Positions 1 through 58,211 of a stretch of 58,211 nucleotides of DNA are shown one piece after another. Each line of letters starts with the position of its first letter. Position 1 is the first letter of the stretch. The translations under genes were made by a program, and so were the position numbers. The notes below the pieces were generated by a model. It saw only the letters and a list, made by a program, of their open reading frames with translations. It ran no database searches and was not told the origin of the DNA. The stretch is taken from the IMG/VR virus record IMGVR_UViG_3300029763_000003; one strand, written 5' to 3'. The DNA is from a virus.

Positions 1-123
1 CAGACCGCGAATGAATCCGTTCATTTGCAGTTCGATCATAATCTGCTCCCAGTCAGAGACCTTCATCTTCATTGCTTTTGCAGAGATAAGCTCATAGTCA
101 AATTCTTCATCGCCCTTGTGCTT
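1..123. repeat. Terminal direct repeat. Bases 1-123 are identical to 58089-58211 (circular-assembly overlap or terminal redundancy).
   Basis: The string cagaccgcgaatgaatccgttcatttgcag...cgcccttgtgctt was read at both ends of the window. Confidence 0.95.
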
Positions 124-168
124 ATCCAGCAGTTTGAGAATCTTGTAGATGGCATTAAAGTTGTCCAT
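1..168 (-). CDS. YjcQ-like winged-helix protein, N-terminal part. The gene crosses the circular junction; the rest is at 57939-58211.
   Basis: ATG at 168-166 is preceded by AAGGAG. The translation MDNFNAIYKILKLLDKHKGDEEFDYELISAKAMKMKVSDWEQIMIELQMNGFIRGL continues into ORF 57939..58160. It resembles the B. subtilis YjcQ family (from memory). Confidence 0.6.
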   Translation of the reverse strand, partial: MDNFNAIYKILKLLDKHKGDEEFDYELISAKAMKMKVSDWEQIMIELQMNGFIRGL

Positions 169-180
169 GAGCTACTCCTT

Positions 181-504
181 TCACTGGTTATATAAAGTAG
201 GCTTCGGTTCTTCATCCCCAAGCATCAACTTGTAACGAAGATACTTTTCAATAATACTGTGTCTTTCTGCCAATGTGCCATAAATAAAAACGAGAGCATC
301 TTTGGCAGCGTCATAATCATTTGGAAAAATGACAATTTCCTCGTTTGCAAAAGTTACGGTGCAATTTTCCGAATGACAGGCTTCCAAAAACCTCTTGATT
401 TCAAGGAATCCCCCAAAGTCAAGCATAGACCGTAGCGTGATGCTTCCGTTCTTAACAATTAGTTCTTCTCCCTGCATATTATCCAGCCTTTCTCTGTTCA
501 GCAA
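181..504 (-). CDS. Hypothetical protein, paralog B of a tandem pair (about 30% identical to 549-893).
   Basis: 107-aa ORF. It aligns with the upstream neighbour (ELIVKNGSITLRSMLDF vs NLIVQDGTTKLRSIFDF; both end PTLY..). The start is TTG at 504 or ATG at 477. Confidence 0.6.
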   Translation of the reverse strand: MLNRERLDNMQGEELIVKNGSITLRSMLDFGGFLEIKRFLEACHSENCTVTFANEEIVIFPNDYDAAKDALVFIYGTLAERHSIIEKYLRYKLMLGDEEPKPTLYNQ

Positions 505-583
505 TCCGATACCATGTCTGGCGGGTCACACCAAGCTGTTTGGCGGCATCATCCTTTGTATAATGTTGGCTCACGTTTGCCAT
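479..583 (-). pseudogene. 34-codon relic ORF encoding a resolvase-type C-terminal HTH (MANVSQHYTKDDAAKQLGVTRQTWYRIAEQRKAG).
   Basis: It is out of frame with both flanking paralogs. AKQLGVTRQTWYRIAE is similar to CKQLGIGKSTWYERVE at the C-terminus of the recombinase at 970-1626. Confidence 0.3.
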
Positions 584-893
584 CACAACCAACTTTCATA
601 ATGTAATCAAGATATTGCTTTACCATCGTGCTATCTTCGCAAATGCTGGCATACATAGCAAGCTGGATATTCTGTCCTAAGTTTGATTCAGTTGGTTTAA
701 TGGTCAATCCTTCATTTTCAAAAATCAGAATGGAGTTTGCCAATTTGCATCCTTCAACAAAAGCAAACAGTTCTTCATATTTCACAAAATCAAAAATTGA
801 ACGCAGCTTTGTTGTTCCATCTTGAACAATCAAATTACCGCCATGAATATTTTCTAGCTTTTCAGTTAAATCCATCTTTTGTTTCTTACTCAT
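549..893 (-). CDS. Hypothetical protein, paralog A of the tandem pair.
   Basis: ATG at 893 is preceded by GGAGGAG. The 114-aa protein is MSKKQKMDLTEKLENIHGGNLIVQDG... The longer ORF-track start at 1055 overlaps the recombinase and lacks an RBS. Confidence 0.65.
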   Translation of the reverse strand: MSKKQKMDLTEKLENIHGGNLIVQDGTTKLRSIFDFVKYEELFAFVEGCKLANSILIFENEGLTIKPTESNLGQNIQLAMYASICEDSTMVKQYLDYIMKVGCDGKREPTLYKG

Positions 894-909
894 ATTGATG
901 CTCCTCCAA

Positions 910-940
910 AAGAATGGTATACTGTGGTTGCACCATTCTT
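910..940 (-). terminator. Hairpin (9-bp stem AAGAATGGT/ACCATTCTT) followed by a T-run, lying between the recombinase and paralog A. Possible attenuator.
   Basis: Inverted repeat read directly. On the minus strand the stem is followed by TTTTGGAGG. Confidence 0.35.
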
Positions 941-969
941 TTTCCTGTTTTGGTTGGTTTGGTGTACTC

Positions 970-1626
970 TTAGCGGTGGCTTGTGGTTGGGCTGCCGCTA
1001 TTTTTATTTGCGTATCTTTCGACACGCTCATACCAAGTGGATTTCCCGATGCCAAGCTGCTTGCAGCACTCTTTTACGGTGATTTCGCCTTTTTGCTGTT
1101 GCCCTAATAGGCTTTCAAACTGCTGCTCGTCAACTTGCTTTTCCTGTCTGCCAAAGCTACGACCTGTTCTCGCCGACACTCTTTTGCCATCAACAATAGG
1201 CATGGCAGCTATACCCTCTGCCTGACGCTGCTTGGTTTTCTTGCGCTCCTGTTCAGCTACCGCGCCCAAAACCTCAATAAGGATGTTGTTTACCATTTCC
1301 AGCACCCATGTCTGGTCTTGGAAGTCAATAAGCGTGGTCGGAATGTCGAGAATGCGAACAATCACGCCTTTTTCTTTGAACCATTGAAGTTCTCGCTTCA
1401 TTTCGTCTTTGTCACGCCCGAATCGGTCAAATTCCTTAACGATGACTTCATCCCCAGCCTTGACAGTCTCTTTCAATCGTTTATATTGCGGACGATCAAA
1501 GCTACTTCCTGTCATTTTATCACAAAATACATTCTCGTCCGGGATGTCGAACCGATCTCGTGCGATTTTAAGCTGTCTTGCAAGGCTTTGCTCCTTACTA
1601 GACACTCTAGCTAAGAAGTACTGCAT
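970..1626 (-). CDS. Small serine recombinase (resolvase/invertase family) with a C-terminal HTH.
   Basis: The N-terminus YFLARVSSKEQSLARQ carries the catalytic Ser motif. The protein is 218 aa and has a C-terminal CKQLGIGKSTWYERV HTH. The RBS is GGAGG. Confidence 0.85.
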   Translation of the reverse strand: MQYFLARVSSKEQSLARQLKIARDRFDIPDENVFCDKMTGSSFDRPQYKRLKETVKAGDEVIVKEFDRFGRDKDEMKRELQWFKEKGVIVRILDIPTTLIDFQDQTWVLEMVNNILIEVLGAVAEQERKKTKQRQAEGIAAMPIVDGKRVSARTGRSFGRQEKQVDEQQFESLLGQQQKGEITVKECCKQLGIGKSTWYERVERYANKNSGSPTTSHR

Positions 1627-1649
1627 ATCATACCTCCGCTCAATTCGTT

Positions 1650-1871
1650 TTACTCAACATCATATCCGCCATCAACTTTAGTTCCTCTAGGAACCACCAT
1701 AATTTTATAATCAAGGATTCTCAGCATTTCGTCTAAAACTTTCACACTCATGTTTTTTTGAACAAGCCGATTGCAAAAAACATTCGATTTGATTTTTAGT
1801 TTGTAGCACATATCCGAAACCTTGACATTTTGAGATTTCATGATTTCAGAAACAATTTCTCCTGCCCTCAT
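1650..1871 (-). CDS. Small HTH (XRE-like) regulator, first gene of the recombinase operon.
   Basis: 73-aa ORF lying directly downstream of a consensus promoter. Confidence 0.55.
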   Translation of the reverse strand: MRAGEIVSEIMKSQNVKVSDMCYKLKIKSNVFCNRLVQKNMSVKVLDEMLRILDYKIMVVPRGTKVDGGYDVE

Positions 1872-1896
1872 TTTGCATCTTCCTTTCTCTGAATCA

Positions 1897-1925
1897 ATTA
1901 TAACTCAGATATATGTGACTGTCAA
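1897..1925 (-). promoter_or_regulatory. Consensus sigma-70-type promoter (TTGACA-17-TATAAT) on the minus strand.
   Basis: -35 is tgtcaa at 1920-1925 and -10 is attata at 1897-1902 (plus-strand text). The spacer holds the near-palindrome ACTCAGATATATGTGAC. Confidence 0.7.
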
Positions 1926-2129
1926 GAGTAAAAAAATAAATGTTTACTATCAATAGGATCACTTTTCCATCAACACTTTTTTGTGTTAGTTTACAGCTTG
2001 TATAATTATCGTATTATCAAGTTTTACTATAAATTTCCGTCCCAATTCTAACACATTAAAGTGTCAAAACCGCCATCAAAAATGTACACTAAAACGTGTT
2101 TTAACATACAAATTATACAAATTGGGCTG

Positions 2130-2158
2130 TTGACAACTATATACCAAGCGTCTATAAT
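2130..2158 (+). promoter_or_regulatory. Consensus sigma-70-type promoter (TTGACA-17-TATAAT) on the plus strand, divergent from the 1897-1925 promoter.
   Basis: TTGACA at 2130-2135 and TATAAT at 2153-2158. Confidence 0.7.
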
Positions 2159-2216
2159 CTAAGACAGCAGAACACACGATGAATCAGCCAACAACGGTAG
2201 ATTTATCCTTTGTGGC

Positions 2217-2268
2217 ATAAAAAATAGGCCGTCAGCTCCACCGACCAAAGTAGCACTGACGGCCTATT
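2217..2268 (-). terminator. 13-bp perfect hairpin (AATAGGCCGTCAG/CTGACGGCCTATT) followed by a T-run on the minus strand.
   Basis: Stem at 2223-2235 / 2256-2268; A-run at 2217-2222 on the plus strand. It may instead be a 5'-UTR structure of the plus-strand operon. Confidence 0.35.
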
Positions 2269-2370
2269 CCACCACAAAACAGAAGCTGCGCAACCAAGGG
2301 CGCAGTCTCGGTTTCTGTCAATTATTATAGCAGAAGCAGACAACTTCTGCAATAGAAAGGAGCAAAAAAC

Positions 2371-2529
2371 ATGAAATTTCCCACGACAACCGAAGAATTT
2401 CTGAAAACCATCGCACACGGCAAAGAGCCGACCAGCGAGGACAGGGAGTACGCAGAAGCACTGGGTAAGCTGTCCGAACTGAACTACCGGGCAGGGTACG
2501 AAGCGGGAGCGAACAAAAATAAGAGCTAA
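2371..2529 (+). CDS. Small hypothetical protein (52 aa), not in the ORF track.
   Basis: AAAGGAGC RBS 7 nt before the ATG. Translation: MKFPTTTEEFLKTIAHGKEPTSEDREYAEALGKLSELNYRAGYEAGANKNKS. Confidence 0.5.
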   Translation: MKFPTTTEEFLKTIAHGKEPTSEDREYAEALGKLSELNYRAGYEAGANKNKS

Positions 2530-2663
2530 GTTTTGTGCAAAACGTAGAAAGTGGTTTGTCAAGATGAACGAACACTAAATGTTGTGTTTCGTTGGTCTAT
2601 TTCCGCTTGACTTTACTACATTTTGCAATTACACTTATTGCACAGCAAAACGAAAGGGGGTTA

Positions 2664-2846
2664 ATGTGTATGAGTAGTCCTTACGCAGAGCGTTACGGTC
2701 ACACCGTTACCATCAGCGTGACGGAGCGGCAGTTTGCCAGCTTGCAGGAATACTGCATCAAGAACCGGGTGTCCATCTCTGCTGCTTTCCGTGAAGCGTT
2801 CTTCACGCTGCATCCGATGGATTCTACCGATGAAAACGAAAAATGA
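2664..2846 (+). CDS. Ribbon-helix-helix (Arc/CopG-like) small regulator.
   Basis: AAAGGGGG RBS. HTVTISVTERQFASLQEYCIKNRVSISAAFREAF fits a strand-helix-helix pattern. Confidence 0.5.
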   Translation: MCMSSPYAERYGHTVTISVTERQFASLQEYCIKNRVSISAAFREAFFTLHPMDSTDENEK

Positions 2847-2943
2847 TACGTTCGCTAAAGTTTGCCGACCGCAGCGAACGTATCATATCAACCCTGAGAG
2901 AAGCATCCTCTCGCCGTTATTATAGCAGAAAATTGCTTCTCTC
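2845..2943 (+). promoter_or_regulatory. Two hairpins between the RHH gene and the antirepressor gene: a 12-bp stem at 2845-2856/2873-2884 and GAGAGAAGCA/TGCTTCTCTC at 2896-2905/2934-2943.
   Basis: Inverted repeats read directly. No T-run follows either one. Confidence 0.4.
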
Positions 2944-2965
2944 ACAAGTGAAAAGGAGCTTTTTA

Positions 2966-3754
2966 ATGCAACTTTCTTTGTCTGAGAACATCAAAATCTT
3001 CAACAACGCCGAGTTTGGCGAAATCCGTGTCATGCTCATTGACGATGACCCTTGGTTTGTCGGCAAGGACATTGCGGTAGCCCTTGGCTACGCAAAGCCT
3101 GAGAACGCACTGTCAGCACACGTTGATGAACAAGATAAAACCACTACCCTGATTCAGGGTGATGGTTCTAATTACAAGAGCAAGACAACCATTATCAACG
3201 AATCCGGCCTGTACAGTCTGATTTTCAGCAGCAAGCTGGAAAGCGCACAGCGGTTCAAGCACTGGGTCACTCACGAAGTCCTGCCGTCCATCCGCAAGCA
3301 TGGGATGTACATGACCGACAACCTGTTGGAGACGGCTATTGCCAACCCGGACTTCGTGATCGGGCTGATTCAGAACATGAAGGCCGAAAAGGAAAAGAAC
3401 GCAGCGTTGCAGACGCAGAACAAGCAGCTCTGTGAGAAGAACGAGGAGATGCAGCCCAAAGCCGACTACTTCGACGACCTTGTGGCATGGAACGTGTCTA
3501 CCAACTTCCGCTCTACCGCAAAGGAGCTGCGTATCCCTGAACGCCTGTTCATCAAGATGCTTATTTCTGACGGATACATCTACCGCGACAAGAACAAGGG
3601 CATCCTGCCGAAAGCGGGCAAAGGTGACGGTCTCTTTGCCGTCAAGGAATACTGTAACCAGAAGAACAAGCACGGTGGCGTACAGACAAGAGTAACGCCG
3701 AAAGGCCGTGAGACATTCCGTCTGCTCTATGCAAGCATCCGTAGAAGCGTATAA
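2966..3754 (+). CDS. Phage antirepressor (BRO-N domain plus KilAC/ANT C-terminal domain).
   Basis: The N-terminus FNNAEFGEIRVMLIDDDPWFVGKDIAVALGY...ESGLYSLIFSSKLESAQRFKHWVTHEVLPSIRKHG is the classic Bro-N motif. The C-terminus ADYFDDL...TAKEL...LF..L fits KilAC. RBS is AAAGGAG. Confidence 0.8.
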   Translation: MQLSLSENIKIFNNAEFGEIRVMLIDDDPWFVGKDIAVALGYAKPENALSAHVDEQDKTTTLIQGDGSNYKSKTTIINESGLYSLIFSSKLESAQRFKHWVTHEVLPSIRKHGMYMTDNLLETAIANPDFVIGLIQNMKAEKEKNAALQTQNKQLCEKNEEMQPKADYFDDLVAWNVSTNFRSTAKELRIPERLFIKMLISDGYIYRDKNKGILPKAGKGDGLFAVKEYCNQKNKHGGVQTRVTPKGRETFRLLYASIRRSV

Positions 3755-3765
3755 CAGCCCATAAG

Positions 3766-3806
3766 AAAAGCCAGTGGTTAGAGAACATCTAGCCGCTGGC
3801 TTTTTA
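3766..3806. terminator. Bidirectional rho-independent terminator between convergent genes.
   Basis: Stem AGCCAGTGG / CCGCTGGCT is flanked by an A-run and a T-run. Confidence 0.7.
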
Positions 3807-3816
3807 TGTTATGCGA

Positions 3817-4455
3817 TTATTCCTCTACGAGGTCTGCGTACTTGACTTCAATGCGGGGCAGTTCATCGGTAGTGCTGGTCAATGCTCTTGTGATTTTTTC
3901 AAGCCCGGTGAACTCACCATAAACGGTGATAATATCATCTTCCAGAATCTTCACAGCATCGCCACCACGCTTGTCCAGCATATAATACTCGTCATCGGCA
4001 TAGAATCCGTATCCGCTGTTGTCCGTGTAGGTTCTCCACGCTTTCTCGCTGCCGGAGAAGTTTGCGTCAATAATCTGCGAGACCTTTACCTTGACTACAA
4101 TCTTAGTACCTTCATACTTTTCAGGATAACGGCACAGCTCCTTATAGTCCACAGTCTGGCACTCTGCCTTGTAATCGTCCTCGCTGATCTCAGGCACAAC
4201 AGATGCAACGGAAGAAGCGGTGGATGCACTTTCCTTGTTAGACGTAGCGTCCTTGTAGCCTTCTTCAAAGCCCTTCTTGCCGCTATCGCTAGAGCCACCA
4301 ATAGCAGACAAGACAATCAAAACAATGATAGCGATAAACCACCAGCGCTTGTAGATGGGCGGCTTGTTCTTGCCGCCGCACTGAGGGCAGACCTTTGCGC
4401 TTGCAGCAATCTCTGCGCCACAGTGCTTGCACGTTGTCATTTTACTTTTAGCCAT
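3817..4455 (-). CDS. Membrane-anchored zinc-ribbon protein with an extracellular domain (DUF4352-like). Moron or candidate exclusion protein.
   Basis: ATG at 4455 with RBS GGGAGGA. It has CKHCG..CPQCG, then the TM segment WWFIAIIVLIVLSAIGG. The 361-aa ORF-track version extends into a GC-rich non-coding island. Confidence 0.65.
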   Translation of the reverse strand: MAKSKMTTCKHCGAEIAASAKVCPQCGGKNKPPIYKRWWFIAIIVLIVLSAIGGSSDSGKKGFEEGYKDATSNKESASTASSVASVVPEISEDDYKAECQTVDYKELCRYPEKYEGTKIVVKVKVSQIIDANFSGSEKAWRTYTDNSGYGFYADDEYYMLDKRGGDAVKILEDDIITVYGEFTGLEKITRALTSTTDELPRIEVKYADLVEE

Positions 4456-4589
4456 TGTAGATTCCTCCCTTTCAAGGCTTGTAAGGCAAGTATAGCACAA
4501 AGCACAGACCCTTTGTAGGGGTCTTTTTGTTTTTGCGGGAAATTTTTGAGATTGACAATAGGGGGTGGGGTGATTTTTTTGAGCCTTTT

Positions 4590-4870
4590 TTATTTTTTCG
4601 GTGGTGACGGGACTGACCGGGCGGGGCTGGGCGGCGGCTATATACCCCGCCGGTGGAGACCCCAGCCCGGACAGACCGCACAGCACAGGCAGCAGGGCAG
4701 ACCGTGCCAGAACCAGGGCGGGGCAAGTACCAGGGCAGACCATGCAAGGCACGACACACGCCCAAACGCTGGACACGCTACACCGGTCTGCACCCGATAC
4801 CAGAAAGGCCGCGCCGGGTAGATCGTACCGGCGGCAGGGCGGTGGAGGGCGGGCAGTGTGTCCAGCAAAG
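4590..4870. other. GC-rich non-coding island A.
   Basis: Overlapping P/R/G/A-rich ORFs occur on both strands without RBSs. There is a nested hairpin GGGCTGGG-CGGCGG...CCGCCG...CCCAGCCC at about 4626-4669. Confidence 0.5.
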
Positions 4871-4930
4871 TGTACAATTTCGGACGCTATATTTATACTC
4901 ATTTATATCTGTATTTTTTGTGTAAAGCCC

Positions 4931-4958
4931 TTGACTACTCAGATATAAATGATATAAT
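4931..4958 (+). promoter_or_regulatory. Sigma-70-type promoter (TTGACT-16-TATAAT) for the 5020-5933 cassette.
   Basis: TTGACT at 4931-4936 and TATAAT at 4953-4958. The spacer contains ACTCAGATATA. Confidence 0.65.
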
Positions 4959-5019
4959 ATAGACAAGCTCAGAAATAAATGAGCACAACCACATTGAACC
5001 AAAACAGGAGGCCAAAACC

Positions 5020-5358
5020 ATGAAAACAAAAAGAACCATGCGAGATATTAAATCCCAGTACCCGACCATTATTCAAGTGAGCTATTGTGATGCACAGAAT
5101 ATGCTGTGCATGGACGACCCCGCCGCGTATACCGCTGGCGTGTACGGCTGGAACGCGGATATTTACCCAATCGCCTCAGGCGTTGCAATCTGCACCGGAT
5201 ACCGTCCCTTTGGAAACATCAAGCCCGACCGTGAAACGGTCAGCCGCTACGAAAAGCGGGCGCGGGAAATGCGCCGGGATTTGTGGAACGCTGAGGAGCT
5301 GGCAACGCACCTGCACAACTTGCAATTGGAATTTGTTCGGGAGGTGTGCAACGCATGA
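5020..5358 (+). CDS. Hypothetical protein (112 aa).
   Basis: RBS AGGAGG. First gene of a four-gene plus-strand cassette. Confidence 0.6.
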   Translation: MKTKRTMRDIKSQYPTIIQVSYCDAQNMLCMDDPAAYTAGVYGWNADIYPIASGVAICTGYRPFGNIKPDRETVSRYEKRAREMRRDLWNAEELATHLHNLQLEFVREVCNA

Positions 5359-5450
5359 TTACTCTTGACTTTACCCAGTGGGCTGCCCTCTGGTATGTGG
5401 GCGGCATGATCTCCGGCGCGCTTGTTGTGATTGCGTTTCTCAACAGCTAA
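5355..5450 (+). CDS. Small hydrophobic peptide (31 aa), not in the ORF track.
   Basis: ATGA overlap with the preceding stop. Translation: MITLDFTQWAALWYVGGMISGALVVIAFLNS. Confidence 0.4.
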   Translation: MITLDFTQWAALWYVGGMISGALVVIAFLNS

Positions 5451-5467
5451 TAAGGAGGGGGCAGAAA

Positions 5468-5665
5468 ATGACAATTGATATTTACAGGCCGGAACTTGTT
5501 GCAGAGTATCGCGGCAACGTTAAAGCTGCTATTAACGCCGGTGCTTATAGTATATGGAACGCGGAACGCATTACAGGCGCTTTTAATTTTGGGCACGGTA
5601 CACAGGCCGATTTTGAGCGACACAAAAAAGCAAATTCCGCCTTGCATCTTTTTATGGAGGTATAA
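5468..5665 (+). CDS. Hypothetical protein (65 aa).
   Basis: AAGGAGGGGG RBS before the ATG at 5468. Confidence 0.55.
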   Translation: MTIDIYRPELVAEYRGNVKAAINAGAYSIWNAERITGAFNFGHGTQADFERHKKANSALHLFMEV

Positions 5666-5669
5666 AAAA

Positions 5670-5933
5670 ATGACGTTGTTTGAAGAAAAGGTGAACGAAT
5701 ACCGCGAAAACAAGCGGCTTTTGGAAGAGCTTGAAGCAATGAACGAAAGCATTAAAGCTGATATTATCTGCATGATGCGGGGCGCGCCGGAAATGGCGCA
5801 AGGCACCGCAAAAGCCATTTACAAGGATGTGCAGAGCGTCCGGCTTGATAGCAAGCTTCTGAAGACGCTGCACCCGGATATTTACGCAGAGTGCAGCAAG
5901 CGCACAACATACAAGCGTTTTAGCGTGGTATAA
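5670..5933 (+). CDS. Hypothetical protein (87 aa).
   Basis: GGAGGT RBS before the ATG at 5670. Confidence 0.55.
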   Translation: MTLFEEKVNEYRENKRLLEELEAMNESIKADIICMMRGAPEMAQGTAKAIYKDVQSVRLDSKLLKTLHPDIYAECSKRTTYKRFSVV

Positions 5934-6023
5934 GGGGGTGCAAAAAGTGATATTATCTTGTATCCTGTTTTTCTTTTGGTTTTTCTCTGCGCTCTTCAAG
6001 GCCAGCAAATAAGAAGCATTTCA

Positions 6024-6089
6024 CCCGGTCAGAAATGGCCGGGCTTTTCTTTTGCCTTGCACCTGCTGAGGGTGCAGGGCTTTTATTTT
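6024..6089 (+). terminator. Tandem pair of rho-independent terminators ending the 5020-5933 cassette.
   Basis: CCCGGTC-agaaat-GGCCGGG followed by CTTTTCTTTT, then TGCACC-tgctgag-GGTGCA followed by GGGCTTTTATTTT. Confidence 0.7.
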
Positions 6090-6239
6090 GCCCTGCTGCA
6101 ATACAGCACAATACAAGCGTTTACAGCACGTTTTGTGCTATTAATGCAATTTATACCACACACGCCACAAAACAGCACGCAGGGCTTTACAGGGGCATTT
6201 CCTGAGATTTGCCCCATTCTACCGCCGCAAATACTAGAC

Positions 6240-6650
6240 CGACACAAACGGCTATAATACCGCCTGCGCCACGTTGAGACGTATCACAGCACCGTAACAC
6301 CTCCAGCGCATACCAGATACCAGACGCCGCGCCGGACGCTGTACAGGTCAGCACAGCCGCCCTATTATAATAAGGTATATAAGGGTGAGCCCCTGTTATA
6401 GATCCATGCCAGACGGTGCAGCATATCGCAGACCATGCCAGCCCGGCGGGGTCAGCTCCTACCGTGTGTGGATCGCTGGCAAGTGTTTACACGCTATCAG
6501 CAGTACAGACCCGGCACACCCGCTGAGGGGTCAGCGTCTCCACCTGTACAGGGCCAGCCCGGCACCCTCCACCCGGCGGGGCAGTCCAGCAGCGCGGGCG
6601 GCGCGGAACCCTTGACGGCTGCCGCCGTATCTCTTTTCGGGCTTTCGCCC
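6240..6650. other. GC-rich non-coding island B.
   Basis: Only overlapping RBS-less ORFs on both strands. It shares short strings with island A. Confidence 0.5.
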
Positions 6651-6671
6651 GATAGCTAATAGAGGTCAGCA

Positions 6672-6925
6672 ATAGTCGCAGGGTTCCGGCTGGAATAGTC
6701 GTAACCAATAGTCGTAGTTTCTCCCGAAAAATAGTCGCGGAATAGTCGTAAAGTCGTCAGATGACTAGCTTTTGAAAGTCCTATATATAGTATAGTAATG
6801 AGTAGTCCGCTGATAGTCGTAGAGCAATAGTCGCAGTATTTTCTTGCGAACATACGTCAAATAGTCATGTATTTTTTGTGTGAAATAGTCGTTTGCCTTT
6901 TAGGAAAAGAGAGGTGCGATAGTCG
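6672..6925 (+). repeat. Array of ATAGTCG boxes: 9 exact copies here, all in the same orientation, plus 3 more at 7234, 7484 and 7592. Candidate phage origin or initiator-binding sites.
   Basis: Exact heptamers start at 6672, 6695, 6708, 6731, 6742, 6813, 6827, 6885 and 6919. A variant ATAGTCA is at 6861. Confidence 0.75.
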
Positions 6926-6965
6926 CTAAGTCATCCGACCACTCCAAAAATCACCTCTCGTTCCA

Positions 6966-7167
6966 ATTTCGCATAATTTATTCTTCCGCTAGTTATATCT
7001 ATTTCGTATAACAACCGTACTTATTATAGTATACAGATATAGTTATCCCCGATAATCACTGATTATTTCGTATAATAACTCGTACCATCCGATTCGGTCT
7101 GTCCCTGCTCGATTTAATTCCCAGTAATTCGCTATGGTATTATATTCAATCCATAGTATTTCGCTAT
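6966..7167 (+). repeat. AT-rich segment with five A(T/A)TTCG(C/T)(A)TA boxes, including a 20-bp direct repeat ATTTCGTATAA(C/T)AAC(C/T)CGTAC at 7001 and 7065.
   Basis: Boxes read at 6966, 7001, 7065, 7127 and 7158. Confidence 0.6.
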
Positions 7168-7330
7168 GAATAGTTAATGCAACATTTCTATATATCCAAC
7201 CGACTGCAAAATGAAGTTAATTCTCCATGTGAAATAGTCGTAGACCATCCACCAGCCCGAATCTCACGCCAGTTCTCGCCTACGGTCTGCCCTGTTGGCT
7301 AACGGTGTAGCTTTCATCTTGGCGTGGGGA

Positions 7331-7355
7331 CATGAAATAGCTTGTCTATTTCATG
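7331..7355. repeat. Perfect inverted repeat CATGAAATAG-cttgt-CTATTTCATG.
   Basis: Read directly. Confidence 0.8.
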
Positions 7356-7438
7356 GAAGGGAGATAGAGAGATAGATAGATAATAATAGGGGGTTATAGG
7401 GGGGAAGAAGAAGGAAGGAAGAGAGGAAGATTGGTATG
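7353..7438 (+). other. 86-nt stretch with no C on the plus strand; purine-rich GA/GGA tract.
   Basis: No c occurs between 7352 and 7439. Sequence: ggaagggagatagagagatagatagataataatagggggttataggggggaagaagaaggaaggaagagaggaagattggtatg. Confidence 0.85.
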
Positions 7439-7660
7439 CGAACGCATCATGTGCATCCACTTGCATGCAAACGCATCACGCTTATAGTCGTAGCCATATT
7501 AGCCCAACCGCCACTTGATCGTGACGGTTTCTGCTCAAAATCAGACTTTGCCGTTTTCTCTAGATAAATAACAGACGAAAAAAAACACGGAATAGTCGCA
7601 GAGGGTAGTTTTACTACCTGATACCATTCCATGCTTTTCATTCCATTTGTTAATTGGTGA

Positions 7661-7969
7661 TTATAGCGGAGATTTGAATTCTGCTGTCTGCTTGCATCTT
7701 GCTGCTTGCATCTTGCGCATACGCTCCGCAGCCGCTTCTTTTTGTTCGTCCGTCATAATTCTTGTGGTTGCAAACCGAACCAGTCGCTTGGGCATCTCAT
7801 ACCACTTACCGTCCTTGTCCTGTTTGACCAGCTTGTACGATGCAGGCTCACGTTCGCACAGCTTGTCAAGCTTGCGCATATACACCGGGTCAGCGGTATA
7901 AACCGATGCAGTATCTTCCGCTGCATTGAAGTTGACGATGGTCTCTTGTTCCAGTCGAGTGATGTTCAT
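7661..7969 (-). CDS. Hypothetical protein (102 aa), last gene of the early operon.
   Basis: GGAGGAAAA RBS before the ATG at 7969. Confidence 0.55.
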   Translation of the reverse strand: MNITRLEQETIVNFNAAEDTASVYTADPVYMRKLDKLCEREPASYKLVKQDKDGKWYEMPKRLVRFATTRIMTDEQKEAAAERMRKMQAARCKQTAEFKSPL

Positions 7970-8109
7970 AATCGTTTTCCTCCGTTTGTTGATTGATAAA
8001 AAATATTTATTGGGTTCAGACGGTAACTTTATCGCCCAGACCATGTTATCTGTTTTTCTTGCCTATTCTACCGTGAAGATACGAGCGCAGAAACGATGCT
8101 AGGCTACTA

Positions 8110-8385
8110 TCACTCAATCGCTTCGTATGTTTTCTCGAAAATGTCAGGTTTACACGGGTAGATTTCGCCATTTACGCCACGAATGATATAATCGCCAGTC
8201 CTAGCAATCATAGTCCCTTCGAGCGTTTTAATCTCGCACCACGCAGGGTCATCGTGAAACTTTCCGAAATCATGCGTGATAATCTCATTGCTACTTACTG
8301 CATTCCAGAACCAATCTTCTCCAACAAGGCCTCGTGCATTAAGTTTGAATGCCTCGATAACAACTGGCTTCTTGCGGTATTTCAT
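8110..8385 (-). CDS. Hypothetical protein (91 aa).
   Basis: GAGAGGAGAA RBS before the ATG at 8385. Confidence 0.55.
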   Translation of the reverse strand: MKYRKKPVVIEAFKLNARGLVGEDWFWNAVSSNEIITHDFGKFHDDPAWCEIKTLEGTMIARTGDYIIRGVNGEIYPCKPDIFEKTYEAIE

Positions 8386-8401
8386 GTTTATTCTCCTCTC
8401 G

Positions 8402-9625
8402 TTACATCCACACGCATTCTTTGAACTGCTGAGTTTCCATCTGGAACGTGATGTCCAGCGACCCCACGTTGCCCTCTTTGTTCTTCTCAAGCGCAAAGTG
8501 ATAATGCGGCTCTGGTCGCTTTTTTGTGGTCACGTTCTGCGCCAGCAGGATAATTGCATCTGCGTCCTGCTCGATTTGCCCGGATTCTCGCAAGTCTGCG
8601 GCGGTCGGTGGGATGCCTGCTCTTGCGGTCTCTCGATTGAGCTGCGCAAGGGCTACCACCAGCGTTCCCGTGGACTGTGCGAACTCATGTAGTGCCATGC
8701 TGATCTCCGTAACGGCACTGTATCGGTCTTTCGCTCCGGCTTGATGGATAAGCTGCAAATAGTCAATGAAAACCACTTTAGCTTGCATCCTGATGGACTG
8801 CGTTCTAATCCACCCAACGCTCTTACCAGCGGCAGAGCGGACGAATAGCGGATATTTCTTGATAGCCGCCAGCCGGTCAAGCTCGTTAATGTTGACGGTC
8901 TTGTTCTTGACCGTGTGCAGCGGTACGCCTAGCTGGTTTGCGATAATACGAGCATAGAGCGTGTCCGGGTCGGTCTCTAGGCTGAAATACGCCACCTTGC
9001 GTCCGTTTTTTGCTATTTCACAGGCAAGTTGCAAGGACAGAGCTGTTTTACCGGCAGATGGTCTGCCGCCGATCACAACGAAGTTGCCCGGCACAAGATG
9101 CAAGTTGTTGTCCAACACTCTAAGCCCTGTGCTGATATACTCCGGCTTATCATCTAGCTTGCGGATGTAATTGTCTATGCCGTCACACATCGGGATGAAA
9201 TCGCTTCTCTCGTTGTGCAGGTTTATAGCTTCGCCTAGCTGCTCATAAATGCCTGTCAGGTCTGCATATCTGGTCGAGCCATCAACGATTTTGAATGCAA
9301 TCTCTCTGGCTCTGGACAATGCCGCCTTTTCCTTGACGATTCCAGCCCATCCAAGCATCATGTCGTGAGTGACGTTGCGGATGAACTCTGCACCGAAGGC
9401 ATCCAGACATTCACCCATTGCTTTCTTGCAGTTATCGTACCGCCCCATGACTTCTACCGGGTTCCACTTGTCGTTGTGTTCCCAATAGCCACAAATGGCA
9501 GCGAATGTATCACGCAGTTCAGGGCAGAAATCGTCGATTTTAAGGTCTTGCAGCACATCGGCATATTCCGAGAACGTGAGGACTGCCCCCAGCAGGATGT
9601 ATTGGGTCTGATTTTCAATATTCAC
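8402..9625 (-). CDS. dnaB: Replicative DNA helicase (DnaB family).
   Basis: Walker A IGGRPSAGKTALSLQLA. Also FSLET...VVFIDYLQLI and LAQLNRE... motifs. 407 aa; GTG start overlaps the upstream stop (GTGA). Confidence 0.85.
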   Translation of the reverse strand: MNIENQTQYILLGAVLTFSEYADVLQDLKIDDFCPELRDTFAAICGYWEHNDKWNPVEVMGRYDNCKKAMGECLDAFGAEFIRNVTHDMMLGWAGIVKEKAALSRAREIAFKIVDGSTRYADLTGIYEQLGEAINLHNERSDFIPMCDGIDNYIRKLDDKPEYISTGLRVLDNNLHLVPGNFVVIGGRPSAGKTALSLQLACEIAKNGRKVAYFSLETDPDTLYARIIANQLGVPLHTVKNKTVNINELDRLAAIKKYPLFVRSAAGKSVGWIRTQSIRMQAKVVFIDYLQLIHQAGAKDRYSAVTEISMALHEFAQSTGTLVVALAQLNRETARAGIPPTAADLRESGQIEQDADAIILLAQNVTTKKRPEPHYHFALEKNKEGNVGSLDITFQMETQQFKECVWM

Positions 9626-10302
9626 CGCAGAAAGTCTCCCTCGTCAGGCAATTCAGCCATTGTCTGCTGATAGCCACCGTTCCAGTCCTTCACGTTACGC
9701 ATCCAGTTCCGTGCAGCAGCCTTCCAGTCTTTCATAGGCGATTTGCCAACTTTCCAGCCATTTGCCGTGAAGTGGTCAACAAACCGCTCTGCTTCTGATT
9801 CCATGTAGCCTTTATCCGCAAAGTATTCTTTGGCTTGCTCGACAGTCGGTGCTTTGAAGCGTTTTACTTCGTTGGCATTTTTCTTTTCACATTTTTCTTT
9901 TTTGTCAGATTCAGATACAGAATCAGATACAGATAAGCTACCATTCGTATCAGTTGGTATGTTTGGTATACCATTTATACCATTCGTATCCTGTGATACC
10001 ATTGGTATGCTTTCGTATTTTTTATCGTTCCAACGCTTGTTTATATTTTTCTTGTTTGCTTCTCGTCTACGTCTATCACGTTCTTCCATCTTCTGCACGT
10101 TCATATCATCAAACGCCTTAACGACTTTCCAGAGCATCCGCATAGCACGATCGTTGTCGTATGCTGGCTCAAGTCCAGTCTCAACATACTGTGCATAGTT
10201 GCGGACGAACGCTCCCAATTCCTCGTCTGTCAGCTCGTCCATCGCATGAACGTGTTCCAACAGAAGAATCATTGATGTTCTCGGCTTGTGTTCCTGCTCC
10301 AT
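9622..10302 (-). CDS. Replication protein (replisome-organizer/DnaD-like).
   Basis: It lies immediately upstream of dnaB and is translationally coupled to it. The C-terminus FKAPTVEQAKEYFADKGY..AERFVDHFTANGWKVGKSPMKDWKAAARNW is typical of phage replication organizers (from memory). Confidence 0.5.
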   Translation of the reverse strand: MEQEHKPRTSMILLLEHVHAMDELTDEELGAFVRNYAQYVETGLEPAYDNDRAMRMLWKVVKAFDDMNVQKMEERDRRRREANKKNINKRWNDKKYESIPMVSQDTNGINGIPNIPTDTNGSLSVSDSVSESDKKEKCEKKNANEVKRFKAPTVEQAKEYFADKGYMESEAERFVDHFTANGWKVGKSPMKDWKAAARNWMRNVKDWNGGYQQTMAELPDEGDFLR

Positions 10303-10304
10303 TT

Positions 10305-10535
10305 TCAGTCCTCTTTGTAGCGTTTGTTCCATGCTTCGATAAGGTCGGCTTTAATTCTTTCTTTATCCTTTTCGGAGCAATCAAACCAATACTCCCCACT
10401 TTCCATAAAAACACGGCAAGTGCATTTGTTTTCTCCGTGCGCTCTCGAAATAAACATCCATTTCTTTACATCAGTCCCTGTTTCTGCAATAGCCACTTCC
10501 CCACCGCAGAACGGACATCTCTTGAGTTCTTCCAT
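10305..10535 (-). CDS. Lar-family-like zinc-ribbon protein (candidate for restriction alleviation).
   Basis: The N-terminus LKRCPFCGGEVAI and the 76-aa size resemble the Lar family (from memory). Confidence 0.45.
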   Translation of the reverse strand: MEELKRCPFCGGEVAIAETGTDVKKWMFISRAHGENKCTCRVFMESGEYWFDCSEKDKERIKADLIEAWNKRYKED

Positions 10536-10547
10536 TTTTAATTCTCC

Positions 10548-10829
10548 TTAAACCGGGCACTCAGCGTCAGATTCACGCAGCCAACCTTCGCCCGGAATAT
10601 TGACTATCTCATAATATTGCCGCGCAACGTAGATTGTTTTCTGCCCATCCTCAGCAATCAGACCGACAATCAGATAGTTACCAGCTGCCATAAAGAACCA
10701 AGGGTTGCTCTTATAGGTTTCGCCCTTCATCCAATTCTTCATTCTATTCACGGCTTTTTCAATGTCCTTGTCGGGGCAGTCTGGGTTTTCGTATGCAAAG
10801 AAATCCTCAGGAAATTCAAGCTTTTTCAC
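10548..10829 (-). CDS. Hypothetical protein (93 aa).
   Basis: GTG start overlaps the upstream stop (GTGA); RBS GAGGGA. Confidence 0.5.
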   Translation of the reverse strand: MKKLEFPEDFFAYENPDCPDKDIEKAVNRMKNWMKGETYKSNPWFFMAAGNYLIVGLIAEDGQKTIYVARQYYEIVNIPGEGWLRESDAECPV

Positions 10830-11290
10830 TTTCTAAATCCCTCTCTCGTTCTCATAATTCGCTTGTGGCCTTCATGTAGTTTTGCGCCTTTACGGTATAC
10901 AGGTCGATTGTGCTTCTGCTTGATGTAACCACACCGCGTTTCGGATTGTCTGATAGCATTTGCAAGCTGTTCAATTGATGCAGCACATCGGTTCATCGCT
11001 TCTGTTAACGCTTCAAATCCATCCATATTTAGTCCTCCGTAGGTGGTTCTGGCATATTTGCCCCAGTGCGTCACTTGTGCGTACTTTTCGCCAAACTCGC
11101 TTTTCTCGAAATTGTAGTAGCCTTCGTAGGTATCAGCCCAGCATCGACCCTTCCAAACCGCCTCAAATACTTCTGGTTTGTCTCCAATAAGGGTTTTAAG
11201 GGTTTGAATTGAAACAAGCACCGCATTGCAATCGTTAGGTGGAAGCCCTTCTTTTTCAATGGAGTGCCAAATCACTTCGCTTTCACTCAT
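10826..11290 (-). CDS. Hypothetical protein with a DUF551-like N-terminus.
   Basis: RBS GGAGGA. Pattern WHSIEKEGLPP...THW. Confidence 0.5.
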   Translation of the reverse strand: MSESEVIWHSIEKEGLPPNDCNAVLVSIQTLKTLIGDKPEVFEAVWKGRCWADTYEGYYNFEKSEFGEKYAQVTHWGKYARTTYGGLNMDGFEALTEAMNRCAASIEQLANAIRQSETRCGYIKQKHNRPVYRKGAKLHEGHKRIMRTREGFRK

Positions 11291-11299
11291 ATTGTCCTC

Positions 11300-11533
11300 C
11301 TACACCATCGGAAACGCCATCCAATGCGTCACCGTTACATTTTTCGGCAATCTCTCACCTATCTCATCCCAGAATTGACCATCTGCGTAACAGCCTAGAA
11401 AGTATGCTGTCGGCGAGATTCCTTGCAACATTTTTCCATCCTTATCACGCCACGTTGTCTTAGTCGCAAGCAACAAAGGCTGCGTCCGCTTTCGTGGCGG
11501 TTCGCTTGCTGGATACCAAAGGGTGTTAGCCAT
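11300..11533 (-). CDS. DUF551-like protein.
   Basis: ATG at 11533 follows AAGAGGTGA. Pattern WYPASEPP...THWMAFP. Confidence 0.5.
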   Translation of the reverse strand: MANTLWYPASEPPRKRTQPLLLATKTTWRDKDGKMLQGISPTAYFLGCYADGQFWDEIGERLPKNVTVTHWMAFPMV

Positions 11534-11538
11534 CTCTA

Positions 11539-11736
11539 TCACCTCTTATATTTGACGCACAGCAGATAAAAGCCAATAGCAAAAGCAATCATATGCGCTA
11601 ATGCTTCAATAGCCATTCCGTATATAGACGTTCCTCCAGCAATCATCCATGCAAAATACTCAAATGTGCAGACGTTAACAATAACCACCATTCCAACAAA
11701 AATTGAAAGCAAAACGCCCATCAAAACGTCACTCAT
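11539..11736 (-). CDS. Small membrane protein (65 aa, 2 TM).
   Basis: RBS GGGAGAA. Hydrophobic segments GVLLSIFVGMVVIV and AHMIAFAIGFYLL. Confidence 0.5.
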   Translation of the reverse strand: MSDVLMGVLLSIFVGMVVIVNVCTFEYFAWMIAGGTSIYGMAIEALAHMIAFAIGFYLLCVKYKR

Positions 11737-12196
11737 TGCTTTTTCTCCCTTCAATCTCCTTGCAAACCGCCTTGTAGAACGCATCCCACGTTTCGCAGTC
11801 GCAGGAATCGTCAAAGTCAAAGCCTGTCCGCTTGCGCTCTGCAATGTCACGCTCAAAGCAATCAAGCGTCTTGTCGGTCAGCTCCGGCAAAAGCGGTGTG
11901 ATGTGTCCGCAGACAAGGCTAGGCATATATGACCGTCTGCCCAAGCAGTAGCGGACAGCGCAGTTGCAGACCGCTCCGAAATCGTCATTGGTGGGGTCAA
12001 TTAACGTAGACTTTAAGTCAGATGCGTTGCATTTTAGATAGTCTGCTACAATTTCAAGTTCTCGCTCGCCAAGAATCCTGTAGCCAAGCTCTACATTTGC
12101 AATGTAGTTTGAACCATGACCGAGTTGTTTTGCAAGTTCTTGTCGAGTTACGGAAAGCTCATATCTTCGCTTCCTGATTTTCTCCCCTGTTGTCAT
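11729..12196 (-). CDS. XRE-family HTH protein with a Cys-rich C-terminal domain.
   Basis: GEKIRKRRYELSVTRQELAKQLGHGSNYIANVELG is an HTH_3 pattern. RBS GGGAGAA. Confidence 0.6.
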   Translation of the reverse strand: MTTGEKIRKRRYELSVTRQELAKQLGHGSNYIANVELGYRILGERELEIVADYLKCNASDLKSTLIDPTNDDFGAVCNCAVRYCLGRRSYMPSLVCGHITPLLPELTDKTLDCFERDIAERKRTGFDFDDSCDCETWDAFYKAVCKEIEGRKSNE

Positions 12197-12425
12197 CTTT
12201 GTTCTCCCATTCTTTGCATCCACGTTCGTCCAACACGAAGTCTGCAACGTGTTCTGACTGGTCGTTCACACACACGCCCTCTGGCTCTGCGTACCATTTG
12301 CAAGAGCCACAGGACGGCTCTGATTTGTTCTCACAGGATTCTGCTGTGCATCGGATAGCTTTTCCAGCAGAGAACTGCTTGATGCCCATGCAAGAGCAAT
12401 GTTCGGTGGTGCAGTAAACATCCAT
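12159..12425 (-). CDS. Cys-rich hypothetical protein (88 aa).
   Basis: TAATG overlap with the upstream gene. Confidence 0.5.
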   Translation of the reverse strand: MDVYCTTEHCSCMGIKQFSAGKAIRCTAESCENKSEPSCGSCKWYAEPEGVCVNDQSEHVADFVLDERGCKEWENKDDNRGENQEAKI

Positions 12426-12634
12426 TATCTCTGCCCTCTCTTTCTCCTTCTGTTGGCATTGAACCGTCCAATCACTCGCTTATACTCCTCATAGCACTCC
12501 GGGCACAGGTCGCCTGTGTCCCTGCGCCACGCCCAGTCCTTGAAGTATTCGTCGGGGTTCATCATCCTGCCGCCCAGAACTGCTCCGCAGCGGTCACACA
12601 CTCGCTTGTGGTAGATTCCTCTGTCAGTTTGCAT
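12425..12634 (-). CDS. Zinc-ribbon hypothetical protein (69 aa).
   Basis: CDRCG...CPEC motifs. Confidence 0.45.
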   Translation of the reverse strand: MQTDRGIYHKRVCDRCGAVLGGRMMNPDEYFKDWAWRRDTGDLCPECYEEYKRVIGRFNANRRRKRGQR

Positions 12635-12824
12635 CAGATTCGCCTGCTTTCTTTTTAGATGCGCGTTTTTTCTTTGGGTTTTCAATCTGTTGCGGAATAG
12701 AATCAATCAGCTTCTTGAACTTCTGCATAGTTTGATATTCAGTCAAACCAAACATAAACTGCGCTAGTTCTAACGGCGTTCCAACCTGTTCTGAACGACC
12801 GTCAGGATATGTAATGATTTTCAT
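12624..12824 (-). CDS. Hypothetical protein (66 aa).
   Basis: ATGA overlap with the upstream stop. Confidence 0.45.
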   Translation of the reverse strand: MKIITYPDGRSEQVGTPLELAQFMFGLTEYQTMQKFKKLIDSIPQQIENPKKKRASKKKAGESDAN

Positions 12825-13606
12825 TGCTCGTTCTCCCCAACATCCTTGAACAGGATTTCCTTGTAAGCTTCCCAGTCTTTGATTTTGCACGGAATATCTG
12901 TGCCGGGTACGGTCTTTTTCAAACCATCCATCTGCCAAACATTCCATGAGATGATGTCTGTGATACAGTCAAGGGACATAGGCATACAGCCGATTTCCAA
13001 CCTTTTACCATCAAACCGATACCTGAAATTTTCAATCAGCGTCAGGAACAGGTTGCACCTTGCCAGCAAGAGGTTGTCTCCCTGCCACTCATAGCCGTAT
13101 GTCGATGCGTAGGCACTGATTGCCCAGCACATCCACATATCGTAGTCATGGAACTGCTCTGCCAAAACATTCAGCTTTCTATCCAGCAGACCGATTCTGT
13201 CCGGCACGGCAATCATTTGTCCTGTCGTGGTATCGTATCGGCTTGTGAGGAACGGCGCTTCTCCACAGGTGACTTCAAGACAAGTCTTGTTGATGTACTC
13301 TTTCCAGTCCTCGCCTACCAAGTCTTTCTCTGCAACGTCTGCCATCTTCTTGCAAACCCAAGTCGGCGTGAACACCTCAGCTTTCTTGCTGGTGCGCTTC
13401 TTCTGGTCTGCAATCCGTTTCTGCACACGAGGGACAAACTGAACTTTTTCCAACTGTTCCAGCGTGATTTCATCTGCAAAGCCCACGCCTAGTTCAGGCG
13501 GCGGGTCTGTCGCCCAGATAATGTTCTTGCCTGTCGTGTGGTCTTGCAAGAGGACAGGAAGGAATGTGCGTAGGCAGGGGTCGGAAAAGTCAATCAAAGT
13601 TCCCAT
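12821..13606 (-). CDS. DNA-methyltransferase-like protein with degenerate motifs. Function unclear.
   Basis: AEVFTPTWVCKKM resembles the TaqI/Eco57I-type G-x-V-x-TP motif, and CLEVTCGEAPFL resembles a degenerate LEPxCGxGxFL motif I. There is no NPPY; only DPPPE near the N-terminus. Confidence 0.35.
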   Translation of the reverse strand: MGTLIDFSDPCLRTFLPVLLQDHTTGKNIIWATDPPPELGVGFADEITLEQLEKVQFVPRVQKRIADQKKRTSKKAEVFTPTWVCKKMADVAEKDLVGEDWKEYINKTCLEVTCGEAPFLTSRYDTTTGQMIAVPDRIGLLDRKLNVLAEQFHDYDMWMCWAISAYASTYGYEWQGDNLLLARCNLFLTLIENFRYRFDGKRLEIGCMPMSLDCITDIISWNVWQMDGLKKTVPGTDIPCKIKDWEAYKEILFKDVGENEQ

Positions 13607-13788
13607 TTGTCAGCCCTCACCATGATTTTGTTCTTCTCTTTCAGCCAGTCCTTGACGCAATGAAAGCAATGCTCACGGTTCTGGCAACGCTCCGGGTCAC
13701 GATGTTTGATAAGCTCACAGATGCCCCGCGTAAAGTTTTCTGTAATATCTTCGTCCGTCATAGAGCGGATAAAATCGCCGTTAGTCAT
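13594..13788 (-). CDS. Hypothetical protein (64 aa).
   Basis: RBS AAAGAGGAAAA. Confidence 0.5.
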   Translation of the reverse strand: MTNGDFIRSMTDEDITENFTRGICELIKHRDPERCQNREHCFHCVKDWLKEKNKIMVRADKWEL

Positions 13789-13812
13789 GTTTTTTCCTCT
13801 TTATGTTCCCCG

Positions 13813-14676
13813 TCAATCGGCTTTTGTTACAACTGTATCTGCTCCATTGACAGTAACCCATCCATGCTTCAGTCTGGCTTCAGCTTCTTTCATCTGAATC
13901 AGTTCGGGAGTGATGGATTCCGACACGATACGATTCGATTCTGCTTCTGCCTGTGCTTCGATCACTTTCACATCGGCCTCCGTCTGAGCCTTCACCTTGT
14001 CCGTCTCAGCCTGTGCAAGAGCAGTCTGCTTGTTCAGCTCAGCGATCTCAGCGTCCTGCTTTGCTTGTTCTTTCGCTCTAATCTTTTCGGTCAGGGTGTC
14101 ATCCAGCTCTACGTCAATCACGAGGGCACTTGAAACGTTGATTCCGTATTCATTGGTAAGCTTTTCGTTCAAATAATTTGTGATTGCGTTGTTTACTTCC
14201 GTTTTCTTTTCAGAATAAATATCCATTACAGAAAACTGGGGCGTTACCTCCTTGACGTAGGCGATAATGCTGTTCTGGATGCGGCTTTCCACAAGCGTTT
14301 CGCCATCCATTCCGTTAAAACGGCTGTAGAGTTCAACAACACGATCTGGAATGAAGTTATAATTTACGGTAAGGTTTACTCCAACCATTCCACCGCTTGC
14401 AGGAGCATCAATATGCCAATCTGCGTGTTCTTTTGCGTTATAATCTGCCGGGTCATCCGAAAAAATAAGTTGCTGCTGACTGATAGGGAACTTGCTAACG
14501 TGCTTCATGGGAGAAAGAAAGTGCCAACCCTGTGACAAGGTGTTCTGCTCAACACCTCGTGCTGAATAAACAACTCCAACATAACCAACAGGTACTCTCT
14601 CCAAACACAGCAAAAGAACCACTGCAACAAAAAATGCTGCTACCACAGAAGAAATAATAGTTGCTACTTTTTTCAT
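13813..14676 (-). CDS. SPFH/Band-7 (prohibitin/stomatin-like) membrane protein.
   Basis: N-terminal TM VVAAFFVAVVLLLCL, then ERVPVGYVGVVYS...QGWHFLSP and a C-terminal A/E/K/Q coiled coil. This is the typical SPFH architecture. Confidence 0.8.
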   Translation of the reverse strand: MKKVATIISSVVAAFFVAVVLLLCLERVPVGYVGVVYSARGVEQNTLSQGWHFLSPMKHVSKFPISQQQLIFSDDPADYNAKEHADWHIDAPASGGMVGVNLTVNYNFIPDRVVELYSRFNGMDGETLVESRIQNSIIAYVKEVTPQFSVMDIYSEKKTEVNNAITNYLNEKLTNEYGINVSSALVIDVELDDTLTEKIRAKEQAKQDAEIAELNKQTALAQAETDKVKAQTEADVKVIEAQAEAESNRIVSESITPELIQMKEAEARLKHGWVTVNGADTVVTKAD

Positions 14677-14756
14677 GTTTTACTCCTTATCGTTAAAATT
14701 GTTGATAATCAAAAAAGCAACCGCCCAAGATAACAAAAAGAAAGCAATAAGTTCTT

Positions 14757-15509
14757 TCACCTCTCTGTCACCTCTCTGTACTCCACGTCAATCCCTTTTG
14801 GCAAAGCCGTCTGGTACTTCTGAGCCAACTGTTCTGCGCTCTGGGCATCACCCAACGGCTGTTCAGGCGGTGCAACGGTGACTTCCACGTTGTCACGCAT
14901 ACCAAAGTAGTTCTTGGCCCGGAAAATCCACTCTGCCGGGTTCTCCTGACCGTACATACCGTTGTACGCCCACATGGACTGCATTTGCAGAATCAGTTTC
15001 AGGATGTACTTCTGTTGTAAGCTGTCGTCACGACGCTTGCCCGCCATAATTTGCTTCAAGCTCACCCATTCGATGCCCAGAACCAGTGCAATCCATTCCA
15101 CCACAGGGGAAATTCTAGCTTCGATGCAAGCGTCAAAAAAGAAGTCAAGGCGCTGCTGCACTTCAATTGGGTTGTTCATGTCCACGCTCGGAAGGTCGCC
15201 AAAATACTTGGCTGCAATCATGCCGATGACCTTCTTGTCCTCTTCATCACCGATTCTCGACTGCAAATCGCCTGTGTTCATCATCTTCGACCTCGTGATT
15301 GCCAACTCCTGTTGCTCTTTCACCTTTTTACTTACCTGTGAGCGGATAGATTTCCGCTTGTTAAGCATCTGTTGTTTCTTCTTCTCACGCTCTTTTTCAC
15401 GCTTCGCAGCGGCTTCTTCTTTCGCCTTTTGCGCCCGCTTCTCACGCTTTTTCTTTTCAGCTTCGGTCAGCGGCGGTCTGCCACGACCACGCTTTGGGGG
15501 GGTTGCCAA
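14757..15509 (-). CDS. terS: Terminase small subunit-like protein with an N-terminal AT-hook.
   Basis: KRGRGRPP AT-hook. The C-terminal LDFFFDACIE...ISPVVEWIALVLGI...WIFRAKNYFGMRDN matches the Terminase_2-type F.LKN.FGW.D signature (from memory). TTG start with a GAGGTGA RBS. Confidence 0.6.
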   Translation of the reverse strand: MATPPKRGRGRPPLTEAEKKKREKRAQKAKEEAAAKREKEREKKKQQMLNKRKSIRSQVSKKVKEQQELAITRSKMMNTGDLQSRIGDEEDKKVIGMIAAKYFGDLPSVDMNNPIEVQQRLDFFFDACIEARISPVVEWIALVLGIEWVSLKQIMAGKRRDDSLQQKYILKLILQMQSMWAYNGMYGQENPAEWIFRAKNYFGMRDNVEVTVAPPEQPLGDAQSAEQLAQKYQTALPKGIDVEYREVTER

Positions 15510-15515
15510 GAGTTA

Positions 15516-15878
15516 TCACCTCTTTTGCTCTTTTTCTACTCTTTCAAAGAAAAATTCGATTGGCTTTTCGTTTTCAATTACATTTCCATAAGCTACGCCG
15601 ATTTTATAAATGTAGTCGTTTCTTAGCTTGCGTGGAATTTCAGAAATGTATCGTCGGAACACTTCTAAGGAATTTGCACGTTTATAATGATTGCACATAC
15701 GACAAGCGGGCATGAGATTTGAAACGTCATTGGCGTTTTTGTCTTTTGTTTCCCACGACCGTAATGGTTTGAAATGATCTACTTGCATATCCTTGTAAGA
15801 GATTTCTTTCCCGCAATAAGCACAGCGTCCGCCGTATTTTTGATATATAATTTCACGAATTTTTTTGTTAATTGACAT
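15516..15878 (-). CDS. HNH endonuclease.
   Basis: CAYCGKEISYKDMQVDHFKP...NLMPACRMCNHYK. Confidence 0.8.
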   Translation of the reverse strand: MSINKKIREIIYQKYGGRCAYCGKEISYKDMQVDHFKPLRSWETKDKNANDVSNLMPACRMCNHYKRANSLEVFRRYISEIPRKLRNDYIYKIGVAYGNVIENEKPIEFFFERVEKEQKR

Positions 15879-16065
15879 TACATGCCTCCGACAAAAAAGT
15901 TTTGCAAAATACGCCTCGTTCACTCTTTAGCAAAATTTGTTCTGCCTGATTGAATACGTCATCTGGAACTGAAAGTTCAATGGTTCCATCGTTTTTCTTC
16001 GCAATCACGTTAATAATCAAAATATCCGGTTCTATATTTTTCATTTTTGGTTTGGGTGTTGCCAT
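15868..16065 (-). CDS. Hypothetical protein (65 aa).
   Basis: RBS AAGGAGG. Confidence 0.5.
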   Translation of the reverse strand: MATPKPKMKNIEPDILIINVIAKKNDGTIELSVPDDVFNQAEQILLKSERGVFCKTFLSEACNVN

Positions 16066-16068
16066 GTA

Positions 16069-16395
16069 TCAGACCTCCTTGACAGGCTTCCAAACAGGGT
16101 ATGCGCATGGATGCTTTGCAACTACATTCCACAACCACTTATATGGATAACCTACGCAATCGGACTTTGTAATTTGCCCAGCAATCGCCGTCACATAGCC
16201 GTTTTCATCTGCATCTTCTTTCTTGGGCGGCTTCTCAAATGTGCTTATCCACAAGCCCTCAAAGCCAATTTCGCTATAAGAACAGGTTTCAAAATAGTGC
16301 GTAGCCATTCCAAGTTCCTGCTCAATATCGCTAAGGATGCTCTTGTCATCCTCGTCTGCTTCGGTTTCGAGAACAAGGTAAATTCGCTTTTTCAT
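16069..16395 (-). CDS. Hypothetical protein (108 aa).
   Basis: RBS GAAGAGG. Confidence 0.5.
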   Translation of the reverse strand: MKKRIYLVLETEADEDDKSILSDIEQELGMATHYFETCSYSEIGFEGLWISTFEKPPKKEDADENGYVTAIAGQITKSDCVGYPYKWLWNVVAKHPCAYPVWKPVKEV

Positions 16396-16399
16396 ACTC

Positions 16400-16567
16400 T
16401 TACCTCTTCATTTTCGTTTCGATGCCGTCTAGCTTACATGAAATCCACCAGACGGAACAACAGTTTTCAACCTGCCGCCACCAAGCGCACTTTTCTTTCT
16501 CGCAGACGCACCGACCAAGCGGATTGCTGGTCATCTTCATCGGGCAGTAAAGTTCGTTGTCCATCAT
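16400..16567 (-). CDS. Cys-rich small protein (55 aa).
   Basis: ATGA overlap with the upstream stop. Confidence 0.45.
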   Translation of the reverse strand: MMDNELYCPMKMTSNPLGRCVCEKEKCAWWRQVENCCSVWWISCKLDGIETKMKR

Positions 16568-16746
16568 TTCCACCCCATCACAACAGCCGTACAAACGGCC
16601 AGACACACGTTGACGAACAGCCAGACAAGCATTGCCTGCCGTTTTTCAAACAGGTTGTCTACCGTGTTTTTGATTGTCCGTTCAGACTGAACTACTACCG
16701 CCAGCAGGACTAAGCAGACCAGCCAGCGGGTTACAAATTCAAACAT
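16564..16746 (-). CDS. Small membrane protein.
   Basis: ATG at 16746 follows AAAGGTGGAG. Hydrophobic segments. Confidence 0.45.
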   Translation of the reverse strand: MFEFVTRWLVCLVLLAVVVQSERTIKNTVDNLFEKRQAMLVWLFVNVCLAVCTAVVMGWK

Positions 16747-16748
16747 TG

Positions 16749-17072
16749 TTAGCTCCACCTTTCTCTCAACTCTTTTTCTACCTGTTCTGACTTTGCGGTG
16801 ATGTAATCCGCAAACTCGTCAGTGGTCATGTTTTCGCTTTTGAACTGTCCAACCATCTCCCAGTACCTATCACCAATGCGGATGATTTTCTGCACCTGTT
16901 CATCGGTCAGGTCTGCATCGCACCGAAGATTCTGGATCAGTGCGCCCCATGTGGCGGTGACACCATCCAGAGCCATGCGAAAGCCGTACAACTGGTTCTG
17001 CCGTGCAATTTTGCGGAGGTTGGATGACATTGCCTGATTGCCATTCGAGGGGCGGTTTCTGCGCTTATTCAT
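16749..17072 (-). CDS. Hypothetical protein (107 aa).
   Basis: RBS AAGGAG. Confidence 0.5.
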   Translation of the reverse strand: MNKRRNRPSNGNQAMSSNLRKIARQNQLYGFRMALDGVTATWGALIQNLRCDADLTDEQVQKIIRIGDRYWEMVGQFKSENMTTDEFADYITAKSEQVEKELRERWS

Positions 17073-17328
17073 CTGACTGCTCCTTATCGGCGGAAAGCTC
17101 GAATGTAACTTTTAGCTTCTTGTTTCCAGTAACGCCCCACACTTTTTCGAGTTTCGCTTTGTCTAAACTATCCATTTCAATAACAAAATGAGACAGAACA
17201 GCGGAGACCGCTTCATCGGTCACATCAGACTTGCTTCTCCATAGTTGCAATCCATCTTTCCGTTGCTTCATCATCGTTCCGGCATAGATGGTTCCGAATA
17301 GCCCACATCCAACATAATATTCAGCCAT
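17065..17328 (-). CDS. Hypothetical protein (87 aa).
   Basis: RBS AAAGGAGAA before the ATG at 17328. Confidence 0.5.
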   Translation of the reverse strand: MAEYYVGCGLFGTIYAGTMMKQRKDGLQLWRSKSDVTDEAVSAVLSHFVIEMDSLDKAKLEKVWGVTGNKKLKVTFELSADKEQSDE

Positions 17329-17623
17329 TTTTATTCTCCTTTGCTTCAAGGCGAGAGAGCCAACGGGCTTCCTTTTCGTGTTGCATTTTCTGCATTCGAT
17401 CAAAGGCTGCATCGTCCAAGTCCAAAGCAATACTGCAGTTCACAACATCTGCATATTCTTCCTCAAATGCCTTTCGGCATTCTTTCACGCTCTTCGGTGT
17501 CGGGTTCGTGCCATCCAGCGCACGGCGCAGCTTCAACGCAGCCTGTGCCAGCTCGGATGCTTCTTCTGCCAACTGCGCCAAGATTTCCGTCTCGGGCAAG
17601 ATGTCTGAAACTTTCTTGCTCAC
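17321..17623 (-). CDS. MazG-like nucleotide pyrophosphohydrolase.
   Basis: GTG start follows AAAGGAGAA. LAQLAEEASELAQAALKL...EEEYADVVN matches the EExxE...D pattern of MazG-like proteins. Confidence 0.5.
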   Translation of the reverse strand: MSKKVSDILPETEILAQLAEEASELAQAALKLRRALDGTNPTPKSVKECRKAFEEEYADVVNCSIALDLDDAAFDRMQKMQHEKEARWLSRLEAKENKNG

Positions 17624-17636
17624 TTCTGTTCTCCTT

Positions 17637-18041
17637 TCAGTCGATGTACCGCCATGCAACGATTTTGACATCACTTGAAACCCACTCACCACTGCTTTGA
17701 AACCAGCGTTTATCGTTATATCTACGGTACGCAATGTCGAGGTCTCCATTTTCAAGCTTTATTTCGACAGCCGCTCCACATTGCGGTTGAGTAGTCATGT
17801 TTTTCCATTCGTTCTTGTTTTCGTTGTCTGGTTTTTCTTTGTTTGGCTCTAACCAGTCATTCAGTTCTTTCATGCAGGACGGACAAAGTTGAATCGGTTC
17901 TTCGCCCAGTCCAAAACGGTTGTGTTCCACCGTGCAATCTAAGAACAGAATCGAATTTGCAGTACCGTAGCAATCGTTTATGTCATGCACTTTCCGATTA
18001 AAAATCTCACCGCACCTGTCGCACTTAAAGACAACCCTCAC
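17637..18041 (-). CDS. Zinc-ribbon protein with a DUF551-like C-terminus; paralog of 18038-18358.
   Basis: CDRCGEIF...LCPSCMKELNDWL is shared with its neighbour. Confidence 0.5.
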   Translation of the reverse strand: MRVVFKCDRCGEIFNRKVHDINDCYGTANSILFLDCTVEHNRFGLGEEPIQLCPSCMKELNDWLEPNKEKPDNENKNEWKNMTTQPQCGAAVEIKLENGDLDIAYRRYNDKRWFQSSGEWVSSDVKIVAWRYID

Positions 18042-18358
18042 TCTTTTATTCCCTCCATTCTTGAACCACAGTTAGGGCAATAATCAAAATCCGATACACG
18101 TTCATACGGCGAGAGTTTGTATTCTGCTCTGCATTTGTCACACTCGATTGAGTTGCTTTCATGGTCGTAAATCCATTTTGCTTGTCGTTCCTGTTCTCCT
18201 TTCAACCAATCGTTCAGCTTTGCCATGCAAGAGGGGCAAAGAAGAACGCCCCACCCTTCTTCCCCTCCAATTATTGGACGAACTTCAATTTTCCTATTCA
18301 TTTTGTTCCATTCTTCAAGCGTAAACGTTTCGCCACACCTATTACATATCAATGCCAT
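18038..18358 (-). CDS. Zinc-ribbon protein (paralog).
   Basis: CNRCGETF...LCPSCMAKLNDWL...CPNCG. Confidence 0.5.
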   Translation of the reverse strand: MALICNRCGETFTLEEWNKMNRKIEVRPIIGGEEGWGVLLCPSCMAKLNDWLKGEQERQAKWIYDHESNSIECDKCRAEYKLSPYERVSDFDYCPNCGSRMEGIKE

Positions 18359-18875
18359 GTTCTTTCTCCAATCTTTTTAGCAATCCATCCACGTCATACC
18401 GCCAATGGACACGCAGCCTTTTTGCTTTGACCTCTATTCCCCCTTGCTCTGCCCACTGCCAAGGGATGCTCTTCCTGCCCTCGTTGTAACGGAACGCCAG
18501 AACCTTGCTGGCAGGGATTGCAAAGGTGCGATTGACCGCCCTGTAATTGACTATCACATGGGCGGTCTGACCTCCGTACCCCATCGCTTCCACCATGTCA
18601 GTGATGTGCTTTTCCTTGCGGTACTTGCACTTTTCCTTGTCATACTTACCAAACACCTTTTCCAAAGGGATAGAGGGCGTTTCGATGGTTTTCAGTTCAA
18701 ACAGGTGGTTCATCGGGTATCGGTACACAAGGAAATCGCAGATGTTGTCGATGGAAAAGGATAGGTTCTCGTTGCCGCCGTAGTATGTAGCAGCACTGTC
18801 TTTCAGACGGTAGCACCACGCATCGGATGGGATGGATGCCTTGAAGTCTGCTTCAAACTGCTTGCCGGTGTTCAT
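18342..18875 (-). CDS. RecU-like Holliday-junction resolvase.
   Basis: GKQFEADFKASI...DFLVY...LFELKT matches the D..(E)xK nuclease core pattern of RecU (from memory). Confidence 0.55.
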   Translation of the reverse strand: MNTGKQFEADFKASIPSDAWCYRLKDSAATYYGGNENLSFSIDNICDFLVYRYPMNHLFELKTIETPSIPLEKVFGKYDKEKCKYRKEKHITDMVEAMGYGGQTAHVIVNYRAVNRTFAIPASKVLAFRYNEGRKSIPWQWAEQGGIEVKAKRLRVHWRYDVDGLLKRLEKEHGIDM

Positions 18876-19063
18876 TCGTTGCCCTCGATTTTTTTGGCTT
18901 CTCTGATACGCAGCCGAGCAAGTTCACTATTTGCATATCGCAGTTGCCAGCTACCAAACCAGCCTTTGTGAACAAGTTTTCCGGCGCAGTAAACAAACTC
19001 CTGCTTCATCAAGTCATCAAGTGAAATGATGTAACCGCCCGGCTTATACTTTCTTTTGCTCAT
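18872..19063 (-). CDS. Hypothetical protein (63 aa).
   Basis: RBS AAAGGTG. Confidence 0.5.
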   Translation of the reverse strand: MSKRKYKPGGYIISLDDLMKQEFVYCAGKLVHKGWFGSWQLRYANSELARLRIREAKKIEGNE

Positions 19064-19081
19064 CCTCGTTCACCTTTAAGC

Positions 19082-19357
19082 TCACGGAATATGAGTTGCT
19101 TTGTCAGCTGGCTTTTCCATTTCCTTCATGATTCGCTTGTGTTCTTCAGTAGTCATGTTGTTTGGAAAGAAACACCTGTCAACAATCTCAAACGGCTCAA
19201 TATAATGGTCAAGAACATCTCTTGCTTCTTCTCGTGCCTTTTCGACACACATTTCGATGTAATCATCTTCTGTCATGTTGTAATCGGTAATACAATCTAC
19301 AACCGAAGAAAACCGACACAGCAAACCGTTAGGCTGTCTTGCAATAAAAGCTCCCAT
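19082..19357 (-). CDS. Hypothetical protein (91 aa).
   Basis: RBS GGGGTG. It abuts the upstream stop. Confidence 0.5.
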   Translation of the reverse strand: MGAFIARQPNGLLCRFSSVVDCITDYNMTEDDYIEMCVEKAREEARDVLDHYIEPFEIVDRCFFPNNMTTEEHKRIMKEMEKPADKATHIP

Positions 19358-19573
19358 TTATTGTTCACCCCTAAATTCATTTCCGAGAAACCGTTTCTTG
19401 CCTTTTTCTCGGTGCTTGTCCTCGTAGTCACGGTGGTACACGCTCTGGCTACGGTTCAGTTCATACACGAATGCCTTGCGTTCCTCAAAGTCTTTCTTCT
19501 CTGCCTTGTACTTCTCGCAAGTATCGTGACAGGCTGTGTGGCGTGATGTGCAGTTTAGACAGCAGGTAATCAT
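19358..19573 (-). CDS. Cys/His-rich small protein (71 aa).
   Basis: CCLNCTSRHTACHDTC motif. Confidence 0.5.
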   Translation of the reverse strand: MITCCLNCTSRHTACHDTCEKYKAEKKDFEERKAFVYELNRSQSVYHRDYEDKHREKGKKRFLGNEFRGEQ

Positions 19574-19626
19574 CTTTCCAAACGCCCGTCCAGCCAGATA
19601 GCGCAGCTCTTATATAAGGTAGGCGG

Positions 19627-20037
19627 TCAAGACGAAGGAACTTCTTCGCAGATGGTTTCGAGTTCTTCAACATCTGCTGGCTCAAAAACAAGAGATGCGC
19701 CTTCGCATTCATATTTCTTTGCTTCCCAGTCCACTTTGAATTTTTCAAAATCGTTCTTGTATCGAGGGAACGGATGCGTTTGCTCTGCGTAATAAACGCC
19801 CATCATAACTTTTTCATCATCTTCTGGCTTCCAGCTTTCGAGATGATAACTTTCGTGGTTGTCATACTCCCAAAGGGACAGTTCAACAATCAATCCAGAA
19901 AAAGCATCGTACATCTGTTGGAGACTTTCAAAATCCCGATAAACCAGCCCTTGCCCCTTGTGGGATTCTTTGATTTGTTCGATGCTTTTCCCGCCAGTTT
20001 TCAGGCGGCATCGAACTACTTTCGGACGGTAAAACAT
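19627..20037 (-). CDS. Hypothetical protein (136 aa).
   Basis: RBS GAAAGGAA. Confidence 0.5.
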   Translation of the reverse strand: MFYRPKVVRCRLKTGGKSIEQIKESHKGQGLVYRDFESLQQMYDAFSGLIVELSLWEYDNHESYHLESWKPEDDEKVMMGVYYAEQTHPFPRYKNDFEKFKVDWEAKKYECEGASLVFEPADVEELETICEEVPSS

Positions 20038-20076
20038 AGCGTTCCTTTCTCGCCTTTTGTTCCGGTAGCGTAACCG

Positions 20077-20649
20077 TTAGTTAAAAGGGAGCGAACCGTC
20101 GTCCTCAATCACGGAAAAGTCATCGTTCACACCCTGCGAGTAGCCGGAGCCAGACCCACCAGACAGCGTTTTCTTCGGTCTGACTTCATAATCGCCGGAA
20201 CGAATCTTGTCCACGCTGGTAAAGCGGTCAACAACGAGCTTGGTCTTGACGTTGCCATCGTTGCCCATGTACTCTTCCTCACGGAGAACCACGCCGACCA
20301 GCTTGCCACGCAGGGCCTTTTCATCGTTGTTGAACTTGTAGCCGGGATTGGACTGCTCCACAGCGGTGATGAAACCCTTGAAGAATGGCAGCGCCTTCTC
20401 TTTGTAGCTCTTGATGGTCTTGCCGCCCCATGCCCATTCGCCCGGATTCAGCTTACCGCGCTCGATAAGGGAAGCTGTCTGCTCACGCCAGTAACCCTTG
20501 AACTCGCCCTCTGCGACTTCCCACTCGATGTTCAGACGCTCCTTTGCGGGTTCGTCCGTTGCCTTGCAGATACCGGCAACATAGCCGCCAACAGGCAAGT
20601 CACGGCGTTCGGTGGCTTCCTGCACGTCATTCCAGTTGATGTTCTTCAT
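20077..20649 (-). CDS. Phage SSB-like protein (DUF669-type) with an acidic SSB-style C-terminal tip.
   Basis: It lies next to the Sak4-like ATPase. The C-terminus is DDFSVIEDDGSLPFN. Confidence 0.5.
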   Translation of the reverse strand: MKNINWNDVQEATERRDLPVGGYVAGICKATDEPAKERLNIEWEVAEGEFKGYWREQTASLIERGKLNPGEWAWGGKTIKSYKEKALPFFKGFITAVEQSNPGYKFNNDEKALRGKLVGVVLREEEYMGNDGNVKTKLVVDRFTSVDKIRSGDYEVRPKKTLSGGSGSGYSQGVNDDFSVIEDDGSLPFN

Positions 20650-20652
20650 CTG

Positions 20653-21285
20653 TTACTCTCCTTTGCTGTCCGGCTGAACCGGGATGTTGTAATACTCACG
20701 GATGGTCTTGTCTACGGCGGCGAGGTCGTTCTCGATCAGTGCATCGTTGAACATTCCCAGAGGGGTTTTCACGGTGTCCATCCCATCATTGCGAGTGCTG
20801 AACAGGTATCGCCCATCCTGTACAACGGTTTTCAGGACGATGGTGAAGTACCCCTCCACGCAGACCTTCTCGTCCAGCAGCTTACCGATGGTCTTGAACT
20901 TCTCGCCACCGTCTCCGTCACGCTCGCTGTGACCGAAAAAGTAGACCACAACATCATCCGGCAGTTCTTTCGCCCGCATCAGCAAGGTGTTGAAGTTGGC
21001 TGCCATGTCGGTAAACTTCTGGTATCCAGCGACCTTTGCGTTCCGCATGAACTCGCCAGTCATAAGGTAGGTGGCATCGTCAATGACGATGGACTTACGC
21101 TTGGTGCTGTGGATTGCAGCATCAATCTTGCCGTAGTCGTTTGTGATATAGGTTTTCATGTTGCTGCGGAACGGCAGCGGCTTTCCAAGCACGTTGATAA
21201 CCGCAACCTGTTCCGGGTCAAAGTTCCGAAGCGAAGCGGATTTACCGCTGCCGGAGTGACCGTAGACCATTACTAATACTGCCAT
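20653..21285 (-). CDS. Sak4-like (AAA_24) recombination ATPase.
   Basis: Walker A VYGHSGSGKSASL and Walker B SIVIDDATY. About 210 aa. Confidence 0.65.
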   Translation of the reverse strand: MAVLVMVYGHSGSGKSASLRNFDPEQVAVINVLGKPLPFRSNMKTYITNDYGKIDAAIHSTKRKSIVIDDATYLMTGEFMRNAKVAGYQKFTDMAANFNTLLMRAKELPDDVVVYFFGHSERDGDGGEKFKTIGKLLDEKVCVEGYFTIVLKTVVQDGRYLFSTRNDGMDTVKTPLGMFNDALIENDLAAVDKTIREYYNIPVQPDSKGE

Positions 21286-21300
21286 TTTTCTTTCCTTTCT

Positions 21301-21350
21301 TCGGCTTCATTAGGCTTCATTGTTCTTACTTTGGCTTAACTTGGCTGTAC
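21301..21350 (-). repeat. Mini-array of the same 10-bp-phased RAGCC decamers as at 28771-28970, in inverted orientation.
   Basis: Plus-strand text tcGGCTtcat taGGCTtcat tgttcttact ttGGCTtaac ttGGCTgtac. This corresponds on the minus strand to gtacAGCCaa gttaAGCCaa agtaagaaca atgaAGCCta atgaAGCCga. Confidence 0.7.
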
Positions 21351-21354
21351 AAAA

Positions 21355-21549
21355 TCAACCAGCCATCAGCTCCTCCAACTGTGCCCGGAGGTCTTTCAAC
21401 TCCGCTTCCCTGTCCTCGATTTCAGACCGCAAGTCCTCAATCTCAGCCAGCCGGTCAGCTTCTTTGGCTTCTGCTTCCTGCTCATGGGTCAGGAAATACA
21501 CGCCGTCCTCCGGCTCTGTAACGCCACCGAACCTGTCAAGGTTAATCAT
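21355..21549 (-). CDS. Acidic coiled-coil small protein (64 aa).
   Basis: Internal ATG at 21549. The longer ORF-track start overlaps the upstream gene. Confidence 0.45.
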   Translation of the reverse strand: MINLDRFGGVTEPEDGVYFLTHEQEAEAKEADRLAEIEDLRSEIEDREAELKDLRAQLEELMAG

Positions 21550-21736
21550 CTTTTGGTCTCCCCCTCTTACGTTTCTCTTTGATTTGCAACGCACTGTACC
21601 ACTGGTCTTTGTCAATTTCGATGGTAGACCACCGATGGTTACAGACAAGGCACTTTTTTCTGCGAACGATGCTGTCGTGGTCTGACCGGCTGTCAACCGT
21701 TGTAATGTTGTCGCTACCGCACACTGGGCATTTCAC
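21542..21736 (-). CDS. NrdR-like zinc-ribbon small protein.
   Basis: KCPVCGSDNITTVDSRSDHDSIVRRKKCLVCNHRWSTIE resembles the NrdR N-terminal zinc ribbon. The GTG start is coupled to the upstream stop (GTGA). Confidence 0.5.
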   Translation of the reverse strand: MKCPVCGSDNITTVDSRSDHDSIVRRKKCLVCNHRWSTIEIDKDQWYSALQIKEKRKRGRPKDD

Positions 21737-21996
21737 CGTACATCCCTCCACTTGTTAGTATGAGCGGGAATGCGGTTCAACTTCCCCATCCGTTCGTTAT
21801 CTTCGTGCTCTTTTTCCGAGCTCACTCCAAGCGCACACAAAACCAGAGCGGTGGCTAGTAACATCAGCGAAACAAATGCCCATCCAAGCATCTGTACTGT
21901 ACTCTCGCATCCATTTATTGTATCGCCACAGCTAACGGCTACGATTGCGGCGACGATACCAAGTATGGTAAGCACGTTTCCTTTTACGGTTTTCAT
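21733..21996 (-). CDS. Membrane protein (87 aa, 2 TM).
   Basis: Hydrophobic segments LTILGIVAAIVAV and WAFVSLMLLATALVLCALG. Confidence 0.5.
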   Translation of the reverse strand: MKTVKGNVLTILGIVAAIVAVSCGDTINGCESTVQMLGWAFVSLMLLATALVLCALGVSSEKEHEDNERMGKLNRIPAHTNKWRDVR

Positions 21997-22229
21997 TTTG
22001 TCCCTTCTTTCAGAATGATATCGAATAAAAATGGTTTGCTTGCATCAATCACGACTATTGCATTTAGCACTTCAGCTATTTTTGCAAGCGTATCAGCCTT
22101 AACGCCCGTCTTGTATGGCGCTTTATTCGGGCTTGTAATGTTGTATATCGTTGGAGCCGACACGCCACTTCTGCGGATAAGCTCCGATGCCTTCATATCG
22201 CGTTCTTCAAGAGCGGCTTCCAGCGTCAT
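21993..22229 (-). CDS. XRE-family HTH protein (78 aa).
   Basis: ATG at 22229 follows AGAGGAAAAGG. MKASELIRRSGVSAPTIYNI. Confidence 0.55.
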   Translation of the reverse strand: MTLEAALEERDMKASELIRRSGVSAPTIYNITSPNKAPYKTGVKADTLAKIAEVLNAIVVIDASKPFLFDIILKEGTK

Positions 22230-22435
22230 GCCTTTTCCTCTGTGTTCTTTGATTCTCTGCGTCTGAAAATCCAACCGGTTGTCATCAAAGCGCCAACACC
22301 TATGATGTACCATGTCGCCTTAGCTCCGACTAAAAGCTCGATGTGATGCACCAGCCAGAAGTTCAGCAGAAACACTGCGAGAATAAACGCTAAGACAATG
22401 CCCCAGATCATGGCGATTTCTACAAGTGCTTTCAT
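22226..22435 (-). CDS. Small membrane protein (69 aa).
   Basis: RBS AGGAGA. Two hydrophobic segments. Confidence 0.5.
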   Translation of the reverse strand: MKALVEIAMIWGIVLAFILAVFLLNFWLVHHIELLVGAKATWYIIGVGALMTTGWIFRRRESKNTEEKA

Positions 22436-22515
22436 TTTTCTCCTTTCGTTTTTGAATGTTTTTCAGCCGTTCCTTTTCACGGCTGTGCCAACGGATTTCC
22501 CGCTGGTCGTAGTAT

Positions 22516-22941
22516 TTACCATTCATAAGTCAGTTCCCCTGTTGCAAGCATCCTCGATACCTCACCGTAATGCTTGCCCATCTTATCTGCAAGAGCTTGA
22601 ACCTGCCCTATGGATGGAATCTTTTTTTCTTCCAGTGCTTTCTCGTTTAAGGCTCGTTCTCTTCGTATGCTCTGATGTTTCGCAATACTTGCAAAAGCTG
22701 CATCTTTCGCGCAATCTTTGTGGTACTTTTGTGCCGCAGACATTTTAATCATTGGCTTACCGCACCATTGGCACACGGTTTTTACTGGAGTGAACCCACG
22801 TCCTGAACTCAATGCTTTACGTCTCGCGCGCTTTTGTTCGCACGAGGCATCCCTTTTACATTGTGTGCAATATTTTTTGCGTGGGTTTACCCTACCCAAA
22901 AAAACTCCGCAGCGCTCGCAATATTTAATCTCCATCTTCAT
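22516..22941 (-). CDS. Double zinc-ribbon protein (141 aa).
   Basis: CERCG..CTQC and CQWCG...HKDC. Confidence 0.5.
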   Translation of the reverse strand: MKMEIKYCERCGVFLGRVNPRKKYCTQCKRDASCEQKRARRKALSSGRGFTPVKTVCQWCGKPMIKMSAAQKYHKDCAKDAAFASIAKHQSIRRERALNEKALEEKKIPSIGQVQALADKMGKHYGEVSRMLATGELTYEW

Positions 22942-22946
22942 TCGGT

Positions 22947-23102
22947 TTACCCGCTTTTTTTGGCTTCCCGATTGTGCCGTTCAAAGCACTGGTTGATGGA
23001 TTTCTCCATCCATAGCACCTTGTTAGCATCGTTTCTGGATACGCCAGCAGCCATTGCAAGCTTTAGCCTGCGCTTACGGCTTTGCGCTTTACGAAATTTC
23101 AT
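22947..23102 (-). CDS. Small basic protein (51 aa), not in the ORF track.
   Basis: TGATG overlap with the upstream stop. Translation: MKFRKAQSRKRRLKLAMAAGVSRNDANKVLWMEKSINQCFERHNREAKKSG. Confidence 0.4.
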   Translation of the reverse strand: MKFRKAQSRKRRLKLAMAAGVSRNDANKVLWMEKSINQCFERHNREAKKSG

Positions 23103-23482
23103 CACCAGCACTCACCAGCCTTATCTATGATGAACTTCGGGACTTCCTTTCCTGTGGCAATGCACAGCGCAACTAGCTTTTCGACCCAGATGTCAAACAG
23201 GCTTTCTTTTGGCATATAGCACTGGCCAACGCAAGGCTCCTTAAAGCTTTTCCAGATTGTCAGGCCGACAGCGCCATCCGTAACCGTCCATATCATACTG
23301 TAGCCTTCATTGCACAGGTTGTGCAAAATGTCTCGTGCTCTGCTTTTGGCTTCGTTGATTTCAAAGGCATCCCAGCGCTTTTTGCTTTCTTCGTAGGCCT
23401 TGACCGCCTCGTCAATGGCGTGGTGCGCTTCTTCCGGGTGCTCAAGGTCAACTTCAACCTTTAAAGTGATAAACCGCCTCAT
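23102..23482 (-). CDS. Hypothetical protein (126 aa).
   Basis: RBS GAAGGAGGA. Confidence 0.55.
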   Translation of the reverse strand: MRRFITLKVEVDLEHPEEAHHAIDEAVKAYEESKKRWDAFEINEAKSRARDILHNLCNEGYSMIWTVTDGAVGLTIWKSFKEPCVGQCYMPKESLFDIWVEKLVALCIATGKEVPKFIIDKAGECW

Positions 23483-23484
23483 GT

Positions 23485-23703
23485 TCAGTCCTCCTTCTGC
23501 TCGATTTCAAGAATCTTGCAGATGCTCTGGATAATCTTCTCCGGCTTTCGCTCGCCACGAAGAATCTTGTAGAGGTACGAATCGTCAAGGAACAATCCAG
23601 TATCGCTTTGAACCGCCTGAATCAGCTCCGTTTGCTTCATACCTCGCTGCAACAGCTTCATCTTCACTTCCAGCTCAAAGCCAGAACGGAAGTTTTCTTT
23701 CAA
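23485..23703 (-). CDS. Cro-like HTH regulator, first gene of the early operon.
   Basis: TTG start follows GGAGGTG. MKQTELIQAVQSDTGLFLDDSYLYKILRGERKP. Divergent from the repressor gene. Confidence 0.6.
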   Translation of the reverse strand: MKENFRSGFELEVKMKLLQRGMKQTELIQAVQSDTGLFLDDSYLYKILRGERKPEKIIQSICKILEIEQKED

Positions 23704-23730
23704 AATTCCACCTCCATTTGCTAAAATCTA

Positions 23731-23873
23731 TTGACAAGTACGGAAAACTGTACTAATATAAGGGTGTAAAGAGTTTATACCGTACAGTGTTCTGTACTGC
23801 CCATGTCTGTATTATAGTACAGACTTCTGTACAAGTCAACTCTTTTGTACAAAATTCTGTGCATTTGTATACT
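23731..23873. promoter_or_regulatory. Genetic-switch region with four 16-bp operators (GTACAG-N4-CTGTAC type) and three promoters.
   Basis: Operators at 23738-23753 (GTACGGAAAACTGTAC), 23782-23797 (GTACAGTGTTCTGTAC), 23817-23832 (GTACAGACTTCTGTAC) and 23847-23862 (GTACAAAATTCTGTGC). Plus-strand promoters: TTGACA 23731 / TAATAT 23754, and TTGTAC 23845 / TATACT 23868. Minus-strand promoter TTGACT-17-TATAAT with -35 at 23834-23839 and -10 at 23811-23816. Confidence 0.7.
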
Positions 23874-23896
23874 TGCACAAATATGGGAGTGTTCTT

Positions 23897-24226
23897 ATGT
23901 CGGACTTGTACAGCAACATCCATACACTCTGTGAAAAAGAGGGCATTAAAGACGGAACCCTTTGTAGCAACATTGGGATTCGCCGCAGTTTTCTTTCCGA
24001 ATTGAAAGCTGGAAGAACCAAGAGCCTGTCCGCAGAGGTTCTTTCTAAAATTGCAGCCTACTTCAACGTATCGGTAGACTACCTTCTCACTGGCGAACAA
24101 AAAGAAAACCCGCCCCAGCAGCCGCAAAGTGAAGTCGATGCAGCAGTGGAACGGATTAGAAAAAAGCTTGAATCTATGCCGACAGCGCAGCGTGAAGCGC
24201 TGATGAACCTGATCGAGAAGATGTGA
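23897..24226 (+). CDS. XRE-family repressor (CI-like, no peptidase domain).
   Basis: LCEKEGIKDGTLCSNIGIRRSFLSELKAGRTKSLSAEVLSKIAAYFNVSVDYLL. RBS GGGAG. Confidence 0.7.
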   Translation: MSDLYSNIHTLCEKEGIKDGTLCSNIGIRRSFLSELKAGRTKSLSAEVLSKIAAYFNVSVDYLLTGEQKENPPQQPQSEVDAAVERIRKKLESMPTAQREALMNLIEKM

Positions 24227-24235
24227 GGTAAGCCC

Positions 24236-24370
24236 GTGTATTACTTGTTGTGCGGCTGCGCCTTTTGCTTTTGGTTCATGCAGGCCTTGTTAAAAGGCAA
24301 TGACCGTGTGCTATATGGCAACAGCAGAAAATATCGTTACCGTAGAAACCGAAAAAAGAAATGGTTCTGA
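24236..24370 (+). CDS. Possible small hydrophobic/basic peptide (44 aa) co-transcribed with the repressor.
   Basis: GTG start 7 nt after GAGG. Translation: YYLLCGCAFCFWFMQALLKGNDRVLYGNSRKYRYRRNRKKKWF. A terminator follows. Confidence 0.3.
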   Translation: MYYLLCGCAFCFWFMQALLKGNDRVLYGNSRKYRYRRNRKKKWF

Positions 24371-24376
24371 CCCGGT

Positions 24377-24429
24377 AAAATAAAAACCCCTTGTGCCGGG
24401 CTGGTGTAGCTCTGCGCAAGGGGTTTTCT
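24377..24429. terminator. Bidirectional rho-independent terminator.
   Basis: Stem CCCCTTG...CAAGGGG is flanked by AAAATAAAAA and TTTTCTG. Confidence 0.7.
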
Positions 24430-24430
24430 G

Positions 24431-24532
24431 TTATTCTAGGCCTAAGGCTTGCTCCGCTGCCGGAATCTTATCAGGGTGTTCCAACAGCCATGCGATAAAC
24501 CTGTCAATCTTAGCTCTTTCTTGTTCGCTCAT
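24431..24532 (-). CDS. Small protein (33 aa), not in the ORF track.
   Basis: GGGAGGA RBS. Translation: MSEQERAKIDRFIAWLLEHPDKIPAAEQALGLE. Confidence 0.4.
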   Translation of the reverse strand: MSEQERAKIDRFIAWLLEHPDKIPAAEQALGLE

Positions 24533-24579
24533 TGCAGCATATCCTCCCGATCAGTAAATACGATTGTTCATTTGATACG

Positions 24580-24607
24580 ATTATACATCTTTCAGTTGTA
24601 TAGTCAA
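24580..24607 (-). promoter_or_regulatory. Sigma-70-type promoter (TTGACT-16-TATAAT) on the minus strand, with two AATCGTAT direct repeats downstream.
   Basis: -35 is agtcaa at 24602-24607 and -10 is attata at 24580-24585 (plus-strand text). Confidence 0.6.
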
Positions 24608-24723
24608 TACAATTTGAACAACTTTGCAAAAATCGAATGTTTTCTTCGCATCCGTTACTTTTCATCGGGGAAGCCACGAGCGTTCAAGTCAAAAGGGACA
24701 ACGCCTATCCATTTTTCCTCCAA

Positions 24724-24930
24724 TCACAGCTCTACGAGCTGTCCGTCAATGCGTTCGATGTTATCTGCCGGGTCGCGCCCATCGTCTAAGGCGGCTACGG
24801 CACGTTCTAGGATGCCTTTCGCTTCGAGGTAAGCATCTTTATCAGCTTCGTACCCAGAAAGGCTCAGGACAAGCTCCAGCGTCCGTCTGCGGGCGTATGG
24901 GACAATCAGAGCATCTACAGTTCGGTTCAT
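24724..24930 (-). CDS. Hypothetical protein (68 aa).
   Basis: TAATG overlap with the upstream small ORF. RBS GGGAGGAAAG. Confidence 0.5.
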   Translation of the reverse strand: MNRTVDALIVPYARRRTLELVLSLSGYEADKDAYLEAKGILERAVAALDDGRDPADNIERIDGQLVEL

Positions 24931-25040
24931 TAGCTTTCCTCCCATGGTTCAGGTGTGTGTGGCTGCCCATCGGTAATGCTGGCGGGCATTCCGTCGATGA
25001 TTGGCATACGTTCATGGTTCCAGATTGCAGTTTCTTTCAT
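24930..25040 (-). CDS. Small protein (36 aa).
   Basis: RBS GAAAGGAAAC. Translation: MKETAIWNHERMPIIDGMPASITDGQPHTPEPWEES. Confidence 0.4.
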   Translation of the reverse strand: MKETAIWNHERMPIIDGMPASITDGQPHTPEPWEES

Positions 25041-25182
25041 TTTGTGTTTCCTTTCTATTTGGAATTTTTTGACAATATAGTTATAACACAGGCTGCTGTT
25101 GGTTCTCCATAGCAGCTTTTTCCATTTTTTGGCTTGTCGAATCCGGCAGTTTTGCAGAATTTTGTTGAAAGGGCGTGAATTT

Positions 25183-25776
25183 ATGGATGAATATTTAGTA
25201 AGAACGGCCAAAGCATTAGAGATGGCACGGATGCACTCTGGTCTAAGCCAGCAGAAGCTGGCGGCACGGATGGGCATAAATCGTGGCACGGTCGCCAATT
25301 GGGAGCAAGGCCTGGCAGCTATTTCCCTGCCAACGGCTATGCGCTGGTTTACCTGCTGTGGTGTATCGGCGGCTCGATACATGGACGCTTGCATTTACCC
25401 GGGGCTGCTGGAGCATTTGGAAGATGACCTTCCTGGTCTGGAGAAGCGGCAGATTCTCATAGATGCTATGATGGAATGTTCTTCCTATGAGATAGATGCC
25501 TTGTTGTATATCCGGTACGGAGATCACGGCTCAGACCATATGGGTGTGCTGACGGAGGTTCTGGCAAACCTCCACACACCGTTGAAGGACAGGGTCTCTG
25601 TTTGCCGGATGGTATCGGGCAACTACGAGATAGCGCAAGCTACCGGAACAGACCCAGACCCGAATGGAGCCGCCCCGAAGATGGAAATTCTCTATCAGGC
25701 GCAGGACGCTGGAACGGAAGCTGCTATGAAGTCCAACGATTCTTATACCGTGAATCCAAATAATATAACTGGCTGA
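25183..25776 (+). CDS. XRE-family HTH regulator with an uncharacterised C-terminal domain (198 aa).
   Basis: MHSGLSQQKLAARMGINRGTVANWEQG. Confidence 0.65.
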   Translation: MDEYLVRTAKALEMARMHSGLSQQKLAARMGINRGTVANWEQGLAAISLPTAMRWFTCCGVSAARYMDACIYPGLLEHLEDDLPGLEKRQILIDAMMECSSYEIDALLYIRYGDHGSDHMGVLTEVLANLHTPLKDRVSVCRMVSGNYEIAQATGTDPDPNGAAPKMEILYQAQDAGTEAAMKSNDSYTVNPNNITG

Positions 25777-25843
25777 TTGTCGAATTATCGCAGTTTTTGA
25801 AGAACATTTTATCCACGTTTATCCACTTTTTGTACACGTTTCA

Positions 25844-26208
25844 TGCAGATTGGGTATACCTTCGCCTTGTCAATTTGTCCCCCATAGGCTATGAATCGAC
25901 AATATTTGCGCGGAATAAATAACGTAGTAGCGATAATACGCAGCTTGCATTTAATCGGTTCGTCAATCCGTCCCCCCATAACATCGGCTTAAAAGTTTTT
26001 CATCCACATTTTGTACACGTTAGAAAGCGCTAACAACGTAAGCACGTTTAATTTTGCCCCATTTCATGCAGATTTAGTATACCTTTAGTTCATACATGGT
26101 GCACACATAGTTAAACATCATTGTACAATAACAACGTATTATCGCATATTTGTGTTTTGCGCAATAAAACCGCTATCGAAAGAACGCTCTGTGCAGTTTT
26201 TGTATACC
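25844..26208 (-). repeat. Three inverted-orientation copies of the Rep iteron (25844-25860, 26067-26083, 26192-26208). Each is paired with an ATCCAC-N-TTTTGTACACGTT box.
   Basis: Read as tgcagattgggtatacc, tgcagatttagtatacc and tgcagtttttgtatacc. Confidence 0.7.
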
Positions 26209-26423
26209 TTTCCATCCACTTTTTGTCCTCGTTTAACGTGCCTAACCGTAGATGGTGCGCCTCTCGGCTTGCTTCTAGCTTGCATTTATTGGCTTTGGAT
26301 GCTATTGTTTTCAACAAGATTTGAAAATTCAAGAAGTGTGTGTTGAAAAGTGTCTGCTTCTTTGCTATTTAGTAGATGTTATTTATCTCTCTTGTTTAGT
26401 ATCTTGTTTAATATATGTAAGGA

Positions 26424-26505
26424 GGCATACCAAATCTGCACGAAGGTATACTAAAACTGCATAGAGGTATACAAAATCTGCACGGACAGGTATACCAAAT
26501 CTGCA
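26424..26505 (+). repeat. Four tandem 17-bp iterons GG(C/T)ATAC(C/T/A)AAA(T/A)CTGCA at 21-23-bp spacing, next to an AT-rich stretch (26340-26420). Plasmid-type oriV.
   Basis: Copies at 26424, 26445, 26466 and 26489. Confidence 0.8.
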
Positions 26506-26524
26506 TGATGGTAGAAATGAACTC

Positions 26525-26553
26525 TTGATAATTCAACCGTGTTGTGATATACT
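26525..26553 (+). promoter_or_regulatory. rep promoter (TTGATA-17-TATACT).
   Basis: TTGATA at 26525-26530 and TATACT at 26548-26553. Confidence 0.6.
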
Positions 26554-26598
26554 GGTATCAACAAGTGGGAAGGATGTGAGAACTTGGGAGACTTGTCA

Positions 26599-27660
26599 AT
26601 GAACAATCTCGTAGAAAAGAGCAAGGCTCTTGTGTGGGCAAAGTTCAGGGACTATACCGCTGGAGAACTTCGTCTGCTAGAAGTATACCTGTCAAGAATC
26701 AACCCTCGCGACCCTGAAAGTGCAACTGTTCAGTTCACACTGAAAGAATACTGTGACTTTTTGGGTATCCGTCTGAACAGTAAAGATTTGAAGCAACAGC
26801 TTAGGCACTTCATTGAGAACACAGTAGCCGTCCCTCTTGAAGGGAAGGACGAATACACTCTGTACACCCTGTTTGCTATGGCGCAAATTCGATTTGACCC
26901 GGAGTGCTTTACATACATGGTCTCAATCAGATGCAACCCTTTGTTGCAGCCTGTGTTCTTTGATATTGCAGAAAAAGGGTATGTTCGGTATCGTCTGCGA
27001 TACACGGCAAGCATGAAGTCTCAGTATAGCATATTGCTTTATTCAATTCTTCGTGACTGGATGAACATGGGGTCGAAGGGGCATGAAATCAGCATCAAGA
27101 AGCTGAAGGAGCAACTTGGTGCGACAGCAAGCAGTTATGACCAGTTCAAATTTTTTAGAGCAAAGGTCTTGGATGTTGCCGTTGCTGAAATCAATGAAAT
27201 ATCCGACATTTCTGTGTCGTATAAAAAACGGACTGTTGGGCACAGAACAGTATCGATTATCTTTGACGTAAAGATAAAACGCTCTGAGCCGGTCATAGAT
27301 GCCGAATCCAGCGAGATTGAGACAACCCCATTAAGAGACGTCTCTGACAACGAAAAGCCTGTAAAAAGCCCTAGAAACGGCGCATACGAAGATGTTGACT
27401 GGGCAAGCCTGATGCCGGGCGTTGACGAAAAGCAGTGTGCAAGCATTGCAAGGTCTGTTGCAAGGCGAATAAAATCTGAATACCCGAATATTCGCAAAGA
27501 CAAGAAGAAGGATGCTGTTGTGAACATTGTGCAGGGCGCATACGAGCAAGCCGTAAAGGGCAAACCGGATGTTGAAGTGCCAGAAGCTTACCTTCGAACG
27601 GTTATCAAGGATTCTCAGTTAAGCAAGTTTGCGACATTCGGGTTCGATTATCTTGAATAA
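26599..27660 (+). CDS. Plasmid replication initiator (Rep_3/RepB-like, iteron-binding).
   Basis: The N-terminus NNLVEKSKALVWAKFRDYTAGELRLLEVYLSRINP...FTLKEYCDFLGI and later SQYSILLYSILRDW are typical Rep_3 patterns. Iterons lie upstream. Confidence 0.75.
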   Translation: MNNLVEKSKALVWAKFRDYTAGELRLLEVYLSRINPRDPESATVQFTLKEYCDFLGIRLNSKDLKQQLRHFIENTVAVPLEGKDEYTLYTLFAMAQIRFDPECFTYMVSIRCNPLLQPVFFDIAEKGYVRYRLRYTASMKSQYSILLYSILRDWMNMGSKGHEISIKKLKEQLGATASSYDQFKFFRAKVLDVAVAEINEISDISVSYKKRTVGHRTVSIIFDVKIKRSEPVIDAESSEIETTPLRDVSDNEKPVKSPRNGAYEDVDWASLMPGVDEKQCASIARSVARRIKSEYPNIRKDKKKDAVVNIVQGAYEQAVKGKPDVEVPEAYLRTVIKDSQLSKFATFGFDYLE

Positions 27661-27675
27661 AGAAAGAGTGATAAA

Positions 27676-28443
27676 ATGGCAAAAATCATAGCTGTCGCCA
27701 ACCAGAAGGGCGGCACAGGAAAGACTACCACAAGCACCTGTCTGGCCGGTGCGTTGCAGTTGCTCGGAAAGAAGGTACTGCTGGTGGACTGCGATGCCCA
27801 GTGCAACACAACGGATACCTACGGAGCACAGACAGAGGACGTATGCACCTTGTTTGATGTGATGACCCGGCAAGGTACGGTCGAAGAAGGAATCCAGCAC
27901 TGTGAAGCTGGTGACATTCTTCCGTCCGACAACGCATTGAAGGACATTGACGAGCAGCTTGTCCGGGACATGGGCAAGAACTTCAGATTGCGAGAAGCCC
28001 TTGAAAGCGTATCTGGGCAGTACGATTACATTGTGCTAGACACTCCCCCGCAGCTTGGTCTTGCGCTTGTGAACGCGCTGATCGCCGCCAACAGCATCAT
28101 CGTTCCCATCACAGCAGACCGATACGCACTGGCTGGTTTGAGCCAGCTTTCGCAGACCATCGGCGATGTTCGCAGATACTTCAATCCGACTTTGAAGATT
28201 GAAGGTCTGCTTCTGAACCAGTACAAGAGCCGTGAGAACCTGTCCAAAGAGGTTGTGGAGCAGCTTCCTGTAATTGCACAAAGCATGGGAACAAAGCTAC
28301 TGGACGTGAAAATTAGACCGTCTATGGGCGTTCGTAAGGCACAGGCAGAGCGTCACAGCCTGTTCAGTGGTGACACGGCAAAGAGTACCAGCGCAGAGGA
28401 TTTCAAGGCGTTGGCGAAGATGATTGTAGAGGGGGATGTGTAG
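27676..28443 (+). CDS. parA: ParA/Soj-type partition ATPase.
   Basis: Deviant Walker A VANQKGGTGKTTTS, plus LLVDCDAQ and YDYIVLDTPP. Confidence 0.85.
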   Translation: MAKIIAVANQKGGTGKTTTSTCLAGALQLLGKKVLLVDCDAQCNTTDTYGAQTEDVCTLFDVMTRQGTVEEGIQHCEAGDILPSDNALKDIDEQLVRDMGKNFRLREALESVSGQYDYIVLDTPPQLGLALVNALIAANSIIVPITADRYALAGLSQLSQTIGDVRRYFNPTLKIEGLLLNQYKSRENLSKEVVEQLPVIAQSMGTKLLDVKIRPSMGVRKAQAERHSLFSGDTAKSTSAEDFKALAKMIVEGDV

Positions 28444-28700
28444 TGAATGTAGTTAGATATAAAGAGTTGGAAAAAGCCGAGTTTGAATTGCAAAGCAAAT
28501 TCAGCTCGAAAGATGTTATGTTTTTCCGCCGAGGGGATGGAATAGACAATCCGATTTATTATGTTGTTTCGCAAAGACATTGTGGGGCGTTAAGTCCCGA
28601 AGAAGCCATAAAAGCCGGAAAAGTTTTGATTGAAGCTGGAAATGCGGCGAAATCTTTTCGGTACAACGGGTATTTTATTGATTGGAGTGACACACAGTGA
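28443..28700 (+). CDS. Small protein (85 aa) translationally coupled to parA. Possible partition adaptor.
   Basis: GTG start overlaps the parA stop (GTGTAGTGA). RBS GAGGGGGA. Confidence 0.5.
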   Translation: MNVVRYKELEKAEFELQSKFSSKDVMFFRRGDGIDNPIYYVVSQRHCGALSPEEAIKAGKVLIEAGNAAKSFRYNGYFIDWSDTQ

Positions 28701-29269
28701 AAAAGTCCAGCAAAAAAACATCCGGCTTGTTGGGCGGGTTTGATTTCCAGCCTATTTCTTCGGGGCGGGCATTAAGCCAAAGTGAGCCAAAGGAAGAAGA
28801 AGTAAGCCAAGCAAAGCCGAACGAAGCCGAACAAGAACAGATTGAGCCCAGTGAAGCCACAGGCAGCCATGCACAGCCTAATGAAGCACGGTTAAGCAAT
28901 ATTAAGCCGAAGCAAGCCAAAGACAGCGGAACACAGCCAAACAATGCAGTAGTAAGCGAAAGTAAGCCAAAGAAGCTGAAACAGGCGAAAGAAGTTCAAC
29001 GTCTTATCGAACAAGGCGATGTTCCAGGAGCACTAGCAGAAGCTGGTTTGACAAAGAAAAAAATCCCGATGCCGGAATCGCATCAGGGCGTTGCAAGCGG
29101 TGATGGCAAGCGTTCTAAGCGCATTACCATCCTTATGAGCGAGGAAGAACGCAAGTACATCAACCGTGAAGCAAGACGGCACGGAATGACCATCGGGCAG
29201 TATGTGTACGCTCTGGCTGCTGCTGCGGCAGACGGAAAGATTGAATTGGAGGATTTTTTAGATGAATGA
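28697..29269 (+). CDS. Ribbon-helix-helix DNA-binding protein with a low-complexity E/K/P/Q/S N-terminal half.
   Basis: The C-terminus KRITILMSEEERKYINREARRHGMTIGQYVYALAAAAA fits an RHH pattern. The GTG start overlaps the upstream stop. Confidence 0.6.
   Translation: MKKSSKKTSGLLGGFDFQPISSGRALSQSEPKEEEVSQAKPNEAEQEQIEPSEATGSHAQPNEARLSNIKPKQAKDSGTQPNNAVVSESKPKKLKQAKEVQRLIEQGDVPGALAEAGLTKKKIPMPESHQGVASGDGKRSKRITILMSEEERKYINREARRHGMTIGQYVYALAAAAADGKIELEDFLDE
28771..28970 (+). repeat. Twenty consecutive decamers with RAGCC in fixed phase (12 exact AGCC, 4 AGCA/AGCG). Candidate centromere/operator array inside a coding sequence.
   Basis: AGCC occupies positions 5-8 of the decamers starting at 28771, 28781, 28801, 28811, 28821, 28841, 28851, 28861, 28871, 28901, 28911, 28931 and 28961. 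AGCA or AGCG occupies them at 28881, 28891, 28921 and 28951. Confidence 0.8.
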
Positions 29270-29681
29270 CGTGTGGACTGATATTGGGCAGAAATATGAA
29301 GCAATGGCAAATATGGGATGCAAGCCTTATGGTTTCAAGCGAGTTCCATTAAATTTTGTGTTTGATGAAGATAAGTCGGTGAAGTGGAACAAAGAACAAG
29401 CGCAAAAGAACAACGATGATTACGACAATGAAGTTAAGCGACTGAATCAAGAAAAAATGAAGCGCAGGGATGAAATCTACGCAGAGATTTATAAGACGAT
29501 TCAAGAAGAAGTCGGTTTTGGGATTTCAGAAAAGAAAGCGGCAAAAATTTGGCGGTACGCTTACGATAGAGGGCATTCAGCAGGATGGTATGAAATAATC
29601 ATCAATTTGGAAGAAATTGAAGAACTCGTAAAGTTCGTATTAGGTAAAAAAACTGAGTTGGAGGATTTCTTAGATGAATGA
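29262..29681 (+). CDS. Hypothetical protein (139 aa).
   Basis: ATGAATGA overlap with the upstream stop. The C-terminus is ELEDFLDE. Confidence 0.6.
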   Translation: MNDVWTDIGQKYEAMANMGCKPYGFKRVPLNFVFDEDKSVKWNKEQAQKNNDDYDNEVKRLNQEKMKRRDEIYAEIYKTIQEEVGFGISEKKAAKIWRYAYDRGHSAGWYEIIINLEEIEELVKFVLGKKTELEDFLDE

Positions 29682-30555
29682 TAGTGAACGACGCCTTATT
29701 CGATTTGTTTGCGATGGTGATATGCGAAACGCGCAAAAAGCTGTTAAAATCATTTTGAATTCCATATCATCCAAAAAAGATGAGCAGTTCAAAGAAAATA
29801 TGCTTCGCAAGTTGGAAAGCAAAAGAGAATTTATTGAATTGCCATATAACTTACAGCATCTTTTGATCGCAGAGGATACAGAAGAATTTCCAGAAGCAAG
29901 ATTCCTTCTTAGGAACGAAGAAAAAAGTATAACGCAGAAAATCATTGCTATTTATCGAGCATCTGAAAAATTGAACGAAATGGGCATTCCTTATTTGCCA
30001 GCATTGATGCTTTATGGACAAAGCGGATGCGGAAAAACCATGCTGGCTAGGTATATCGCTCATAAAGCAAAACTTCCGTTTTTGAGGATTCAATTTTCAA
30101 GTCTAGTTGATTCGCACTTAGGGCAAACTCAATCTAACCTTGCGAGAATTTTTGATTATGTGAGAACCGCTCCTTGCGTTCTTTGTTTTGATGAAATAGA
30201 TGCGGTCGGAATGGCTCGTGGGCAAAACGATGACGTTGGGGAAATGAACCGTGTGGTTATTGCGATTATGCAAGAAATGGATAGATTGCCGAATAATGTC
30301 ATCATTATCGGAACGACAAACCGATTTGATAGGATTGACCCTGCGCTTACAAGAAGATTTCCGTTGCAATACGAATTAAAGCCGTTGTGCCGTGCGGATG
30401 CAGAAATACTTTCCAAAAGGTTCTTTGAATATGCAGGAGCACAATATGAAAACATAGCTTATGAAGACCACGTCCCCGCATCTACTGTTATCAAAGAATG
30501 TACAGAACGAATTGTAAATCAAGTTCTGAATCAAGAGGATTTCTTGGAGGATTGA
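29674..30555 (+). CDS. AAA+ ATPase (classical AAA family, PF00004-like).
   Basis: Walker A GQSGCGKTMLARYIA and Walker B VLCFDEIDAV. Also IIGTTNRFDRIDPALTRRF (sensor / Arg finger). Confidence 0.8.
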   Translation: MNDSERRLIRFVCDGDMRNAQKAVKIILNSISSKKDEQFKENMLRKLESKREFIELPYNLQHLLIAEDTEEFPEARFLLRNEEKSITQKIIAIYRASEKLNEMGIPYLPALMLYGQSGCGKTMLARYIAHKAKLPFLRIQFSSLVDSHLGQTQSNLARIFDYVRTAPCVLCFDEIDAVGMARGQNDDVGEMNRVVIAIMQEMDRLPNNVIIIGTTNRFDRIDPALTRRFPLQYELKPLCRADAEILSKRFFEYAGAQYENIAYEDHVPASTVIKECTERIVNQVLNQEDFLED

Positions 30556-30558
30556 CGA

Positions 30559-30837
30559 ATGGGCGTAACCATCAAATGCAAAAAGACTGGGCGTGAAATG
30601 GATGTGGGCTATTTCGGGTTTTTCAAGTTGAGAACGAAGGTTGCAGAACTTGTTGGTTCGGAAGTCGGAGAGCACTATAAAAAACTTGATGACATTCTCG
30701 ACATACCATCTCCCGAAAAAGAACACGTTCTAGAATCATACAATGACGAAACAGAGCGATTGGTTGAAAGCAAAATGCTTCCGATTAAAATTGCAGATTT
30801 CCTTTATCAATCGGACTGTGACGGAAAAATCCGATAA
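30559..30837 (+). CDS. Hypothetical protein (92 aa) ending at an in-frame TAA that is followed by 50 open codons.
   Basis: GGAGGA RBS. See the feature at 30838-30990. Confidence 0.55.
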   Translation: MGVTIKCKKTGREMDVGYFGFFKLRTKVAELVGSEVGEHYKKLDDILDIPSPEKEHVLESYNDETERLVESKMLPIKIADFLYQSDCDGKIR

Positions 30838-30990
30838 GGTGCCTGCAAGGAAATCTTAAAAGTTATAGGTGATTATGACGATAGCATTATTTACGGATAT
30901 GCTGGTAGAGAAAACCCCGCAAAGTTCAAAGACTTCAAAGAAATCCTTCAAGATTGTGTAGGCAATAAGTGCTTTATGATTTGGAGATAA
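30838..30990 (+). other. In-frame 50-codon extension downstream of the TAA at 30835-30837. It has no start codon of its own.
   Basis: Translation: GACKEILKVIGDYDDSIIYGYAGRENPAKFKDFKEILQDCVGNKCFMIWR, then a stop. The operon terminator follows this second stop, not the first. Confidence 0.5.
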
Positions 30991-30995
30991 CAATA

Positions 30996-31037
30996 AACCC
31001 CTGTGTAGTCACAATGACCGCACAGGGGTTCTGTTTT
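30996..31037. terminator. Bidirectional rho-independent terminator (10-bp stem AACCCCTGTG/CACAGGGGTT).
   Basis: It lies between convergent operons. The T-run CTGTTTT follows. Confidence 0.75.
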
Positions 31038-31674
31038 ACTTATCAGCAATGCAATCCCAGTAGAGATACGCCTTGCCATCTGCAGCATCTGCGTCTTCAA
31101 GGAACGCCTTTGCCATGTCAGCGTAGAAGCCAGGAGTGTCAACGGACTGGCGCTTTGCGACCTGACAATAATCCGAGTACATCATGTTCATAACAGCCCA
31201 GAAATCGTTCGGGTCACAGGTGATATTGCGCTGTTTCGCAACGTCCTGTGTCTGTTCCAGCGTCCAGTGACAGCCCTTCGTGCCATCAGCGTTCACCATG
31301 CTGTCGCACCATTCCTCTGCTTCATCATGGGTGAGGTGCTGGCGCGGCATCTTGATGGAGCGGCCATCTGCACCGCCACGCTCATACTGCCCAGACCGCT
31401 TGTTCCAGTCACCGTTCTGCGAGAAGCCAATTTGCGGCATTCTGCGCCCATTCTCTACGTCAGGGTAGCGGGGGATAGGGTAGGGGTCGATGTAGCGGTT
31501 CTCTTCCTGCGGATAGTAGGGATAACGGTCGTTGCCGCCTTCCAGTTTACGCAGACGGCGTTCCATCTCACGCTCCCTGCGGTCACGCTCTTCCTCAAGG
31601 CGGTCACGCTCCGGCTCACGGTCTTTGTCGTGGTCGCGGAGCATCATCATGCGGCGAAAATTAGTCTTGCCCAT
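31036..31674 (-). CDS. Hypothetical protein (212 aa): R/E/D-rich N-terminal half and a Cys-containing C-terminal domain.
   Basis: RBS GAGGAGG. DREPERDRLEEERDRREREMERRLRKLE, then HLTHDEAEEWCDSMVNADGTKGCHW...NMMYSDYC. Confidence 0.6.
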   Translation of the reverse strand: MGKTNFRRMMMLRDHDKDREPERDRLEEERDRREREMERRLRKLEGGNDRYPYYPQEENRYIDPYPIPRYPDVENGRRMPQIGFSQNGDWNKRSGQYERGGADGRSIKMPRQHLTHDEAEEWCDSMVNADGTKGCHWTLEQTQDVAKQRNITCDPNDFWAVMNMMYSDYCQVAKRQSVDTPGFYADMAKAFLEDADAADGKAYLYWDCIADK

Positions 31675-31687
31675 AATCTATACCTCC

Positions 31688-32059
31688 TCAAGAAATGGAC
31701 GCGGGCGCACCAGCGTGGGAGCGGCAGAAGCAGCCAAGATACTTGAACGTGCCGGTGCCGGTCGCAGACGTTGCAACGCGGGTAGCGTAGCGGGTGCGAG
31801 TGTGGATGCTCTCGGCGGTTGCCTGAGCGCAGTTGCAGTCGGTCAGAGGGTATGCGGTCGTCCCTGCACCGATGGTGATAACCACAGGGGCGTTGATGGT
31901 GGTCGTGTCCGGTATGCTCTGGGCAACCACAATGCAATACTTCTCTCCGTTCTGGTATGCACCAGCAGGGATGTTGATAGTCAGCGTATCGTTGGCGAAA
32001 GTGACCGCCTGACTGATGACCAAGTGCGGGCAGAGTTTGCAGCTTGTTTTGCAAGCCAT
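31688..32059 (-). CDS. Cys-rich beta-rich small protein (123 aa).
   Basis: RBS AGGAGGAAAA. N-terminal MACKTSCKLCPH, internal DCNC and GCFC. Confidence 0.6.
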   Translation of the reverse strand: MACKTSCKLCPHLVISQAVTFANDTLTINIPAGAYQNGEKYCIVVAQSIPDTTTINAPVVITIGAGTTAYPLTDCNCAQATAESIHTRTRYATRVATSATGTGTFKYLGCFCRSHAGAPASIS

Positions 32060-32071
32060 AATGTTTTCCTC

Positions 32072-32109
32072 CTAAAAAATCAGGGGCAGAGGTGTATCAC
32101 CCCTGCCCC
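32072..32109 (-). terminator. Hairpin GGGGCAG/CTGCCCC followed by a T-run on the minus strand, lying between cassette genes. Possible attenuator.
   Basis: Stem at 32083-32089 / 32103-32109. A-run at 32074-32080 on the plus strand. Confidence 0.45.
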
Positions 32110-32144
32110 GATGGTTCACCCGGTGTTATCGGGGAGTGTGTAGG

Positions 32145-33017
32145 TTAGCAGCAGCCGCAGCAGTTCACGCCCACGTTAGGGTTTGCCACCTGATAAGCGG
32201 GAATCGGACGAGGATTGACCCGGTTCAGAATGGTATCGGTCTGCTGGGACATCACGGTGGTCAGAAGCGCATTCTGGCGATCCTGAGAAGCCGCGAACTT
32301 CAGGCTCTGGTTCTCGGCGGTCAGAGTTGCAATCTTATCCTGTGTGAAGTAGTCCATCATGCTGCGGAAGTTGGCGTTGCAGTTGTCCACAATGGCACGG
32401 GCGTTGTCTGCGATAGCCTGACGGGTAGCGCAGTCCTGCTGTGCGATGGTGTACTTCAGGTCGCCGATCAGCTGCTTGTTCTCGCAGCAGCAAGATGCCA
32501 GCTGCGTAGCAAGAGCGGTCTGACCCGCCTGCCGTGCGTTGCCCTCCTGCATGATGGCAAGGCTGATAGCGTTGTCACCGTTGGACACGCTGCGTTCCAG
32601 ACCGTTCACGAGCTGTGCGTTCTGGTAGCCAAGCTGACAGATGGCACTGTTCACACCAGCAAAGCCGTTCGCGATGTTGGCGTTGAGGCCGTTGATCTGC
32701 GCCAGCTGGTCATACCCCAGAGAGCAGATACCGCTCTGGATACCCGCCAGAGAGCGGGAGGTATCCTGCTGGTAGAAGCCCTCAGACAGAGCCGCGCGGG
32801 TGTCTGCACCGCCCTGACCGGTTGCGCCAGTGCCGACCAGATAGGGGATGTAGGCGTTCATGCCGTTGTCACCACCGTTCCGGCCATAGCCGTTTGTGCC
32901 CCAGCCGAAAATGATGGCGAGGATAATAACCGCCCACAGACCTTCGTTGCCGAAGAATCCGCCGTTGTTATTGCCACCGTCCTGCCCAGCCAGATAGCCA
33001 GTTGCAAAATCGTCCAT
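32145..33017 (-). CDS. Membrane-anchored G/N-rich, Cys-containing coiled-coil-like protein (290 aa) ending in CCGCC.
   Basis: ATG at 33017 follows AAAGGAG. GGNNNGGFFGNEGLWAVIILAIIFGWGTNGYGRNGG contains the TM segment. ASCCCENK occurs internally. The C-terminus is NPNVGVNCCGCC. Confidence 0.6.
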   Translation of the reverse strand: MDDFATGYLAGQDGGNNNGGFFGNEGLWAVIILAIIFGWGTNGYGRNGGDNGMNAYIPYLVGTGATGQGGADTRAALSEGFYQQDTSRSLAGIQSGICSLGYDQLAQINGLNANIANGFAGVNSAICQLGYQNAQLVNGLERSVSNGDNAISLAIMQEGNARQAGQTALATQLASCCCENKQLIGDLKYTIAQQDCATRQAIADNARAIVDNCNANFRSMMDYFTQDKIATLTAENQSLKFAASQDRQNALLTTVMSQQTDTILNRVNPRPIPAYQVANPNVGVNCCGCC

Positions 33018-33156
33018 AACAAAACTCCTTTCAGTTTTGCGTATGCTATCCCACCGCCGTATGCGATGGGCGAAGCCAAACAAAAGCGGTTTTTGTCAAG
33101 TCCGCAAAACTGAGAAGCGTTTCGCTTAGAGGAATGCTTATTTTAGGATCGTTAAG

Positions 33157-33318
33157 TCAGCTTGGAGGGTTGTCTTTTTTATCTTTTGGGTCATCCCACT
33201 TTTTGCTGGCAGCACCGAAAATGAAGCCAAGCATTAAAGGAACCCATATTTTGTCATCGCCACACAGATTGTTGATGTCAAAATCTTTTTCGGAATGGCT
33301 GTTTTCAAAATCATCCAT
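33157..33318 (-). CDS. Small membrane protein (53 aa), not in the ORF track.
   Basis: AGGAG RBS. Translation: MDDFENSHSEKDFDINNLCGDDKIWVPLMLGFIFGAASKKWDDPKDKKDNPPS. Confidence 0.45.
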   Translation of the reverse strand: MDDFENSHSEKDFDINNLCGDDKIWVPLMLGFIFGAASKKWDDPKDKKDNPPS

Positions 33319-33330
33319 TGCAAAGTCTCC

Positions 33331-33582
33331 TCACTTCGGAAGCGTCAAATTCAGGACGCTTGCCAGCTGGTTCAGGTCGATGCCACGCTCTTTGGCGAGG
33401 TTCTGCGCCATCGTTCGGAGTTGCGCTTCGTTTTTGCCCTGAATCAGGTTCAAGCCCTGCATGATGGGGGCATTCTGCCCGCTCAACTGCTGGATAAGCC
33501 CCATCGGGTTTTGCCCGGCACGAGCCAGATTTGCAAGCTGCATGATGGGGCTGTGAGTAATCATATCAAATGGAGAGGACAT
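33331..33582 (-). CDS. Hypothetical Q/N/L-rich protein (83 aa).
   Basis: RBS GAAAGGAGAA. Confidence 0.55.
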   Translation of the reverse strand: MSSPFDMITHSPIMQLANLARAGQNPMGLIQQLSGQNAPIMQGLNLIQGKNEAQLRTMAQNLAKERGIDLNQLASVLNLTLPK

Positions 33583-33585
33583 CGC

Positions 33586-34104
33586 TTATTCTCCTTTCTT
33601 CGCTGTGGCAGTGGGCTTAGAAAAGCTCTTCTGCCACTTTTCCAGTTCGTCCAGCCGATGCACAAGGGCGTTGTACTGCTCAATAGGCACGTACTGCTGT
33701 GTCGGTGCAGCGGTCTGCTGTGCCTGTTGTGCTTGCATCTGCCGCCATGCTTCCGGGCTGTAGAACTCCTGTACATAGGATTCACAGGTGTCCGGGTTGA
33801 GCCGCTTGCAATAAATCACACCGCTGCGCAAGTCCGGGCAGTAGGTCGGTCTGCCGTACAGGTCAGACGGTATTGCCAAAAACTCCTCCCTGCTGGAAAC
33901 GGGTCTACCAAGCAACCAACCGCCATCTTGTGCCGACTGCTGAACAGGCTGTTGCCCATTCATCGGCTGCGGACGCTGCGGTTGTGCCTGTTGCATCTGC
34001 GTGTTGGGTAGGGGAGTGGCAAGCCCGACCGTACCCATGCCGCCGTAAGGATTGACAGGCTGCTGTGGAACGTAGGGCGCGCCGGGTGTCGGATAATAGC
34101 TCAT
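33586..34104 (-). CDS. Hypothetical protein with a P/Q-rich N-terminus and a Cys-containing core (172 aa).
   Basis: ATG at 34104 follows AAGGAGGGA. MSYYPTPGAPYVPQQPVNPYGG... Confidence 0.6.
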   Translation of the reverse strand: MSYYPTPGAPYVPQQPVNPYGGMGTVGLATPLPNTQMQQAQPQRPQPMNGQQPVQQSAQDGGWLLGRPVSSREEFLAIPSDLYGRPTYCPDLRSGVIYCKRLNPDTCESYVQEFYSPEAWRQMQAQQAQQTAAPTQQYVPIEQYNALVHRLDELEKWQKSFSKPTATAKKGE

Positions 34105-34150
34105 AAAAACATCCCTCCTTGTGCATCCAGTGTACCGCATCAGCAAAAAG

Positions 34151-34182
34151 CGAAGGACAACGAAGCGACAACGAAGGACAAA
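34151..34182. repeat. Three tandem 10-11-nt repeats CGAAGGACAA / CGAAGCGACAA / CGAAGGACAAA, just upstream of the cassette.
   Basis: Read directly. Confidence 0.6.
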
Positions 34183-34264
34183 AAAGAAAAGCGCCCACAC
34201 AGCACAGGGCTGTATGAGCGCTCAAGTATTTGCACGCAACGCGTATAAAATTTTCAAAAAAGTC

Positions 34265-34293
34265 TTGACAATTATACGCAATGCGTGTATAAT
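34265..34293 (+). promoter_or_regulatory. Perfect-consensus promoter TTGACA-17-TATAAT. The inverted repeat ACGCA-A-TGCGT lies in its spacer.
   Basis: TTGACA at 34265-34270 and TATAAT at 34288-34293. Confidence 0.75.
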
Positions 34294-34345
34294 AAAGACA
34301 ATGAAAGGCACCACACAAACACATGGAGACATGGAGGTAACAATT

Positions 34346-34630
34346 ATGAAAAAGCTCACTGCTGACGAGTTTGCAACCAAGGTTATGGCCACCGGCACCG
34401 AAATCGAGTACGACAACGGCGTTTGGATGATCTACGCGCACCTGACCTATGATGGCGACGTCAAAACCTCTCATCTGGACGCTCGCGACCTGATGGTCAC
34501 TACCAGCATCGAACTCTCCGATGAAGAGGGTGAGGCACTCATGAACGGCAATCTGGACGACGTTGAGAGACAGGCCGTAGTGGAAGACCTTTACCCGAAG
34601 TATCTTGAAGCTCTGGAAGATATGGAGTAA
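34346..34630 (+). CDS. Hypothetical acidic protein (94 aa).
   Basis: GGAGGT RBS 7 nt before the ATG at 34346. Confidence 0.55.
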   Translation: MKKLTADEFATKVMATGTEIEYDNGVWMIYAHLTYDGDVKTSHLDARDLMVTTSIELSDEEGEALMNGNLDDVERQAVVEDLYPKYLEALEDME

Positions 34631-34690
34631 AGAAAATCTCCCCAGCCGATGTGCGTACATCGACCGGGGAGATTTAAGAAGGAGAAGACT

Positions 34691-35014
34691 ATGTATACTA
34701 CTGCTGAACTCTTTATTATGGCTGCTGACCCGGAAGCGTCCAGGGCAGCGTTCCTCAACAGCATCACTCTTAGCGTCCCGGATGACGCTTCCGGCTGCAT
34801 CGACTTGGATGCCGAGAAGGCAAGGCTGTCCACCATCTGGGATTTAGCTCATCTTCCAATGCGTGAGCTGGTAGCCCGCACTGGTCTGTCGCAGACCGCT
34901 TTTGCAAAGCAGGCGGGCGTCCCGCGGCGCACCGTGCAGGACTGGTGCGGCGAAAAGCGTGCGTGCCCCACATACGTCAGATTCCTGTTGGCAGAGCATT
35001 ATAATCTGCTATAA
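34691..35014 (+). CDS. HTH protein with an MqsA/HigA-like C-terminal HTH (107 aa).
   Basis: MRELVARTGLSQTAFAKQAGVPRRTVQDWCGEKRACPTYVRFLLAE. RBS AAGGAGAA. Confidence 0.55.
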   Translation: MYTTAELFIMAADPEASRAAFLNSITLSVPDDASGCIDLDAEKARLSTIWDLAHLPMRELVARTGLSQTAFAKQAGVPRRTVQDWCGEKRACPTYVRFLLAEHYNLL

Positions 35015-35068
35015 CCTTAACCGGATGAAATCCGTGGGCTATATATAACCGAAAGGAAGGCTTACATT

Positions 35069-35368
35069 ATGGATAAAATTAAAAAACCCTATCTCATCAC
35101 GGAAGATGGGATGAGCCACTATGACGAGTTCTGCACCACCTTGAGCGGAGAGCTCACCTCCATCCCGTCTCCGTTTATGCCGAACAGGAAGCCGATGGTC
35201 AACAGCGATTTCCCCGAAGGCAGGGTATACTCTGTGACCCTGCGGGAAAAGGGTGAACTCGGTGCAGAAGCCACCGTCCGTTTTGTCACCTACGAAGAAG
35301 CCAGTCAGTTCATGCACAGCGTGTCCTGCCGTTGCAAGACGATAAAGGAAGCACTGGCACTGGCATAA
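35069..35368 (+). CDS. Hypothetical protein (99 aa).
   Basis: RBS GAAAGGAAGG. Confidence 0.55.
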   Translation: MDKIKKPYLITEDGMSHYDEFCTTLSGELTSIPSPFMPNRKPMVNSDFPEGRVYSVTLREKGELGAEATVRFVTYEEASQFMHSVSCRCKTIKEALALA

Positions 35369-35369
35369 A

Positions 35370-35408
35370 GAAACCCCCGATGCTCCAAGCGGAACATCGG
35401 GGGTTTAT
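35370..35408. terminator. Bidirectional rho-independent terminator (9-bp stem CCCCCGATG/CATCGGGGG).
   Basis: AAA lies before the stem and TTTAT after it. It sits between convergent transcription units. Confidence 0.75.
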
Positions 35409-35551
35409 GCTGCCGAAACGGCAAAGTCTAAAATCAAGAGCGGAACTGCCCACAGGCAATGCCGCTCTCTACAAAGGCCGTAGAGCCTTTCAAATATCCA
35501 CCCTAATGCGCTTCTTCGAGAGGCCGGGTGGATTTCGTTGGTTTAATTTTA

Positions 35552-35960
35552 TCACACATCCAGTATTTTATCAATGATTTTTAACCTATTACCAATCGAT
35601 GTACGGCAATAAGGCACACGCGCTGCAATATCAACTTGGCATAGCTGGTCAACGTACCGCAACCGGGCGATTTTCCGGTCATACCTCCCAAGCGGCGCAC
35701 GTTTTATCACAGCTTTTATCTGTTCTGCATTAAGCCCTTGCAACGCTGGCGGAAAGACTACGCGAGCCGCCGCCACAGGCAGCACCGAGCCAGAAAGGCT
35801 GCGGCAGCTGTCCGGCGTTGCGCACTCGAGCGGTCACAGCACGGTAATGCCCCATTTTGCCAACGGCGGCAAAATGGTCACACACTGCGGGCCACAAAAT
35901 CGGGTACGCACGCTGATCATAATAATAGCGAGGCGTTTGCTCGTATGTAGTGCTTGCCAT
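35552..35960 (-). pseudogene. Sigma-70 region-4-like small transcription factor, split into two overlapping frames (35730-35960 and 35552-35785).
   Basis: The upstream part starts at ATG 35960 with an AAGGAG RBS. The downstream part (KIARLRYVDQLCQVDIAARVPYCRTSIGNRLKIIDKI, HTH) has only an RBS-less GTG. The overlap includes a GGCGGCGGC run. Confidence 0.4.
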
Positions 35961-35964
35961 GATA

Positions 35965-36270
35965 TCACTCCTTATTGTGAACAATGATATAACGAATTGT
36001 GGAAATTTTGACGATAACGCTATCGTCCGGGTTGTTTTGTTGCACACCGCTGAGCGCAACATATTCGCCATTTAGCCACAAAATACTTCCTTCCAACCGC
36101 ATGAGCCATTTTCCGCTACCATCGAAATCAGCGGCATGATTATCCAAGTCGATTTCGAGGTAAAAACCATCGTTCTGTTTTGCAAAGTATTTTTGCAGAA
36201 CAGAAGTGATTTCTTCCGTACTCATGTTTTCAGAATCAGCAATGACTTTGATGTAGTGATAATGAAACAT
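35965..36270 (-). CDS. Hypothetical protein (102 aa).
   Basis: ATG at 36270 follows AAGGAGAC. Confidence 0.5.
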   Translation of the reverse strand: MFHYHYIKVIADSENMSTEEITSVLQKYFAKQNDGFYLEIDLDNHAADFDGSGKWLMRLEGSILWLNGEYVALSGVQQNNPDDSVIVKISTIRYIIVHNKE

Positions 36271-36280
36271 TTTTGTCTCC

Positions 36281-36505
36281 TTACTGTGTGATTTCCTCAG
36301 CGTTCGCCTTGTCCTCAGCGTCCAGTGCGTCGTAGTACGCCTGTGCAAGGGCTTCCACCTCTGCGATGTCGTCCTCCGTCAGCAGGCCGCTGTCCAGATG
36401 GGTGTACGCCTTGTCCAGCCAGTATGCCACGTCGCGTCCTGCGGCGATCTCCCGCTTGATGGAGCGCAGGGTCAGGTCATGCCGTGCTTTGCTTTTAATA
36501 GCCAT
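36281..36505 (-). CDS. Hypothetical protein (74 aa).
   Basis: RBS AAAGGAGGA. Confidence 0.5.
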   Translation of the reverse strand: MAIKSKARHDLTLRSIKREIAAGRDVAYWLDKAYTHLDSGLLTEDDIAEVEALAQAYYDALDAEDKANAEEITQ

Positions 36506-36518
36506 AGTCAGTCCTCCT

Positions 36519-38300
36519 TTAGGTCGTAGTCATTGATGCAATGGCGTCCTCAAGATTTTTGACGACGAGATTTACGTCCCGCTGGTAGTCCAACTTGATG
36601 CCAGCACCGTCACCCGCTTGCACTACCGTGTCAGGGCCGTAAGTGACGAAGGCTTTGTAAGCGGCAATTTCGGCAGGGGTGAGCGGGGTTTCGATGGGAG
36701 TGGCGAGAATTTTGTAAAGCACAACATTCTCGTTGAACCACATCTTGAACTCACCCGGTGTAGTGCAAATACCTAAAGACTTGGATATGTTAAAAATACC
36801 TTCGCCAGTCGATATAACAAAACCGTTTTCAATGCCCTTGTTGTAGAAGTCCATAAACGGGTAAGAGATAAAACGATTACACGGGCCGCCACTTTCGATG
36901 GTTTGATTAAAAGATCCTTGATATGTAAGAATTTGATAGGAGTAGCTTTTACTTGCGTCCCACCAATTCGGGTCACGAGATACAATGCAATGCTCAATGA
37001 AAGCCCTTCCAACTCTCTGCACCCTCACACCCCTTTCCAAGTCCACCTCGTCGCACACCCACTGCTGGCCGCTTTGGTCAGTGTAGTTGCCGCCAGAGGT
37101 GACAGGGATGCCGGGGAGACCAGTGGGTGTGGGCAGAGTGAGAGTTTGCGTTTTGCCTTTTCCATCGCTGAATGTCACCGCCACGCTGCCGCTGTCGCCT
37201 GCGCTTACGATAGGCACAGGTGCATCCGGCGTGGGTGTGCCGTCCTGCGTGCTCCGACCGTACACGGTCAGGCCGCACAGGGGTGCAGCGAAAGCGTCGT
37301 CAACGCTGATGGGGTTACCTGTTTCGCTGCCTGTGAGGATGTTCTGCCGCGCTTTGACTGCGCTGATAGCGTCACCCGTGGCTTTTGCGTCAGCGGCTTC
37401 GCCCTCGTGGGTGAGGGTGGTGTCCACGGTGGCGTCTTTTCCGGGGTCACCTTGCTTGCCGTCCATCACATCGACGGAGCTTGTCCCTGTCGCATCCGTG
37501 ATGACGATACGATGCCCACCAGCGATATCCTGCACGGTGACTGTGGGTGATGTGCCGGGCTCGCCTTTGAAGTCACCGCTTGCAATTTCGTCCTTCAGCT
37601 CCTGCAGGCTGCCAGCGGCTTCCTGAGCGCTCTGGCTGGCACTGCCTGCACTGGTGGCCGCTTCACTGGCGGCGGTCTGAGCGGCTTCTGTAGAGGCTTC
37701 CACCTGCTGGAGAGCCTCGTCCCGGGCTGTGTCCACAACCTTCGTGGCGGCGGCCTGCTTGTCACCGATGGCTTTCAGTGCGTCTTCTTTGGCGGTGATG
37801 GTGTCAGAAAGAGCCTGTCCGGCCTTTTTGGCAGATGCCCCGGCCTGCTGTGCTGCCGTCTGTGCATCGGTCTTGGCCTGCTCTGCGGCGGTGGCATCGG
37901 CGTGGACGGCATCCACCAGCTGCTGCCATGCAGGGGTGCCCGGCTCCGGCTCGGTGCCGTCCTCTGTGCCGGAGTTGGCGCTGACACGATACTGCAGGTC
38001 TGCGCTGGTAACGGTCTTTGTGCCGTCGCTGCCCTCAAAGGTGAGGCACCCGCTTCCGGGCTGTGCGGTCACGCTGGCGGGCACGTCCACAGAGCCGTCT
38101 ACCACCAGCGAGGATGCCGGGTCTTTGCCGTCCTGGACATGCCAGAAGCAGCGGATAGCCAGCCCTTCCCACTCGCCGGAAACGGTGACGCGCAGGCGAT
38201 ACACGCCCCGGTTCTTGGTGTAGCCAAAGCGCACCAGCTGCTCATAGCCCGGCACTTTGACGACGCCATTGGATGCGAGAGATACGCTTTGCTCGATCAT
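36519..38300 (-). CDS. Tail-fibre-like protein (593 aa) located downstream of the lysis genes.
   Basis: A/Q/E-rich coiled-coil centre. The motif DTTLTHEGEAADAKATGDAI is shared with the fibre at 40262-41146 (DKTLSVEGAPADAKAVGDAL). Confidence 0.6.
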   Translation of the reverse strand: MIEQSVSLASNGVVKVPGYEQLVRFGYTKNRGVYRLRVTVSGEWEGLAIRCFWHVQDGKDPASSLVVDGSVDVPASVTAQPGSGCLTFEGSDGTKTVTSADLQYRVSANSGTEDGTEPEPGTPAWQQLVDAVHADATAAEQAKTDAQTAAQQAGASAKKAGQALSDTITAKEDALKAIGDKQAAATKVVDTARDEALQQVEASTEAAQTAASEAATSAGSASQSAQEAAGSLQELKDEIASGDFKGEPGTSPTVTVQDIAGGHRIVITDATGTSSVDVMDGKQGDPGKDATVDTTLTHEGEAADAKATGDAISAVKARQNILTGSETGNPISVDDAFAAPLCGLTVYGRSTQDGTPTPDAPVPIVSAGDSGSVAVTFSDGKGKTQTLTLPTPTGLPGIPVTSGGNYTDQSGQQWVCDEVDLERGVRVQRVGRAFIEHCIVSRDPNWWDASKSYSYQILTYQGSFNQTIESGGPCNRFISYPFMDFYNKGIENGFVISTGEGIFNISKSLGICTTPGEFKMWFNENVVLYKILATPIETPLTPAEIAAYKAFVTYGPDTVVQAGDGAGIKLDYQRDVNLVVKNLEDAIASMTTT

Positions 38301-38303
38301 AAA

Positions 38304-38639
38304 TTACTCCTTGTTGATGGTAGGCTTCTTTTCTGCCAGTGCCTTTTTCATCATGCTGACGGCCTTTTCGATCACACTGTCCAGTACTTCATCCGTGATG
38401 AAAGGCTTCAGCCAGTCCGGCAGTGCGCCGCGCAGCGCAGCAAAGACCTGTGCCTTTTTCTTGGCACCCTGACCGCTGCCCATGATGCTGTCCTCGGCGA
38501 TGGTCACGAGCTCCAGTGCCCACTGCTTGACGTACTGCTTGTAGCCCAGCCGGATGGCACCAACGGCCAGCGCGGCAAAGCCGATGAGCATCAGTACCAG
38601 TGCGATGGGTGCGGGGATAAAGTTAAACATTGATTCCAT
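38304..38639 (-). CDS. Holin (LL-H-family-like).
   Basis: N-terminal TM PAPIALVLMLIGFAALAVGAI followed by a soluble tail. About 110 aa, next to the endolysin. Confidence 0.5.
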   Translation of the reverse strand: MESMFNFIPAPIALVLMLIGFAALAVGAIRLGYKQYVKQWALELVTIAEDSIMGSGQGAKKKAQVFAALRGALPDWLKPFITDEVLDSVIEKAVSMMKKALAEKKPTINKE

Positions 38640-39012
38640 GATTCGTTACTCCTTTCAGTAGGTAGTTGTTAATATCGGATTTGCTTTTTTGCATACCTTC
38701 GCGGTTGTTGCCAGACAGCTGCGAATCCAAAAGATTTTGCACGCCAACGAGCACGAGACGCATTTCTTCATCGAGGCCGTCAAAGCGGCGCAGGTCTCTT
38801 GCAAGGGCCTGTGCGTGCTGAAGCTGTCCCTGTTCCAGCACGCCAAGTCTTTTTTCAAGCGTATCCATTCGCTTGTTCTGCGCATCGTCGGGGGCCTGTG
38901 CCTTTTTGACGTACTTGTGGATGATGTCCAGCACCTTGTCAATGGTGATGGCCGCAGCGCACAGGCTGCCCAGAATGCCCAGCACCCACAGTAAAGCTTC
39001 TTTTTCGGTCAT
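38623..39012 (-). CDS. N-terminally anchored coiled-coil protein (129 aa). Lysis accessory?
   Basis: TM segment LLWVLGILGSLCAAAITI. ATGA overlap with the endolysin stop. Confidence 0.45.
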   Translation of the reverse strand: MTEKEALLWVLGILGSLCAAAITIDKVLDIIHKYVKKAQAPDDAQNKRMDTLEKRLGVLEQGQLQHAQALARDLRRFDGLDEEMRLVLVGVQNLLDSQLSGNNREGMQKSKSDINNYLLKGVTNHGINV

Positions 39013-39662
39013 TTACCCTCCCGGAGACGGGTCAGACCCTTCTTGCTGATGATACCCGCATAGTCCTTGTATGCGTGGGACATGTCCACGTTGGTGGTCA
39101 CACCGGGTACACGGGCCTTGCTGGTATACTGCCACATGCCAAAGGGCCAGCCGGGAGCGGGCTTCTTCGTCCGGTAGGCAGCCAGCCACACGTCGTATGG
39201 CTTCAGGGCTGCGCCGCCCATGTACAGGAAGGTGCTGCCGAACCACAGGCCGGTGTAGAGCAGAGCGTACACGCCCCAGCTTTCCACCGTGCTCAGCATG
39301 TAGGCCGTCAGGTCGGTCAGTGCGGCCTTGCCCAGCGGCTTCTGCACTTCGTCCTCAATGTCCACGGCTACCGGCAGCTCAAAGCTCCGGCCGGCGAGCA
39401 GCTCCTTGAAGTAAGCCAGCTCCTTGTCAGCCTGCTCCCGGTTGACCGCTTTAAAGTAGCCATACACGCCGCAGTGGATGCCCAGCCGCTTGCATTCGGC
39501 GTAGTTGCGGGCAAACTGTGGGTCAGTGTAGGGAGCGCTGGGCCTGCCCGTTGCGCTGTTGCCCATGGCGCGAATCATTACACCGTCCACCTTCCCGCTT
39601 GCCTTGACCTTCTCCCAGTTGATCGTGCCCTGATATCGGGATACATCCATGATTTCAGCCAT
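39009..39662 (-). CDS. Endolysin, GH25 muramidase.
   Basis: IMDVSRYQGTINWEKVKASGKVDGVMIRA...LPVAVDIED...WQYTS. ATG at 39662 follows AAGGAGGA. Confidence 0.85.
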   Translation of the reverse strand: MAEIMDVSRYQGTINWEKVKASGKVDGVMIRAMGNSATGRPSAPYTDPQFARNYAECKRLGIHCGVYGYFKAVNREQADKELAYFKELLAGRSFELPVAVDIEDEVQKPLGKAALTDLTAYMLSTVESWGVYALLYTGLWFGSTFLYMGGAALKPYDVWLAAYRTKKPAPGWPFGMWQYTSKARVPGVTTNVDMSHAYKDYAGIISKKGLTRLREGK

Positions 39663-39672
39663 AGCGTCCTCC

Positions 39673-39864
39673 TTACTGTACGATTTCCTCAAAACCGCTC
39701 TTGATGAGCAGTGCCTTGACCTTCTCCTTCAGCAGGCGGGGGCAACGCTCGTACAGAGCCTTTGCGTCCTCCATAGTCTCAGCAGACATGATTTCCTGTG
39801 CCCACAACATTGCCATCATAAATACCATCCTTTCGATTTTTTGTGTGATTTTATGCATAAACAA
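39673..39864 (-). CDS. Small phage protein (XkdX-like position). The likely true start is ATG at 39819.
   Basis: AAAGGA lies 8 nt before the ATG at 39819 (MMAMLWAQEIM...). Confidence 0.45.
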   Translation of the reverse strand: MFMHKITQKIERMVFMMAMLWAQEIMSAETMEDAKALYERCPRLLKEKVKALLIKSGFEEIVQ

Positions 39865-40243
39865 TCTCGCTCATTTCAAGCAAGCATTGCTTGAGCATCT
39901 TGTTTTCTTTTTGCAGTGCCTCCACCGTCTCCGGCAGCTTCTCCCAGGCTTCGGCCTTTTTGCGTGCTTCTTCCTGCGCGGCCAGCTCTTCGGCGGTGTA
40001 GCGGATGTACTTCTGGATGGGCACCTGTTCAACCCATTCCTCCTGTGCCTGAACGCCGGGACGGTCAACGACCTTCTGCACGTCCTTGCCACCGTTCGGA
40101 TACTCGGTCACGGTCTCCCAGTGCCACTGTTCCTCCACGCCCTCTACGGCGGGGTGGGTGATCTCTTCGGTGCTGGCGGTCAGGTAGCCAAGGGTCAGGT
40201 CGGGGTTTTCCACGACCGCGCCGGTCTCGTCAATGATCTTCAT
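39851..40243 (-). CDS. Hypothetical tail-associated protein (130 aa).
   Basis: RBS GAAAGGAGG. Confidence 0.5.
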   Translation of the reverse strand: MKIIDETGAVVENPDLTLGYLTASTEEITHPAVEGVEEQWHWETVTEYPNGGKDVQKVVDRPGVQAQEEWVEQVPIQKYIRYTAEELAAQEEARKKAEAWEKLPETVEALQKENKMLKQCLLEMSEIVYA

Positions 40244-40261
40244 CGCTCAAAACCTCCTTTC

Positions 40262-41146
40262 TCATGCCACGCGCTTCCAGATGTGCACATAGTAGGCGGC
40301 GGGCTGCACGGTGGCGCTGCGGCCGTAGATGGCGTTGGACTTGGACGCATCCAGACTGAACTTATATACCTCAGCATCGTTGTTGTCTGCGCCCGTACTT
40401 GCGAGCCGGTTGGAAGCAGTGATCGCACCGGATACAGTATGTTTACCAACGCGTACATTCGCGACAAAAGAGCCTGTGATATTGGGCAGACCCGCCTCAA
40501 CAGTGGTGCCTGCTGCGTGGCCGCTGCCAGCACCCATCAGTACCCGGTTCTGCGCAATCTCCTGCCATGTACCGCCGAACAGTGCGGCAGGGCTTGTACG
40601 TGCGGTGCTCTGGTAGATGCTGCCCACGGGGTAGGCAGCCAAAGCGCTGTCCGCAGAAAGTGTTCCGTCCGCATCGACCGTCAGACCGCTGCCCACCTTC
40701 ACGCCGCCCAGCGTGGTGGCGGTGGCAATAGGGAGCTTGATGCCTTTCAGCGCATCGCCAACAGCCTTTGCGTCAGCCGGAGCGCCCTCGACGCTCAGCG
40801 TCTTATCGGTGCTCACGATGGCCGCAGCCCTGTCCGCTTCAGCTTTGGCAGAAGCGGCAGAGTTTCTCGCGTTCGTTGCGTCTACGGATGCTGACTGTGC
40901 GCTTTTGACTGCGCTGGTGGCGGCAGAATTTGCGCTAGATGCAGCCGAAACGGCTTCTTCTTTTGCGTTAATTGCGCCCGCAACGGTACTCAGCTCGTTT
41001 AAGGTGGATGCATTGATTGGCGTTCCTTCTTTTGTTGGCTCGTCATTTCGGATAAGAGTGACAATTTCGGATGTTCCATCCGATTTTACCATTGTCCACC
41101 GACCCGGATATTTCGCCACACGGTCTTCAAAAACCATATTGTCCAT
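40262..41146 (-). CDS. Tail fibre protein with a collar-type C-terminal domain.
   Basis: AYPVGSIYQSTARTSPAALFGGTWQEIAQNRVLMGAG is a tail-collar-like pattern. A/S-rich coiled stalk. Confidence 0.7.
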   Translation of the reverse strand: MDNMVFEDRVAKYPGRWTMVKSDGTSEIVTLIRNDEPTKEGTPINASTLNELSTVAGAINAKEEAVSAASSANSAATSAVKSAQSASVDATNARNSAASAKAEADRAAAIVSTDKTLSVEGAPADAKAVGDALKGIKLPIATATTLGGVKVGSGLTVDADGTLSADSALAAYPVGSIYQSTARTSPAALFGGTWQEIAQNRVLMGAGSGHAAGTTVEAGLPNITGSFVANVRVGKHTVSGAITASNRLASTGADNNDAEVYKFSLDASKSNAIYGRSATVQPAAYYVHIWKRVA

Positions 41147-41585
41147 CTCCTGTCATGTATTCGCCGGAAAACGTAACGTATGTTTTAGCAAGCGTTTCAA
41201 TGTCGAACAAAATTTGCTCGATTTGATTCATCCTTAAAAAATCGAGTTTATTCATGCTTTCTGGAGTATCTGCAATAGCAGATGGGCCAGAGCATTTAGC
41301 ACGAATGGAGTTGATGTTGGAAAGCCAACGTGTTGCATCGGAGACTTTCATATATCCATCGACTGTCCAATCAGTCCGAACAGAAACAGATGCGCCAACA
41401 ATGGAGCCAAGCTCTTGAATACCGGATTCTATGCGGTTAAAATCCGTATAGCTTAAAGCGCCCTTCATTCCGGCAAGCCATTCCGATTGTTCGGCTTTTG
41501 TCCACGTACCTGTTCTTGCCTTTGCGGTAATTTCTTTCACGTGGTCAACATCCGATTGCATTCGGTCTGTAATCCAACGAATCAT
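41127..41585 (-). CDS. Hypothetical tail/baseplate-associated protein (152 aa).
   Basis: RBS GAGGAAGAA. Confidence 0.5.
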   Translation of the reverse strand: MIRWITDRMQSDVDHVKEITAKARTGTWTKAEQSEWLAGMKGALSYTDFNRIESGIQELGSIVGASVSVRTDWTVDGYMKVSDATRWLSNINSIRAKCSGPSAIADTPESMNKLDFLRMNQIEQILFDIETLAKTYVTFSGEYMTGDGQYGF

Positions 41586-41588
41586 AGA

Positions 41589-44195
41589 TTATTCTTCCTC
41601 AACTCTGTTTTGATACCCAATAGGCAAATTGCTCGGAACGGTAAACATGTAATGATAGCAATTGCGGCCATCGTTGCCAGAACCGATACAGTCATAAAAA
41701 AATAATTCGTCTTCGTCATCATAACTGCCAAGATGTGCTCTGTCCCAATACTTTGAAACAACGATAGAACGATAATAGATATCCCCAACAGAAGGGCCCA
41801 TGCCCCAATATTCAAGATGGGTAATGGGAGTTCTCGTCCACTGCTCATACGGGCTGTAAACGTTTCCGCCCATAAAAAAAGGATTTCTCAGAAGTTCTTT
41901 TGCTGTAGGGAGCGGGCTTCCTTCTACGTTGCATCCATAACCCCAAATTTCGTTAATATCACTACTGTTATCAGGAAATCCGTAGTATATTTCTTTTGCG
42001 GAAGGTAAAAATATACTGCGAGATAGAGTAGACACAGCAGAAGGTACGTAATTGTTAGAATCATTTTTTTTGAACGCTGGGGTATAATAAAAAGTAGTTT
42101 TGCCGATTTTTTTCTGCATGAAATCAGAAAAAGAATTTTTTATGTTTCCGTTCAATAAGGCATCAATACTGCTGGTCGAATACTCTGCGGGAGTTGTCAT
42201 TTTACTATCCCACGCAATGTTTTCTGTTTTCGCGTCTTTAAGAGCAAGAAGCGTTCTCCCTTTGCCATTTAATTCTGGCTCGTAATTATGCTTTGAGACA
42301 AGAAAAGCGGTATAAGCGCCAGCGACGGAGATGTAAACGGTATCGCCTTCTTTGAGGTTGGAAATCTCATCCGCAATCGCAGTAGCATTGCAAGAAGCAG
42401 AAAGGCTCGCAACTGTAGCTGTAATCGTTGCATTTCCGCTGTGTAAATACGTAACGTTGCAGACAGATACGCCGCGTTCGTTCTTGATGACATTCAGCTC
42501 AACGATACCAGCGGGAGATGCATTCCAAACAATAACAGGGGAATCGGCAGATGCAGGGGTAAGCGTTGCAGTGAGCGTGATCGTGTCGGAAGGATGTAAG
42601 TAAATCTCAGAAGCATCGATTTGTAACGAATCAACATCTTCAATCATATACCCGGTAACGGAGCCCTTGAAGCTACCATTAAACGTGTAAGAAACATCCG
42701 TGATCAACAAGTTAGAAGAATATCCGAACTGATGATTGAGCTTGACAAAATCAAGAGCATCGTTGTGCGGGCTTGCACGATAAGACAGGGTAGCTTTTCG
42801 ACGATTAGAAAGCACTTTATAGCTTTCAGTTAGAACATTCTTTGGCTGGGAGACGACGGAAGAAGAGATAAGCGCATTATTTACACTTTGCGTAACGCCA
42901 TCGCCAGTAGCACCATTCGGATACAATGACGAAACTCCATTTAGAGAGTAAGAGATGTTTTTTAACTTATTAGAAAAAGTGATTTCCGGATACTGATAAT
43001 CATTGATTTCAGTGATTTCATAAATGTCGGACTTGTTTTCAGGAAGGTACGGAACCCGGTCAATCCGAATCTCACCGTTTCTTGTCTGATACAAAGCCAT
43101 ACCGGCTGCGTTAGCAGAAAGCTGTAGCACATCAGCGTTTTTATACGAAGAATTTCCGTTGTTAAAATCAGCTGTATAATCCTTCAAAGATTCATTGATG
43201 TAATAGCTGATACCGGAAACATCAAGAAGTTCCAAAGCGTCATAACACATTTCGTATAAAGTTCCGCTTTTCCTTCCGGTATATAGTGAATCGATTAAAA
43301 ACACCAAAGCATCTCGAGCTTCAAAGGAAGCGGTAATGCCATTAGAAGGAATGTTCCAACTAGAAAGGTAAAACTTACCTCCGTTAATCCATTCAGTCTG
43401 TCCGTCCAAGTCCATGCCATACTTTACAAAAACAGCTTGGCGTTCATACAGATACTTGTAGAGACCGTCTGGGTTGATAGGATTCCATTTTTGATCGCTG
43501 TTATCAACGGAAAAAGAAATTGAATCCTTGGAAAGTTGACCGGAAATTGGGTCTCGCTTTGATTTATGGGAATACGACAGAAGGTCTGTTTTGCTAAATT
43601 TCACACGTTGTCCAAATTCCACTTGCGAGATACGAGCTCTTCGGTTTGGAATACACCATTCAAGAATTTCAATAATAACCAAATCATAATTGGAAATCTC
43701 AAATTCAATTGAAGTTTCGGCGGAATCGTTGTTGTCAATTTGCTTTTCCAAAAGAAGAGCGGTTCCTTTGTAAGCGGAAACTTTAAATGATTTTGCCCAT
43801 TCATTTAAAATTTCAGACCAAATGATTGTCAGACCCGGTATTTTTTCTTCGTGGCTTTTACTAAAAGAAAATGTGATGGTTGGATGATTGGAGCTTGATA
43901 CGCATTCACCGCTTACATAGCCGCATTCTTGATACGGTTCAGAATTCGGGACGATATCAAAGCTTCCATCTAAAACCCAAAAATTAGTTTCAGCAGTCGC
44001 GTAATTTCCAGAAGTGGAAATGTCCAGGTCAGTGATGGATGCCGCATTACTAAACACGGTTTGCGAACCTGAACTTGCAATAGCGTCCGTTTGCGCCGCA
44101 TCATCAGCTGCATGATAAGTAATCTGAATAAAAGTTTCGGGTACAAGCGTATTATTATATTGTGAAAGCCACTTATCGGACGGCTTTACAGACAT
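41589..44195 (-). CDS. Tail-tip/receptor-binding protein with an Ig-like (Big_2-type) domain (868 aa).
   Basis: Position after the tape measure and a short distal tail gene. TITLTATLTPASADSPVIVWNASPAGIVEL...NATITATV fits a Big_2 pattern. The C-terminal domain has QWTRTP. Confidence 0.6.
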   Translation of the reverse strand: MSVKPSDKWLSQYNNTLVPETFIQITYHAADDAAQTDAIASSGSQTVFSNAASITDLDISTSGNYATAETNFWVLDGSFDIVPNSEPYQECGYVSGECVSSSNHPTITFSFSKSHEEKIPGLTIIWSEILNEWAKSFKVSAYKGTALLLEKQIDNNDSAETSIEFEISNYDLVIIEILEWCIPNRRARISQVEFGQRVKFSKTDLLSYSHKSKRDPISGQLSKDSISFSVDNSDQKWNPINPDGLYKYLYERQAVFVKYGMDLDGQTEWINGGKFYLSSWNIPSNGITASFEARDALVFLIDSLYTGRKSGTLYEMCYDALELLDVSGISYYINESLKDYTADFNNGNSSYKNADVLQLSANAAGMALYQTRNGEIRIDRVPYLPENKSDIYEITEINDYQYPEITFSNKLKNISYSLNGVSSLYPNGATGDGVTQSVNNALISSSVVSQPKNVLTESYKVLSNRRKATLSYRASPHNDALDFVKLNHQFGYSSNLLITDVSYTFNGSFKGSVTGYMIEDVDSLQIDASEIYLHPSDTITLTATLTPASADSPVIVWNASPAGIVELNVIKNERGVSVCNVTYLHSGNATITATVASLSASCNATAIADEISNLKEGDTVYISVAGAYTAFLVSKHNYEPELNGKGRTLLALKDAKTENIAWDSKMTTPAEYSTSSIDALLNGNIKNSFSDFMQKKIGKTTFYYTPAFKKNDSNNYVPSAVSTLSRSIFLPSAKEIYYGFPDNSSDINEIWGYGCNVEGSPLPTAKELLRNPFFMGGNVYSPYEQWTRTPITHLEYWGMGPSVGDIYYRSIVVSKYWDRAHLGSYDDEDELFFYDCIGSGNDGRNCYHYMFTVPSNLPIGYQNRVEEE

Positions 44196-44210
44196 ATAAA
44201 ATCACCACCT

Positions 44211-44579
44211 TTAGACCTCAACCAGGCTCAAAGAACAATCCGTCCAGCCCATCACATTTCCGGTGTTTGGGCCCCTTCGCCACATTCCGGCTGTTCGATC
44301 GGAAACATACATCTGACGTGTGGAATAAGAAGCTGTTGCTTGATTGTAAAATCGTACCGTGCAATAAAAGTTTGTAGTGAATGGGCCGATGACGGAAGCC
44401 CATTGTTTTGCGGTAAGGTATTTCCACTTAAGAGCCACTTTTGCAACATCGTGTCGAACCACAGAGCCAACAACCTTGCCTTGCACGTTTCGGCCAGAAT
44501 CAACGATGGTTGAAGTCGTTGCGCTATAAGAGGAAGGCTCTGGCAAATCTACGCCGTTCACTGATACAAGAGCTTGCAT
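44211..44579 (-). CDS. Short distal-tail-like protein (122 aa).
   Basis: It lies immediately after the tape measure gene. RBS AAGGAAGG. Confidence 0.35.
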   Translation of the reverse strand: MQALVSVNGVDLPEPSSYSATTSTIVDSGRNVQGKVVGSVVRHDVAKVALKWKYLTAKQWASVIGPFTTNFYCTVRFYNQATASYSTRQMYVSDRTAGMWRRGPNTGNVMGWTDCSLSLVEV

Positions 44580-44596
44580 AATTCACCGTTCCTTCC

Positions 44597-47500
44597 TTAA
44601 TAGCTATACACTTCCGTCCCCATAATTTGCACGCCACGGTCAGCCTGCTGCTTTTCGACCGAAGCAGTAATCTGCTTTCCGTCAATGAACAGCCTGACTT
44701 CCTTGCCACCGGTAATTTCGTCACCATAGCGCTGGAAAATATCAAGAAACGCATTATAGCAGCCGTTATAAACCGCGCCTTGCAGATCGGAAGAGCTTGT
44801 TGACCCGGATGATGTATTGCTGTAGTATCCATTTGCAGAAGTGGTGGAACCTGTAGAAGCATCGTATTCAGGGGTTCCGACGTAAGAAGAATTGTCAGTT
44901 GAATATTTCCCACCGAGATTGCTCACAATACCCGCAATCGCAGCGCCTAAGGCAATTGCGGCCGCGCCCACAATAAGCGCTACAGGAATGCCGAAAACTG
45001 TAGACGAAAGCGCACCGGCAATAGAAGTAAGAAGGCCAACAAACGCAGAGCCAACACTTCCAATCAAGCCGCCCATTGCAGCAAAAATTTCAGGGAAAGA
45101 GCTTACAAGACCACCGAAAAGGCCTTGACTGATCGCAGTGCCAGTGGTAGCTAAAGGCACCTTCAACGCGCTAATTGATGTAGAAATCGTAGTTCCAAGA
45201 TTGGAAACGCTCTTTACGATTTTTCCAAAATTGCTTGTTATGCCGCTCCAGATAACCTTGCCAACTTTTAACGCTTCGTTAAACAAGGTTTTGGATGCAT
45301 CCTTCAAAATTCCAGCAATGTTGGAAATAAAGCTTTGCGCATATGCTTTTACCTGATTTCGGTTGCCTTCTCCCATCGCCTGCCAGATAATAGCAGCGGC
45401 AGTTGTACCAATTGTTTTTAAGTCGCCGTTCTGCACAGCATTCCAAAGATTCTGCACTGTGCCGAAGAAGTCATTCTGCAAGCCGGAATCAAGTTCTTGC
45501 CACTTGCTGTCCAGACCGTTGAAAAAACCATCAACAAAATTCGTTGCGGTGGTCGTGCCATAGTCAATCATTTCGTTGCCCTTCTGCTGAACAACGTTCG
45601 CCAGATTGGTCATAGCTTGTTCAACGTAAAGAAGTGCTGCAGTGATACCGTTCGCAAGGCCTTGGTCAATAAATTCACCAAAGCGCTCAAACAGAGCGGA
45701 GGGAGAGTGAATTTCAGTGTCGTTCGTAAACTTATCAATAATAGCTTTTGCAAGATTTGCCGCAGCGCCTTTTGCGGTTTCAATGCCGCTTTTGATACCA
45801 TTTACGAGGCCCTGCCAAATGTTTTTGCCTGCTTCAAACATTTTGGAAGGAAGAGAAGCAATAGCATTTGCAACGGCTGTTACCATATCGGAAGCAGCTT
45901 TTGCGGCATCTTTTGCCCACGTTTTGATATCATCGATAAATCCACGAACAGCTCTCGCACCGTTTTCGACGTGTTCATCGAGATGTACGAACCATGTAAC
46001 AACATCCTTTACCCAATTGATAAGGTCAGAAAAACCAAGAACCGCCTTTTCGATGAAGTTACCGTTCATCTGAATATCAAGACGGTCGGTTTCACTCACT
46101 CCATTGGTAATCCATCCGACAAACACTCCAACATCGTGAATCAGCTGAGCAATGCCCATGACGGCATTCTCGATGAAATTACCGTTCATCTGTAAGTCAA
46201 GCCTGTCAGTTTCGGAAACACCGTTCTGAATCCATCCAATAAAAATTGCGAAATCATTGATAAGGTTTCCAATGGCTGTAATTGCGCCACCTACAAAATC
46301 AGCAACTTTTTCGCCCATAGACTTGAAAGCATTGAACCAGTCCGTTTCCATCTCAAAAGCTTCTTTTTGACTTTCGCTACCAAGACCACGAACTGCAACA
46401 GTGATAGCTTCAAAACCAAGAACAGCAAGACCGGCTACAGGATGACCGCTAACAATAAGACCGATGCCCATAAGTGTTGTAATTAAATCACCAACATCAA
46501 GATCAAGGTCTTTTACAACGTCAGAGATTGTTTTGAACGCAGAAGAAATGCCCTCCTGCCAACTTTCTGGAATGAGATTCCAGATTACTTGCTTTAAGTT
46601 AGAAAAAGATTCTTTCAGGTATTTGATGGATTCTCCGAGTTTTCCATCTGTGAGTGATATATTCCAACCCTGCCTAAGCCCTTCCGCAGCAAGGTAAATC
46701 ATAGCTTGAACACGTTCAAGGCCTTTTCGGAACGCCTCACTGTTTTGGTACAGGTCAACAAAACGAGCAACCATGATGCCAACAGCGACAGCTGCTCCCA
46801 TAATGGGAGACTTCCAAAGCTTGAGAATTCCTTCAATTAAAGAGCCATCGCCTTTGATTTTATTGAGAGCTTCAAGCAAAGCGTTGCCAATAGCCCACGT
46901 TGCAAATCCGGCAGAAATACCAGCAATCAATGGCGCAAGCTTTTCCAGCTTTGCCTTGATTTCGTCCACGGCGTTGCCAACATAGTTCTTGAACATATCG
47001 TAGCCGGACAGGTCTACATCGCCCAAGATGTTGCCAGCAGATGCACCGCCGCCAGAGCCGGAGCTCCCCTGTGTGGGGTCAATGATGTTCAGTTCATCAA
47101 AGCCCATCGTGTAGTCCTTGAGGGCTTTGGCGGCTTTCTTTGTCGAATCTGCCGTGTCATCCATTGCGTCACCGATTCCGCCAACGCTATCAGCGCTCTT
47201 GGTAAAATCAGTGAACACGACCTTCACACCCATCAGCTTTGCCACCCATTCAACGAACTCTCGAATGAGCTGTACGGCGGCAATCAGCGGGGGAAGAATG
47301 GATTTCATGGCAGGGTAGAGCAGTGAGCCAACAGACTTCGCCAGCATATCCAGCTGCGCTTTCAGAATCTTAATCTGGTTCGCAGGGCTTTGGATGGTCT
47401 GTGCAAGGTTGCCCTGCACGTTAGCAGTCTGCTTCATAATGGCAATGTAACGCAGAACTGCCTTATCCGCCTGAGACAGACTAGAAACCTGTTTGTTAAA

Positions 47501-48628
47501 GCCTAAAGCAAGAAGCTCCTGCTGCAACCGGGCCTGAGACAGATCAATGCCCAAACGGCGAATAGGCTCAATCTCGCCAGAGATTGCGGAGGACATTGCA
47601 GTAAATGTCTCTGCAACGTCCTTATTCCAATAGGAGCCTTCGTCATAAGCAAGCTGAGTCAAGTTCTTAGACAGAATGTACGCTTTGTCGCTGGCCAGAC
47701 CAAACGAAGTACCCAAGCTCTGGATGGTAGCCATGTAGGTCATCGCTTTGGTCGGATCAACACCAAGCAACCCCTGCATCTTGCTAATGAGCGTATCGGC
47801 TTCTCCGCTTAAATTGCCCATAGCATTATGAAACAGGTCTGTTGCCTCGTAAAAGTCATTGAACTTCGCAACAGCGTTGCCAAGATACTCAGCGATAGCT
47901 TTCAACGAAACCAGCTTTGCCATATTCCGCATAAAGCCGTTCATCTGATTGGACAGGCTAAGATAGCTCTTGCGCTGCTTTTCATTGGCTGCGGTCACAC
48001 GGTTCGCTTGTGTGACTACCTTGCTCAACTGCGGAGGGAGCTTCGCAAAAGCGTTGCCTACCTTATCCAGTTGAGATGCAAGGGGAGCAAGAGCAGCAGA
48101 AATCTTCTGACAAGAGCTTGCAAAAGAATCAAGGTCAGTCGCTTTCAGCTTGTCGGTCAGGTCAGGAACCTTTCCGATCGCATTGAAAGCGCTGCCAAGA
48201 GCTTTAAGATTCGATGCGTCCAGAATGGACAGCGGAGCCAAAGCGTTAGTGAGCTGAGTAATGCTTCCAGACATGGAGTAAAAGTCCACGCCGTTCAAAC
48301 CAGACACAGCCGCAGGAATCTTCTTGATTGCATTCACGACCGTGTTGATGCTCTTTGCGCTTGCAGTTGTGTTGACGTTAGAAAGCCCATTCAGAAAACT
48401 GGTAATTTTGTCCAGCCCGGACATTCCAGCGGATGCCTGTTTCAGCGTTGCAATGGAACCAGCCAGCTTATCAAGGCTGTTCACAACCTTTGTGACGTTG
48501 CCTTTTGTCCGCAAATTGGAAATGGCGGCAGTGAGCTTGTCGATATTAAGCTCTGCACCCTGCGATTCCGCAGAAATCTCTACGGATAAGCTCGTAATAT
48601 CAACATCAGCCATCACTACCACCATCAC
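44597..48628 (-). CDS. Tail tape measure protein.
   Basis: About 1340 aa, follows the G/GT chaperone pair, and has hydrophobic G/A-rich C-terminal segments. The start may be ATG at 48613. Confidence 0.9.
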   Translation of the reverse strand: MMVVVMADVDITSLSVEISAESQGAELNIDKLTAAISNLRTKGNVTKVVNSLDKLAGSIATLKQASAGMSGLDKITSFLNGLSNVNTTASAKSINTVVNAIKKIPAAVSGLNGVDFYSMSGSITQLTNALAPLSILDASNLKALGSAFNAIGKVPDLTDKLKATDLDSFASSCQKISAALAPLASQLDKVGNAFAKLPPQLSKVVTQANRVTAANEKQRKSYLSLSNQMNGFMRNMAKLVSLKAIAEYLGNAVAKFNDFYEATDLFHNAMGNLSGEADTLISKMQGLLGVDPTKAMTYMATIQSLGTSFGLASDKAYILSKNLTQLAYDEGSYWNKDVAETFTAMSSAISGEIEPIRRLGIDLSQARLQQELLALGFNKQVSSLSQADKAVLRYIAIMKQTANVQGNLAQTIQSPANQIKILKAQLDMLAKSVGSLLYPAMKSILPPLIAAVQLIREFVEWVAKLMGVKVVFTDFTKSADSVGGIGDAMDDTADSTKKAAKALKDYTMGFDELNIIDPTQGSSGSGGGASAGNILGDVDLSGYDMFKNYVGNAVDEIKAKLEKLAPLIAGISAGFATWAIGNALLEALNKIKGDGSLIEGILKLWKSPIMGAAVAVGIMVARFVDLYQNSEAFRKGLERVQAMIYLAAEGLRQGWNISLTDGKLGESIKYLKESFSNLKQVIWNLIPESWQEGISSAFKTISDVVKDLDLDVGDLITTLMGIGLIVSGHPVAGLAVLGFEAITVAVRGLGSESQKEAFEMETDWFNAFKSMGEKVADFVGGAITAIGNLINDFAIFIGWIQNGVSETDRLDLQMNGNFIENAVMGIAQLIHDVGVFVGWITNGVSETDRLDIQMNGNFIEKAVLGFSDLINWVKDVVTWFVHLDEHVENGARAVRGFIDDIKTWAKDAAKAASDMVTAVANAIASLPSKMFEAGKNIWQGLVNGIKSGIETAKGAAANLAKAIIDKFTNDTEIHSPSALFERFGEFIDQGLANGITAALLYVEQAMTNLANVVQQKGNEMIDYGTTTATNFVDGFFNGLDSKWQELDSGLQNDFFGTVQNLWNAVQNGDLKTIGTTAAAIIWQAMGEGNRNQVKAYAQSFISNIAGILKDASKTLFNEALKVGKVIWSGITSNFGKIVKSVSNLGTTISTSISALKVPLATTGTAISQGLFGGLVSSFPEIFAAMGGLIGSVGSAFVGLLTSIAGALSSTVFGIPVALIVGAAAIALGAAIAGIVSNLGGKYSTDNSSYVGTPEYDASTGSTTSANGYYSNTSSGSTSSSDLQGAVYNGCYNAFLDIFQRYGDEITGGKEVRLFIDGKQITASVEKQQADRGVQIMGTEVYSY
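46050..46289 (-). repeat. Tandem 120-bp (40-aa) duplication inside the tape measure gene.
   Basis: tcgatgaagttaccgttcatctgaatatcaagacggtcggtttc... at 46050 versus tcgatgaaattaccgttcatctgtaagtcaagcctgtcagtttc... at 46170. Peptide: NGVSETDRLD(L/I)QMNGNFIE. Confidence 0.85.
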
Positions 48629-49360
48629 TTTCCATCATAGAGAACATCGTTCTCTTGATTCGCTCCTGCGCCTCAACTGCGCGTTGGTATTCATACTCGT
48701 CTTTCTCCTTTTGAGTAAGGGGAAGTGGTCTATCCATGTACTTGATCGGCTTAGACCCTTTCTTTCGGAACATATTGCCAACCGTAGAGGAAAGCGCAGA
48801 TGCTGTGTAGAAACCATTTCTCCACGCTTCAACATTGGCTCTGCGTTCCCGCAGCTCCTCTGCGTCACGATAGACCTTCGCCAGCCAGACATCGCCGTGC
48901 CAGAACTGGTCATAGGTCATGCCGATGGAGATGTAATAGGCTTCTACATCGTGGAACAGCTTGGAGAAGAAGAATGGTTCTCCCTCTCCGTCTGTTTCTT
49001 GAGATTGTGCGGTTACACAATCTCCCACGTTGCGTTTTTTGCGGTCTTGTCCTCAGTGTCAGTTGCCAGCAGGGACTTGGAAGCATCCACGAACATCTCA
49101 AGCAGAACGCCCATCAGGTCTTCCTTCTCCTCGATGTGCTGAAACATCTCGTCAACAACCTTGCGCTTGATGCCCTTGTTCCGGGCGATGAAAGCGCCGT
49201 AGAACAGGGCACGGGAATTGGACAGCAGATTGGTCATCTGGGTGTACTGGCCAATCTGAAAACCTGCACGCTCGGTGGCTTCCACGCTGTCACGGGTGAA
49301 GGTCAGCTCGTAAGTGTTCTTGCCATCGGGGGAATGAAAGTTGATAACCTTAGCAGCCAT
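48606..49360 (-). CDS. Tail assembly chaperone pair G / G-T. G is 49013-49360. G-T is made by a -1 frameshift into ORF 48606-49028.
   Basis: Two overlapping ORFs lie between the major tail and tape measure genes. The slippery heptamer A_AAA_AAC sits near the end of G. Confidence 0.75.
49034..49040 (-). other. Programmed -1 ribosomal frameshift site A AAA AAC.
   Basis: 0-frame is ...ACC GCA AAA AAC GCA ACG TGG GAG ATT GTG TAA. The -1 frame reads AAA AAA CGC AAC GTG GGA GAT TGT GTA ACC = ..KKRNVGDCVT, matching ORF 48606-49028. Confidence 0.7.
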
Positions 49361-49386
49361 AATAAATGCTCTCCTTTATAAATAGT

Positions 49387-49417
49387 GGCAGAACCAAATC
49401 CGTTGTTCAGTTCTGCC
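49387..49417 (-). terminator. Hairpin GGCAGAAC/GTTCTGCC just after the major tail gene. Possible partial terminator/attenuator.
   Basis: Read directly. A weak T-rich tail follows on the minus strand. Confidence 0.4.
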
Positions 49418-49444
49418 CGGTTTGATTGATTCGATTTTTGCGGT

Positions 49445-49882
49445 TTAGCCGCCGTTGACAGTCAAGGCCTCGCTGAACTCAGGCTTCTTGGTGAAGATGC
49501 AGTTGATGGTCATTTCAACAACCTCGTCCACACCGAAGCCGGACAGACCAACCTGATGCATACCCTGCCAAGTGAAGCCGGAGCCGTCCTGCATTTTCAG
49601 GGCGTAGTACTTTACGGCGTTGCTCTCGGAAGTCTCATCATAGCCAGCCTCCTTGACCTTCTTGTAGTCAGTCTTGTTGTAGTTGGCAGTAAAGGACTTG
49701 GTGTCGCTCTGGATAATGCCGAAGATGTTGACCTGCATGGGGTCGGACAGGGTAGTTGCATCCAGAAGGTTCGGCTCAGAGATCAGGTCGGGTACATCCT
49801 TGATGTCGCACAGCTTCGTCAGAGCGGTTGCGCTGTCGCCACAATACAGGGTGGTATTCAGACCGGAGATAGCAGTACTCAT
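49445..49882 (-). CDS. Major tail protein.
   Basis: 145 aa, strong AAGGAGG RBS, positioned before the chaperone pair. Confidence 0.6.
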   Translation of the reverse strand: MSTAISGLNTTLYCGDSATALTKLCDIKDVPDLISEPNLLDATTLSDPMQVNIFGIIQSDTKSFTANYNKTDYKKVKEAGYDETSESNAVKYYALKMQDGSGFTWQGMHQVGLSGFGVDEVVEMTINCIFTKKPEFSEALTVNGG

Positions 49883-49897
49883 AGAATGTTTACCTCC

Positions 49898-50299
49898 TTA
49901 GTTTCGGTAAATCATTCCGTCCTCTCCGATTGTTGCCCCGTAGCTGCAATCAATCCGATAGACGGAATTGTTGTACAGCCCATTCAACGGGGCAAACGAT
50001 TTGCGATAAAATTTAAGCGGTTCAAGAACAGAATCCACGATGTCAACAATGGAACGTGCTTCTGCAATGCGTCCCGTGTCTTTGTTAGAGTAGACCCGCA
50101 CACGCAGGGAAACGGCAGCATACTTGCTGTGACCAGCAGAATCAATGTGTACAGGAAGATTGCTGTTTTCCTCTATCTGCACACACGGAAACTTTTTGAC
50201 GTTGCTGTCATTGATTTCACCAGTAACGAAAATGCCGGGCACTTGCTTTCGCAGTTCCTTAGCAACAGCCGTGAAGATAGAATTGAAATAATCGATCAA
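49898..50299 (-). CDS. Tail completion/terminator-like protein (133 aa).
   Basis: Called from gene order only. Confidence 0.4.
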   Translation of the reverse strand: MIDYFNSIFTAVAKELRKQVPGIFVTGEINDSNVKKFPCVQIEENSNLPVHIDSAGHSKYAAVSLRVRVYSNKDTGRIAEARSIVDIVDSVLEPLKFYRKSFAPLNGLYNNSVYRIDCSYGATIGEDGMIYRN

Positions 50300-50817
50300 C
50301 TATTCCAAACCTCCCTCCACGTTGCTTCAACTTGAGAAGCCATTTCCTCAACAGCTCCCCACATAGCCATAGCTGCATCGTTGCCGCTGGTGTAATTCAA
50401 CTGGCCTTTACCATCCACCTGTTTGACAGGCGTGCCAGCATTGCCGGATTCTCCGTAGTAGTACCATCTGCGGTTTGCGCCTTGCCCTTTGCCGTAGGAG
50501 CCATGCGCACCAACACCGGGCGGCAGCTCACCGCCATATCCATTGTGATGTATGCCGGTGCCAAACTCGATAAAGGCAACTGCTTTGCCCTCTGCAATGA
50601 TGGTGCAGGTGCTTCCGTTCTGCTCAACACGGCAAGAGACATCGTTGTTACCGGCATATTCTGCATTGGCAAAGCGAACTTTCGCCACATCAAGCCCTTT
50701 GTCAGCCAACGCCTTTGCAAACTCCTGCGCCTTTTTATTCAGGGTGGCCTTGTACTCCTGTATCTGACGTTCCGCATCACGAAGTCCGGCATCGCTCAAC
50801 CTCACTTTAATTTTCAC
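50296..50817 (-). CDS. HK97 gp10-like head-tail joining protein.
   Basis: AFIEFGTG motif and gene order. Confidence 0.5.
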   Translation of the reverse strand: MKIKVRLSDAGLRDAERQIQEYKATLNKKAQEFAKALADKGLDVAKVRFANAEYAGNNDVSCRVEQNGSTCTIIAEGKAVAFIEFGTGIHHNGYGGELPPGVGAHGSYGKGQGANRRWYYYGESGNAGTPVKQVDGKGQLNYTSGNDAAMAMWGAVEEMASQVEATWREVWNS

Positions 50818-51184
50818 TTGCAGCCACCTCTTTCAGTGCATACTTCGTGTCTGTAATATGCTCTGCGACTTTGACCACAATGTAATTGAAGGGCTTTGAA
50901 ACATCCGCTTGAAACCAGACGCGCGTACCTTCATAAAGCGGTGCGTTGTGCTTTTTGCTGGACGAACTGACAACGTAGCTGTAATCCGTGAACGCTCCAA
51001 AAGGGTTTGCTTCCGCAGAACCAGTAGGAGGGCTGACATTCAGCATCAACTTTGCGGGGGTACTCCACGATTCGTATGCGGATTCGCCAGTCTCGTTTCC
51101 CCACTCGTCCACGACAGGAGATTTCTCTCCGATGGGGTTTGAATACCAAAGCGGGCGCTTGTCCAGTGGGCTTCCGTTAAACAT
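50807..51184 (-). CDS. Head closure/adaptor-like protein (125 aa).
   Basis: Called from gene order. TGATG overlap with the upstream stop. Confidence 0.4.
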   Translation of the reverse strand: MFNGSPLDKRPLWYSNPIGEKSPVVDEWGNETGESAYESWSTPAKLMLNVSPPTGSAEANPFGAFTDYSYVVSSSSKKHNAPLYEGTRVWFQADVSKPFNYIVVKVAEHITDTKYALKEVAASEN

Positions 51185-51528
51185 CAGCCGATAACACCTA
51201 CTCTCGGAACCACTTCGTTAAGCAGGGACTGTGCCACGTCGGAGCTTTCCCACACACGAGTAATGCCATTGTTGGTGTAACTTGTCTGTCCGTTTGCACC
51301 GATGTGGTTGTACAGTTCCGCTGCAATGCGTATCTGCAACGACTGATACTGTGAGGGCAAATCATCCGGTCTGTTGCCGAAAGGGTAGCCCTGTGCAAAT
51401 ATCTTGTCTTTGGCGAAATCAAGCAGCAGGTCGAAGAGCGGGTAGTCCTCGTCCGTGATTTCACGGTCAAGTGCAGGAGCGATGTACTGCCCCAGCTTGA
51501 CTGCCGCTTCGGAATACTGGTCTCCCAT
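51184..51528 (-). CDS. Head-tail connector (gp6-like) protein.
   Basis: 114 aa, directly after the capsid gene. Pattern ...QIRIAAELYNH... Confidence 0.5.
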   Translation of the reverse strand: MGDQYSEAAVKLGQYIAPALDREITDEDYPLFDLLLDFAKDKIFAQGYPFGNRPDDLPSQYQSLQIRIAAELYNHIGANGQTSYTNNGITRVWESSDVAQSLLNEVVPRVGVIG

Positions 51529-51548
51529 GCTGCTTTCCTCCTTTCGCC

Positions 51549-52625
51549 TTAGTAAGCCTTGATGCAGTACACAGCGTCCATGCGCTCAAAGGACGGCAGG
51601 ACGATTTCAGAAGCATAGACGTTGGCGTTGACCGGGTGAATAGTCAGTTCAGTGGTGATGGCAACGCCGGTGTTCACGATGGACACGGATGCACCGGACT
51701 GACCAGACAGCAGGTCGGCTTCCTCAGGAGTAGTGCCGTACCAAGTGCTACCCAGAGCGCCGGAAGGAGCAACCACCACCATGCCGTCAGGCAGGTACTT
51801 TTCGCTTGCACTGTACTGGTCTGCCTTGAACATCTTGTCGTACAGATGGATGGTCAGACCGGTTGCAGATTCGATAATCTGCCGTGCTTCGGCATCCAAC
51901 AGAACGGCGTTCGCCTTTGCGGTTACGGTCATAAACCGATTCTTCACCTCGTCCGCAGCAATCATGTTGCGGAAGGTGGCGGTGTTCATGTACACTTCGG
52001 TCACGACCTCACCAACGCTTGCCAGAACAGCATCCTTTGCAGCGTTCAGGTCAGCAATGGGGGTGGCGGTGGCGACGTTCCACTTGGACTTTGCGACAGA
52101 GACTTCCTTGTAGTTGGTGGACTTCCAAGTGCCGTCCGGGTCGTAGTTGTAGGTGTAGTTCACGCCGTTTGCCTTGATGGTGATGCCCGGAACGCCATTG
52201 GCGGGAGCCAGCAGCTGCCAGATCATGCGCTCAGGAACGATACGAGCGCCAGTGATAAGCTGTGCGGTGTCATCGTACAGACGGTTCATCACATCACGGG
52301 CATAGGGGTCGTTGCTGTCCAGAACACGCAGGATTTCCTGACGGTCTTTCTCGCCCAGATGGTAGCCCTCGCGGAAGAACGGCATCTCGGTCTCATCGAA
52401 CTTGAAGCCCTCACGGGTGCGGAACGTAGCCTTTGCGTCAAATGCGCTGGGCATCAGGGAAACGCCAACGCCCTTGTGACCACGCAGCCACTTCAGGTCG
52501 AGACCGGCCTTCTTCTTGGCGGGAAACAGTGCATCAGATGCAAAGGGCATCGCGTTGGTAGGGTCATTCGTCCAATAGGCGGCAATCGCAGCCGGGGCAA
52601 AGACTTCCTTAAGATTCAGTGCCAT
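51549..52625 (-). CDS. Major capsid protein (lambda gpE-like family).
   Basis: 358 aa with an AGGAGGT RBS. The N-terminus ...LFPAKKKAGLDLKWLRGHKGVGVSLMPSAFDAKATFRTREGF resembles Phage_cap_E (from memory). It is preceded by scaffold and decoration-like genes. Confidence 0.7.
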   Translation of the reverse strand: MALNLKEVFAPAAIAAYWTNDPTNAMPFASDALFPAKKKAGLDLKWLRGHKGVGVSLMPSAFDAKATFRTREGFKFDETEMPFFREGYHLGEKDRQEILRVLDSNDPYARDVMNRLYDDTAQLITGARIVPERMIWQLLAPANGVPGITIKANGVNYTYNYDPDGTWKSTNYKEVSVAKSKWNVATATPIADLNAAKDAVLASVGEVVTEVYMNTATFRNMIAADEVKNRFMTVTAKANAVLLDAEARQIIESATGLTIHLYDKMFKADQYSASEKYLPDGMVVVAPSGALGSTWYGTTPEEADLLSGQSGASVSIVNTGVAITTELTIHPVNANVYASEIVLPSFERMDAVYCIKAY

Positions 52626-52641
52626 GTTGTTTTACCTCCTA

Positions 52642-53010
52642 TTAAGCGTTCACGCTGATGTTGTCACGGCAGAAGATGCCAGGAATGGCAGTCTTGAGCG
52701 CAGTAACCGCATCAGAATCATAGGTGAAGCCAGAGCTTGCGGCAGCCTTTTTGGTGTCGATAACGCCACGAATCAGCAGGGAAGCGTTGGGGTTCTCTGC
52801 CGGGTCAACGTCATACAGCAGGATGCCGTCAGCGTTGATGGTCTTAGAACCAGTCTCTCCAGCAGCAACAGCTTTCTTGCCAGCCAGCGTCATGGGATAG
52901 CCAGCCTTAACCGCAGCAGTTTCGGTCACGGTAAAGGGAATGGCGGTGTAGTCATTGGAAGCAAGGATGGTATCGTTGATTCCGTTGACCGTGTTTCGGG
53001 TAAACTTCAT
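52642..53010 (-). CDS. Head decoration-like protein (122 aa).
   Basis: ATG at 53010 follows AAGGAGGAAAA. Position between the scaffold and capsid genes, as with lambda gpD. Confidence 0.4.
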   Translation of the reverse strand: MKFTRNTVNGINDTILASNDYTAIPFTVTETAAVKAGYPMTLAGKKAVAAGETGSKTINADGILLYDVDPAENPNASLLIRGVIDTKKAAASSGFTYDSDAVTALKTAIPGIFCRDNISVNA

Positions 53011-53023
53011 GTTTTCCTCCTTG

Positions 53024-53605
53024 TTAATGGAAAGCACTCATTGCGTCACTCGATGCCTTAGAAGTATTTGCGTTCTGCTGCGCAAGGCTCTTAGCAAACG
53101 CCACACCTTCGCTGTCAGAACCGCCCTTGCCATCCGCACCCGGAGGTGTGGGCATATCCTTCAGCAGAGAAGCCTTGTATGCGGTGTCATGGGCGGTCAT
53201 AAACTCCGACTGGAACTTAAACACATTGTCCATGTCACCGTCAGCCAGTGCAGATGCAGCCTTGTTGGCAAGTTCAGCGTCATAACCCTGTGCAACAAAC
53301 TTCTCACGGTAAGATGCAAGGGTCTTTTCCTTGACAAGATTCTCCTTGTCGGCAGTCAGGGCTTCAATCTGCTTCTGCATCTCTGCCAGCTTGTCAGCCT
53401 GTTCCTGTGCGGCATTCTCGTCATCGGTACGCTTTGCCTTGAGCTGCTTCTTGTACTCAGCAGCTTCGCCATTGGCTTTCGTCACGGCGTTGCGCAGCTT
53501 CTCGACCTCTGCGCTAGGGTCTGCAACCTTTTCAAGCGCAGAAATGATTTCATCGGCGGTCATGCCCTCTTTGTAGGCATCACCAAGCAACACATTGAGT
53601 TTCAT
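53024..53605 (-). CDS. Scaffolding protein.
   Basis: ATG at 53605 follows GGAGGA. Alpha-helical A/E/K-rich protein between the portal and capsid genes. Confidence 0.65.
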   Translation of the reverse strand: MKLNVLLGDAYKEGMTADEIISALEKVADPSAEVEKLRNAVTKANGEAAEYKKQLKAKRTDDENAAQEQADKLAEMQKQIEALTADKENLVKEKTLASYREKFVAQGYDAELANKAASALADGDMDNVFKFQSEFMTAHDTAYKASLLKDMPTPPGADGKGGSDSEGVAFAKSLAQQNANTSKASSDAMSAFH

Positions 53606-53699
53606 ATCGTTAATTTCCTCCTGCGTTTTTTTACCGTTGCTTCCCTGCAACGCTGCGAAATTTATATCCCGGCTTCCCTGCCGTGTTTATGGCAAAGGA

Positions 53700-55214
53700 C
53701 TATTCGCCCTCTGTTTCTTTGTTGGTATCAGTAGACTGTTTGTCTGCCACGTTTCCGGCATTTGTGTTGGTAGCATCCTGTTTAGGCTGTTCCTGCGGCT
53801 TCGGCGCTTTCCCGTCCTCGCCCAGCTTGCCAGCGGCAATCAGGAAGGGCTTACTCATCTCATAAGCAGCCTGCGGGTCGGGGAACAGACCAGGCGTAGT
53901 AAACGCCAACTGCGGGTCAATGGTCTGCTGCAACATCTGCGCAAAAATCTGAACTTTGCTCTGCTGGTTATCGTACTGACGGCGTGGCAGTTTGATGTTG
54001 ATGTCACTTGCCATCAGCTTAGAACCAGCCGCGTCACGCAGGATTTTGAGCATCACAGACAAGCTCTGACGTTCAGCGTACTTGAACATATTCTCGTACT
54101 GCTGTGCCCTTGCTTCGGTGTGATTCCAGCCGTTGCGGACGATAACTGCACCCACGTTGTCGGATGTTGCGCTCTCGCTGCCAGTAGCACTGGGCATTGC
54201 AGTCAGACTGCGGTACACGTTCAGCATGGAATCAAGCAAGGTCTGGCTCTGCTGCTGGTCAAGCTCATTTGCAATCTGAGAAACAGAAGCGGGCAGACCA
54301 GAAGTGGATTTCAGGCACATTGCGCCAAGTTCTTTGACTTGGTCGAGAGCATCCTTGTCCACAAGGCAGTTGGTAAACACCATGATGGACTGGATGAACT
54401 GTGCCAGACCGTCCAAACGGTTGCTTTCAAGGTCGTTGATAGCATCCAGCACAGGAATAGCCGGTTCAAACAGACCCATCCGCTCCGGGTTCAGCTTGTA
54501 TTCGACCATCGGCAACATTCCGAGAGAGTGGTTCTCTGTTTTCGTAACCTTGCCGTTGTCGATTTCAAAGTACTGGTTCGGCGTATACACGCAAATCAGG
54601 TCGTTAAGGTCGTTCTGATAATTGCGTGGAATGTGCAGCACGTTGGCGATGGGCTTGTGCCCGATGCCGGAGTTGTAAATCACATATGCCATATCCGGGT
54701 CTGGAACATCCACCAGCAGGGGTGTTTCGTCCGGGTAGTTGCCGTTGTACCCCTTGTCAGGAAGAACAATGCGGTATCCCTGTCCGCACTCCAACATCCA
54801 CTGCCAGAGCCGCCGATCAAGAGAATCCTTGCCCTCATACTGCAAAGCATTGGACAGGCGGGCGATTTCCTCACCGTCACCAGTTGCCGTTTCAGACCGC
54901 ACATAAGAACAAGGAGTGCCGCTCATGTAGCCTGTGTAGAAGCCCACGCACTCGTTGGCGTGGTTCTCTACAATGCGGTTGGTGATTTCAGCGTGGTACT
55001 CCTTCGTGCGGTGGAGGACAGGCTGGCTACCCAAGTAGTAGTTGTGCAGAAAGCGAATCTCATTCTTGTTCAGCAGATGAATAGGCTCTGCCTTACCCAT
55101 GACCACTTTCAGCACGTTTGACCGATTGATTTCCGTTTCCGGCGTTTCAATCGGTCTGCGGCCGGTCAGCGGCTCATTCAAAAAGCCGCCAACGACCATC
55201 TGATACTCAGCCAT
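53700..55214 (-). CDS. Portal protein (SPP1 gp6-like).
   Basis: ATG at 55214 follows AAAGGAGGAA. 505 aa, first large gene after terL. Motif FLHNYYLGSQPVLHRTK. Confidence 0.8.
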   Translation of the reverse strand: MAEYQMVVGGFLNEPLTGRRPIETPETEINRSNVLKVVMGKAEPIHLLNKNEIRFLHNYYLGSQPVLHRTKEYHAEITNRIVENHANECVGFYTGYMSGTPCSYVRSETATGDGEEIARLSNALQYEGKDSLDRRLWQWMLECGQGYRIVLPDKGYNGNYPDETPLLVDVPDPDMAYVIYNSGIGHKPIANVLHIPRNYQNDLNDLICVYTPNQYFEIDNGKVTKTENHSLGMLPMVEYKLNPERMGLFEPAIPVLDAINDLESNRLDGLAQFIQSIMVFTNCLVDKDALDQVKELGAMCLKSTSGLPASVSQIANELDQQQSQTLLDSMLNVYRSLTAMPSATGSESATSDNVGAVIVRNGWNHTEARAQQYENMFKYAERQSLSVMLKILRDAAGSKLMASDINIKLPRRQYDNQQSKVQIFAQMLQQTIDPQLAFTTPGLFPDPQAAYEMSKPFLIAAGKLGEDGKAPKPQEQPKQDATNTNAGNVADKQSTDTNKETEGE

Positions 55215-55306
55215 GCGTTCCTCCTTTCCGGCAAAATAAAAAGCGCAGCAAGACAAACCCGTTAAGGCCTATCTCACTGCGCTTACAACTGCGCTTCAAA
55301 AGCTAT

Positions 55307-55495
55307 TCAGTTTTTAAACTTTGGTACGGAGATCCATGTATCTTTTGGAAGGTTGGAATCTCCAATTGTAATCCAATGGCAAAGAGGGCACAGAAGGGAG
55401 AACCTACCTTCCACTTCGCCAAGATAACGTCCGCAATCGCACGGATTGCCGTTTGCGTCCTTGTGAGGATGCCTACACCTAACTTTTGCTTTCAT
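55307..55495 (-). CDS. Small zinc-ribbon protein (62 aa).
   Basis: RBS AAAGGAG. CRHPH..CDCG...CPLCH. Confidence 0.5.
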   Translation of the reverse strand: MKAKVRCRHPHKDANGNPCDCGRYLGEVEGRFSLLCPLCHWITIGDSNLPKDTWISVPKFKN

Positions 55496-55663
55496 CTGTG
55501 CTCCTTTCGTTGGATTTCTGGAAACAGGCTGTTGAGCACAGACCTGTCAGAAGCTACTGGGAAACTGTTCGCACTTCCAGCCGTGCTATTCTTCGCCCGA
55601 AGAAAACCATTGCAGCCTTTACATTCAGTTGTCGGACAGACGTAAACGGGTCAGCTGCAATTT

Positions 55664-55740
55664 TGGGTGCGGGGGCTGGATTTGAACCAGCGTCCTCCAG
55701 CTTATGAGGCTGGCGAGCTACCGTGCTGCTCTACTCCGCC
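55664..55740 (-). tRNA. tRNA-Met (anticodon CAU), initiator-like. CCA is encoded.
   Basis: Hand-folded: GGCGGAG-TA-GAGC-AGCACGGTA-GCTC-G-CCAGC-CTCATAA-GCTGG-AGGAC-GCTGG-TTCAAAT-CCAGC-CCCCGCA-C-CCA. There are two acceptor-stem mismatches (1:72 and 6:67). Confidence 0.75.
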
Positions 55741-55865
55741 ATAAACCCGGCTTGATTGGTTAACCGCTGCTCTTTGCAATGTCATGCCTAACCATTGCAT
55801 CGAGAGCCGGGAATAGCGGTGGAGGTTTTGGAGAATAAGTCCATGCAAAGCTAGGTGGTTGGTTG

Positions 55866-55946
55866 TGCTGCGTAACGGAATCGAACCGTTGCTTGCCAGC
55901 CATGGGGGAGACAGGCTGGCATTCCCCTTACAATTGGAAACGCAAC
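55866..55946 (-). tRNA. tRNA-like element with a canonical acceptor stem and T-arm but an aberrant anticodon arm (7-bp stem, 12-nt loop).
   Basis: GTTGCGT..TCC-AATTGTAAGG-GGA..GCCAGCC-TGTCTCCCCCAT-GGCTGGC-AAGC-AACGG-TTCGATT-CCGTT-ACGCAGC-A. I could not assign an anticodon. Confidence 0.35.
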
Positions 55947-56091
55947 ATATAAAGTCCGGTGAAGGTGAAAGAGTGAGAAAACCTCCACCGGTGAAAGGAG
56001 GAATATGCTTGTTGACACGCACGCGAGTAAAATGACAAAACCCCGCGTGCAAGCTATTCCTTTAAGGGAAGCTGCAAAACTTCCTGCGTAC

Positions 56092-56121
56092 ATTATAAGC
56101 CTTGTCAAGTGATGAAATCAA
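56092..56121 (-). promoter_or_regulatory. Candidate promoter TTGATT-18-TATAAT upstream of the tRNA cluster.
   Basis: -35 is aatcaa at 56116-56121 and -10 is attata at 56092-56097 (plus-strand text). Confidence 0.4.
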
Positions 56122-56160
56122 ATAAATAGACCAAGCGAACACAATATATTGTGTTTTTAA

Positions 56161-57828
56161 TCAAAATGGCCTCTTGACAGGCTCAATTTTACTGATCCCG
56201 TTATACAATTCATCAGCAAGCTGTGCCAGACTGTCCGGTGCATCATCGTGCGGAACTTTGCCAAGCTGTGTGAACATTGTCACCTGTTCCATGAACGCCT
56301 TGTACTCTTTCGACTGGTGTTTCTCGTCAAGGAAATAGAATCGTTTGATGTCCGGCGCATACTGGATGATTCTGGACAGCTTGCTCTGCCCACTGGGCGC
56401 ACGTTGGCTGCGGACAGAGCAGTGATAGCCTTGCTGCCGAAGCTGGCTGTCTACCACATCACAATATTCGTCACCGCCGTTGTTGGCTTCGCCCCGCACC
56501 ACATTGATTTTGTGCTGGATGATTTTGCCCACTACTTCCGGTCTGGTCACGGTCTTATCGCCGTTATTGAACACAAGGTCTGGGATGAACACAGCATCCC
56601 CGTACACATAAGCGATAGGACAGGCGGTAAAGTCGCCGCCGCCCCATGCAATATCCATGACCATGAGTTTGCGATCAGGTTCTCCGTCAGGCAGAACGCC
56701 GTTGAAATACCGCAGTTCATCGGCAGGAAAGAGCAGACCTTCACGCACATAGGGCTTGCCCATGTACTTTGCCCACCATGTTGCATCATCAATGCTGGAT
56801 TTCATGTCAGCATAGTAGGCATCGTCAAATCCCACACCGTAGTCATAATTGAAATTGCTGTGTCCGTTCTCATCCACAGCGGGAATCACCCGAAATCTGT
56901 ACTTAGGGTTGTCTGAGTACTGGTTCTGGATGCGTCCCAGAGGGTCAAGCACGTTCCAGCGTGTACCGACCATCAGTTCCAATGCGCCTTGCTTTTTACG
57001 GTCTTTCAGCTGGTTCAAATAGGCATCGTACTTGTTGTTCAGACGCTCGACGTTCAGACTTTCCTCCAAGTCCTCAATCAGGTCATCACTGTACAGAACG
57101 CCGCCCTCACCAATTTCAACAGCACCAGTCAGCGTACCACCGATAGAGCGGCAAGTCAGGGTCGGGAAACGCTTCTTTCGGTTCAGGTCAACGCTTTCGT
57201 CCTTTGCGCTCTTGTCCACAAGCTGAACGTCAGGGAAGATTTTGCCCCAGTTGTAGGTCACAGGGTCAGTGATGATGGATAGCACCTCGCCGTAGAAGCC
57301 GTTGGTCAGCTTGTCAGAGTGTCCGCTCATGACCGATGCAACGTCAGGGCGGTTTCCCATCAGCCATGTGATGAAAAAGATGCACAGCGTGGACTTGCCG
57401 ACGCGAGCAGGTAGACTAACTCCCAAGAAGTCAATCCGCTTATAAAACAAGTCCTCAAGGTCATCTGCAAGCACTTTCAGAACCTTGCGTCTCGGCTGGT
57501 AGAACTTCTTCTCCGGCGCACGGTTCCATTCAAGGTAGATGCAATAGCTGTCGAACACATCTTTTGCTTCAAACAGGTACGTCCGACCGATAATGTCATA
57601 GACCTTCGCCACGTCCTCGCCTGTTTTCATCTTACCCATCATGGCTGCGCAGACGGAGCGCAGCTCACCAGAGTATTTGTAGGCATCGAACCGCTTGTCT
57701 TGCGGCAGGGCATCTCTCAGGTTTACCACCGCCTGAAACCAGTCCTCGTAGACCTGTGCTTCGGTTGGATTCTGCTTTGCATACGCTTTGATGCTGTCAA
57801 TGATGGCGATACACTGCTTTGACTGCAT
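56161..57828 (-). CDS. terL: Terminase large subunit.
   Basis: ATG at 57828. Walker-A-like LGVSLPARVGKSTL; nuclease-domain motifs ...MDIAWGGGDFTA.. About 555 aa, followed by the portal gene. Confidence 0.85.
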   Translation of the reverse strand: MQSKQCIAIIDSIKAYAKQNPTEAQVYEDWFQAVVNLRDALPQDKRFDAYKYSGELRSVCAAMMGKMKTGEDVAKVYDIIGRTYLFEAKDVFDSYCIYLEWNRAPEKKFYQPRRKVLKVLADDLEDLFYKRIDFLGVSLPARVGKSTLCIFFITWLMGNRPDVASVMSGHSDKLTNGFYGEVLSIITDPVTYNWGKIFPDVQLVDKSAKDESVDLNRKKRFPTLTCRSIGGTLTGAVEIGEGGVLYSDDLIEDLEESLNVERLNNKYDAYLNQLKDRKKQGALELMVGTRWNVLDPLGRIQNQYSDNPKYRFRVIPAVDENGHSNFNYDYGVGFDDAYYADMKSSIDDATWWAKYMGKPYVREGLLFPADELRYFNGVLPDGEPDRKLMVMDIAWGGGDFTACPIAYVYGDAVFIPDLVFNNGDKTVTRPEVVGKIIQHKINVVRGEANNGGDEYCDVVDSQLRQQGYHCSVRSQRAPSGQSKLSRIIQYAPDIKRFYFLDEKHQSKEYKAFMEQVTMFTQLGKVPHDDAPDSLAQLADELYNGISKIEPVKRPF

Positions 57829-57938
57829 AAAAAAATGGGCACCCCCTACCTGAAAATGTAAAGAGTGCCTACAACTGCACAAAAATCAAATATTCGGTTT
57901 TATAATGCGATTTTAGAAAATTTCTTTCTCAAAATAAA

Positions 57939-58211
57939 TTAAAAGAACTGCCCGATCGTTTCTAATCCTTTTTCTACCTTCTTCATTATGCTGTTTTCGG
58001 ATAGATACTCCATGCCTTTCAAGGTAATCTGCGGGTGAATCGGCTCTACAATATGCGGGAACTTGTTCGTCAGGTCTTGCGTGTAGACCAGACCGCGAAT
58101 GAATCCGTTCATTTGCAGTTCGATCATAATCTGCTCCCAGTCAGAGACCTTCATCTTCATTGCTTTTGCAGAGATAAGCTCATAGTCAAATTCTTCATCG
58201 CCCTTGTGCTT
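57939..58211 (-). CDS. YjcQ-like winged-helix protein, C-terminal part. It continues at 124-168 across the circular junction.
   Basis: Same reading frame as 1-168. Bases 58089-58211 duplicate 1-123. Confidence 0.6.
   Translation of the reverse strand, partial: KHKGDEEFDYELISAKAMKMKVSDWEQIMIELQMNGFIRGLVYTQDLTNKFPHIVEPIHPQITLKGMEYLSENSIMKKVEKGLETIGQFF
58089..58211. repeat. Second copy of the 123-bp terminal repeat.
   Basis: Identical to 1-123. Confidence 0.95.

Follow-up and report, generated by a model that had tools for sequence, protein, structure and literature searches.

The window, that is, the whole stretch of 58,211 nucleotides analysed here (IMG/VR virus record IMGVR_UViG_3300029763_000003), is a tailed phage with a Rep3-iteron plasmid replicon and a type Ib-like partition operon (Table 1). 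Two inverted arrays of phased decamers, 7.4 kb apart, are present: a main array, the presumed centromere, and a mini-array within the leftward early operon, whose promoter-like site lies ~2.5 kb upstream. The mini-array lies in a 69-nt gap (21286-21354) between the TGA of a small upstream ORF (21357-21355, minus strand) and the ATG of a Sak4-like gene at 21285. GGCT is read on the plus strand at 21303, 21313, 21333 and 21343, which corresponds to four minus-strand AGCC cores at 10-bp spacing, arranged as two pairs parted by the degenerate third unit. The sequence and coordinates reported for this element in a first-pass annotation proved exact on re-reading of the letters, as did its placement between the stop codon and the Sak4-like start.

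Table 1. Features of the window relevant to the two decamer arrays
Feature	Position	Strand	Remarks
190-aa SSB-like protein gene	20077..20649	minus	C-terminus ...EDDGSLPFN, acidic tip
Sak4-like single-strand annealing protein gene, 210 aa	20653..21285	minus	phrog_2872, E = 7.6e-75
Ribosome-binding region AGAAAGGAAAGAAAA and downstream-gene ATG	21283..21300	minus	abuts the last decamer directly
Mini-array	21301..21350	minus	five phased decamers, the third degenerate
Mini-array unit 1	21350-21341	minus	GTACAGCCAA
Mini-array unit 2	21340-21331	minus	GTTAAGCCAA
Mini-array unit 3	21330-21321	minus	AGTAAGAACA, degenerate, without AGCC
Mini-array unit 4	21320-21311	minus	ATGAAGCCTA
Mini-array unit 5	21310-21301	minus	ATGAAGCCGA
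Small coiled-coil ORF, 64 aa from ATG	21355..21549	minus	TGA stop just before the mini-array
Promoter-like site TTGACT-17-TATAAT	23811..23839	minus	consensus match alone; leftward early operon
Rep3 iterons, 4 x 21-23 bp	26423..26513	plus	AGGTATACCAAATCTGCA...; inverted copies at 25839-26210
Rep3 initiator	26584-27660		next to the iterons
parA, Walker ATPase, 255 aa	27676..28443	plus	Pfam AAA_31 E = 1e-53, CbiA; phrog_164
ORF85, variable insert separating parA from the CBP gene	28443..28700	plus	homologue in 19/83 loci; outside the conserved system
Candidate CBP gene ORF190, 190 aa	28697..29269	plus	RHH domain, after parA
Main array, 20 phased decamers	28771..28970	plus	consensus AGTAAGCCAA; presumed centromere

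The promoter-like site has a Cro-like gene (23485-23703, minus) on one side and a CI-like gene (23873-24226, plus) on the other, and is the nearest one to the mini-array on the minus strand. A scan restricted to sigma-70-type consensus found no promoter at ≥9 of 12 positions on either strand of the gap, and no terminator-like site was detected there, which argues that the mini-array is not a promoter operator of the omega type. As for the 190-aa protein encoded beyond the Sak4-like gene, no Pfam match was found and its C-terminal motif, the sole basis of the assignment, suggests an SSB.

The main array follows the consensus A-[GTC]-N-A-A-G-C-C-[AG]-A and also includes units devoid of AGCC (AGGAAGAAGA at 28791 and ACAAGAACAG at 28831), so that the decamer grammar initially described as common to both arrays, AGCC-less unit included, is confirmed. 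The mini-array is similar to units 1-5 of the main array, degenerate third unit included (71% over 45 nt), and 21297-21346 and 28785-28834 form the longest inverted repeat of the region. A PWM trained on the 20 decamers of the main array alone (28771-28970) and scored over five phased units yielded 47.6 at the mini-array, against 19.5 at the next-best background place on both strands of the 58 kb. Dinucleotide-preserving shuffles (n = 300) gave a maximum score of 18.1 ± 1.9, corresponding to z = 15.7 for the mini-array, and none of the 300 presented AGCC/GGCT in four of five phased units; the premise that these in-phase sites did not arise by chance is hence upheld. The 60-bp stretch of the mini-array has the highest GGCT density of the whole window, in which the PWM scan detected no third site, be it of two, three or five units. 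A single motif grammar is common to the two loci, well beyond chance expectation. Lone AAGCC-like decamers, for their part, are common in the window.

Partition operon and candidate centromere-binding protein

The ParA of the window also matches the NCBIfam model ParA_partition (E = 1e-29, 103.5 bits, well under the 180-bit cut-off of the model). It has no N-terminal HTH, its ATPase domain starting from residue 2, and its 255 aa fall within the ~200-260 aa usual for type Ib; it is type Ib-like in these respects. ParA and the candidate centromere-binding protein (CBP) are both present in all 83 relatives. ORF190 lies downstream of parA in 82 of the 83 loci, being adjacent (3-bp gap) in 14 and separated by a variable insert otherwise, the ParA stop and the CBP start being 3 to 737 bp apart. 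At loci with an alternative CBP, the CBP gene overlaps the parA stop. ORF85 was considered as a partition protein and rejected, since it occurs in 19/83 relatives only and has no family or structure matches. Similarly, the Rep3 iterons were rejected as a source of the decamers, as they form a 21-23-bp family without similarity to them; a link with copy control, which had been put forward for the mini-array, is not indicated, given this separate repeat family at 26423-26513. The gap between rep and parA measures 15 nt, and no decamer array precedes parA in the window and 80 relatives; L089 and L180, two related lineages, do have one, and borderline ones were seen in L084 and L088.

ORF190 consists, in order, of an N-terminal basic peptide (MKKSSKKTSGLLGGFDFQ), the linker encoded by the main array, a short helical hairpin, a C-terminal RHH domain and an acidic tail. 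Pfam proposes a NikA-like RHH (E = 7e-6, 26.5 bits, 0.5 bit under the 27-bit cut-off). In the AF2 model, residues 19-88 have a pLDDT <50, in line with predicted disorder, and an extended segment is followed by two confident helices, the RHH helices 149-161 and 166-178 reaching a pLDDT of 80-91. The top Foldseek matches are nearly all RHH proteins (CopG, TacA, Arc, AmrZ, NikA), all with E ≥ 1.2, CopG having a TM of 0.86 over 43 columns, and searches of PDB sequences with the protein and with a profile returned nothing relevant. These lines of evidence, each weak alone, are consistent with an RHH fold, and ORF190 is likely a type Ib CBP. The large array lies in the gene of this probable RHH protein, encoded just after parA with the variable ORF85 in between, which supports the reading of the first-pass annotation.

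The main array is embedded in the coding sequence for the disordered linker of this protein, where its 10-bp period is out of frame, and variants of 190, 180, 170, 160 and 150 aa reflect 30-bp indels. At third codon positions, its AGCC cores diverge by 0.024 vs 0.113-0.150 in the rest of the gene. Divergence at the three codon positions is 0.028/0.031/0.056 in the array vs 0.008/0.001/0.150 in the RHH domain. Judged from these substitution patterns, the main array is under selection at the DNA level, not at the protein level. A peptide of the form MK.(S/T)SKK.SGLLGG at the N-terminus is common to CBP types whose ParA proteins are 95-97% identical, and would be the part that contacts and stimulates ParA. 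In phage lambda, the O protein likewise has binding-site repeats (ori-lambda) embedded in the linker-coding part of its own gene; O is a replication initiator with 19-bp iterons, whereas the array described here belongs to a partition system and the Rep3 iterons are separate. In the literature searched, we did not find described an out-of-frame centromere that lies in the disordered linker of its own putative binding protein and grows or shrinks in steps of 30 bp, being exchanged along with the DNA-binding domain.

Conservation and co-variation of the two arrays

About 75 relatives keep the mini-array despite the exchange of genes on both sides. The small coiled-coil ORF is exchanged for a different gene in ~10 of them, and the gene that follows is Sak4 at 40 loci but codes for a zinc-ribbon protein at 22, for an HNH endonuclease at ~10 and for an Erf-like annealase at 4, so that the tie to Sak4 as such, assumed at the outset, does not hold. 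The ribosome-binding region and ATG are kept together with the mini-array. Divergence amounts to 0.018-0.022 in the AGCC cores, 0.085-0.089 at non-core positions and 0.096-0.144 at flanking third codon positions, the cores being 4-7x more conserved than neighbouring synonymous sites.

In an alternative CBP type, the array and the RHH domain have been swapped jointly as a cassette, with RVSVPMS in place of RITILMS in the beta-strand and an array period of 9 bp in place of 10 bp. Such a joint exchange of centromere and DNA-binding domain would explain how specificity is kept amid rampant mosaic exchange. Four rare recombinants (L084, L085, L086 and L088) carry this alternative CBP with its 9-bp array, yet have an intact AAGCC mini-array; in L086 and L088, neither an AAGCC main array nor an ORF190-type RHH was found within 10 kb. 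The presence of the site is therefore not strictly tied to a cognate CBP in cis. L084 and L085 retain a truncated remnant of an ORF190-type gene, in which no in-frame ATG with a ribosome-binding site was found, and this remnant suggests that the alternative cassette arrived recently and that the orphan sites have not yet decayed. Upstream of par, candidate mini-arrays of 9-bp units in L084 and L088 scored 27.0 and 24.3 (reached by 0 and 2 of 200 shuffles); being borderline, and with the 9-bp matrix giving 25.9 at an unrelated place of the window, they were not counted as evidence.

More distant CBP types were found through a protein library clustered at 50%, the contigs being retrieved by encoded protein; types P0131, P0135 and P0136 were not found in IMG/VR. 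The P0131 type (L089) has a linker array of AGnGGnAGTC and a mini-array of like motif between rep and parA, with a score of 50.5 vs a shuffle maximum of 14.2 ± 2.1. In the P0136/P0167 type (L096 and L177), the linker array of TACAGCGGAA is accompanied by an inverted mini-array inside the coding region of the gene that opens a leftward operon, with scores of 53.2 and 44.7, respectively (none of 200 shuffles reached the L096 score). The P0135 type (L180) has GTAGTCACTT confined to the linker, where it occurs twice, and to the rep-parA gap, which contains CACTTTG three times at 10-bp spacing. In cross-scans, each matrix scored high on the arrays of its own lineage only; the AAGCC matrix reached 27-30 on the related L096 arrays vs 53-58 for the cognate matrix. 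No periodic linker array was found in the P0150/P0176 type (L095 and L181), and the design with an embedded centromere is consequently not universal in the protein family. The location of the mini-array differs greatly by lineage, in some between rep and parA and in others within a different operon 3 kb further downstream, and in three of four cases it sits directly at a gene start or ribosome-binding site. In the window, L089, L096, L177, L084 and L088, all mini-arrays are in the sense of local transcription and most abut a ribosome-binding site.

The co-variation of main and mini-array motifs strongly favours one protein binding both loci, and the mini-array is very probably a cognate site of the candidate CBP. 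The first-pass annotation had proposed a single DNA-binding protein for the two loci, which motif identity and lineage co-variation support and which the four recombinants, keeping the site with another CBP, qualify. From sequence alone, arrays located in low-complexity coding regions may further allow prediction of the specificity of partition proteins and of incompatibility groups.

Comparison with known partition systems

The operator of TP228 offers a parallel to the rep-parA mini-arrays of L089 and L180, since the RHH protein of that plasmid also binds, for autoregulation, a smaller operator, OF, made of like boxes. In this type Ib system (ParF/ParG/parH), the RHH protein acts on a ~100-bp centromere of degenerate short boxes (PMC3130281). 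The TP228 boxes are tetramers with AT-rich spacers and the operator is located at the par promoter, whereas the mini-array of the window lies 7.4 kb away in a phage operon.

On pSM19035, a plasmid of Streptococcus pyogenes, the RHH partition protein omega serves several repeat arrays and combines partition with gene control (PMC9499535). The delta/omega system associates a small Walker ParA (delta), as in the window, with an RHH CBP that has an N-terminal ParA-interacting tail, as predicted for ORF190, and its binding sites are runs of short non-palindromic repeats found at several loci of the replicon (PMC9499535). Six parS sites are present, and activation of ParA needs ≥4 contiguous repeats (PMC9499535). 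On the contrary, omega recognizes 7-bp heptads in mixed orientation over the copS, delta and omega promoters, whereas the repeats described here are of 10 bp, all direct, with no promoter detected; the main array is located within the coding sequence of the CBP itself, with none before parA, and the replicon is a tailed phage. No sequence similarity of ORF190 to omega was detected. The early analogy with omega is apt for the proposal of one RHH protein with several arrays and fails for the promoter, which the sigma-70 scan did not find at the mini-array.

The closest match to a large array and a mini-array with a different job is R388, where the long stbS array bound by StbA comprises two sets of five repeats with an 11-bp period and forms the centromere (bioRxiv 10.1101/2022.04.29.490116). 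The short stbDR arrays (2, 3 or 5 repeats) are operators of unrelated genes and alone give no stability (bioRxiv 10.1101/2022.04.29.490116). Unlike the protein considered here, StbA is an HTH protein without cognate ParA, encoded by a conjugative plasmid, and its short arrays lie in promoters. Regarding the array itself, those of 10-bp and 9-bp units described here are of the kind seen in the type Ib plasmid pCXC100 of Leifsonia, whose RHH ParB is disordered in its N-terminal half and binds cooperatively to nine unspaced non-palindromic 9-bp direct repeats (PMC3074162). In contrast, pCXC100 has a single non-coding centromere by the par operon, no secondary array being reported elsewhere, and no sequence homology to its ParB was detected. 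Finally, the phage-plasmid N15 harbors dispersed centromere sites (IR1-4) for SopAB in the phage genome (PMC7205306). Like the window, N15 is a phage-plasmid with scattered sites for a partition protein, which are predicted in our case; unlike it, the partition system of N15 is of type Ia, its ParB being an HTH protein that recognizes single palindromes, without arrays and without a site in the ParB linker. By analogy, the mini-array is best read as part of a multi-site partition regulator akin to omega and StbA, in a variant form.

Possible roles and distribution of the mini-array

We consider it rather probable, from the sequence features above, that the mini-array is a second cognate site of the candidate CBP, similar to an operator or roadblock, that ties expression of the recombination/replication module to the state of the plasmid. 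RHH dimers would line up cooperatively along one helix face, decamer after decamer, as omega does on heptads and the pCXC100 ParB on 9-mers. The long array would build the partition complex, which the conserved N-terminal peptide would couple to ParA, and the short array, which in the leftward early operon separates a stop codon from the ribosome-binding site that follows, could serve as a roadblock similar to an operator or as an occupancy sensor. The amount of free partition protein, and with it the plasmid state, would then set how strongly the downstream recombination/replication module is expressed. At the mini-array, we infer binding, cooperativity and an effect on transcription; that its main role is to damp transcription of the downstream genes falls a little short of an even bet. 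The arrangement would suggest a coupling of plasmid segregation with the control of phage genes. With one proposed protein, two arrays and four mutable AGCC cores, it provides a handle on the coordination of phage and plasmid in phage-plasmids.

A purely structural use of the same binding is unlikely in our view. The CBP would then occupy the mini-array only to build or condense the partition complex, as an accessory centromere or bridge without a role in expression, and pairing of the two inverted arrays might loop out the 7.4 kb that hold the immunity region, ori, rep and parA. The like motif, the mutual inversion of the arrays, the lack of a detected promoter at the mini-array and the dispersed sites of N15 (IR1-4, PMC7205306) and pSM19035 (six parS, PMC9499535) are in agreement with such a role. 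The position relative to ori and par nevertheless varies by lineage, and the location at a gene start or ribosome-binding site in 3/4 cases looks more regulatory than architectural. Moreover, cores split 2 + 2, compared with the ≥4 contiguous repeats needed for ParA activation on pSM19035 (PMC9499535), may make the mini-array a poor centromere, and the small arrays of R388 do not support stability (bioRxiv 10.1101/2022.04.29.490116). Less probable still, the mini-array could be a module-junction element independent of the partition protein, either a boundary that promotes exchange or the site of another phage factor, its resemblance to the first five units of the main array, degenerate third included, resulting from an old duplication. 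The alternative genes on both flanks and its intact state at four loci with a different CBP cassette would fit this; conservation restricted to the cores at a 10-bp phase, with near-neutral non-core positions, points instead to recognition of AGCC by a protein, three other lineages independently have matching main and mini motifs, and the remnant in L084 and L085 may account for the orphan sites.

An element acting at the RNA level, e.g. an unstructured, purine-rich translation enhancer or a protein-binding leader in the downstream mRNA, would explain why all mini-arrays are sense-oriented and mostly adjoin a ribosome-binding site. It appears very improbable, as so strict a 10-bp phase is typical of duplex DNA, folding of the intergenic RNA gave no significant structure (z = -1.5) and Rfam no match, the mini-arrays of L096 and L177 lie in a coding region rather than a leader, and the like motif forms a 200-bp array beside an RHH DNA-binding domain. 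As to a compositional artefact of an A/G-rich intergenic region, to which the frequency of single decamers could lend some colour, its probability is next to nil in view of the shuffles, the ~75 relatives and the motif co-variation in other lineages.

Beyond the operator- or roadblock-like reading preferred here, a broader one is conjectural and, as a whole, doubtful: the partition protein would be a portable cassette with its own centromere in the reading frame, short copies of which would act as roadblocks in phage operons, the free pool of protein, titrated by plasmid copies, reporting plasmid state. The targets of this wiring would have moved repeatedly in evolution and comprise the rep-parA junction, the gene that opens the DUF7841 operon and the recombinase module.

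The host is probably a Firmicute. Among named phages, Clostridium phage Maintenon comes nearest by terminase (52%), and no close ParA was found in it. The element had no match in PLSDB, and its matches among GenBank phages were three unannotated human faecal scaffolds only. In 185,579 species genomes, no relative of ORF190 was found and the best ParA matches were ≤45% identical and scattered over phyla. The phage-plasmid group nonetheless comprises at least 505 related IMG/VR contigs and ~800 partition-protein clusters (90% identity), and with a group of this size in the human gut, the function of the mini-array, whatever it be, is at work in many human guts.

The short decamer array and its surroundings

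On the minus strand, positions 21301-21350 read GTACAGCCAA GTTAAGCCAA AGTAAGAACA ATGAAGCCTA ATGAAGCCGA, followed immediately by AGAAAGGAAAGAAAA-ATG, and the plus-strand text quoted in the first-pass annotation matches the window exactly. The upstream ORF has its TGA at 21357-21355 and the 210-aa gene that follows begins at 21285, so that this mini-array and the ribosome-binding region fill the whole 69-nt gap, as had been claimed. Within this gap no promoter-like or terminator-like site was called, and the leader RNA was neither significantly structured (z = -1.5) nor matched in Rfam. The large array (28771-28970) is formed of 20 decamers of consensus A-[GTC]-N-A-A-G-C-C-[AG]-A and includes AGCC-less units at 28791 and 28831, in agreement with the decamer grammar said to be shared by both loci.

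The mini-array is not a product of chance. Over 60-bp windows of the 58 kb, GGCT density peaks at the mini-array and AGCC density at the large array. Using a position weight matrix trained on the large array only, with scores summed across five phased units, the mini-array reached 47.6 vs 19.5 for the top background place on either strand. With the large array masked, 300 dinucleotide-preserving shuffles gave a maximum of 18.1 +/- 1.9 (z = 15.7 for the mini-array), and four phased AGCC/GGCT cores out of five were seen in 0/300 of them, contrary to the chance expectation that the annotation had named as a possible refutation. An independent repeat search gave 21297-21346/28785-28834 as the longest inverted repeat between 21 and 30 kb, and the window holds exactly two such loci, no additional site of 2, 3 or 5 units being present.

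Among 505 relatives found in IMG/VR, 80 were fetched and the mini-array was present in every locus with enough upstream sequence, except for two whose whole mini-array region lies beyond the 10-kb flank; its distance to the main array varies from 7.1 to 9.8 kb. Divergence from the consensus is 0.018-0.022 at AGCC cores, 0.085-0.089 at non-core positions and about 0.05 in degenerate unit 3; in the flanking genes, third codon positions reach 0.096 and 0.144, a pattern that would be expected of a protein-recognition site with a 10-bp register.

The mini-array is located within the long leftward (early-left) operon, and downstream of it come the genes for Sak4, for a protein whose acidic tip is SSB-like and for a Holliday-junction resolvase. 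Its position upstream of recombination genes thus holds for the window, but the array is not tied to Sak4 as such: the downstream gene is Sak4 in 40 loci, a 128-aa zinc-ribbon protein in 22, an Erf-like annealase in place of Sak4 in 4, and in about 10 an HNH endonuclease inserted before the following gene (L010, L057, L059, L064 and others), and either of two unrelated ORFs lies upstream. The array marks a module-exchange hot spot. About half of the relatives have a perfect 16-nt inverted match (AAGCCAAAGAAGCTGA) linking the coiled-coil ORF that precedes the mini-array to the final unit of the main array.

The window represents a tailed phage encoding terminase, portal, major head protein, tape measure and DnaB-like helicase, and no integrase was found among its large ORFs; plasmid functions are present as well (Rep3 with its own iterons, ParA, ORF85 and ORF190). 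The Rep is mosaic between relatives (47-100% identity).

Coordinates of features in the window
Feature	Position	Remark
16-nt inverted match	21455-21470 and 28964-28979	in the coiled-coil ORF preceding the mini-array; at the final main-array unit
Strong promoter-like site, TTGACT-17-TATAAT	23839-23811	between Cro-like and CI-like genes; start of the long leftward operon
31-nt direct repeat, 84% identical	24454-24484 and 29066-29096	
Four further iteron copies, inverted or dispersed	25839-26210	Rep3 origin region, 25839-26513
Four tandem Rep3 iterons, 21-23 bp	26423-26513	just upstream of a promoter-like site (26525-26553) and rep
Rep3 initiator	26584-27660	plasmid function
ParA, 255 aa	27676-28443	
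ORF85, 85 aa	28443-28700	between parA and ORF190
ORF190, 190 aa	28697-29269	C-terminus weakly matches a NikA-like ribbon-helix-helix (RHH) family; contains the large array
34-nt repeat, 88%	29236-29269 and 29648-29681	3' ends of ORF190 and of the next gene, ORF139
DUF7841-containing leftward operon	31036-34107	first-gene ATG near 34107, minus strand
Three tandem CGAAGGACAA-like decamers	34151-34181	just upstream of the first gene of the DUF7841-containing operon
tRNA-Met (CAT)	55664-55740, minus strand	between portal and terminase genes

ORF190, the candidate centromere-binding protein

None of the 83 related loci lacks ParA or ORF190 (median identities 97% and 89%), 19 of them have ORF85, and the spacing from ParA to ORF190 ranges from 3 to 737 bp. 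ORF190 is therefore the conserved partner of ParA and ORF85 a variable insert, and ORF190 is likely the centromere-binding protein (CBP), with its presumed centromere, the large array, inside the gene itself. In other relatives, the slot occupied here by ORF85 presents inserts of 150-740 bp, or none.

An AF2 model of ORF190, built on an alignment of 25 sequences, presents the array-encoded residues 19-88 as disordered, followed by a short helical hairpin, an extended segment and two confident helices (149-161 and 166-178). Top Foldseek matches are nearly all RHH proteins (CopG, TacA, Arc, AmrZ, CdbA, AtaR, NikA), with a TM of 0.86 over 43 columns for CopG, all at E >= 1.2 because the RHH domain is tiny; taken singly, each of these tests weakly supports an RHH fold. 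Codon positions 1, 2 and 3 diverge by 0.008, 0.001 and 0.150 in the RHH domain and by 0.028, 0.031 and 0.056 in the array part, where AGCC cores at third codon positions diverge by merely 0.024, which argues that selection on the array acts on the DNA motif and not on the amino acids.

Since the 10-bp period is out of frame, the motif is translated in all three phases. Members of the family measure 190, 180, 170, 160 or 150 aa, multiples of 10 aa, and arrays thus gain or lose 30 bp, the minimal step preserving both frame and repeat phase. In decamers beginning at codon position 2, unit position 3 is never T, which would make an in-frame TAA. One copy of the 31-nt repeat, too long for chance, codes for PMPESHQGV in the RHH protein, and the other lies just after a bidirectional terminator (24383-24427), downstream of the CI-like gene; two plus-strand copies are found in 35 of the 83 relatives. 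ORF190 and ORF139 both end in ...ELEDFLDE, overlapping the next start codon (ATGAATGA), and their 34-nt repeat may represent a shared interaction tail or a recombination joint.

Co-variation of the motif across lineages

Relatives of ORF190 are rare (only 34 among 1.84 billion representative proteins searched); those of full length have the N-terminal peptide MK.(S/T)SKK.SGLLGG and the RHH domain in common, and their linkers differ. DNA was recovered for four other CBP types.

Arrays associated with the other CBP types
CBP type	Loci	Main array in linker	Short array
P0131	L089	12 decamers, AGnGGnAGTC	motif as in the linker, 5-6 units, between rep stop and parA ribosome-binding site
P0136/P0167	L096, L177-L179	TACAGCGGAA decamers	inverted, five units of the TACAGCGGAA motif, within the 5' portion of a leftward operon's first gene (L096, L177)
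P0135	L180	20-bp units	
P0126	L084-L088	9-bp; RHH beta-strand RVSVPMS, not RITILMS	9-mers upstream of par, borderline only

The L089 mini-array scored 50.5 vs a shuffle maximum of 14.2 +/- 2.1, and the inverted ones of L096 and L177 scored 53.2 and 44.7, the L096 score being reached by 0/200 shuffles. Three copies of GTAGTCACTT occur in the 4.3 kb of L180, two in the linker and one in the rep-parA gap, which harbors CACTTTG three times with 10-bp spacing. Every matrix scored high solely on arrays of its own lineage; on the related arrays of L096, the AAGCC matrix from the window's main array reached a weaker 27-30 vs 53-58 for the cognate matrix. The motif therefore shifts between lineages, and main and mini-array always match within one genome. 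At the level of sequence, this co-variation provides the strongest argument for a single binder at both loci, and favours the earlier suggestion that one DNA-binding protein would serve the two.

The mini-arrays of L096 and L177 (5323-5372 and about 5600-5647, minus strand), formed of TACAGCGCAG-type decamers, lie within the coding region of a P/Q/Y-rich protein of 171-174 aa, and the homologue in the window (about 33.6-34.1 kb) is without array. The CGAAGGACAA-like decamers of the window, of which a similar repeat exists in the homologous divergent region of L096 (about 5520-5560), may be the operator of another regulator. The linker of L095, a more distant, integrase-bearing element with ParA and a 143-aa RHH homologue, is without periodic array; a 15-bp x 9.9 tandem repeat (GGAAAACCGGGAAGC) is located at 2839-2986 inside its upstream HTH_36 gene.

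Possible roles of the short array

The motif identity of the two loci, core-specific selection and lineage co-variation are established here. The candidate protein has a predicted RHH architecture, its linker is predicted to be disordered and its N-terminal peptide is conserved. By sequence evidence, the mini-array is well supported as a putative cognate secondary site of the CBP; its physiological role is inferred. Dimers of pCXC100 ParB are cooperative on nine 9-bp non-palindromic repeats (PMC3074162) and those of omega on successive heptads (PMC9499535). By analogy with known RHH partition proteins, ORF190 dimers would bind successive non-palindromic repeats cooperatively, the long array would form the partition complex and the N-terminal tail would couple this complex to ParA. 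In three of four lineages, the short array follows a stop codon and precedes the next ribosome-binding site, and we therefore propose that it may be an intra-operon roadblock or operator. At the rep-parA junction of L089 and L180, it would give classical negative feedback on the par genes; in the window lineage, it would control the early-left operon module downstream of 21.3 kb, and not parA.

Like omega, StbA, KorB and N15 SopB, the candidate protein would be a partition CBP with secondary sites, here in a type Ib-like system: a small ParA, a downstream candidate CBP and a presumed repeat centromere are found in the window, which has neither a CBP site upstream of parA nor a detectable promoter overlapping the secondary site. 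In the literature searched, we found no description of a centromere out of frame in the linker of its own CBP, of 30-bp indel steps and cassette-wise exchange alongside the RHH domain, or of secondary arrays inside phage operons, even in coding regions.

The main rival to a roadblock or operator is a role as accessory centromere or in looping. The 2+1+2 arrangement of units speaks to some extent against full activity as a centromere, given that pSM19035 requires at least four contiguous repeats (PMC9499535). The nearest precedent for a roadblock or operator is StbA of R388, with a ten-repeat centromere and with shorter arrays (2-5 repeats) through which other genes are repressed, without support for stability (bioRxiv 10.1101/2022.04.29.490116). 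It may be that something else, too, needs the mini-array. The main caveat comes from the P0126-type loci: despite a different CBP, the four with enough flank, which belong to the phage group of the window (ParA 95-97% identical, Sak4 98%), retain a fully intact AAGCC mini-array (scores 43-50), and L086 and L088 have neither AAGCC main array nor ORF190-type RHH within 10 kb.

In L084 (10859-11215) and L085 (10829-11185), a remnant of an ORF190-type gene (covering residues 72-190, five decamers and the RHH domain included) is placed downstream of the different CBP cassette and its 9-bp array; none of its in-frame ATGs has a ribosome-binding site, and the single ATG that has a good one is out of frame. 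These two loci resemble a snapshot of cassette replacement. We read the P0126-type loci (5 vs 505 of the main type) as recent cassette replacements, in which the orphan mini-array would have yet to decay.

Follow-up and report, generated by a model that had tools for sequence, protein, structure and literature searches.

A 10-bp-phased repeat array within the linker-coding DNA of a ribbon-helix-helix protein gene is a candidate type Ib centromere and operator of a human-gut phage-plasmid

In the type II ParR/parC systems of R1 and pSK41, ribbon-helix-helix (RHH) dimers assemble into a helical filament on tandem repeats of 10-11 bp or 20 bp. The decamer array described here has a similar geometry, but the partner of ParR is the actin-like ParM and parC is intergenic, whereas the partner here is a Walker-type ParA. 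The type Ib centromere of pCXC100 from Leifsonia xyli consists of nine unspaced, non-palindromic 9-bp direct repeats, which are bound successively and cooperatively, one dimer each, by a ParB whose C-terminal part forms an RHH dimer and whose N-terminal part is flexible (PMC3074162). Our locus shares with pCXC100 a small Walker ParA, an RHH protein in the place of ParB and unspaced short direct repeats, the unit being also 9 bp in one group of its distant orthologues (L084-L088); it differs in the location of the array, since pCXC100 has its centromere in the intergenic DNA that precedes parA. In the delta/omega system of pSM19035, a type Ib system of Firmicutes, contiguous short-repeat arrays at several replicon sites act as both operators and centromeres, and omega requires at least four contiguous repeats (PMC9499535). 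Arrays at different places in the replicon are likewise seen here, with 20 and 5 units, but the omega sites are 7-bp heptads of mixed orientation located in promoter regions. Omega itself has 71 residues and no long linker, and we know of no omega site that has been described as coding.

Sites located inside the gene of their own binding protein are also documented. In the ParT/parS system of SCP2 (Streptomyces), the centromere is part of the coding sequence for its own binder (PMC12260392). It differs from the present array in being a single 18-bp palindrome with a sliding, HTH-containing ParB-like reader, not an RHH protein, and in not being a phased array that dictates a peptide. A parS site is likewise present in Bacillus subtilis spo0J, the gene for the protein that binds it. 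A repeat array in such a position is provided by phage lambda, whose ori contains four 18-bp iterons that lie within gene O and are bound by O (PMC3349717). The lambda array is a replication origin and not a partition site, its 18-bp repeats are separated by spacers, and O belongs to another protein class. The iteron-bearing part of O encodes an inter-domain linker. An earlier note on this DNA, made from the sequence alone, was unaware of any partition site with the layout reported here; put so broadly this is too strong, since both intragenic parS sites (parT of SCP2) and unspaced-repeat centromeres (pCXC100) are documented, but our literature search, incomplete in its coverage, returned no intragenic repeat-array centromere.

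The window, which is the whole 58,211-nt stretch of DNA that was analysed (IMG/VR record IMGVR_UViG_3300029763_000003), is best explained as a tailed human-gut phage with a second life as a low-copy plasmid, for which it would use a Rep3 initiator together with a ParA/RHH pair of type Ib. The genes for Rep3, ParA, the RHH protein and an AAA ATPase are neighbours (Table 1). ParA matches Pfam AAA_31 (1e-53, residues 2-175), as well as CbiA and ParA, and is ParA-like by PHROG, while its match to NCBIfam ParA_partition falls below the equivalog cut-off. Of the features expected of a type Ib system, a small Walker ParA, an adjacent RHH partner with a flexible N-terminal part and an array of short repeats are present. 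No actin-fold match, which a type II ParM would give, was obtained for the adjacent ATPase, which is a Walker/deviant-Walker ParA, and none of the eight flanking ORFs scanned gave a tubulin-like match, as a type III TubZ would.

Table 1. Positions of the replication, partition and array features in the window.
Feature	Position	Strand	Basis or remark
Sak4-like gene	20653-21285	-	annotation
Second array, five decamers: GTACAGCCAA GTTAAGCCAA AGTAAGAACA ATGAAGCCTA ATGAAGCCGA	21301-21350	-	non-coding
21-bp iteron, 4.2 copies, upstream of rep	26423-26513	+	TRF
Rep3-family initiator	26584-27660	+	Pfam
ParA of 255 aa, small Walker type lacking an N-terminal DNA-binding domain, type Ib-like	27676-28443	+	Pfam, PHROG
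85-aa ORF between parA and the RHH gene	28443-28700	+	variable cargo slot
Gene for 190-aa ParB-like putative centromere-binding protein	28697-29269	+	conserved N-terminal peptide, predicted disordered linker, two helices, C-terminal RHH
Codons for N-terminal peptide MKKSSKKTSGLLGGFDFQP	28697-28753	+	alignments across lineages
Main array, 20 unspaced direct decamers, consensus nnnAAGCCrA	28771-28970	+	inside RHH gene; candidate centromere/operator
RHH DNA-binding domain (aa 138-178), β-strand KRITILM	29108-29230	+	Pfam, AF2, Foldseek

The stop codon of rep and the start of parA are separated by 16 bp, which leaves no room for a classical upstream centromere, and no decamer array was found upstream of parA in the window, where a type Ib centromere that is also the par operon's operator would be looked for. 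The iterons preceding rep, close to which there is a promoter-like site (26525-26553), are likely the origin or operator of Rep3; as 21-bp units unrelated in sequence to the decamers they do not explain them. No repeat array other than the decamer arrays and these iterons was found in the window, which, together with the lack of a rep-parA spacer, means that the window offers no alternative centromere candidate. The main array had been described as lying immediately 3' of parA and inside the RHH gene; it does lie in that gene, but the 85-aa ORF intervenes. This ORF has a homologue in only 18 of 82 close loci, at which the distance from parA to the RHH gene ranges from 6 to 740 nt, and it matches no family in Pfam, PHROG or NCBIfam. 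Its variability as cargo rules it out as a true adaptor.

The RHH gene, in contrast to this variable ORF, is the constant partner of parA and lies next to it in all lineages. Its 190-aa product falls just short of the cut-off for a NikA-like family of RHH proteins in Pfam (26.5 bits versus 27) and far short of that for a NikA/MobA-type name in NCBIfam (17.6 bits versus 80); these relaxosome-type matches span the RHH motif only, and the gene and parA stay linked across all lineages. The AF2 model places residues 13-89 at pLDDT <50, helices at 149-161 and 166-178, and a β-α-α arrangement at 138-178. The top Foldseek matches are CopG, Arc and NikA, with TM 0.84-0.88 over ~43 residues and E about 1; the assignment of an RHH fold is consistent but statistically marginal. 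A PDB sequence search with a profile of the family gave no match. A peptide within the predicted domain, KRITILMSEEERKYINREA, is invariant in 82 of 82 close loci. The MKKSSKKTSGLLGGFDFQP region is the sole N-terminal stretch conserved in the alignments of all lineages, and by analogy with the tails of ParG, omega and ParB we suggest that it is a ParA-contacting, ATPase-stimulating tail. ParA is 95-97% identical even where the remainder of the RHH protein is only 47% identical.

Read in blocks of ten from its first base, the main array carries AGCC at bases 5-8 in 13 of its 20 decamers (the earlier note gave 12, while listing 13), and AGCA or AGCG at the same offset in four further decamers, as previously recorded. 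All 13 occurrences, between 28775 and 28965, share one 10-bp phase, and they make the array the AGCC density peak of the 58-kb window, with 13 per 200 bp against an average of about 1. The Fourier or autocorrelation check that had been proposed bears out this periodicity: z is 8.1 at lag 10, 7.1 at lag 20 and 7.2 at lag 30, and there is no lag-3 signal in the array. A sliding scan of the whole window puts the start of the most strongly 10-bp-periodic 200-bp stretch exactly at 28771, with a periodicity excess of 0.274 versus 0.104 for the runner-up (z 12.8). The proposal that all sites lie on one face of the helix needs a small correction: a spacing of 10.0 bp drifts by about one turn over 20 units, so the sites are not strictly on one face.

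As was pointed out earlier, the motif is translated in all three frames. The translation is SQ, E/K/Q-P and EA, and it produces a peptide with a 10-aa period forming linker residues ~26-92. Codon choice in this linker goes beyond what the peptide needs, and this is one of four lines of evidence that show selection on the array at the DNA level, the others being the diversity in close orthologues, the arrays of distant orthologues and the non-coding copies of the motif. Shuffling the order of the codons leaves 0.4±0.6 phased AGCC, and synonymous resampling of the linker peptide yields 5.5±1.6 and never more than 12 in any of 5000 trials, against the 13 observed; the identity at lags 10, 20 and 30 is 0.548, compared with 0.379±0.023 in the synonymous resampling. 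All nine serine codons in the linker are AGY, versus 43% across the long ORFs of the window. Two of the frames together account for 14 units, of which 8 have T at position 3 of the decamer, whereas none of the six units in the frame where T gives TAA has it, a pattern that is stop-codon avoidance. No internal promoter was found in the array, and we take a minus-strand ORF at 28675-28944 to be an artefact of the T-poor repeat.

Among 76 distinct close orthologues, all of 573 nt and without indels, nucleotide diversity in the array shows a period of 10 with its harmonics and a period-3 power of 3.3 (permutation 18/10000), and the RHH domain has an ordinary coding signature, with a period-3 power of 55. 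Offset 9 of the decamer is free to vary whichever codon position it falls on. At third codon positions the array has a diversity of 0.092 (0.023 in its first 63 nt), about half that in the flanks of the same gene (0.198 and 0.197); the value for parA is 0.215. Conservation thus follows the decamer register rather than codons, as the idea of a DNA-level constraint had anticipated for an alignment of related elements, and these comparisons show the DNA repeat, rather than the linker peptide, to be what selection preserves.

A neutral origin of the array, in which the linker grew by slippage of a 30-bp unit that itself arose by triplication of 10 bp, and in which the DNA has no function of its own, would account for two rare coding-array variants, P0108 and P0121, that lack exactly 30 bp, and for a linker that is predicted to be disordered and a peptide that is poorly conserved. 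We regard such an origin as extremely improbable, and it is strongly disfavoured by several observations: similarity in the array is equal at lag 10 and lag 30; conservation is in the decamer register, in which a single position is free, and constraint extends to synonymous sites; the length of 573 nt is fixed in all 83 sequences examined, with nearly all listed protein clusters at 190 aa; independent lineages with different motifs hold non-codon periods; and the motif recurs in conserved non-coding arrays. Indel size, 30 bp in the coding array and 10 bp in the non-coding one, counts for the centromere/operator reading.

In more distant orthologues, which are 33-51% identical, the linker peptides are unrelated, and yet arrays with periods of 10, 20 or 9 bp occupy the same part of the gene. 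These include 12-13 decamers of AGnGnnAGTC (L089), 10-bp arrays of yACAGCGrAA (L093-L095), about seven units of 20 bp (L091), about 18 units of 9 bp resembling CAGAATGAA (L084-L088) and arrays of period 10/20 (L092 and L096), and when a whole locus is scanned its most periodic 120-bp window falls within the RHH gene in each case. The proteins P0131, P0135 and P0136 were not found in the viral contigs, and their DNA was taken from other contigs that encode them. The persistence of the arrays while the linker peptides drift agrees with the earlier suggestion that the DNA and not the peptide is under selection. The array motif appears to track the predicted β-strand of the RHH domain: RITI(L/I)M is paired with A(A/C)AGC(C/G), RVSV with CAGAATGA in two lineages, and RMAIAM with GTCAG/ACCAG, although with few lineages this covariation is descriptive.

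The motif also occurs outside of coding DNA. The second array lies within a 69-bp spacer, directly upstream of the ribosome binding site of the Sak4-like gene; 79 relatives conserve it, with exactly 10 bp deleted in one of them, and its per-offset diversity profile, obtained by anchored extraction of the spacer sequences, correlates at r = 0.84 with the profile of the coding array. By analogy with the several omega-binding arrays of pSM19035, it is probably a second site or an operator for the RHH protein. In other lineages the rep-parA spacer, which is the classical position of a type Ib centromere, is occupied by a copy of the lineage's own motif: seven phased decamers at 1191-1260 in L089, a copy at 385-450 in L091, and a short array in L177 and L178. 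The latter two phages, of the P0126 type, have a different full-length RHH protein beside ParA but also retain an N-terminally truncated RHH protein of the window's type together with AAGCC arrays. What looked like an exception, the keeping of the spacer AAGCC array, would be explained in these two by the retained truncated protein.

The non-coding AAGCC array is also present in two further phages of the P0126 type, L179 and L181, but no RHH protein of the window's type is visible within ±10 kb, which counts against the RHH protein as reader. Such cases would be expected if the decamers were read by something else, be it another DNA-binding protein of phage or host, an RNA element in the sense transcript, or phased DNA curvature. 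Every array seen is in the sense orientation of local transcription, which a pure double-stranded-DNA model does not predict, and the array RNA is purine-rich and folds less well than shuffled sequences (z +2.2), making it unusually unstructured and hence accessible. We nonetheless consider a different reader improbable, since an array always lies within the RHH gene and has a motif that varies together with the β-strand of the RHH domain; periods of strictly 10 or 20 bp suit the double helix and not single-stranded RNA; the array has no Rfam match; A-tract phasing is not common to the motifs of L089 or L094; and in a mosaic population the rare L179/L181 type may have swapped in a spacer of the majority type.

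Two observations, the covariation of motif and β-strand and the existence of non-coding copies, lead us to infer that the array is read by the RHH protein. Taken together, the sequence comparisons make it probable, and well short of certain, that the array is a type Ib centromere/operator of unspaced direct repeats embedded in the linker-coding DNA of its own binding protein. The 20-decamer array would then be the main cis site of the partition system, with C-terminal RHH dimers binding successive 10-bp repeats cooperatively, one dimer per helical turn, and coating the ~200 bp as a filament. Disordered linkers of ~70 residues would project the conserved N-terminal peptides from this filament, where they could engage nucleoid-bound ParA-ATP and stimulate its ATPase, such that sister copies are pulled apart. 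A linker peptide in this arrangement need only be hydrophilic and disordered, leaving the DNA of the array free to be shaped for binding. We likewise infer the cooperative binding, the activation of ParA, the centromere role and an autoregulation by roadblock.

The operator and centromere roles of the array are inseparable by sequence analysis, and its binding by the RHH protein might serve regulation only, as an operator upstream of the Sak4-like module and an intragenic roadblock by which the RHH gene is autoregulated and the genes downstream of it are controlled, with the centromere elsewhere or dispensable. The position of the five-decamer array immediately upstream of a ribosome binding site, the copies of L089 and L091 in a promoter-type spacer upstream of parA, and the truncated RHH protein of L177 and L178, which without the N-terminal tail could regulate but not contact ParA, are all in keeping with a regulatory role. 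However, characterised type Ib arrays double as operator and centromere (PMC9499535; PMC3074162), no other repeat array that could serve ParA is present in the window, 13-20 units are more than an operator needs, and the full-length protein has a conserved tail that co-varies with ParA; a purely regulatory function is thus unlikely, though it deserves more weight than either a neutral origin or a different reader. Returning to the embedded centromere, it is an even question whether a centromere in the linker is a general dual-coding design of the Rep3-ParA-RHH modules of mosaic gut phage-plasmids and related elements, in which ~70 residues would be set mainly by the DNA preference of the protein's own C-terminal domain, in a register of 10 bp and not of 3 bp. 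In such a design the cis site and the specificity determinant would be fused, could not be split by recombination, and could be exchanged together as one cassette, while ParA and the N-terminal tail ahead of it stay conserved.

If the array is a centromere, it would represent a clear natural overlapping code, in which a 200-bp coding stretch is constrained mainly in a 10-bp helical register and the encoded linker peptide follows for the most part as a by-product. A further suggestion would be how site and reader remain matched in partition specificity when phage-plasmids are highly mosaic, since a site inside the gene of its reader cannot be separated from that reader. A practical rule for type Ib centromeres that appear to be missing is to seek non-codon periodicity within the ParB-like gene, and there is a warning that a function at the level of DNA may have shaped some of the low-complexity stretches taken for 'disordered linkers'.

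No DNA relative of the window was found among the PLSDB plasmids, and none among the GTDB representative genomes. MT835520 (L083), one of three matches in phage collections, shares the AAA ATPase only and is without ParA/RHH. The finding concerns a very abundant family of human-gut phages, with 505 related stretches in IMG/VR and protein clusters of thousands of members. Rep is 47 to 99% identical among close relatives, and the population is highly mosaic.

The phased AGCC array inside the gene of the 190-aa ribbon-helix-helix (RHH) protein is confirmed. Counted in tens from 28771, AGCC occupies bases 5-8 in 13 of the 20 decamers, all in a single phase between 28775 and 28965; the earlier note had the phase right but gave the count as 12 of 20 while itself listing 13, and was correct that AGCA or AGCG takes this offset in four further decamers. 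AGCC density peaks here (13 per 200 bp, versus a window average of about 1 per 200 bp), and base identity is autocorrelated at lags of 10, 20 and 30 (z = 8.1, 7.1 and 7.2, respectively) and negatively so at lag 3. In a sliding scan of all 58 kb, the most strongly 10-bp-periodic 200-bp stretch starts exactly at 28771, with a 10-bp excess of 0.274 versus 0.104 for the second-best stretch (z = 12.8), and matches to the consensus AGTAAGCCAA with at most one mismatch cluster only at this array. As had been proposed, the core is read in three frames, as S-Q, (E/K/Q)-P and E-A, and the rotating frame yields a peptide period of 10 residues, xSxxxPxxAx. The proposal that all sites lie on one face of the helix does not hold strictly, because a 10.0-bp spacing winds about one turn around the helix over 200 bp. 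The array is T-poor (A 86, G 49, C 46, T 19 in 200 nt), and an 89-aa antisense ORF spanning it (28675-28944, minus strand) is probably an artefact of this T-poor, stop-poor repeat.

The encoded protein has a weak Pfam match to a NikA-like member of the RHH family (26.5 bits, below the cut-off of 27). In its AF2 model residues 13-89 have pLDDT below 50 and helices span residues 91-105, 109-115, 149-161 and 166-178; RHH proteins (CopG, Arc, NikA, AmrZ) make up all of its best structural matches, at a TM of about 0.85 over about 43 residues but with E of about 1. The array supplies the codons for residues ~26-92, a linker predicted by AF2 to be disordered.

Selection on the DNA rather than the peptide, as the earlier note suggested, is well supported by codon choice, by a 10-bp register in diversity and by recurrence in distant orthologues. 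When the linker peptide was held fixed and codons were drawn from the window's own usage (5000 trials), phased AGCC numbered 5.5±1.6 with a maximum of 12, versus 13 observed, and identity at lags 10/20/30 was 0.379±0.023 versus 0.548 observed; all nine Ser codons in the linker are AGY, versus 43% in the window's long ORFs. Among 83 orthologues (76 distinct, all 573 nt with no indels), the RHH domain has a classic coding signature of diversity, with a period-3 power of 55 and values of 0.014 at codon positions 1 and 2 and 0.198 at position 3. In the array the period-3 power falls to 3.3, with signal instead at period 10 and its harmonics (permutation, 18/10000). At third codon positions the array has a diversity of 0.092, and its first 63 nt one of 0.023, versus 0.197-0.215 in the flanks and parA, and diversity at positions 1 and 2 (0.057) is above that of the RHH domain. 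Whatever the codon position, decamer offset 9 (R) varies freely, and the core AAGCC is maintained. Position 3 of the decamer is T in 8 of the 14 units read in two of the frames, and in 0 of the 6 units of the frame in which T-A-A would be a stop. A neutral low-complexity origin of the array is essentially excluded.

Phage genes for a terminase, portal, major head protein and tape-measure protein stand together with a plasmid-type module, and the window is therefore a phage-plasmid; the iterons and promoter-like site likely form a plasmid origin/operator. The family is very abundant in the human gut, with 505 related stretches in IMG/VR and contigs of 55-60 kb. What separates parA from the RHH gene in the close loci L003-L082 is a variable slot of 6 to 740 nt that holds small ORFs; the RHH gene directly follows parA in 14 of 81 close loci, a homologue of the 85-aa ORF is present in only 18, and the RHH gene of distant lineages lies immediately downstream of ParA or one ORF further on. 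ParA's constant partner is therefore the RHH protein, and the 85-aa ORF is cargo. Across L003-L082 identity is 47-99% for Rep, about 97% for ParA and about 88% for RHH, and strong mosaicism thus surrounds the conserved ParA-RHH pair.

Positions of features in the window and in related loci (L-handles).
Feature	Stretch	Position	Strand	Remarks
Second array, GTACAGCCAA GTTAAGCCAA AGTAAGAACA ATGAAGCCTA ATGAAGCCGA	window	21301-21350	-	non-coding
21-bp iterons, four copies, AGGTATACCAAATCTGCACGA	window	26423-26513		upstream of Rep3 gene
Promoter-like site	window	26525-26553		between iterons and Rep3 gene
Rep3 initiator	window	26584-27660
Walker ParA, 255 aa	window	27676-28443
85-aa ORF	window	28443-28700		slot between parA and RHH gene
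190-aa RHH-type protein	window	28697-29269
Coding array	window	28771-28970	+	20 decamers
139-aa ORF, then AAA ATPase	window			downstream of 190-aa protein gene
Tail-coding DNA	window	29240-29269; 29652-29681; 30530-30555		RHH; 139-aa ORF; AAA ATPase
tRNA gene	window	55667-55740	-	Rfam RF00005, 53.5 bits; packaging region of phage
Linker-coding array	L089			12-13 decamers AGnGnnAGTC; z 6.2/5.5/6.4 at lags 10/20/30
Linker-coding array	L093-L095			yACAGCGrAA decamers; period 10
Linker-coding array	L091			about seven 20-bp units, GTAGTCACTTTGAGGCAGAA-like; period 20
Linker-coding repeats	L092, L096			multiples of 10-20 bp; period 10/20
Linker-coding array	L084-L088			about eighteen 9-bp units, CAGAATGAA-like; z ~6 at lags 9/18/27/36
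Extra array, five decamers (ACAGCG)	L094, L095	5323-5372, 5598-5647 (-)		inside another gene
Tandem RHH genes	L177, L178	10001-11218, 10001-11188
AAGCC spacer array	L179, L181	~4000-4060, ~2070-2130 (-)

An exhaustive search for orthologues returned only a small family, sharing an N-terminal peptide (MKxxSxKxSGLLGGxDF) and the C-terminal RHH domain, with unrelated linkers. The locus-wide peak of periodicity (120-bp windows) falls inside the RHH gene in every locus, and across these arrays the peptide drifts completely but the DNA phase is retained or shifts to a 9- or 20-bp period, in support of the earlier note. Motif similarity tracks the RHH β-strand: RITILM (window) and RITIIM (L093-L095) pair with A(A/C)AGC(C/G), RVSVPM (L084) and RVSVAM (L091) both with CAGAATGA, and RMAIAM (L089) with GTCAG/ACCAG; by analogy with CopG, alternate residues of the strand may contact bases. 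The most distant ParA-RHH pairs adjoin an integrase (L092) or ribosomal protein genes and a RelB/ParE pair (L096), suggesting integrated or chromosomal elements rather than phage-plasmids, with linkers still 10/20-bp periodic.

The same motifs recur outside the linkers, and every array seen is in sense orientation relative to local transcription. The rep-parA spacer is the classical position of a type Ib operator or centromere; the gap in the window is only 16 bp and offers no such spacer. In L089 the 79-bp spacer holds seven phased decamers of that locus's own motif, and four of the six best matrix matches outside its main array fall there in one phase; in L091, GTAGTCACTTTG and AGAATG are common to spacer and intragenic units, and a short GCAGAWnnn run follows rep in L177 and L178. 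The window's second array sits in a 69-bp gap just upstream of the ribosome-binding site of a Sak4-like gene and is kept in 79 relatives, with cores held and offsets 9, 10 and 1 variable; offset by offset, diversity in this second array correlates with diversity in the coding array (r = 0.84). Deletions are of exactly 10 bp in one second-array variant and exactly 30 bp in coding-array variants (P0108, P0121). The gene with the extra array in L094 and L095 encodes 171 or 174 aa, and its window orthologue (33589-34104, minus strand) is without an ACAGCG-type array; in L095 the peptide QPNTAQYSAGQ is common to this protein and the RHH linker.

Pairing of motif with RHH type partly failed one test, in that phages with an RHH protein of the P0126 cluster, which has a 9-bp array, retain the AAGCC spacer array. 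In L177 and L178 a full-length P0126-type RHH gene with its 9-bp array is followed by a 77-aa zinc-ribbon ORF and a truncated window-type RHH gene (106 aa, N-terminus missing, KRITILM strand) that has five or six remnant AAGCC decamers in front of it. This arrangement fits pairing of AAGCC with the window-type RHH, and suggests that regulatory and partition roles are separable between two proteins. In L179 and L181, no KRITILM-type RHH is visible within ±10 kb of the spacer array; these phages may have recombined with the majority type, may encode such an RHH elsewhere in the genome, or may have another reader of the motif. C-terminal-only RHH versions form separate clusters (P0122, P0125, P0127).

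The best explanation, which we hold with fair though not strong confidence, is that the array is a centromere/operator; the main rival is a purely regulatory array. For the centromere/operator, the best-supported model is a type Ib partition complex, in which RHH dimers would line up along the unspaced direct repeats at one dimer per helical turn, and flexible linkers would offer the conserved N-terminal peptide to ParA. We infer binding, cooperativity, ParA activation and centromere function, as well as any roadblock autoregulation. Even loci whose RHH linker and domain share only 47% identity have ParA at 95-97% identity. This constancy agrees with the conservation of the N-terminal tail, and suggests that one specificity cassette, made up of linker, array and RHH domain, travels as a unit.

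RHH centromere-binding proteins with repeat-array centromeres are already known, and in spo0J a parS site lies inside the gene of its own binding protein. Type Ib loci characteristically have the centromere upstream of parA, an arrangement absent from the window but present in some relatives. In SCP2 parT, parS is a single 18-bp palindrome within the gene of its binding protein (PMC12260392), and the lambda origin is a protein-bound repeat array within O, the gene of that protein (PMC3349717). The claim of an undescribed layout accordingly needs narrowing from a binding site within its own binder's gene to the combination: our literature search found no description of a phased array of 13-20 units in RHH linker-coding DNA, translated in three frames, recurring across lineages with changing motif and period and under visible DNA-level constraint.

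Near-identical C-terminal tails end three consecutive genes (RHH and 139-aa ORF, ELEDFLDE; AAA ATPase, QEDFLED), with comparable tails in distant orthologues (LEDFLDK, LEDYLEEE). In the first two, the tail-coding DNA (…TTGGAGGATTT(T/C)TTAGATGAATGA) includes a GGAGG ribosome-binding site as well as the ATG with which the following gene overlaps. The shared tail therefore resembles a junction reused for translational coupling or recombination, and would be a further case of a DNA signal dictating peptide. Lastly, this RHH family also supplies the C-terminal domain of 309-aa Bro-N fusion proteins (L089 3276-4205; P0137), with β-strands TRISIPM in L089 and KRITILM in P0137, so that the RHH module is reused outside the ParA partner.

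Follow-up and report, generated by a model that had tools for sequence, protein, structure and literature searches.

Susskind and Botstein reportedly put forward the idea that phages evolve in a modular fashion, with short conserved boundary sequences at the joints of phage mosaics. The locus described here, in a window that comprises the whole 58,211-nt stretch of DNA analyzed, belongs to this known kind of phage mosaicism, which is unusually well documented in the present case. A described parallel is mycobacteriophage Island3, in which gp67 and gp68 have their last 18 residues and about 50 bp in common, an identity ascribed to recombination within a short boundary repeat (Pope et al. 2011, PMC3029335). 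In the window, as in Island3, the short direct repeats on either side of an optional gene take in the 3′ end of the gene upstream, which gives unrelated proteins a common C-terminus, and the difference between relatives that have the gene and relatives that lack it falls exactly at the repeat. The window family departs from Island3 in that its repeat is shorter (11-28 nt compared with about 50 bp) and coincides with a ribosome-binding site (RBS) and an overlapping stop/start, in that the joint has been reused by several genes, with about 120 distinct natural gene contexts after the ribbon-helix-helix (RHH) gene and even permutation of gene order, and in that genomes differ in whether the copied sequence is translated, untranslated, or frameshifted.

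Two other systems invite comparison. As with integron cassettes, promoter-less optional genes follow a fixed point, with a repeat at each boundary, but no integrase was seen within the window operon, the junctions form no attC-like hairpins, and the repeat is an RBS-containing coding end rather than the recombination site of a dedicated enzyme. Translational-coupling junctions, in which the Shine-Dalgarno sequence (SD) lies inside the upstream ORF and the stop and start are arranged as ATGA or TGATG, resemble the window junctions in SD spacing, stop/start overlap, a packed operon, and the lack of excess RNA structure. Unlike such junctions generally, the window reuses one junction verbatim at successive genes, and this junction sets both the end of the upstream protein and the first three residues (MND) of the downstream protein.

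The repeated junction in a plasmid-type operon

The window is a ~58-kb tailed phage carrying a plasmid-type maintenance operon, in which iterons, Rep3, ParA, an 85-aa gene, the RHH gene, and then the optional genes follow one another in a tightly packed arrangement. The genes concerned are:

26584..27660, + strand: Rep3-type replication initiator, plasmid module of the phage-plasmid, preceded by iterons at 26063-26513
27676..28443, + strand: ParA-type partition ATPase, upstream of the RHH gene in the same operon
28697..29269, + strand: RHH gene, 190 aa, NikA-like, following ParA; candidate centromere-binding partition protein
29262..29681, + strand: gene for the 139-aa protein (phrog_10980), optional
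29674..30555, + strand: AAA+ ATPase gene, 293 aa (IetA-like; phrog_3757), classical AAA+, optional
30559..30990, + strand: final operon gene (MGVTIK...), 143 aa in most relatives

In the window, an in-frame TAA at 30835-30837 shortens the product of the final gene to 92 aa. The three gene junctions singled out in a preliminary description of this DNA are all present and read as described there:

29246-29269, + strand: junction 1, 24-nt core TTGGAGGATTTTTTAGATGAATGA, with the SD GGAGGA at 29248-29253, an 8-nt spacer, ATG at 29262, and TGA at 29267-29269
29243..29269, + strand: junction 1, extended, GAATTGGAGGATTTTTTAGATGAATGA, with the last 8 RHH codons, the SD, the U-rich 8-nt spacer, the next ATG, and the overlapping TGA
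29658-29681, + strand: junction 2, 24-nt core TTGGAGGATTTCTTAGATGAATGA, with the SD at 29660-29665, ATG at 29674 (AAA+), and TGA at 29679-29681
29654..29681, + strand: junction 2, extended, TGAGTTGGAGGATTTCTTAGATGAATGA, a direct-repeat copy of the RHH 3′ end plus a start module
30535-30555, + strand: junction 3, GAGGATTTCTTGGAGGATTGA, with the working SD at 30546-30551, TGA at 30553-30555, and the next ATG at 30559
30535..30561, + strand: junction 3, extended, GAGGATTTCTT + GGAGGATTGA + CGA + ATG, a two-part structure

Reading of the sequence also confirmed that junctions 1 and 2 differ at 1 of 24 positions, that each junction contains the SD GGAGGA and the first two an overlapping ATG, and that ...GKIELEDFLDE, ...KKTELEDFLDE, and ...LNQEDFLED are the C-termini of the upstream 190-, 139-, and 293-aa proteins, respectively. 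Junctions 1 and 2, which flank the 139-aa gene, are homologous beyond the 24-nt core, over 34 nt at 88% identity, with the two copies 412 nt apart, and the cassette makes both downstream proteins start with M-N-D (ATGAATGAY). The 11-nt repeat GAGGATTTCTT common to junctions 1 and 2 makes up the left half of junction 3, which places this repeat on both sides of the AAA+ gene, and the right half is an RBS and stop unit, TTGGAGGATTGAnnnATG, that accompanies several different downstream genes. With up to two mismatches, the pattern GAGGATTTYTTRGAKGA occurs at exactly these three sites in the 58 kb on both strands, compared with a mean of 0.07 matches in shuffled sequence (0 of 100 shuffles reached three), and none of the other window ORFs of at least 40 aa has the tail. 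An inverted copy of the cassette at 30935-30951 is 1 of 49 comparable pairs in 5.5 kb and was treated as chance.

The GGAGGA lies within the upstream ORF, 8, 8, and 7 nt from the ATG at junctions 1, 2, and 3, respectively, and the stop and start codons share an 8-nt overlap (ATGAATGA) at the first two junctions and stand 3 nt apart at junction 3. Folding of the junction RNAs against shuffles gave z = +0.77, +0.69, and -0.17 for junctions 1, 2, and 3, i.e., no excess structure, and an Rfam scan of 26000-31200 returned no match; a reading of the cassette as an RNA element was dropped on these grounds. We infer that it serves as an unstructured ribosome-binding and translational-coupling site.

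Optional genes and probable gene exchange behind the RHH gene

The close relatives of the window are all metagenomic contigs, mostly from one IMG/VR dataset, and counts among them are not counts of independent events; read in this way, the RHH protein ends in LDE in about 116 of 167 distinct RHH contexts and in LDA or LDV in 3 more. In all of these roughly 119 contexts, in which LD is followed by a single residue, the next ATG overlaps the end of the gene (ATGAATGA). All of the tails that end in ...LED (about 43 of the 167 contexts) have the other junction type, and the remaining contexts are a few LEE or LEEE variants with no ATG within 12 nt. The last two residues of the RHH protein evidently follow the downstream gene.

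The 131-aa gene, which is the orthologue of the window's 139-aa gene, and the AAA+ gene are each present, absent, or swapped in order among relatives, with breakpoints within GAGGATTTCTT; the 131-aa gene is lacking from many of them. The arrangements seen are RHH>131>AAA+, RHH>AAA+, RHH>131>other, and RHH>other, and at least five different genes were found after AAA+. In contig L254, the order is RHH, AAA+, 131-aa gene, and the AAA+ protein there ends in EDFLDE, so its last residues, too, go with the downstream gene. Contig L002 has a hybrid joint made of the left half of junction 2 and the right half of junction 3, and in contig L166 an unrelated 158-aa gene lies behind the RHH gene and is followed by AAGATTGAACTAGAAAATTTCTTGGAGGATTGA, a 33-nt untranslated copy of the RHH end that would read KIELENFLED*. 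These sequence relationships, the variants in presence and order, and their breakpoints are direct observations.

The explanation that we favor, with a probability of roughly 80%, is that the cassette was duplicated from the 3′ end of the RHH gene as optional genes recombined, and that the tails of the other two proteins are mostly a by-product. This upholds the earlier suggestion that the tail is a by-product of a copied translational-coupling cassette and sharpens it by pointing to the RHH 3′ end as the source. The ancestral state would have been an operon ending at the RHH gene, with optional genes later spliced directly behind it. The last RHH codons (GAR TTG GAG GAT TTC TT...) would double as an RBS, made of the SD GGAGGA and a U-rich spacer, for any gene that follows, and the optional genes would bring their own start module, either AGATGAATGA, with a start overlapping the upstream stop, or GGAGGATTGAnnnATG. 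Homologous or short-homology recombination at the cassette, in a common stretch of 11-28 nt (GAGGATTTCTT, at the longest TGAGTTGGAGGATTTCTTAGATGAATGA), is the probable mechanism by which genes were inserted, deleted, swapped, or reordered, and the direction appears to have been insertion rather than deletion, with a copy of the RHH 3′ end left behind every insert. Translation of this copy would be incidental: at the end of the AAA+ gene it is in frame, giving EDFLED, and behind the 131-aa gene it is out of frame and untranslated in most genomes, with the window lineage reading TELEDFLDE via a 1-nt deletion.

The shared 'motif' would then be explained as what a reused gene junction happens to encode, a caution that short C-terminal similarities of neighboring phage proteins need not be functional peptides. 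The arrangements, about 120 in number, also constitute an unusually clean natural series on whether short boundary sequences mediate module exchange, in which genes have been inserted, deleted, replaced, or reordered at a joint of 11-28 nt, and the region behind the partition genes would be an accessory-gene hotspot of this phage-plasmid family.

The tail in each of the three proteins

The orthologue of the 139-aa protein is 131 aa long in 71 of 80 related phage contigs, in which a TGA stands just upstream of the cassette and the cassette is untranslated. The 139-aa form occurs in only 8 of the 80 loci, all 98-99% identical to the window, and the deletion behind it is at:

29646..29652, + strand: 7-A run with a 1-nt deletion compared with the relatives' AAAAAGAA, from alignment with relatives

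The 139-aa protein carries the tail TELEDFLDE because this deletion shifts the frame past the ancestral TGA (29654-29656, out of frame in the window) and into the cassette; one relative translates the cassette in yet another frame, to give ...ISWRIDA. By this comparison of alleles, the tail of the 139-aa protein is a recent frameshift product. Among the untranslated copies, the purine-rich SD is kept, as is the spacing to the ATG in most variants, and the would-be residues change (GGAGGA to GGGGGA, TTC to TTA or TTG, GAT to AAT, and one 1-nt insertion). A first crude count for the untranslated copy mixed junction types and is left out quantitatively.

In the AAA+ gene, the last six codons (EDFLED) are supplied by the junction cassette. 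Homologues below about 90% identity have C-termini unrelated to the EDFLED tail, and at 57-70% identity the last helix is kept and the C-termini are unrelated, a pattern that indicates recent acquisition of the tail. It is retained in essentially all 66-68 family members, and given this retention, selection on it is conceivable. The tails of the AAA+ and RHH proteins are not unusually conserved and evolve at the average rate of their genes, with non-synonymous rates for tail and body of 0.022 and 0.020 for AAA+ and 0.072 and 0.064 for RHH. The AAA+ protein matches PADLOC IetA models (E=2e-55), and the window shares this IetA-type ATPase with the IetAS defense system. Unlike that system, it has no adjacent IetS serine-protease gene: the neighbors (139-aa and 92-aa proteins) have no protease domain, and relatives have small ORFs alone. 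Literature searches on IetAS gave nothing directly usable.

The sequence comparisons identify the RHH gene as the native owner of the ELEDFL(DE/ED) tail, the only one among the three carriers. The tail variants LEDFLDK, LEDYLEEE, and EIYLEIE occur in diverged RHH relatives that have no SD and no coupled downstream gene; these diverged RHH genes are last in their operon, ahead of a terminator and a convergent gene. In P0245 (contig L169), the RHH gene ends CTG GAA GAT TTT CTG GAT AAG TGA, with four codons synonymously different from the window, no SD, and the next gene about 100 nt off. Farther homologues end in ...IELE or ...EIVL, i.e., the tail is found in part of the RHH family only. A search of IMG/VR with the diverged P0245 protein found nothing, and an IMG/VR scan with the RHH alignment returned close relatives alone. 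The RHH tail looks like a real, protein-level feature, and because it is conserved at the protein level where it has no RBS role, 'by-product' fails to explain its origin.

There is a small chance that the RHH protein has in its tail a true short linear motif, perhaps acting in dimer-dimer cooperativity on the phased 10-bp array described below or in docking, and that the AAA+ protein keeps its tail for recruitment to the same partner or partition complex. On this reading, junction-mediated insertion would hand newly acquired genes a ready-made targeting peptide.

We consider it rather improbable that selection maintains the tail on all three proteins as a common short linear docking motif that recruits the RHH, 139-aa, and AAA+ proteins to one partner such as ParA, the AAA+ ring, or a host factor. 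The C-terminal DDDIPF peptide of SSB is an acidic docking tip of this kind, and the window tail is likewise a short acidic-plus-aromatic peptide at the extreme C-terminus. It differs in that it ends acidic rather than hydrophobic, in that homologues of two of its three carriers do not conserve it, and in that, in the AF2 model, the RHH tail is joined directly to helix 2 of the fold rather than through a long disordered linker. The same model, in which the RHH C-terminus forms a short helix (residues 185-188) and the final residue block averages a pLDDT of about 72, could be taken to favor docking, as could the presence of the tail on all three window proteins, the LEDFLD-like tails of diverged RHH relatives where they have no RBS role, and the persistence of the AAA+ tail throughout its family. 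However, among the 80 orthologues of the 139-aa protein, 71 have no tail and the cassette behind them drifts as non-coding DNA, and the ends of AAA+ homologues at 57-70% identity are unrelated; the preliminary description had named unrelated C-termini as the finding that would speak against a common docking peptide, and these occur for two of the three proteins. The switch of the final two residues with the downstream gene, the ordinary conservation of the tails relative to the rest of their genes, and the ...IELE or ...EIVL ends of more distant RHH homologues point the same way. ParA in particular is an unlikely partner, since the conserved KKxSGLLGG peptide at the RHH N-terminus looks, by analogy with ParB/ParG biology, like the usual ParA-contacting end.

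Independent evolution of one optimal RBS (SD, U-rich spacer, and overlapping stop/start) at the three junctions, with no copying or recombination, is very unlikely. EDFL is the plain translation of GAGGA followed by UUUCUU, that is, of an SD and then a U-rich spacer, and on the other strand the C-terminus of an unrelated gene product (9622-10332) is DEGDFLR (GAGGGAGACTTTCTGCGGTGA), at an overlap with the start of the DnaB-like helicase gene; both points favor this reading. Yet the identity spans 24-34 nt and covers positions without a role in the SD, and hybrid joints, one- and two-unit forms, permuted gene order, and the 33-nt untranslated RHH-end copy behind the unrelated insert of L166 are all at odds with separate origins. 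Substitutions that the flanking repeats have in common with the RHH 3′ end of their own genome would indicate copying or gene conversion, and such sharing was partly seen. Literature searches on SD-imposed C-terminal composition gave nothing directly usable.

Programmed frameshifting at AAAAAGAAC-TGA, by which the 131-aa gene would yield both a 131-aa form and a tailed 139-aa form and the window allele would hard-wire the longer one, is scarcely credible and was rejected: an A-rich run (GAT AAA AAG) does lie directly before the 131-aa stop, and the +1 frame through the cassette is open in many relatives, but the shift would have to go the wrong way (the tail lies in the +1 frame, for which AAC-TGA gives no re-pairing), there is no upstream SD, the SD-like element being 3′ of the shift site, unlike the upstream position in prfB, and the +1 frame decays in relatives, where it has acquired substitutions (F to L, E to G, D to N) and an indel and has lost a stop.

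The RHH protein and its putative partition setting

Searches for the wider setting of the window returned no match in a plasmid database, and scans of GTDB genomes for a host were empty both for the RHH protein and for its family alignment. The phage-plasmid family itself is very abundant in the human gut.

The RHH protein matches the Pfam NikA-like family at E=7e-6 and 26.5 bits, below the cut-off of 27. An AF2 monomer model, which is only moderately confident (mean pLDDT 63) and does not settle the role of the tail, places helices at 149-161 and 166-178, with a pLDDT of 85-94, in the expected place and has no strand modeled. As in type Ib partition systems, which pair ParA with a small RHH protein such as ParG or omega, the window has ParA and then a predicted RHH protein that shows a disordered linker and, at its N-terminus, a basic and conserved peptide, with a phased repeat array nearby. 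In contrast to those systems, the window RHH protein is, at 190 aa, longer and carries an acidic tail at the C-terminus that classical ParG and omega lack, one extra small gene (85 aa) lies between ParA and RHH, in the same order in relatives, and the candidate centromere falls within the RHH coding region. This candidate is the array at 28773-28972, which consists of about 20 phased 10-nt units (nRAGCCnnnn) and in which all 15 AGC[CG] motifs are in one register.

The junctions and their operon

The cassette, a repeated gene junction that carries the Shine-Dalgarno (SD) sequence GGAGGA and encodes the acidic tail EDFL(D/E)(E/D) of the upstream protein, is located in a tightly packed plus-strand operon that runs from iterons through Rep3, ParA, an 85-aa gene, RHH (a candidate partition protein), the 139-aa gene, and AAA+ to a small last gene, after which there is a terminator-like hairpin with a T-run.

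26063-26513: iterons, upstream of the Rep3 initiator gene
following ParA, plus strand: RHH protein, 190 aa, NikA-like ribbon-helix-helix
29262 onward, plus strand: 139-aa protein, phrog_10980
29674-30555, plus strand: classical AAA+ ATPase, 293 aa, phrog_3757

The three junctions of the preliminary description were recovered at the 3' ends of the RHH (29246-29269), 139-aa (29658-29681), and AAA+ (30535-30555) genes, with the protein ends reported for them. Junctions 1 and 2 differ at 1 of 24 positions, and their homology is in fact longer, extending over 34 nt at 88% identity; junction 3 contains GAGGATTTCTT, common to the other two, followed by a second GGAGGA. At each junction GGAGGA lies 7-8 nt 5' of the next ATG, and at junctions 1 and 2 start and stop overlap as ATGAATGA, which gives both downstream proteins (139-aa and AAA+) an M-N-D N-terminus. 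A degenerate pattern built to cover all three junctions matched only these in the 58-kb window (average for shuffles, 0.07), and the tail was found in no other window ORF.

The cassette RNA has no more structure than shuffled sequence and includes a strong SD followed by a U-rich spacer; EDFL is GAGGA-UUUCUU translated in the RHH frame. Stops and starts overlap or nearly abut operon-wide, which suggests translational coupling through the operon. The start module ATGAATGAY (29262-29270, 29674-29682, and 4084 in L166, a locus in a relative contig) also belongs to the shared junction, and M-N-D begins three unrelated genes (131/139-aa, AAA+, and a 158-aa gene of L166), so the influence of the cassette extends to N-termini in addition to C-termini. 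Elsewhere in the genome, a 236-aa protein (9622-10332, minus strand) ends ...PDEGDFLR, encoded by GAGGGAGACTTTCTGCGGTGA, which comprises an SD, a U-rich spacer, and the overlapping GTG start of a DnaB-like helicase gene (8402-9625); here an SD plus spacer has independently produced a 'DFL' C-terminus.

Origin of the three tails

The shared tail had been attributed either to a copied junction or to a functional docking peptide, and it is the copied junction that our comparisons support and refine; a docking role may apply to RHH alone. The tail is native to the RHH protein. When the C-terminal half was searched against 1.8 billion representative proteins, the few diverged RHH homologues ended ...NLEDFLDK, ...VLEDYWEEE, ...EVEIYLEIE, ...SVGEYV, ...IELE, and ...EIVL, and contigs found with the ...VLEDYWEEE protein carry alleles ending VLEDYLEEE, VLEDDLDE, and VLEDFLED. 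The LEDFLDK tail, in L169, is encoded by CTG GAA GAT TTT CTG GAT AAG TGA, an end with no SD, and is separated from the next gene by ~100 nt containing promoter-like hexamers. Relative to the window, four of its codons differ only synonymously and there is one amino-acid difference, a pattern that points to constraint at the protein level. RHH is the last gene ahead of a terminator in L172 and L252, where a convergent DUF7841 gene comes next, and in L253, a 567-nt fragment with RHH as its sole called gene, implying that the ancestral operon likely ended with RHH. The ancestral C-terminus was likely already acidic and aromatic, and the RHH end would later have served as the ribosome-binding site (RBS) for genes added behind it. 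In an AF2 model, RHH helix 2 is followed by a short helix (185-188) at moderate confidence, and by likeness to other RHH proteins our guess for the role of the tail would be dimer-dimer cooperativity on DNA.

We consider it improbable, at perhaps one chance in ten, that RHH has a functional motif in its tail which AAA+ has co-opted. The NQEDFLED end is present in all 66-68 close AAA+ relatives and is restricted to this phage family; of 120 homologues, those sharing 57-70% identity retain the last helix (...ECTxxIVNQVL) and have unrelated ends beyond it. Among family members, the rate of change in the tail matches that of the remaining gene. Both observations argue against a docking peptide on AAA+.

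Nor is a docking peptide supported on the 139-aa protein, whose tail arose through a recent frameshift. Its orthologues in the two closest relatives from GenBank have 131 aa, with ...KKN as the last residues before a TGA; the cassette GTTGGAGGATTT(A/C)TT...ATG lies 3' of this stop and is therefore untranslated. The 131-aa form is found in 71 of 80 IMG/VR orthologues and the tailed form in only 8, all 98-99% identical to the window; in the remaining one, the cassette is in the third frame, giving ...ISWRIDA. At 29646-29652 the window allele reads AAAAAAA against AAAAAGAA in the others, a 1-nt deletion that bypasses the old TGA so that the cassette is read in the ELEDFLDE frame. This allele is lineage-specific and occurs in contigs of at least three datasets, indicating a real variant. 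In untranslated cassettes, the peptide that they would encode has degenerated (E to G, F to L, D to N, a 1-nt insertion, a lost stop), and the purine-rich SD and, in most variants, its spacing to the ATG are kept.

Probable gene-module exchange at the cassette

Comparison of 167 distinct RHH contexts implies that the last two residues of the RHH tail are set by the downstream module, as tail types track junction types. Approximately 119 tails end in LD plus one residue (LDE in ~116, LDA or LDV in 3); in every one the next ATG overlaps the stop, and all but three of the proteins that follow start with MND. The ~43 ...LED tails all occur at TTGGAGGATTGA(nnn)ATG junctions or without a nearby ATG, and the remainder are a few LEE and LEEE variants without a nearby ATG. 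Behind RHH lies the 131-aa gene, AAA+ directly, or one of several other small genes; behind AAA+ there are at least five alternatives, and behind the 131-aa gene either AAA+ or those alternatives again, joined to it by one unit (GTTGGAGGATTGACGTATG) or two (GTTGGAGGATTTCTTGGAGGATTGACGTATG). L254 has the permuted order RHH, AAA+, 131-aa gene, and its AAA+ ends EDFLDE. In L166, the unrelated 158-aa gene (MND start) is behind RHH and is followed by a 33-nt untranslated copy of the RHH end reading KIELENFLED and a stop. The RBS unit TTGGAGGATTGAnnnATG moves with its downstream gene, and yet another protein thereby ends ...SLED.

In the simplest reading, an optional gene would be a module AGATGAATGA ... 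gene ... GAGGATTTCTT, and modules would be swapped through recombination inside the shared 11-28 nt. Such a repeated DNA joint would allow accessory genes to be gained, lost, swapped, and reordered with expression undisturbed, each module ending up behind a working RBS, and reading frame alone would decide whether the RHH-end copy joins the inserted protein. A published precedent is mycobacteriophage Island3, in which gp68 and the upstream gp67 have their C-terminal 18 residues and ~50 bp in common, a sharing put down to short-repeat recombination and tied to the boundary-sequence model (PMC3029335). The cassette adds a well-documented new case to a type of phage mosaicism that is already known and does not constitute a new system.

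In L164 and L165, a divergent RHH allele whose product ends VLEDYLEEE is followed by a 77-aa zinc-ribbon-like gene and then by a truncated second RHH copy (L164 4398-4718; L165 4368-4688) of 106 aa and window type, which lies directly 5' of AAA+ in L164 and in L165 ends EDFLED before a small MKKFV... ORF. This arrangement looks to be a recombination scar of partition-protein replacement. A second conserved intergenic junction, (C)GATAAAAG(Y)TGAG(W)TYTAGGAG...ATG, recurs in relatives between the small accessory genes further downstream (e.g., L166 4590-4615, and behind the AAA+/131-aa genes in L002 and L013); the same accessory-gene hotspot may thus have another boundary sequence.

The surrounding element

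Genes for terminase, portal, major head protein, and tape measure are also present in the window and, together with the plasmid-type operon, identify the element as a phage-plasmid; a published source describes phage genes as conserved and plasmid-side genes as variable in phage-plasmids (PMC7969092). Its relatives occur at very high abundance in metagenomes of the human gut. They include three unannotated GenBank phage contigs and several hundred contigs from IMG/VR, 55-60 kb in length, and related protein clusters have thousands of members. A host search among reference genomes found no host.

The iterons (~21-22 nt; AGGTATACCAAATCTGCA), with four direct copies at 26423-26513 and inverted copies at 26063-26087 and 26187-26211, form a plasmid-type origin. 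Inside the RHH gene, in DNA coding for the disordered N-terminal linker, ~20 consecutive 10-nt units nRAGCCnnnn occupy 28773-28972 (plus strand), and 15 of 15 AGC[CG] motifs of 28760-28980 share one register modulo 10. Since this period is not a multiple of 3, it indicates a DNA-level signal with one motif per helical turn, and the array is a candidate centromere (parS-like) of the ParA/RHH module.

AAA+, an optional accessory gene of the phage family, matches PADLOC IetA models at 2e-55, and no protease partner (IetS) was found in the neighbourhood of 29674-30555; its role may be that of an IetA-like factor acting alone in defence, counter-defence, or maintenance. In the GenBank relative L001 (MT836731.1), AAA+ is split at 6940-7717 into 90-aa and 171-aa ORFs, which reflects either gene disruption or faulty assembly. 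The MGVTIK... gene (30559-30990) has an in-frame TAA at 30835-30837 that leaves 92 aa; most relatives have 143 aa, reaching the equivalent of 30990, and the 92-aa form, a nonsense allele or pseudogene, is present in six other distinct relatives (e.g., L014).
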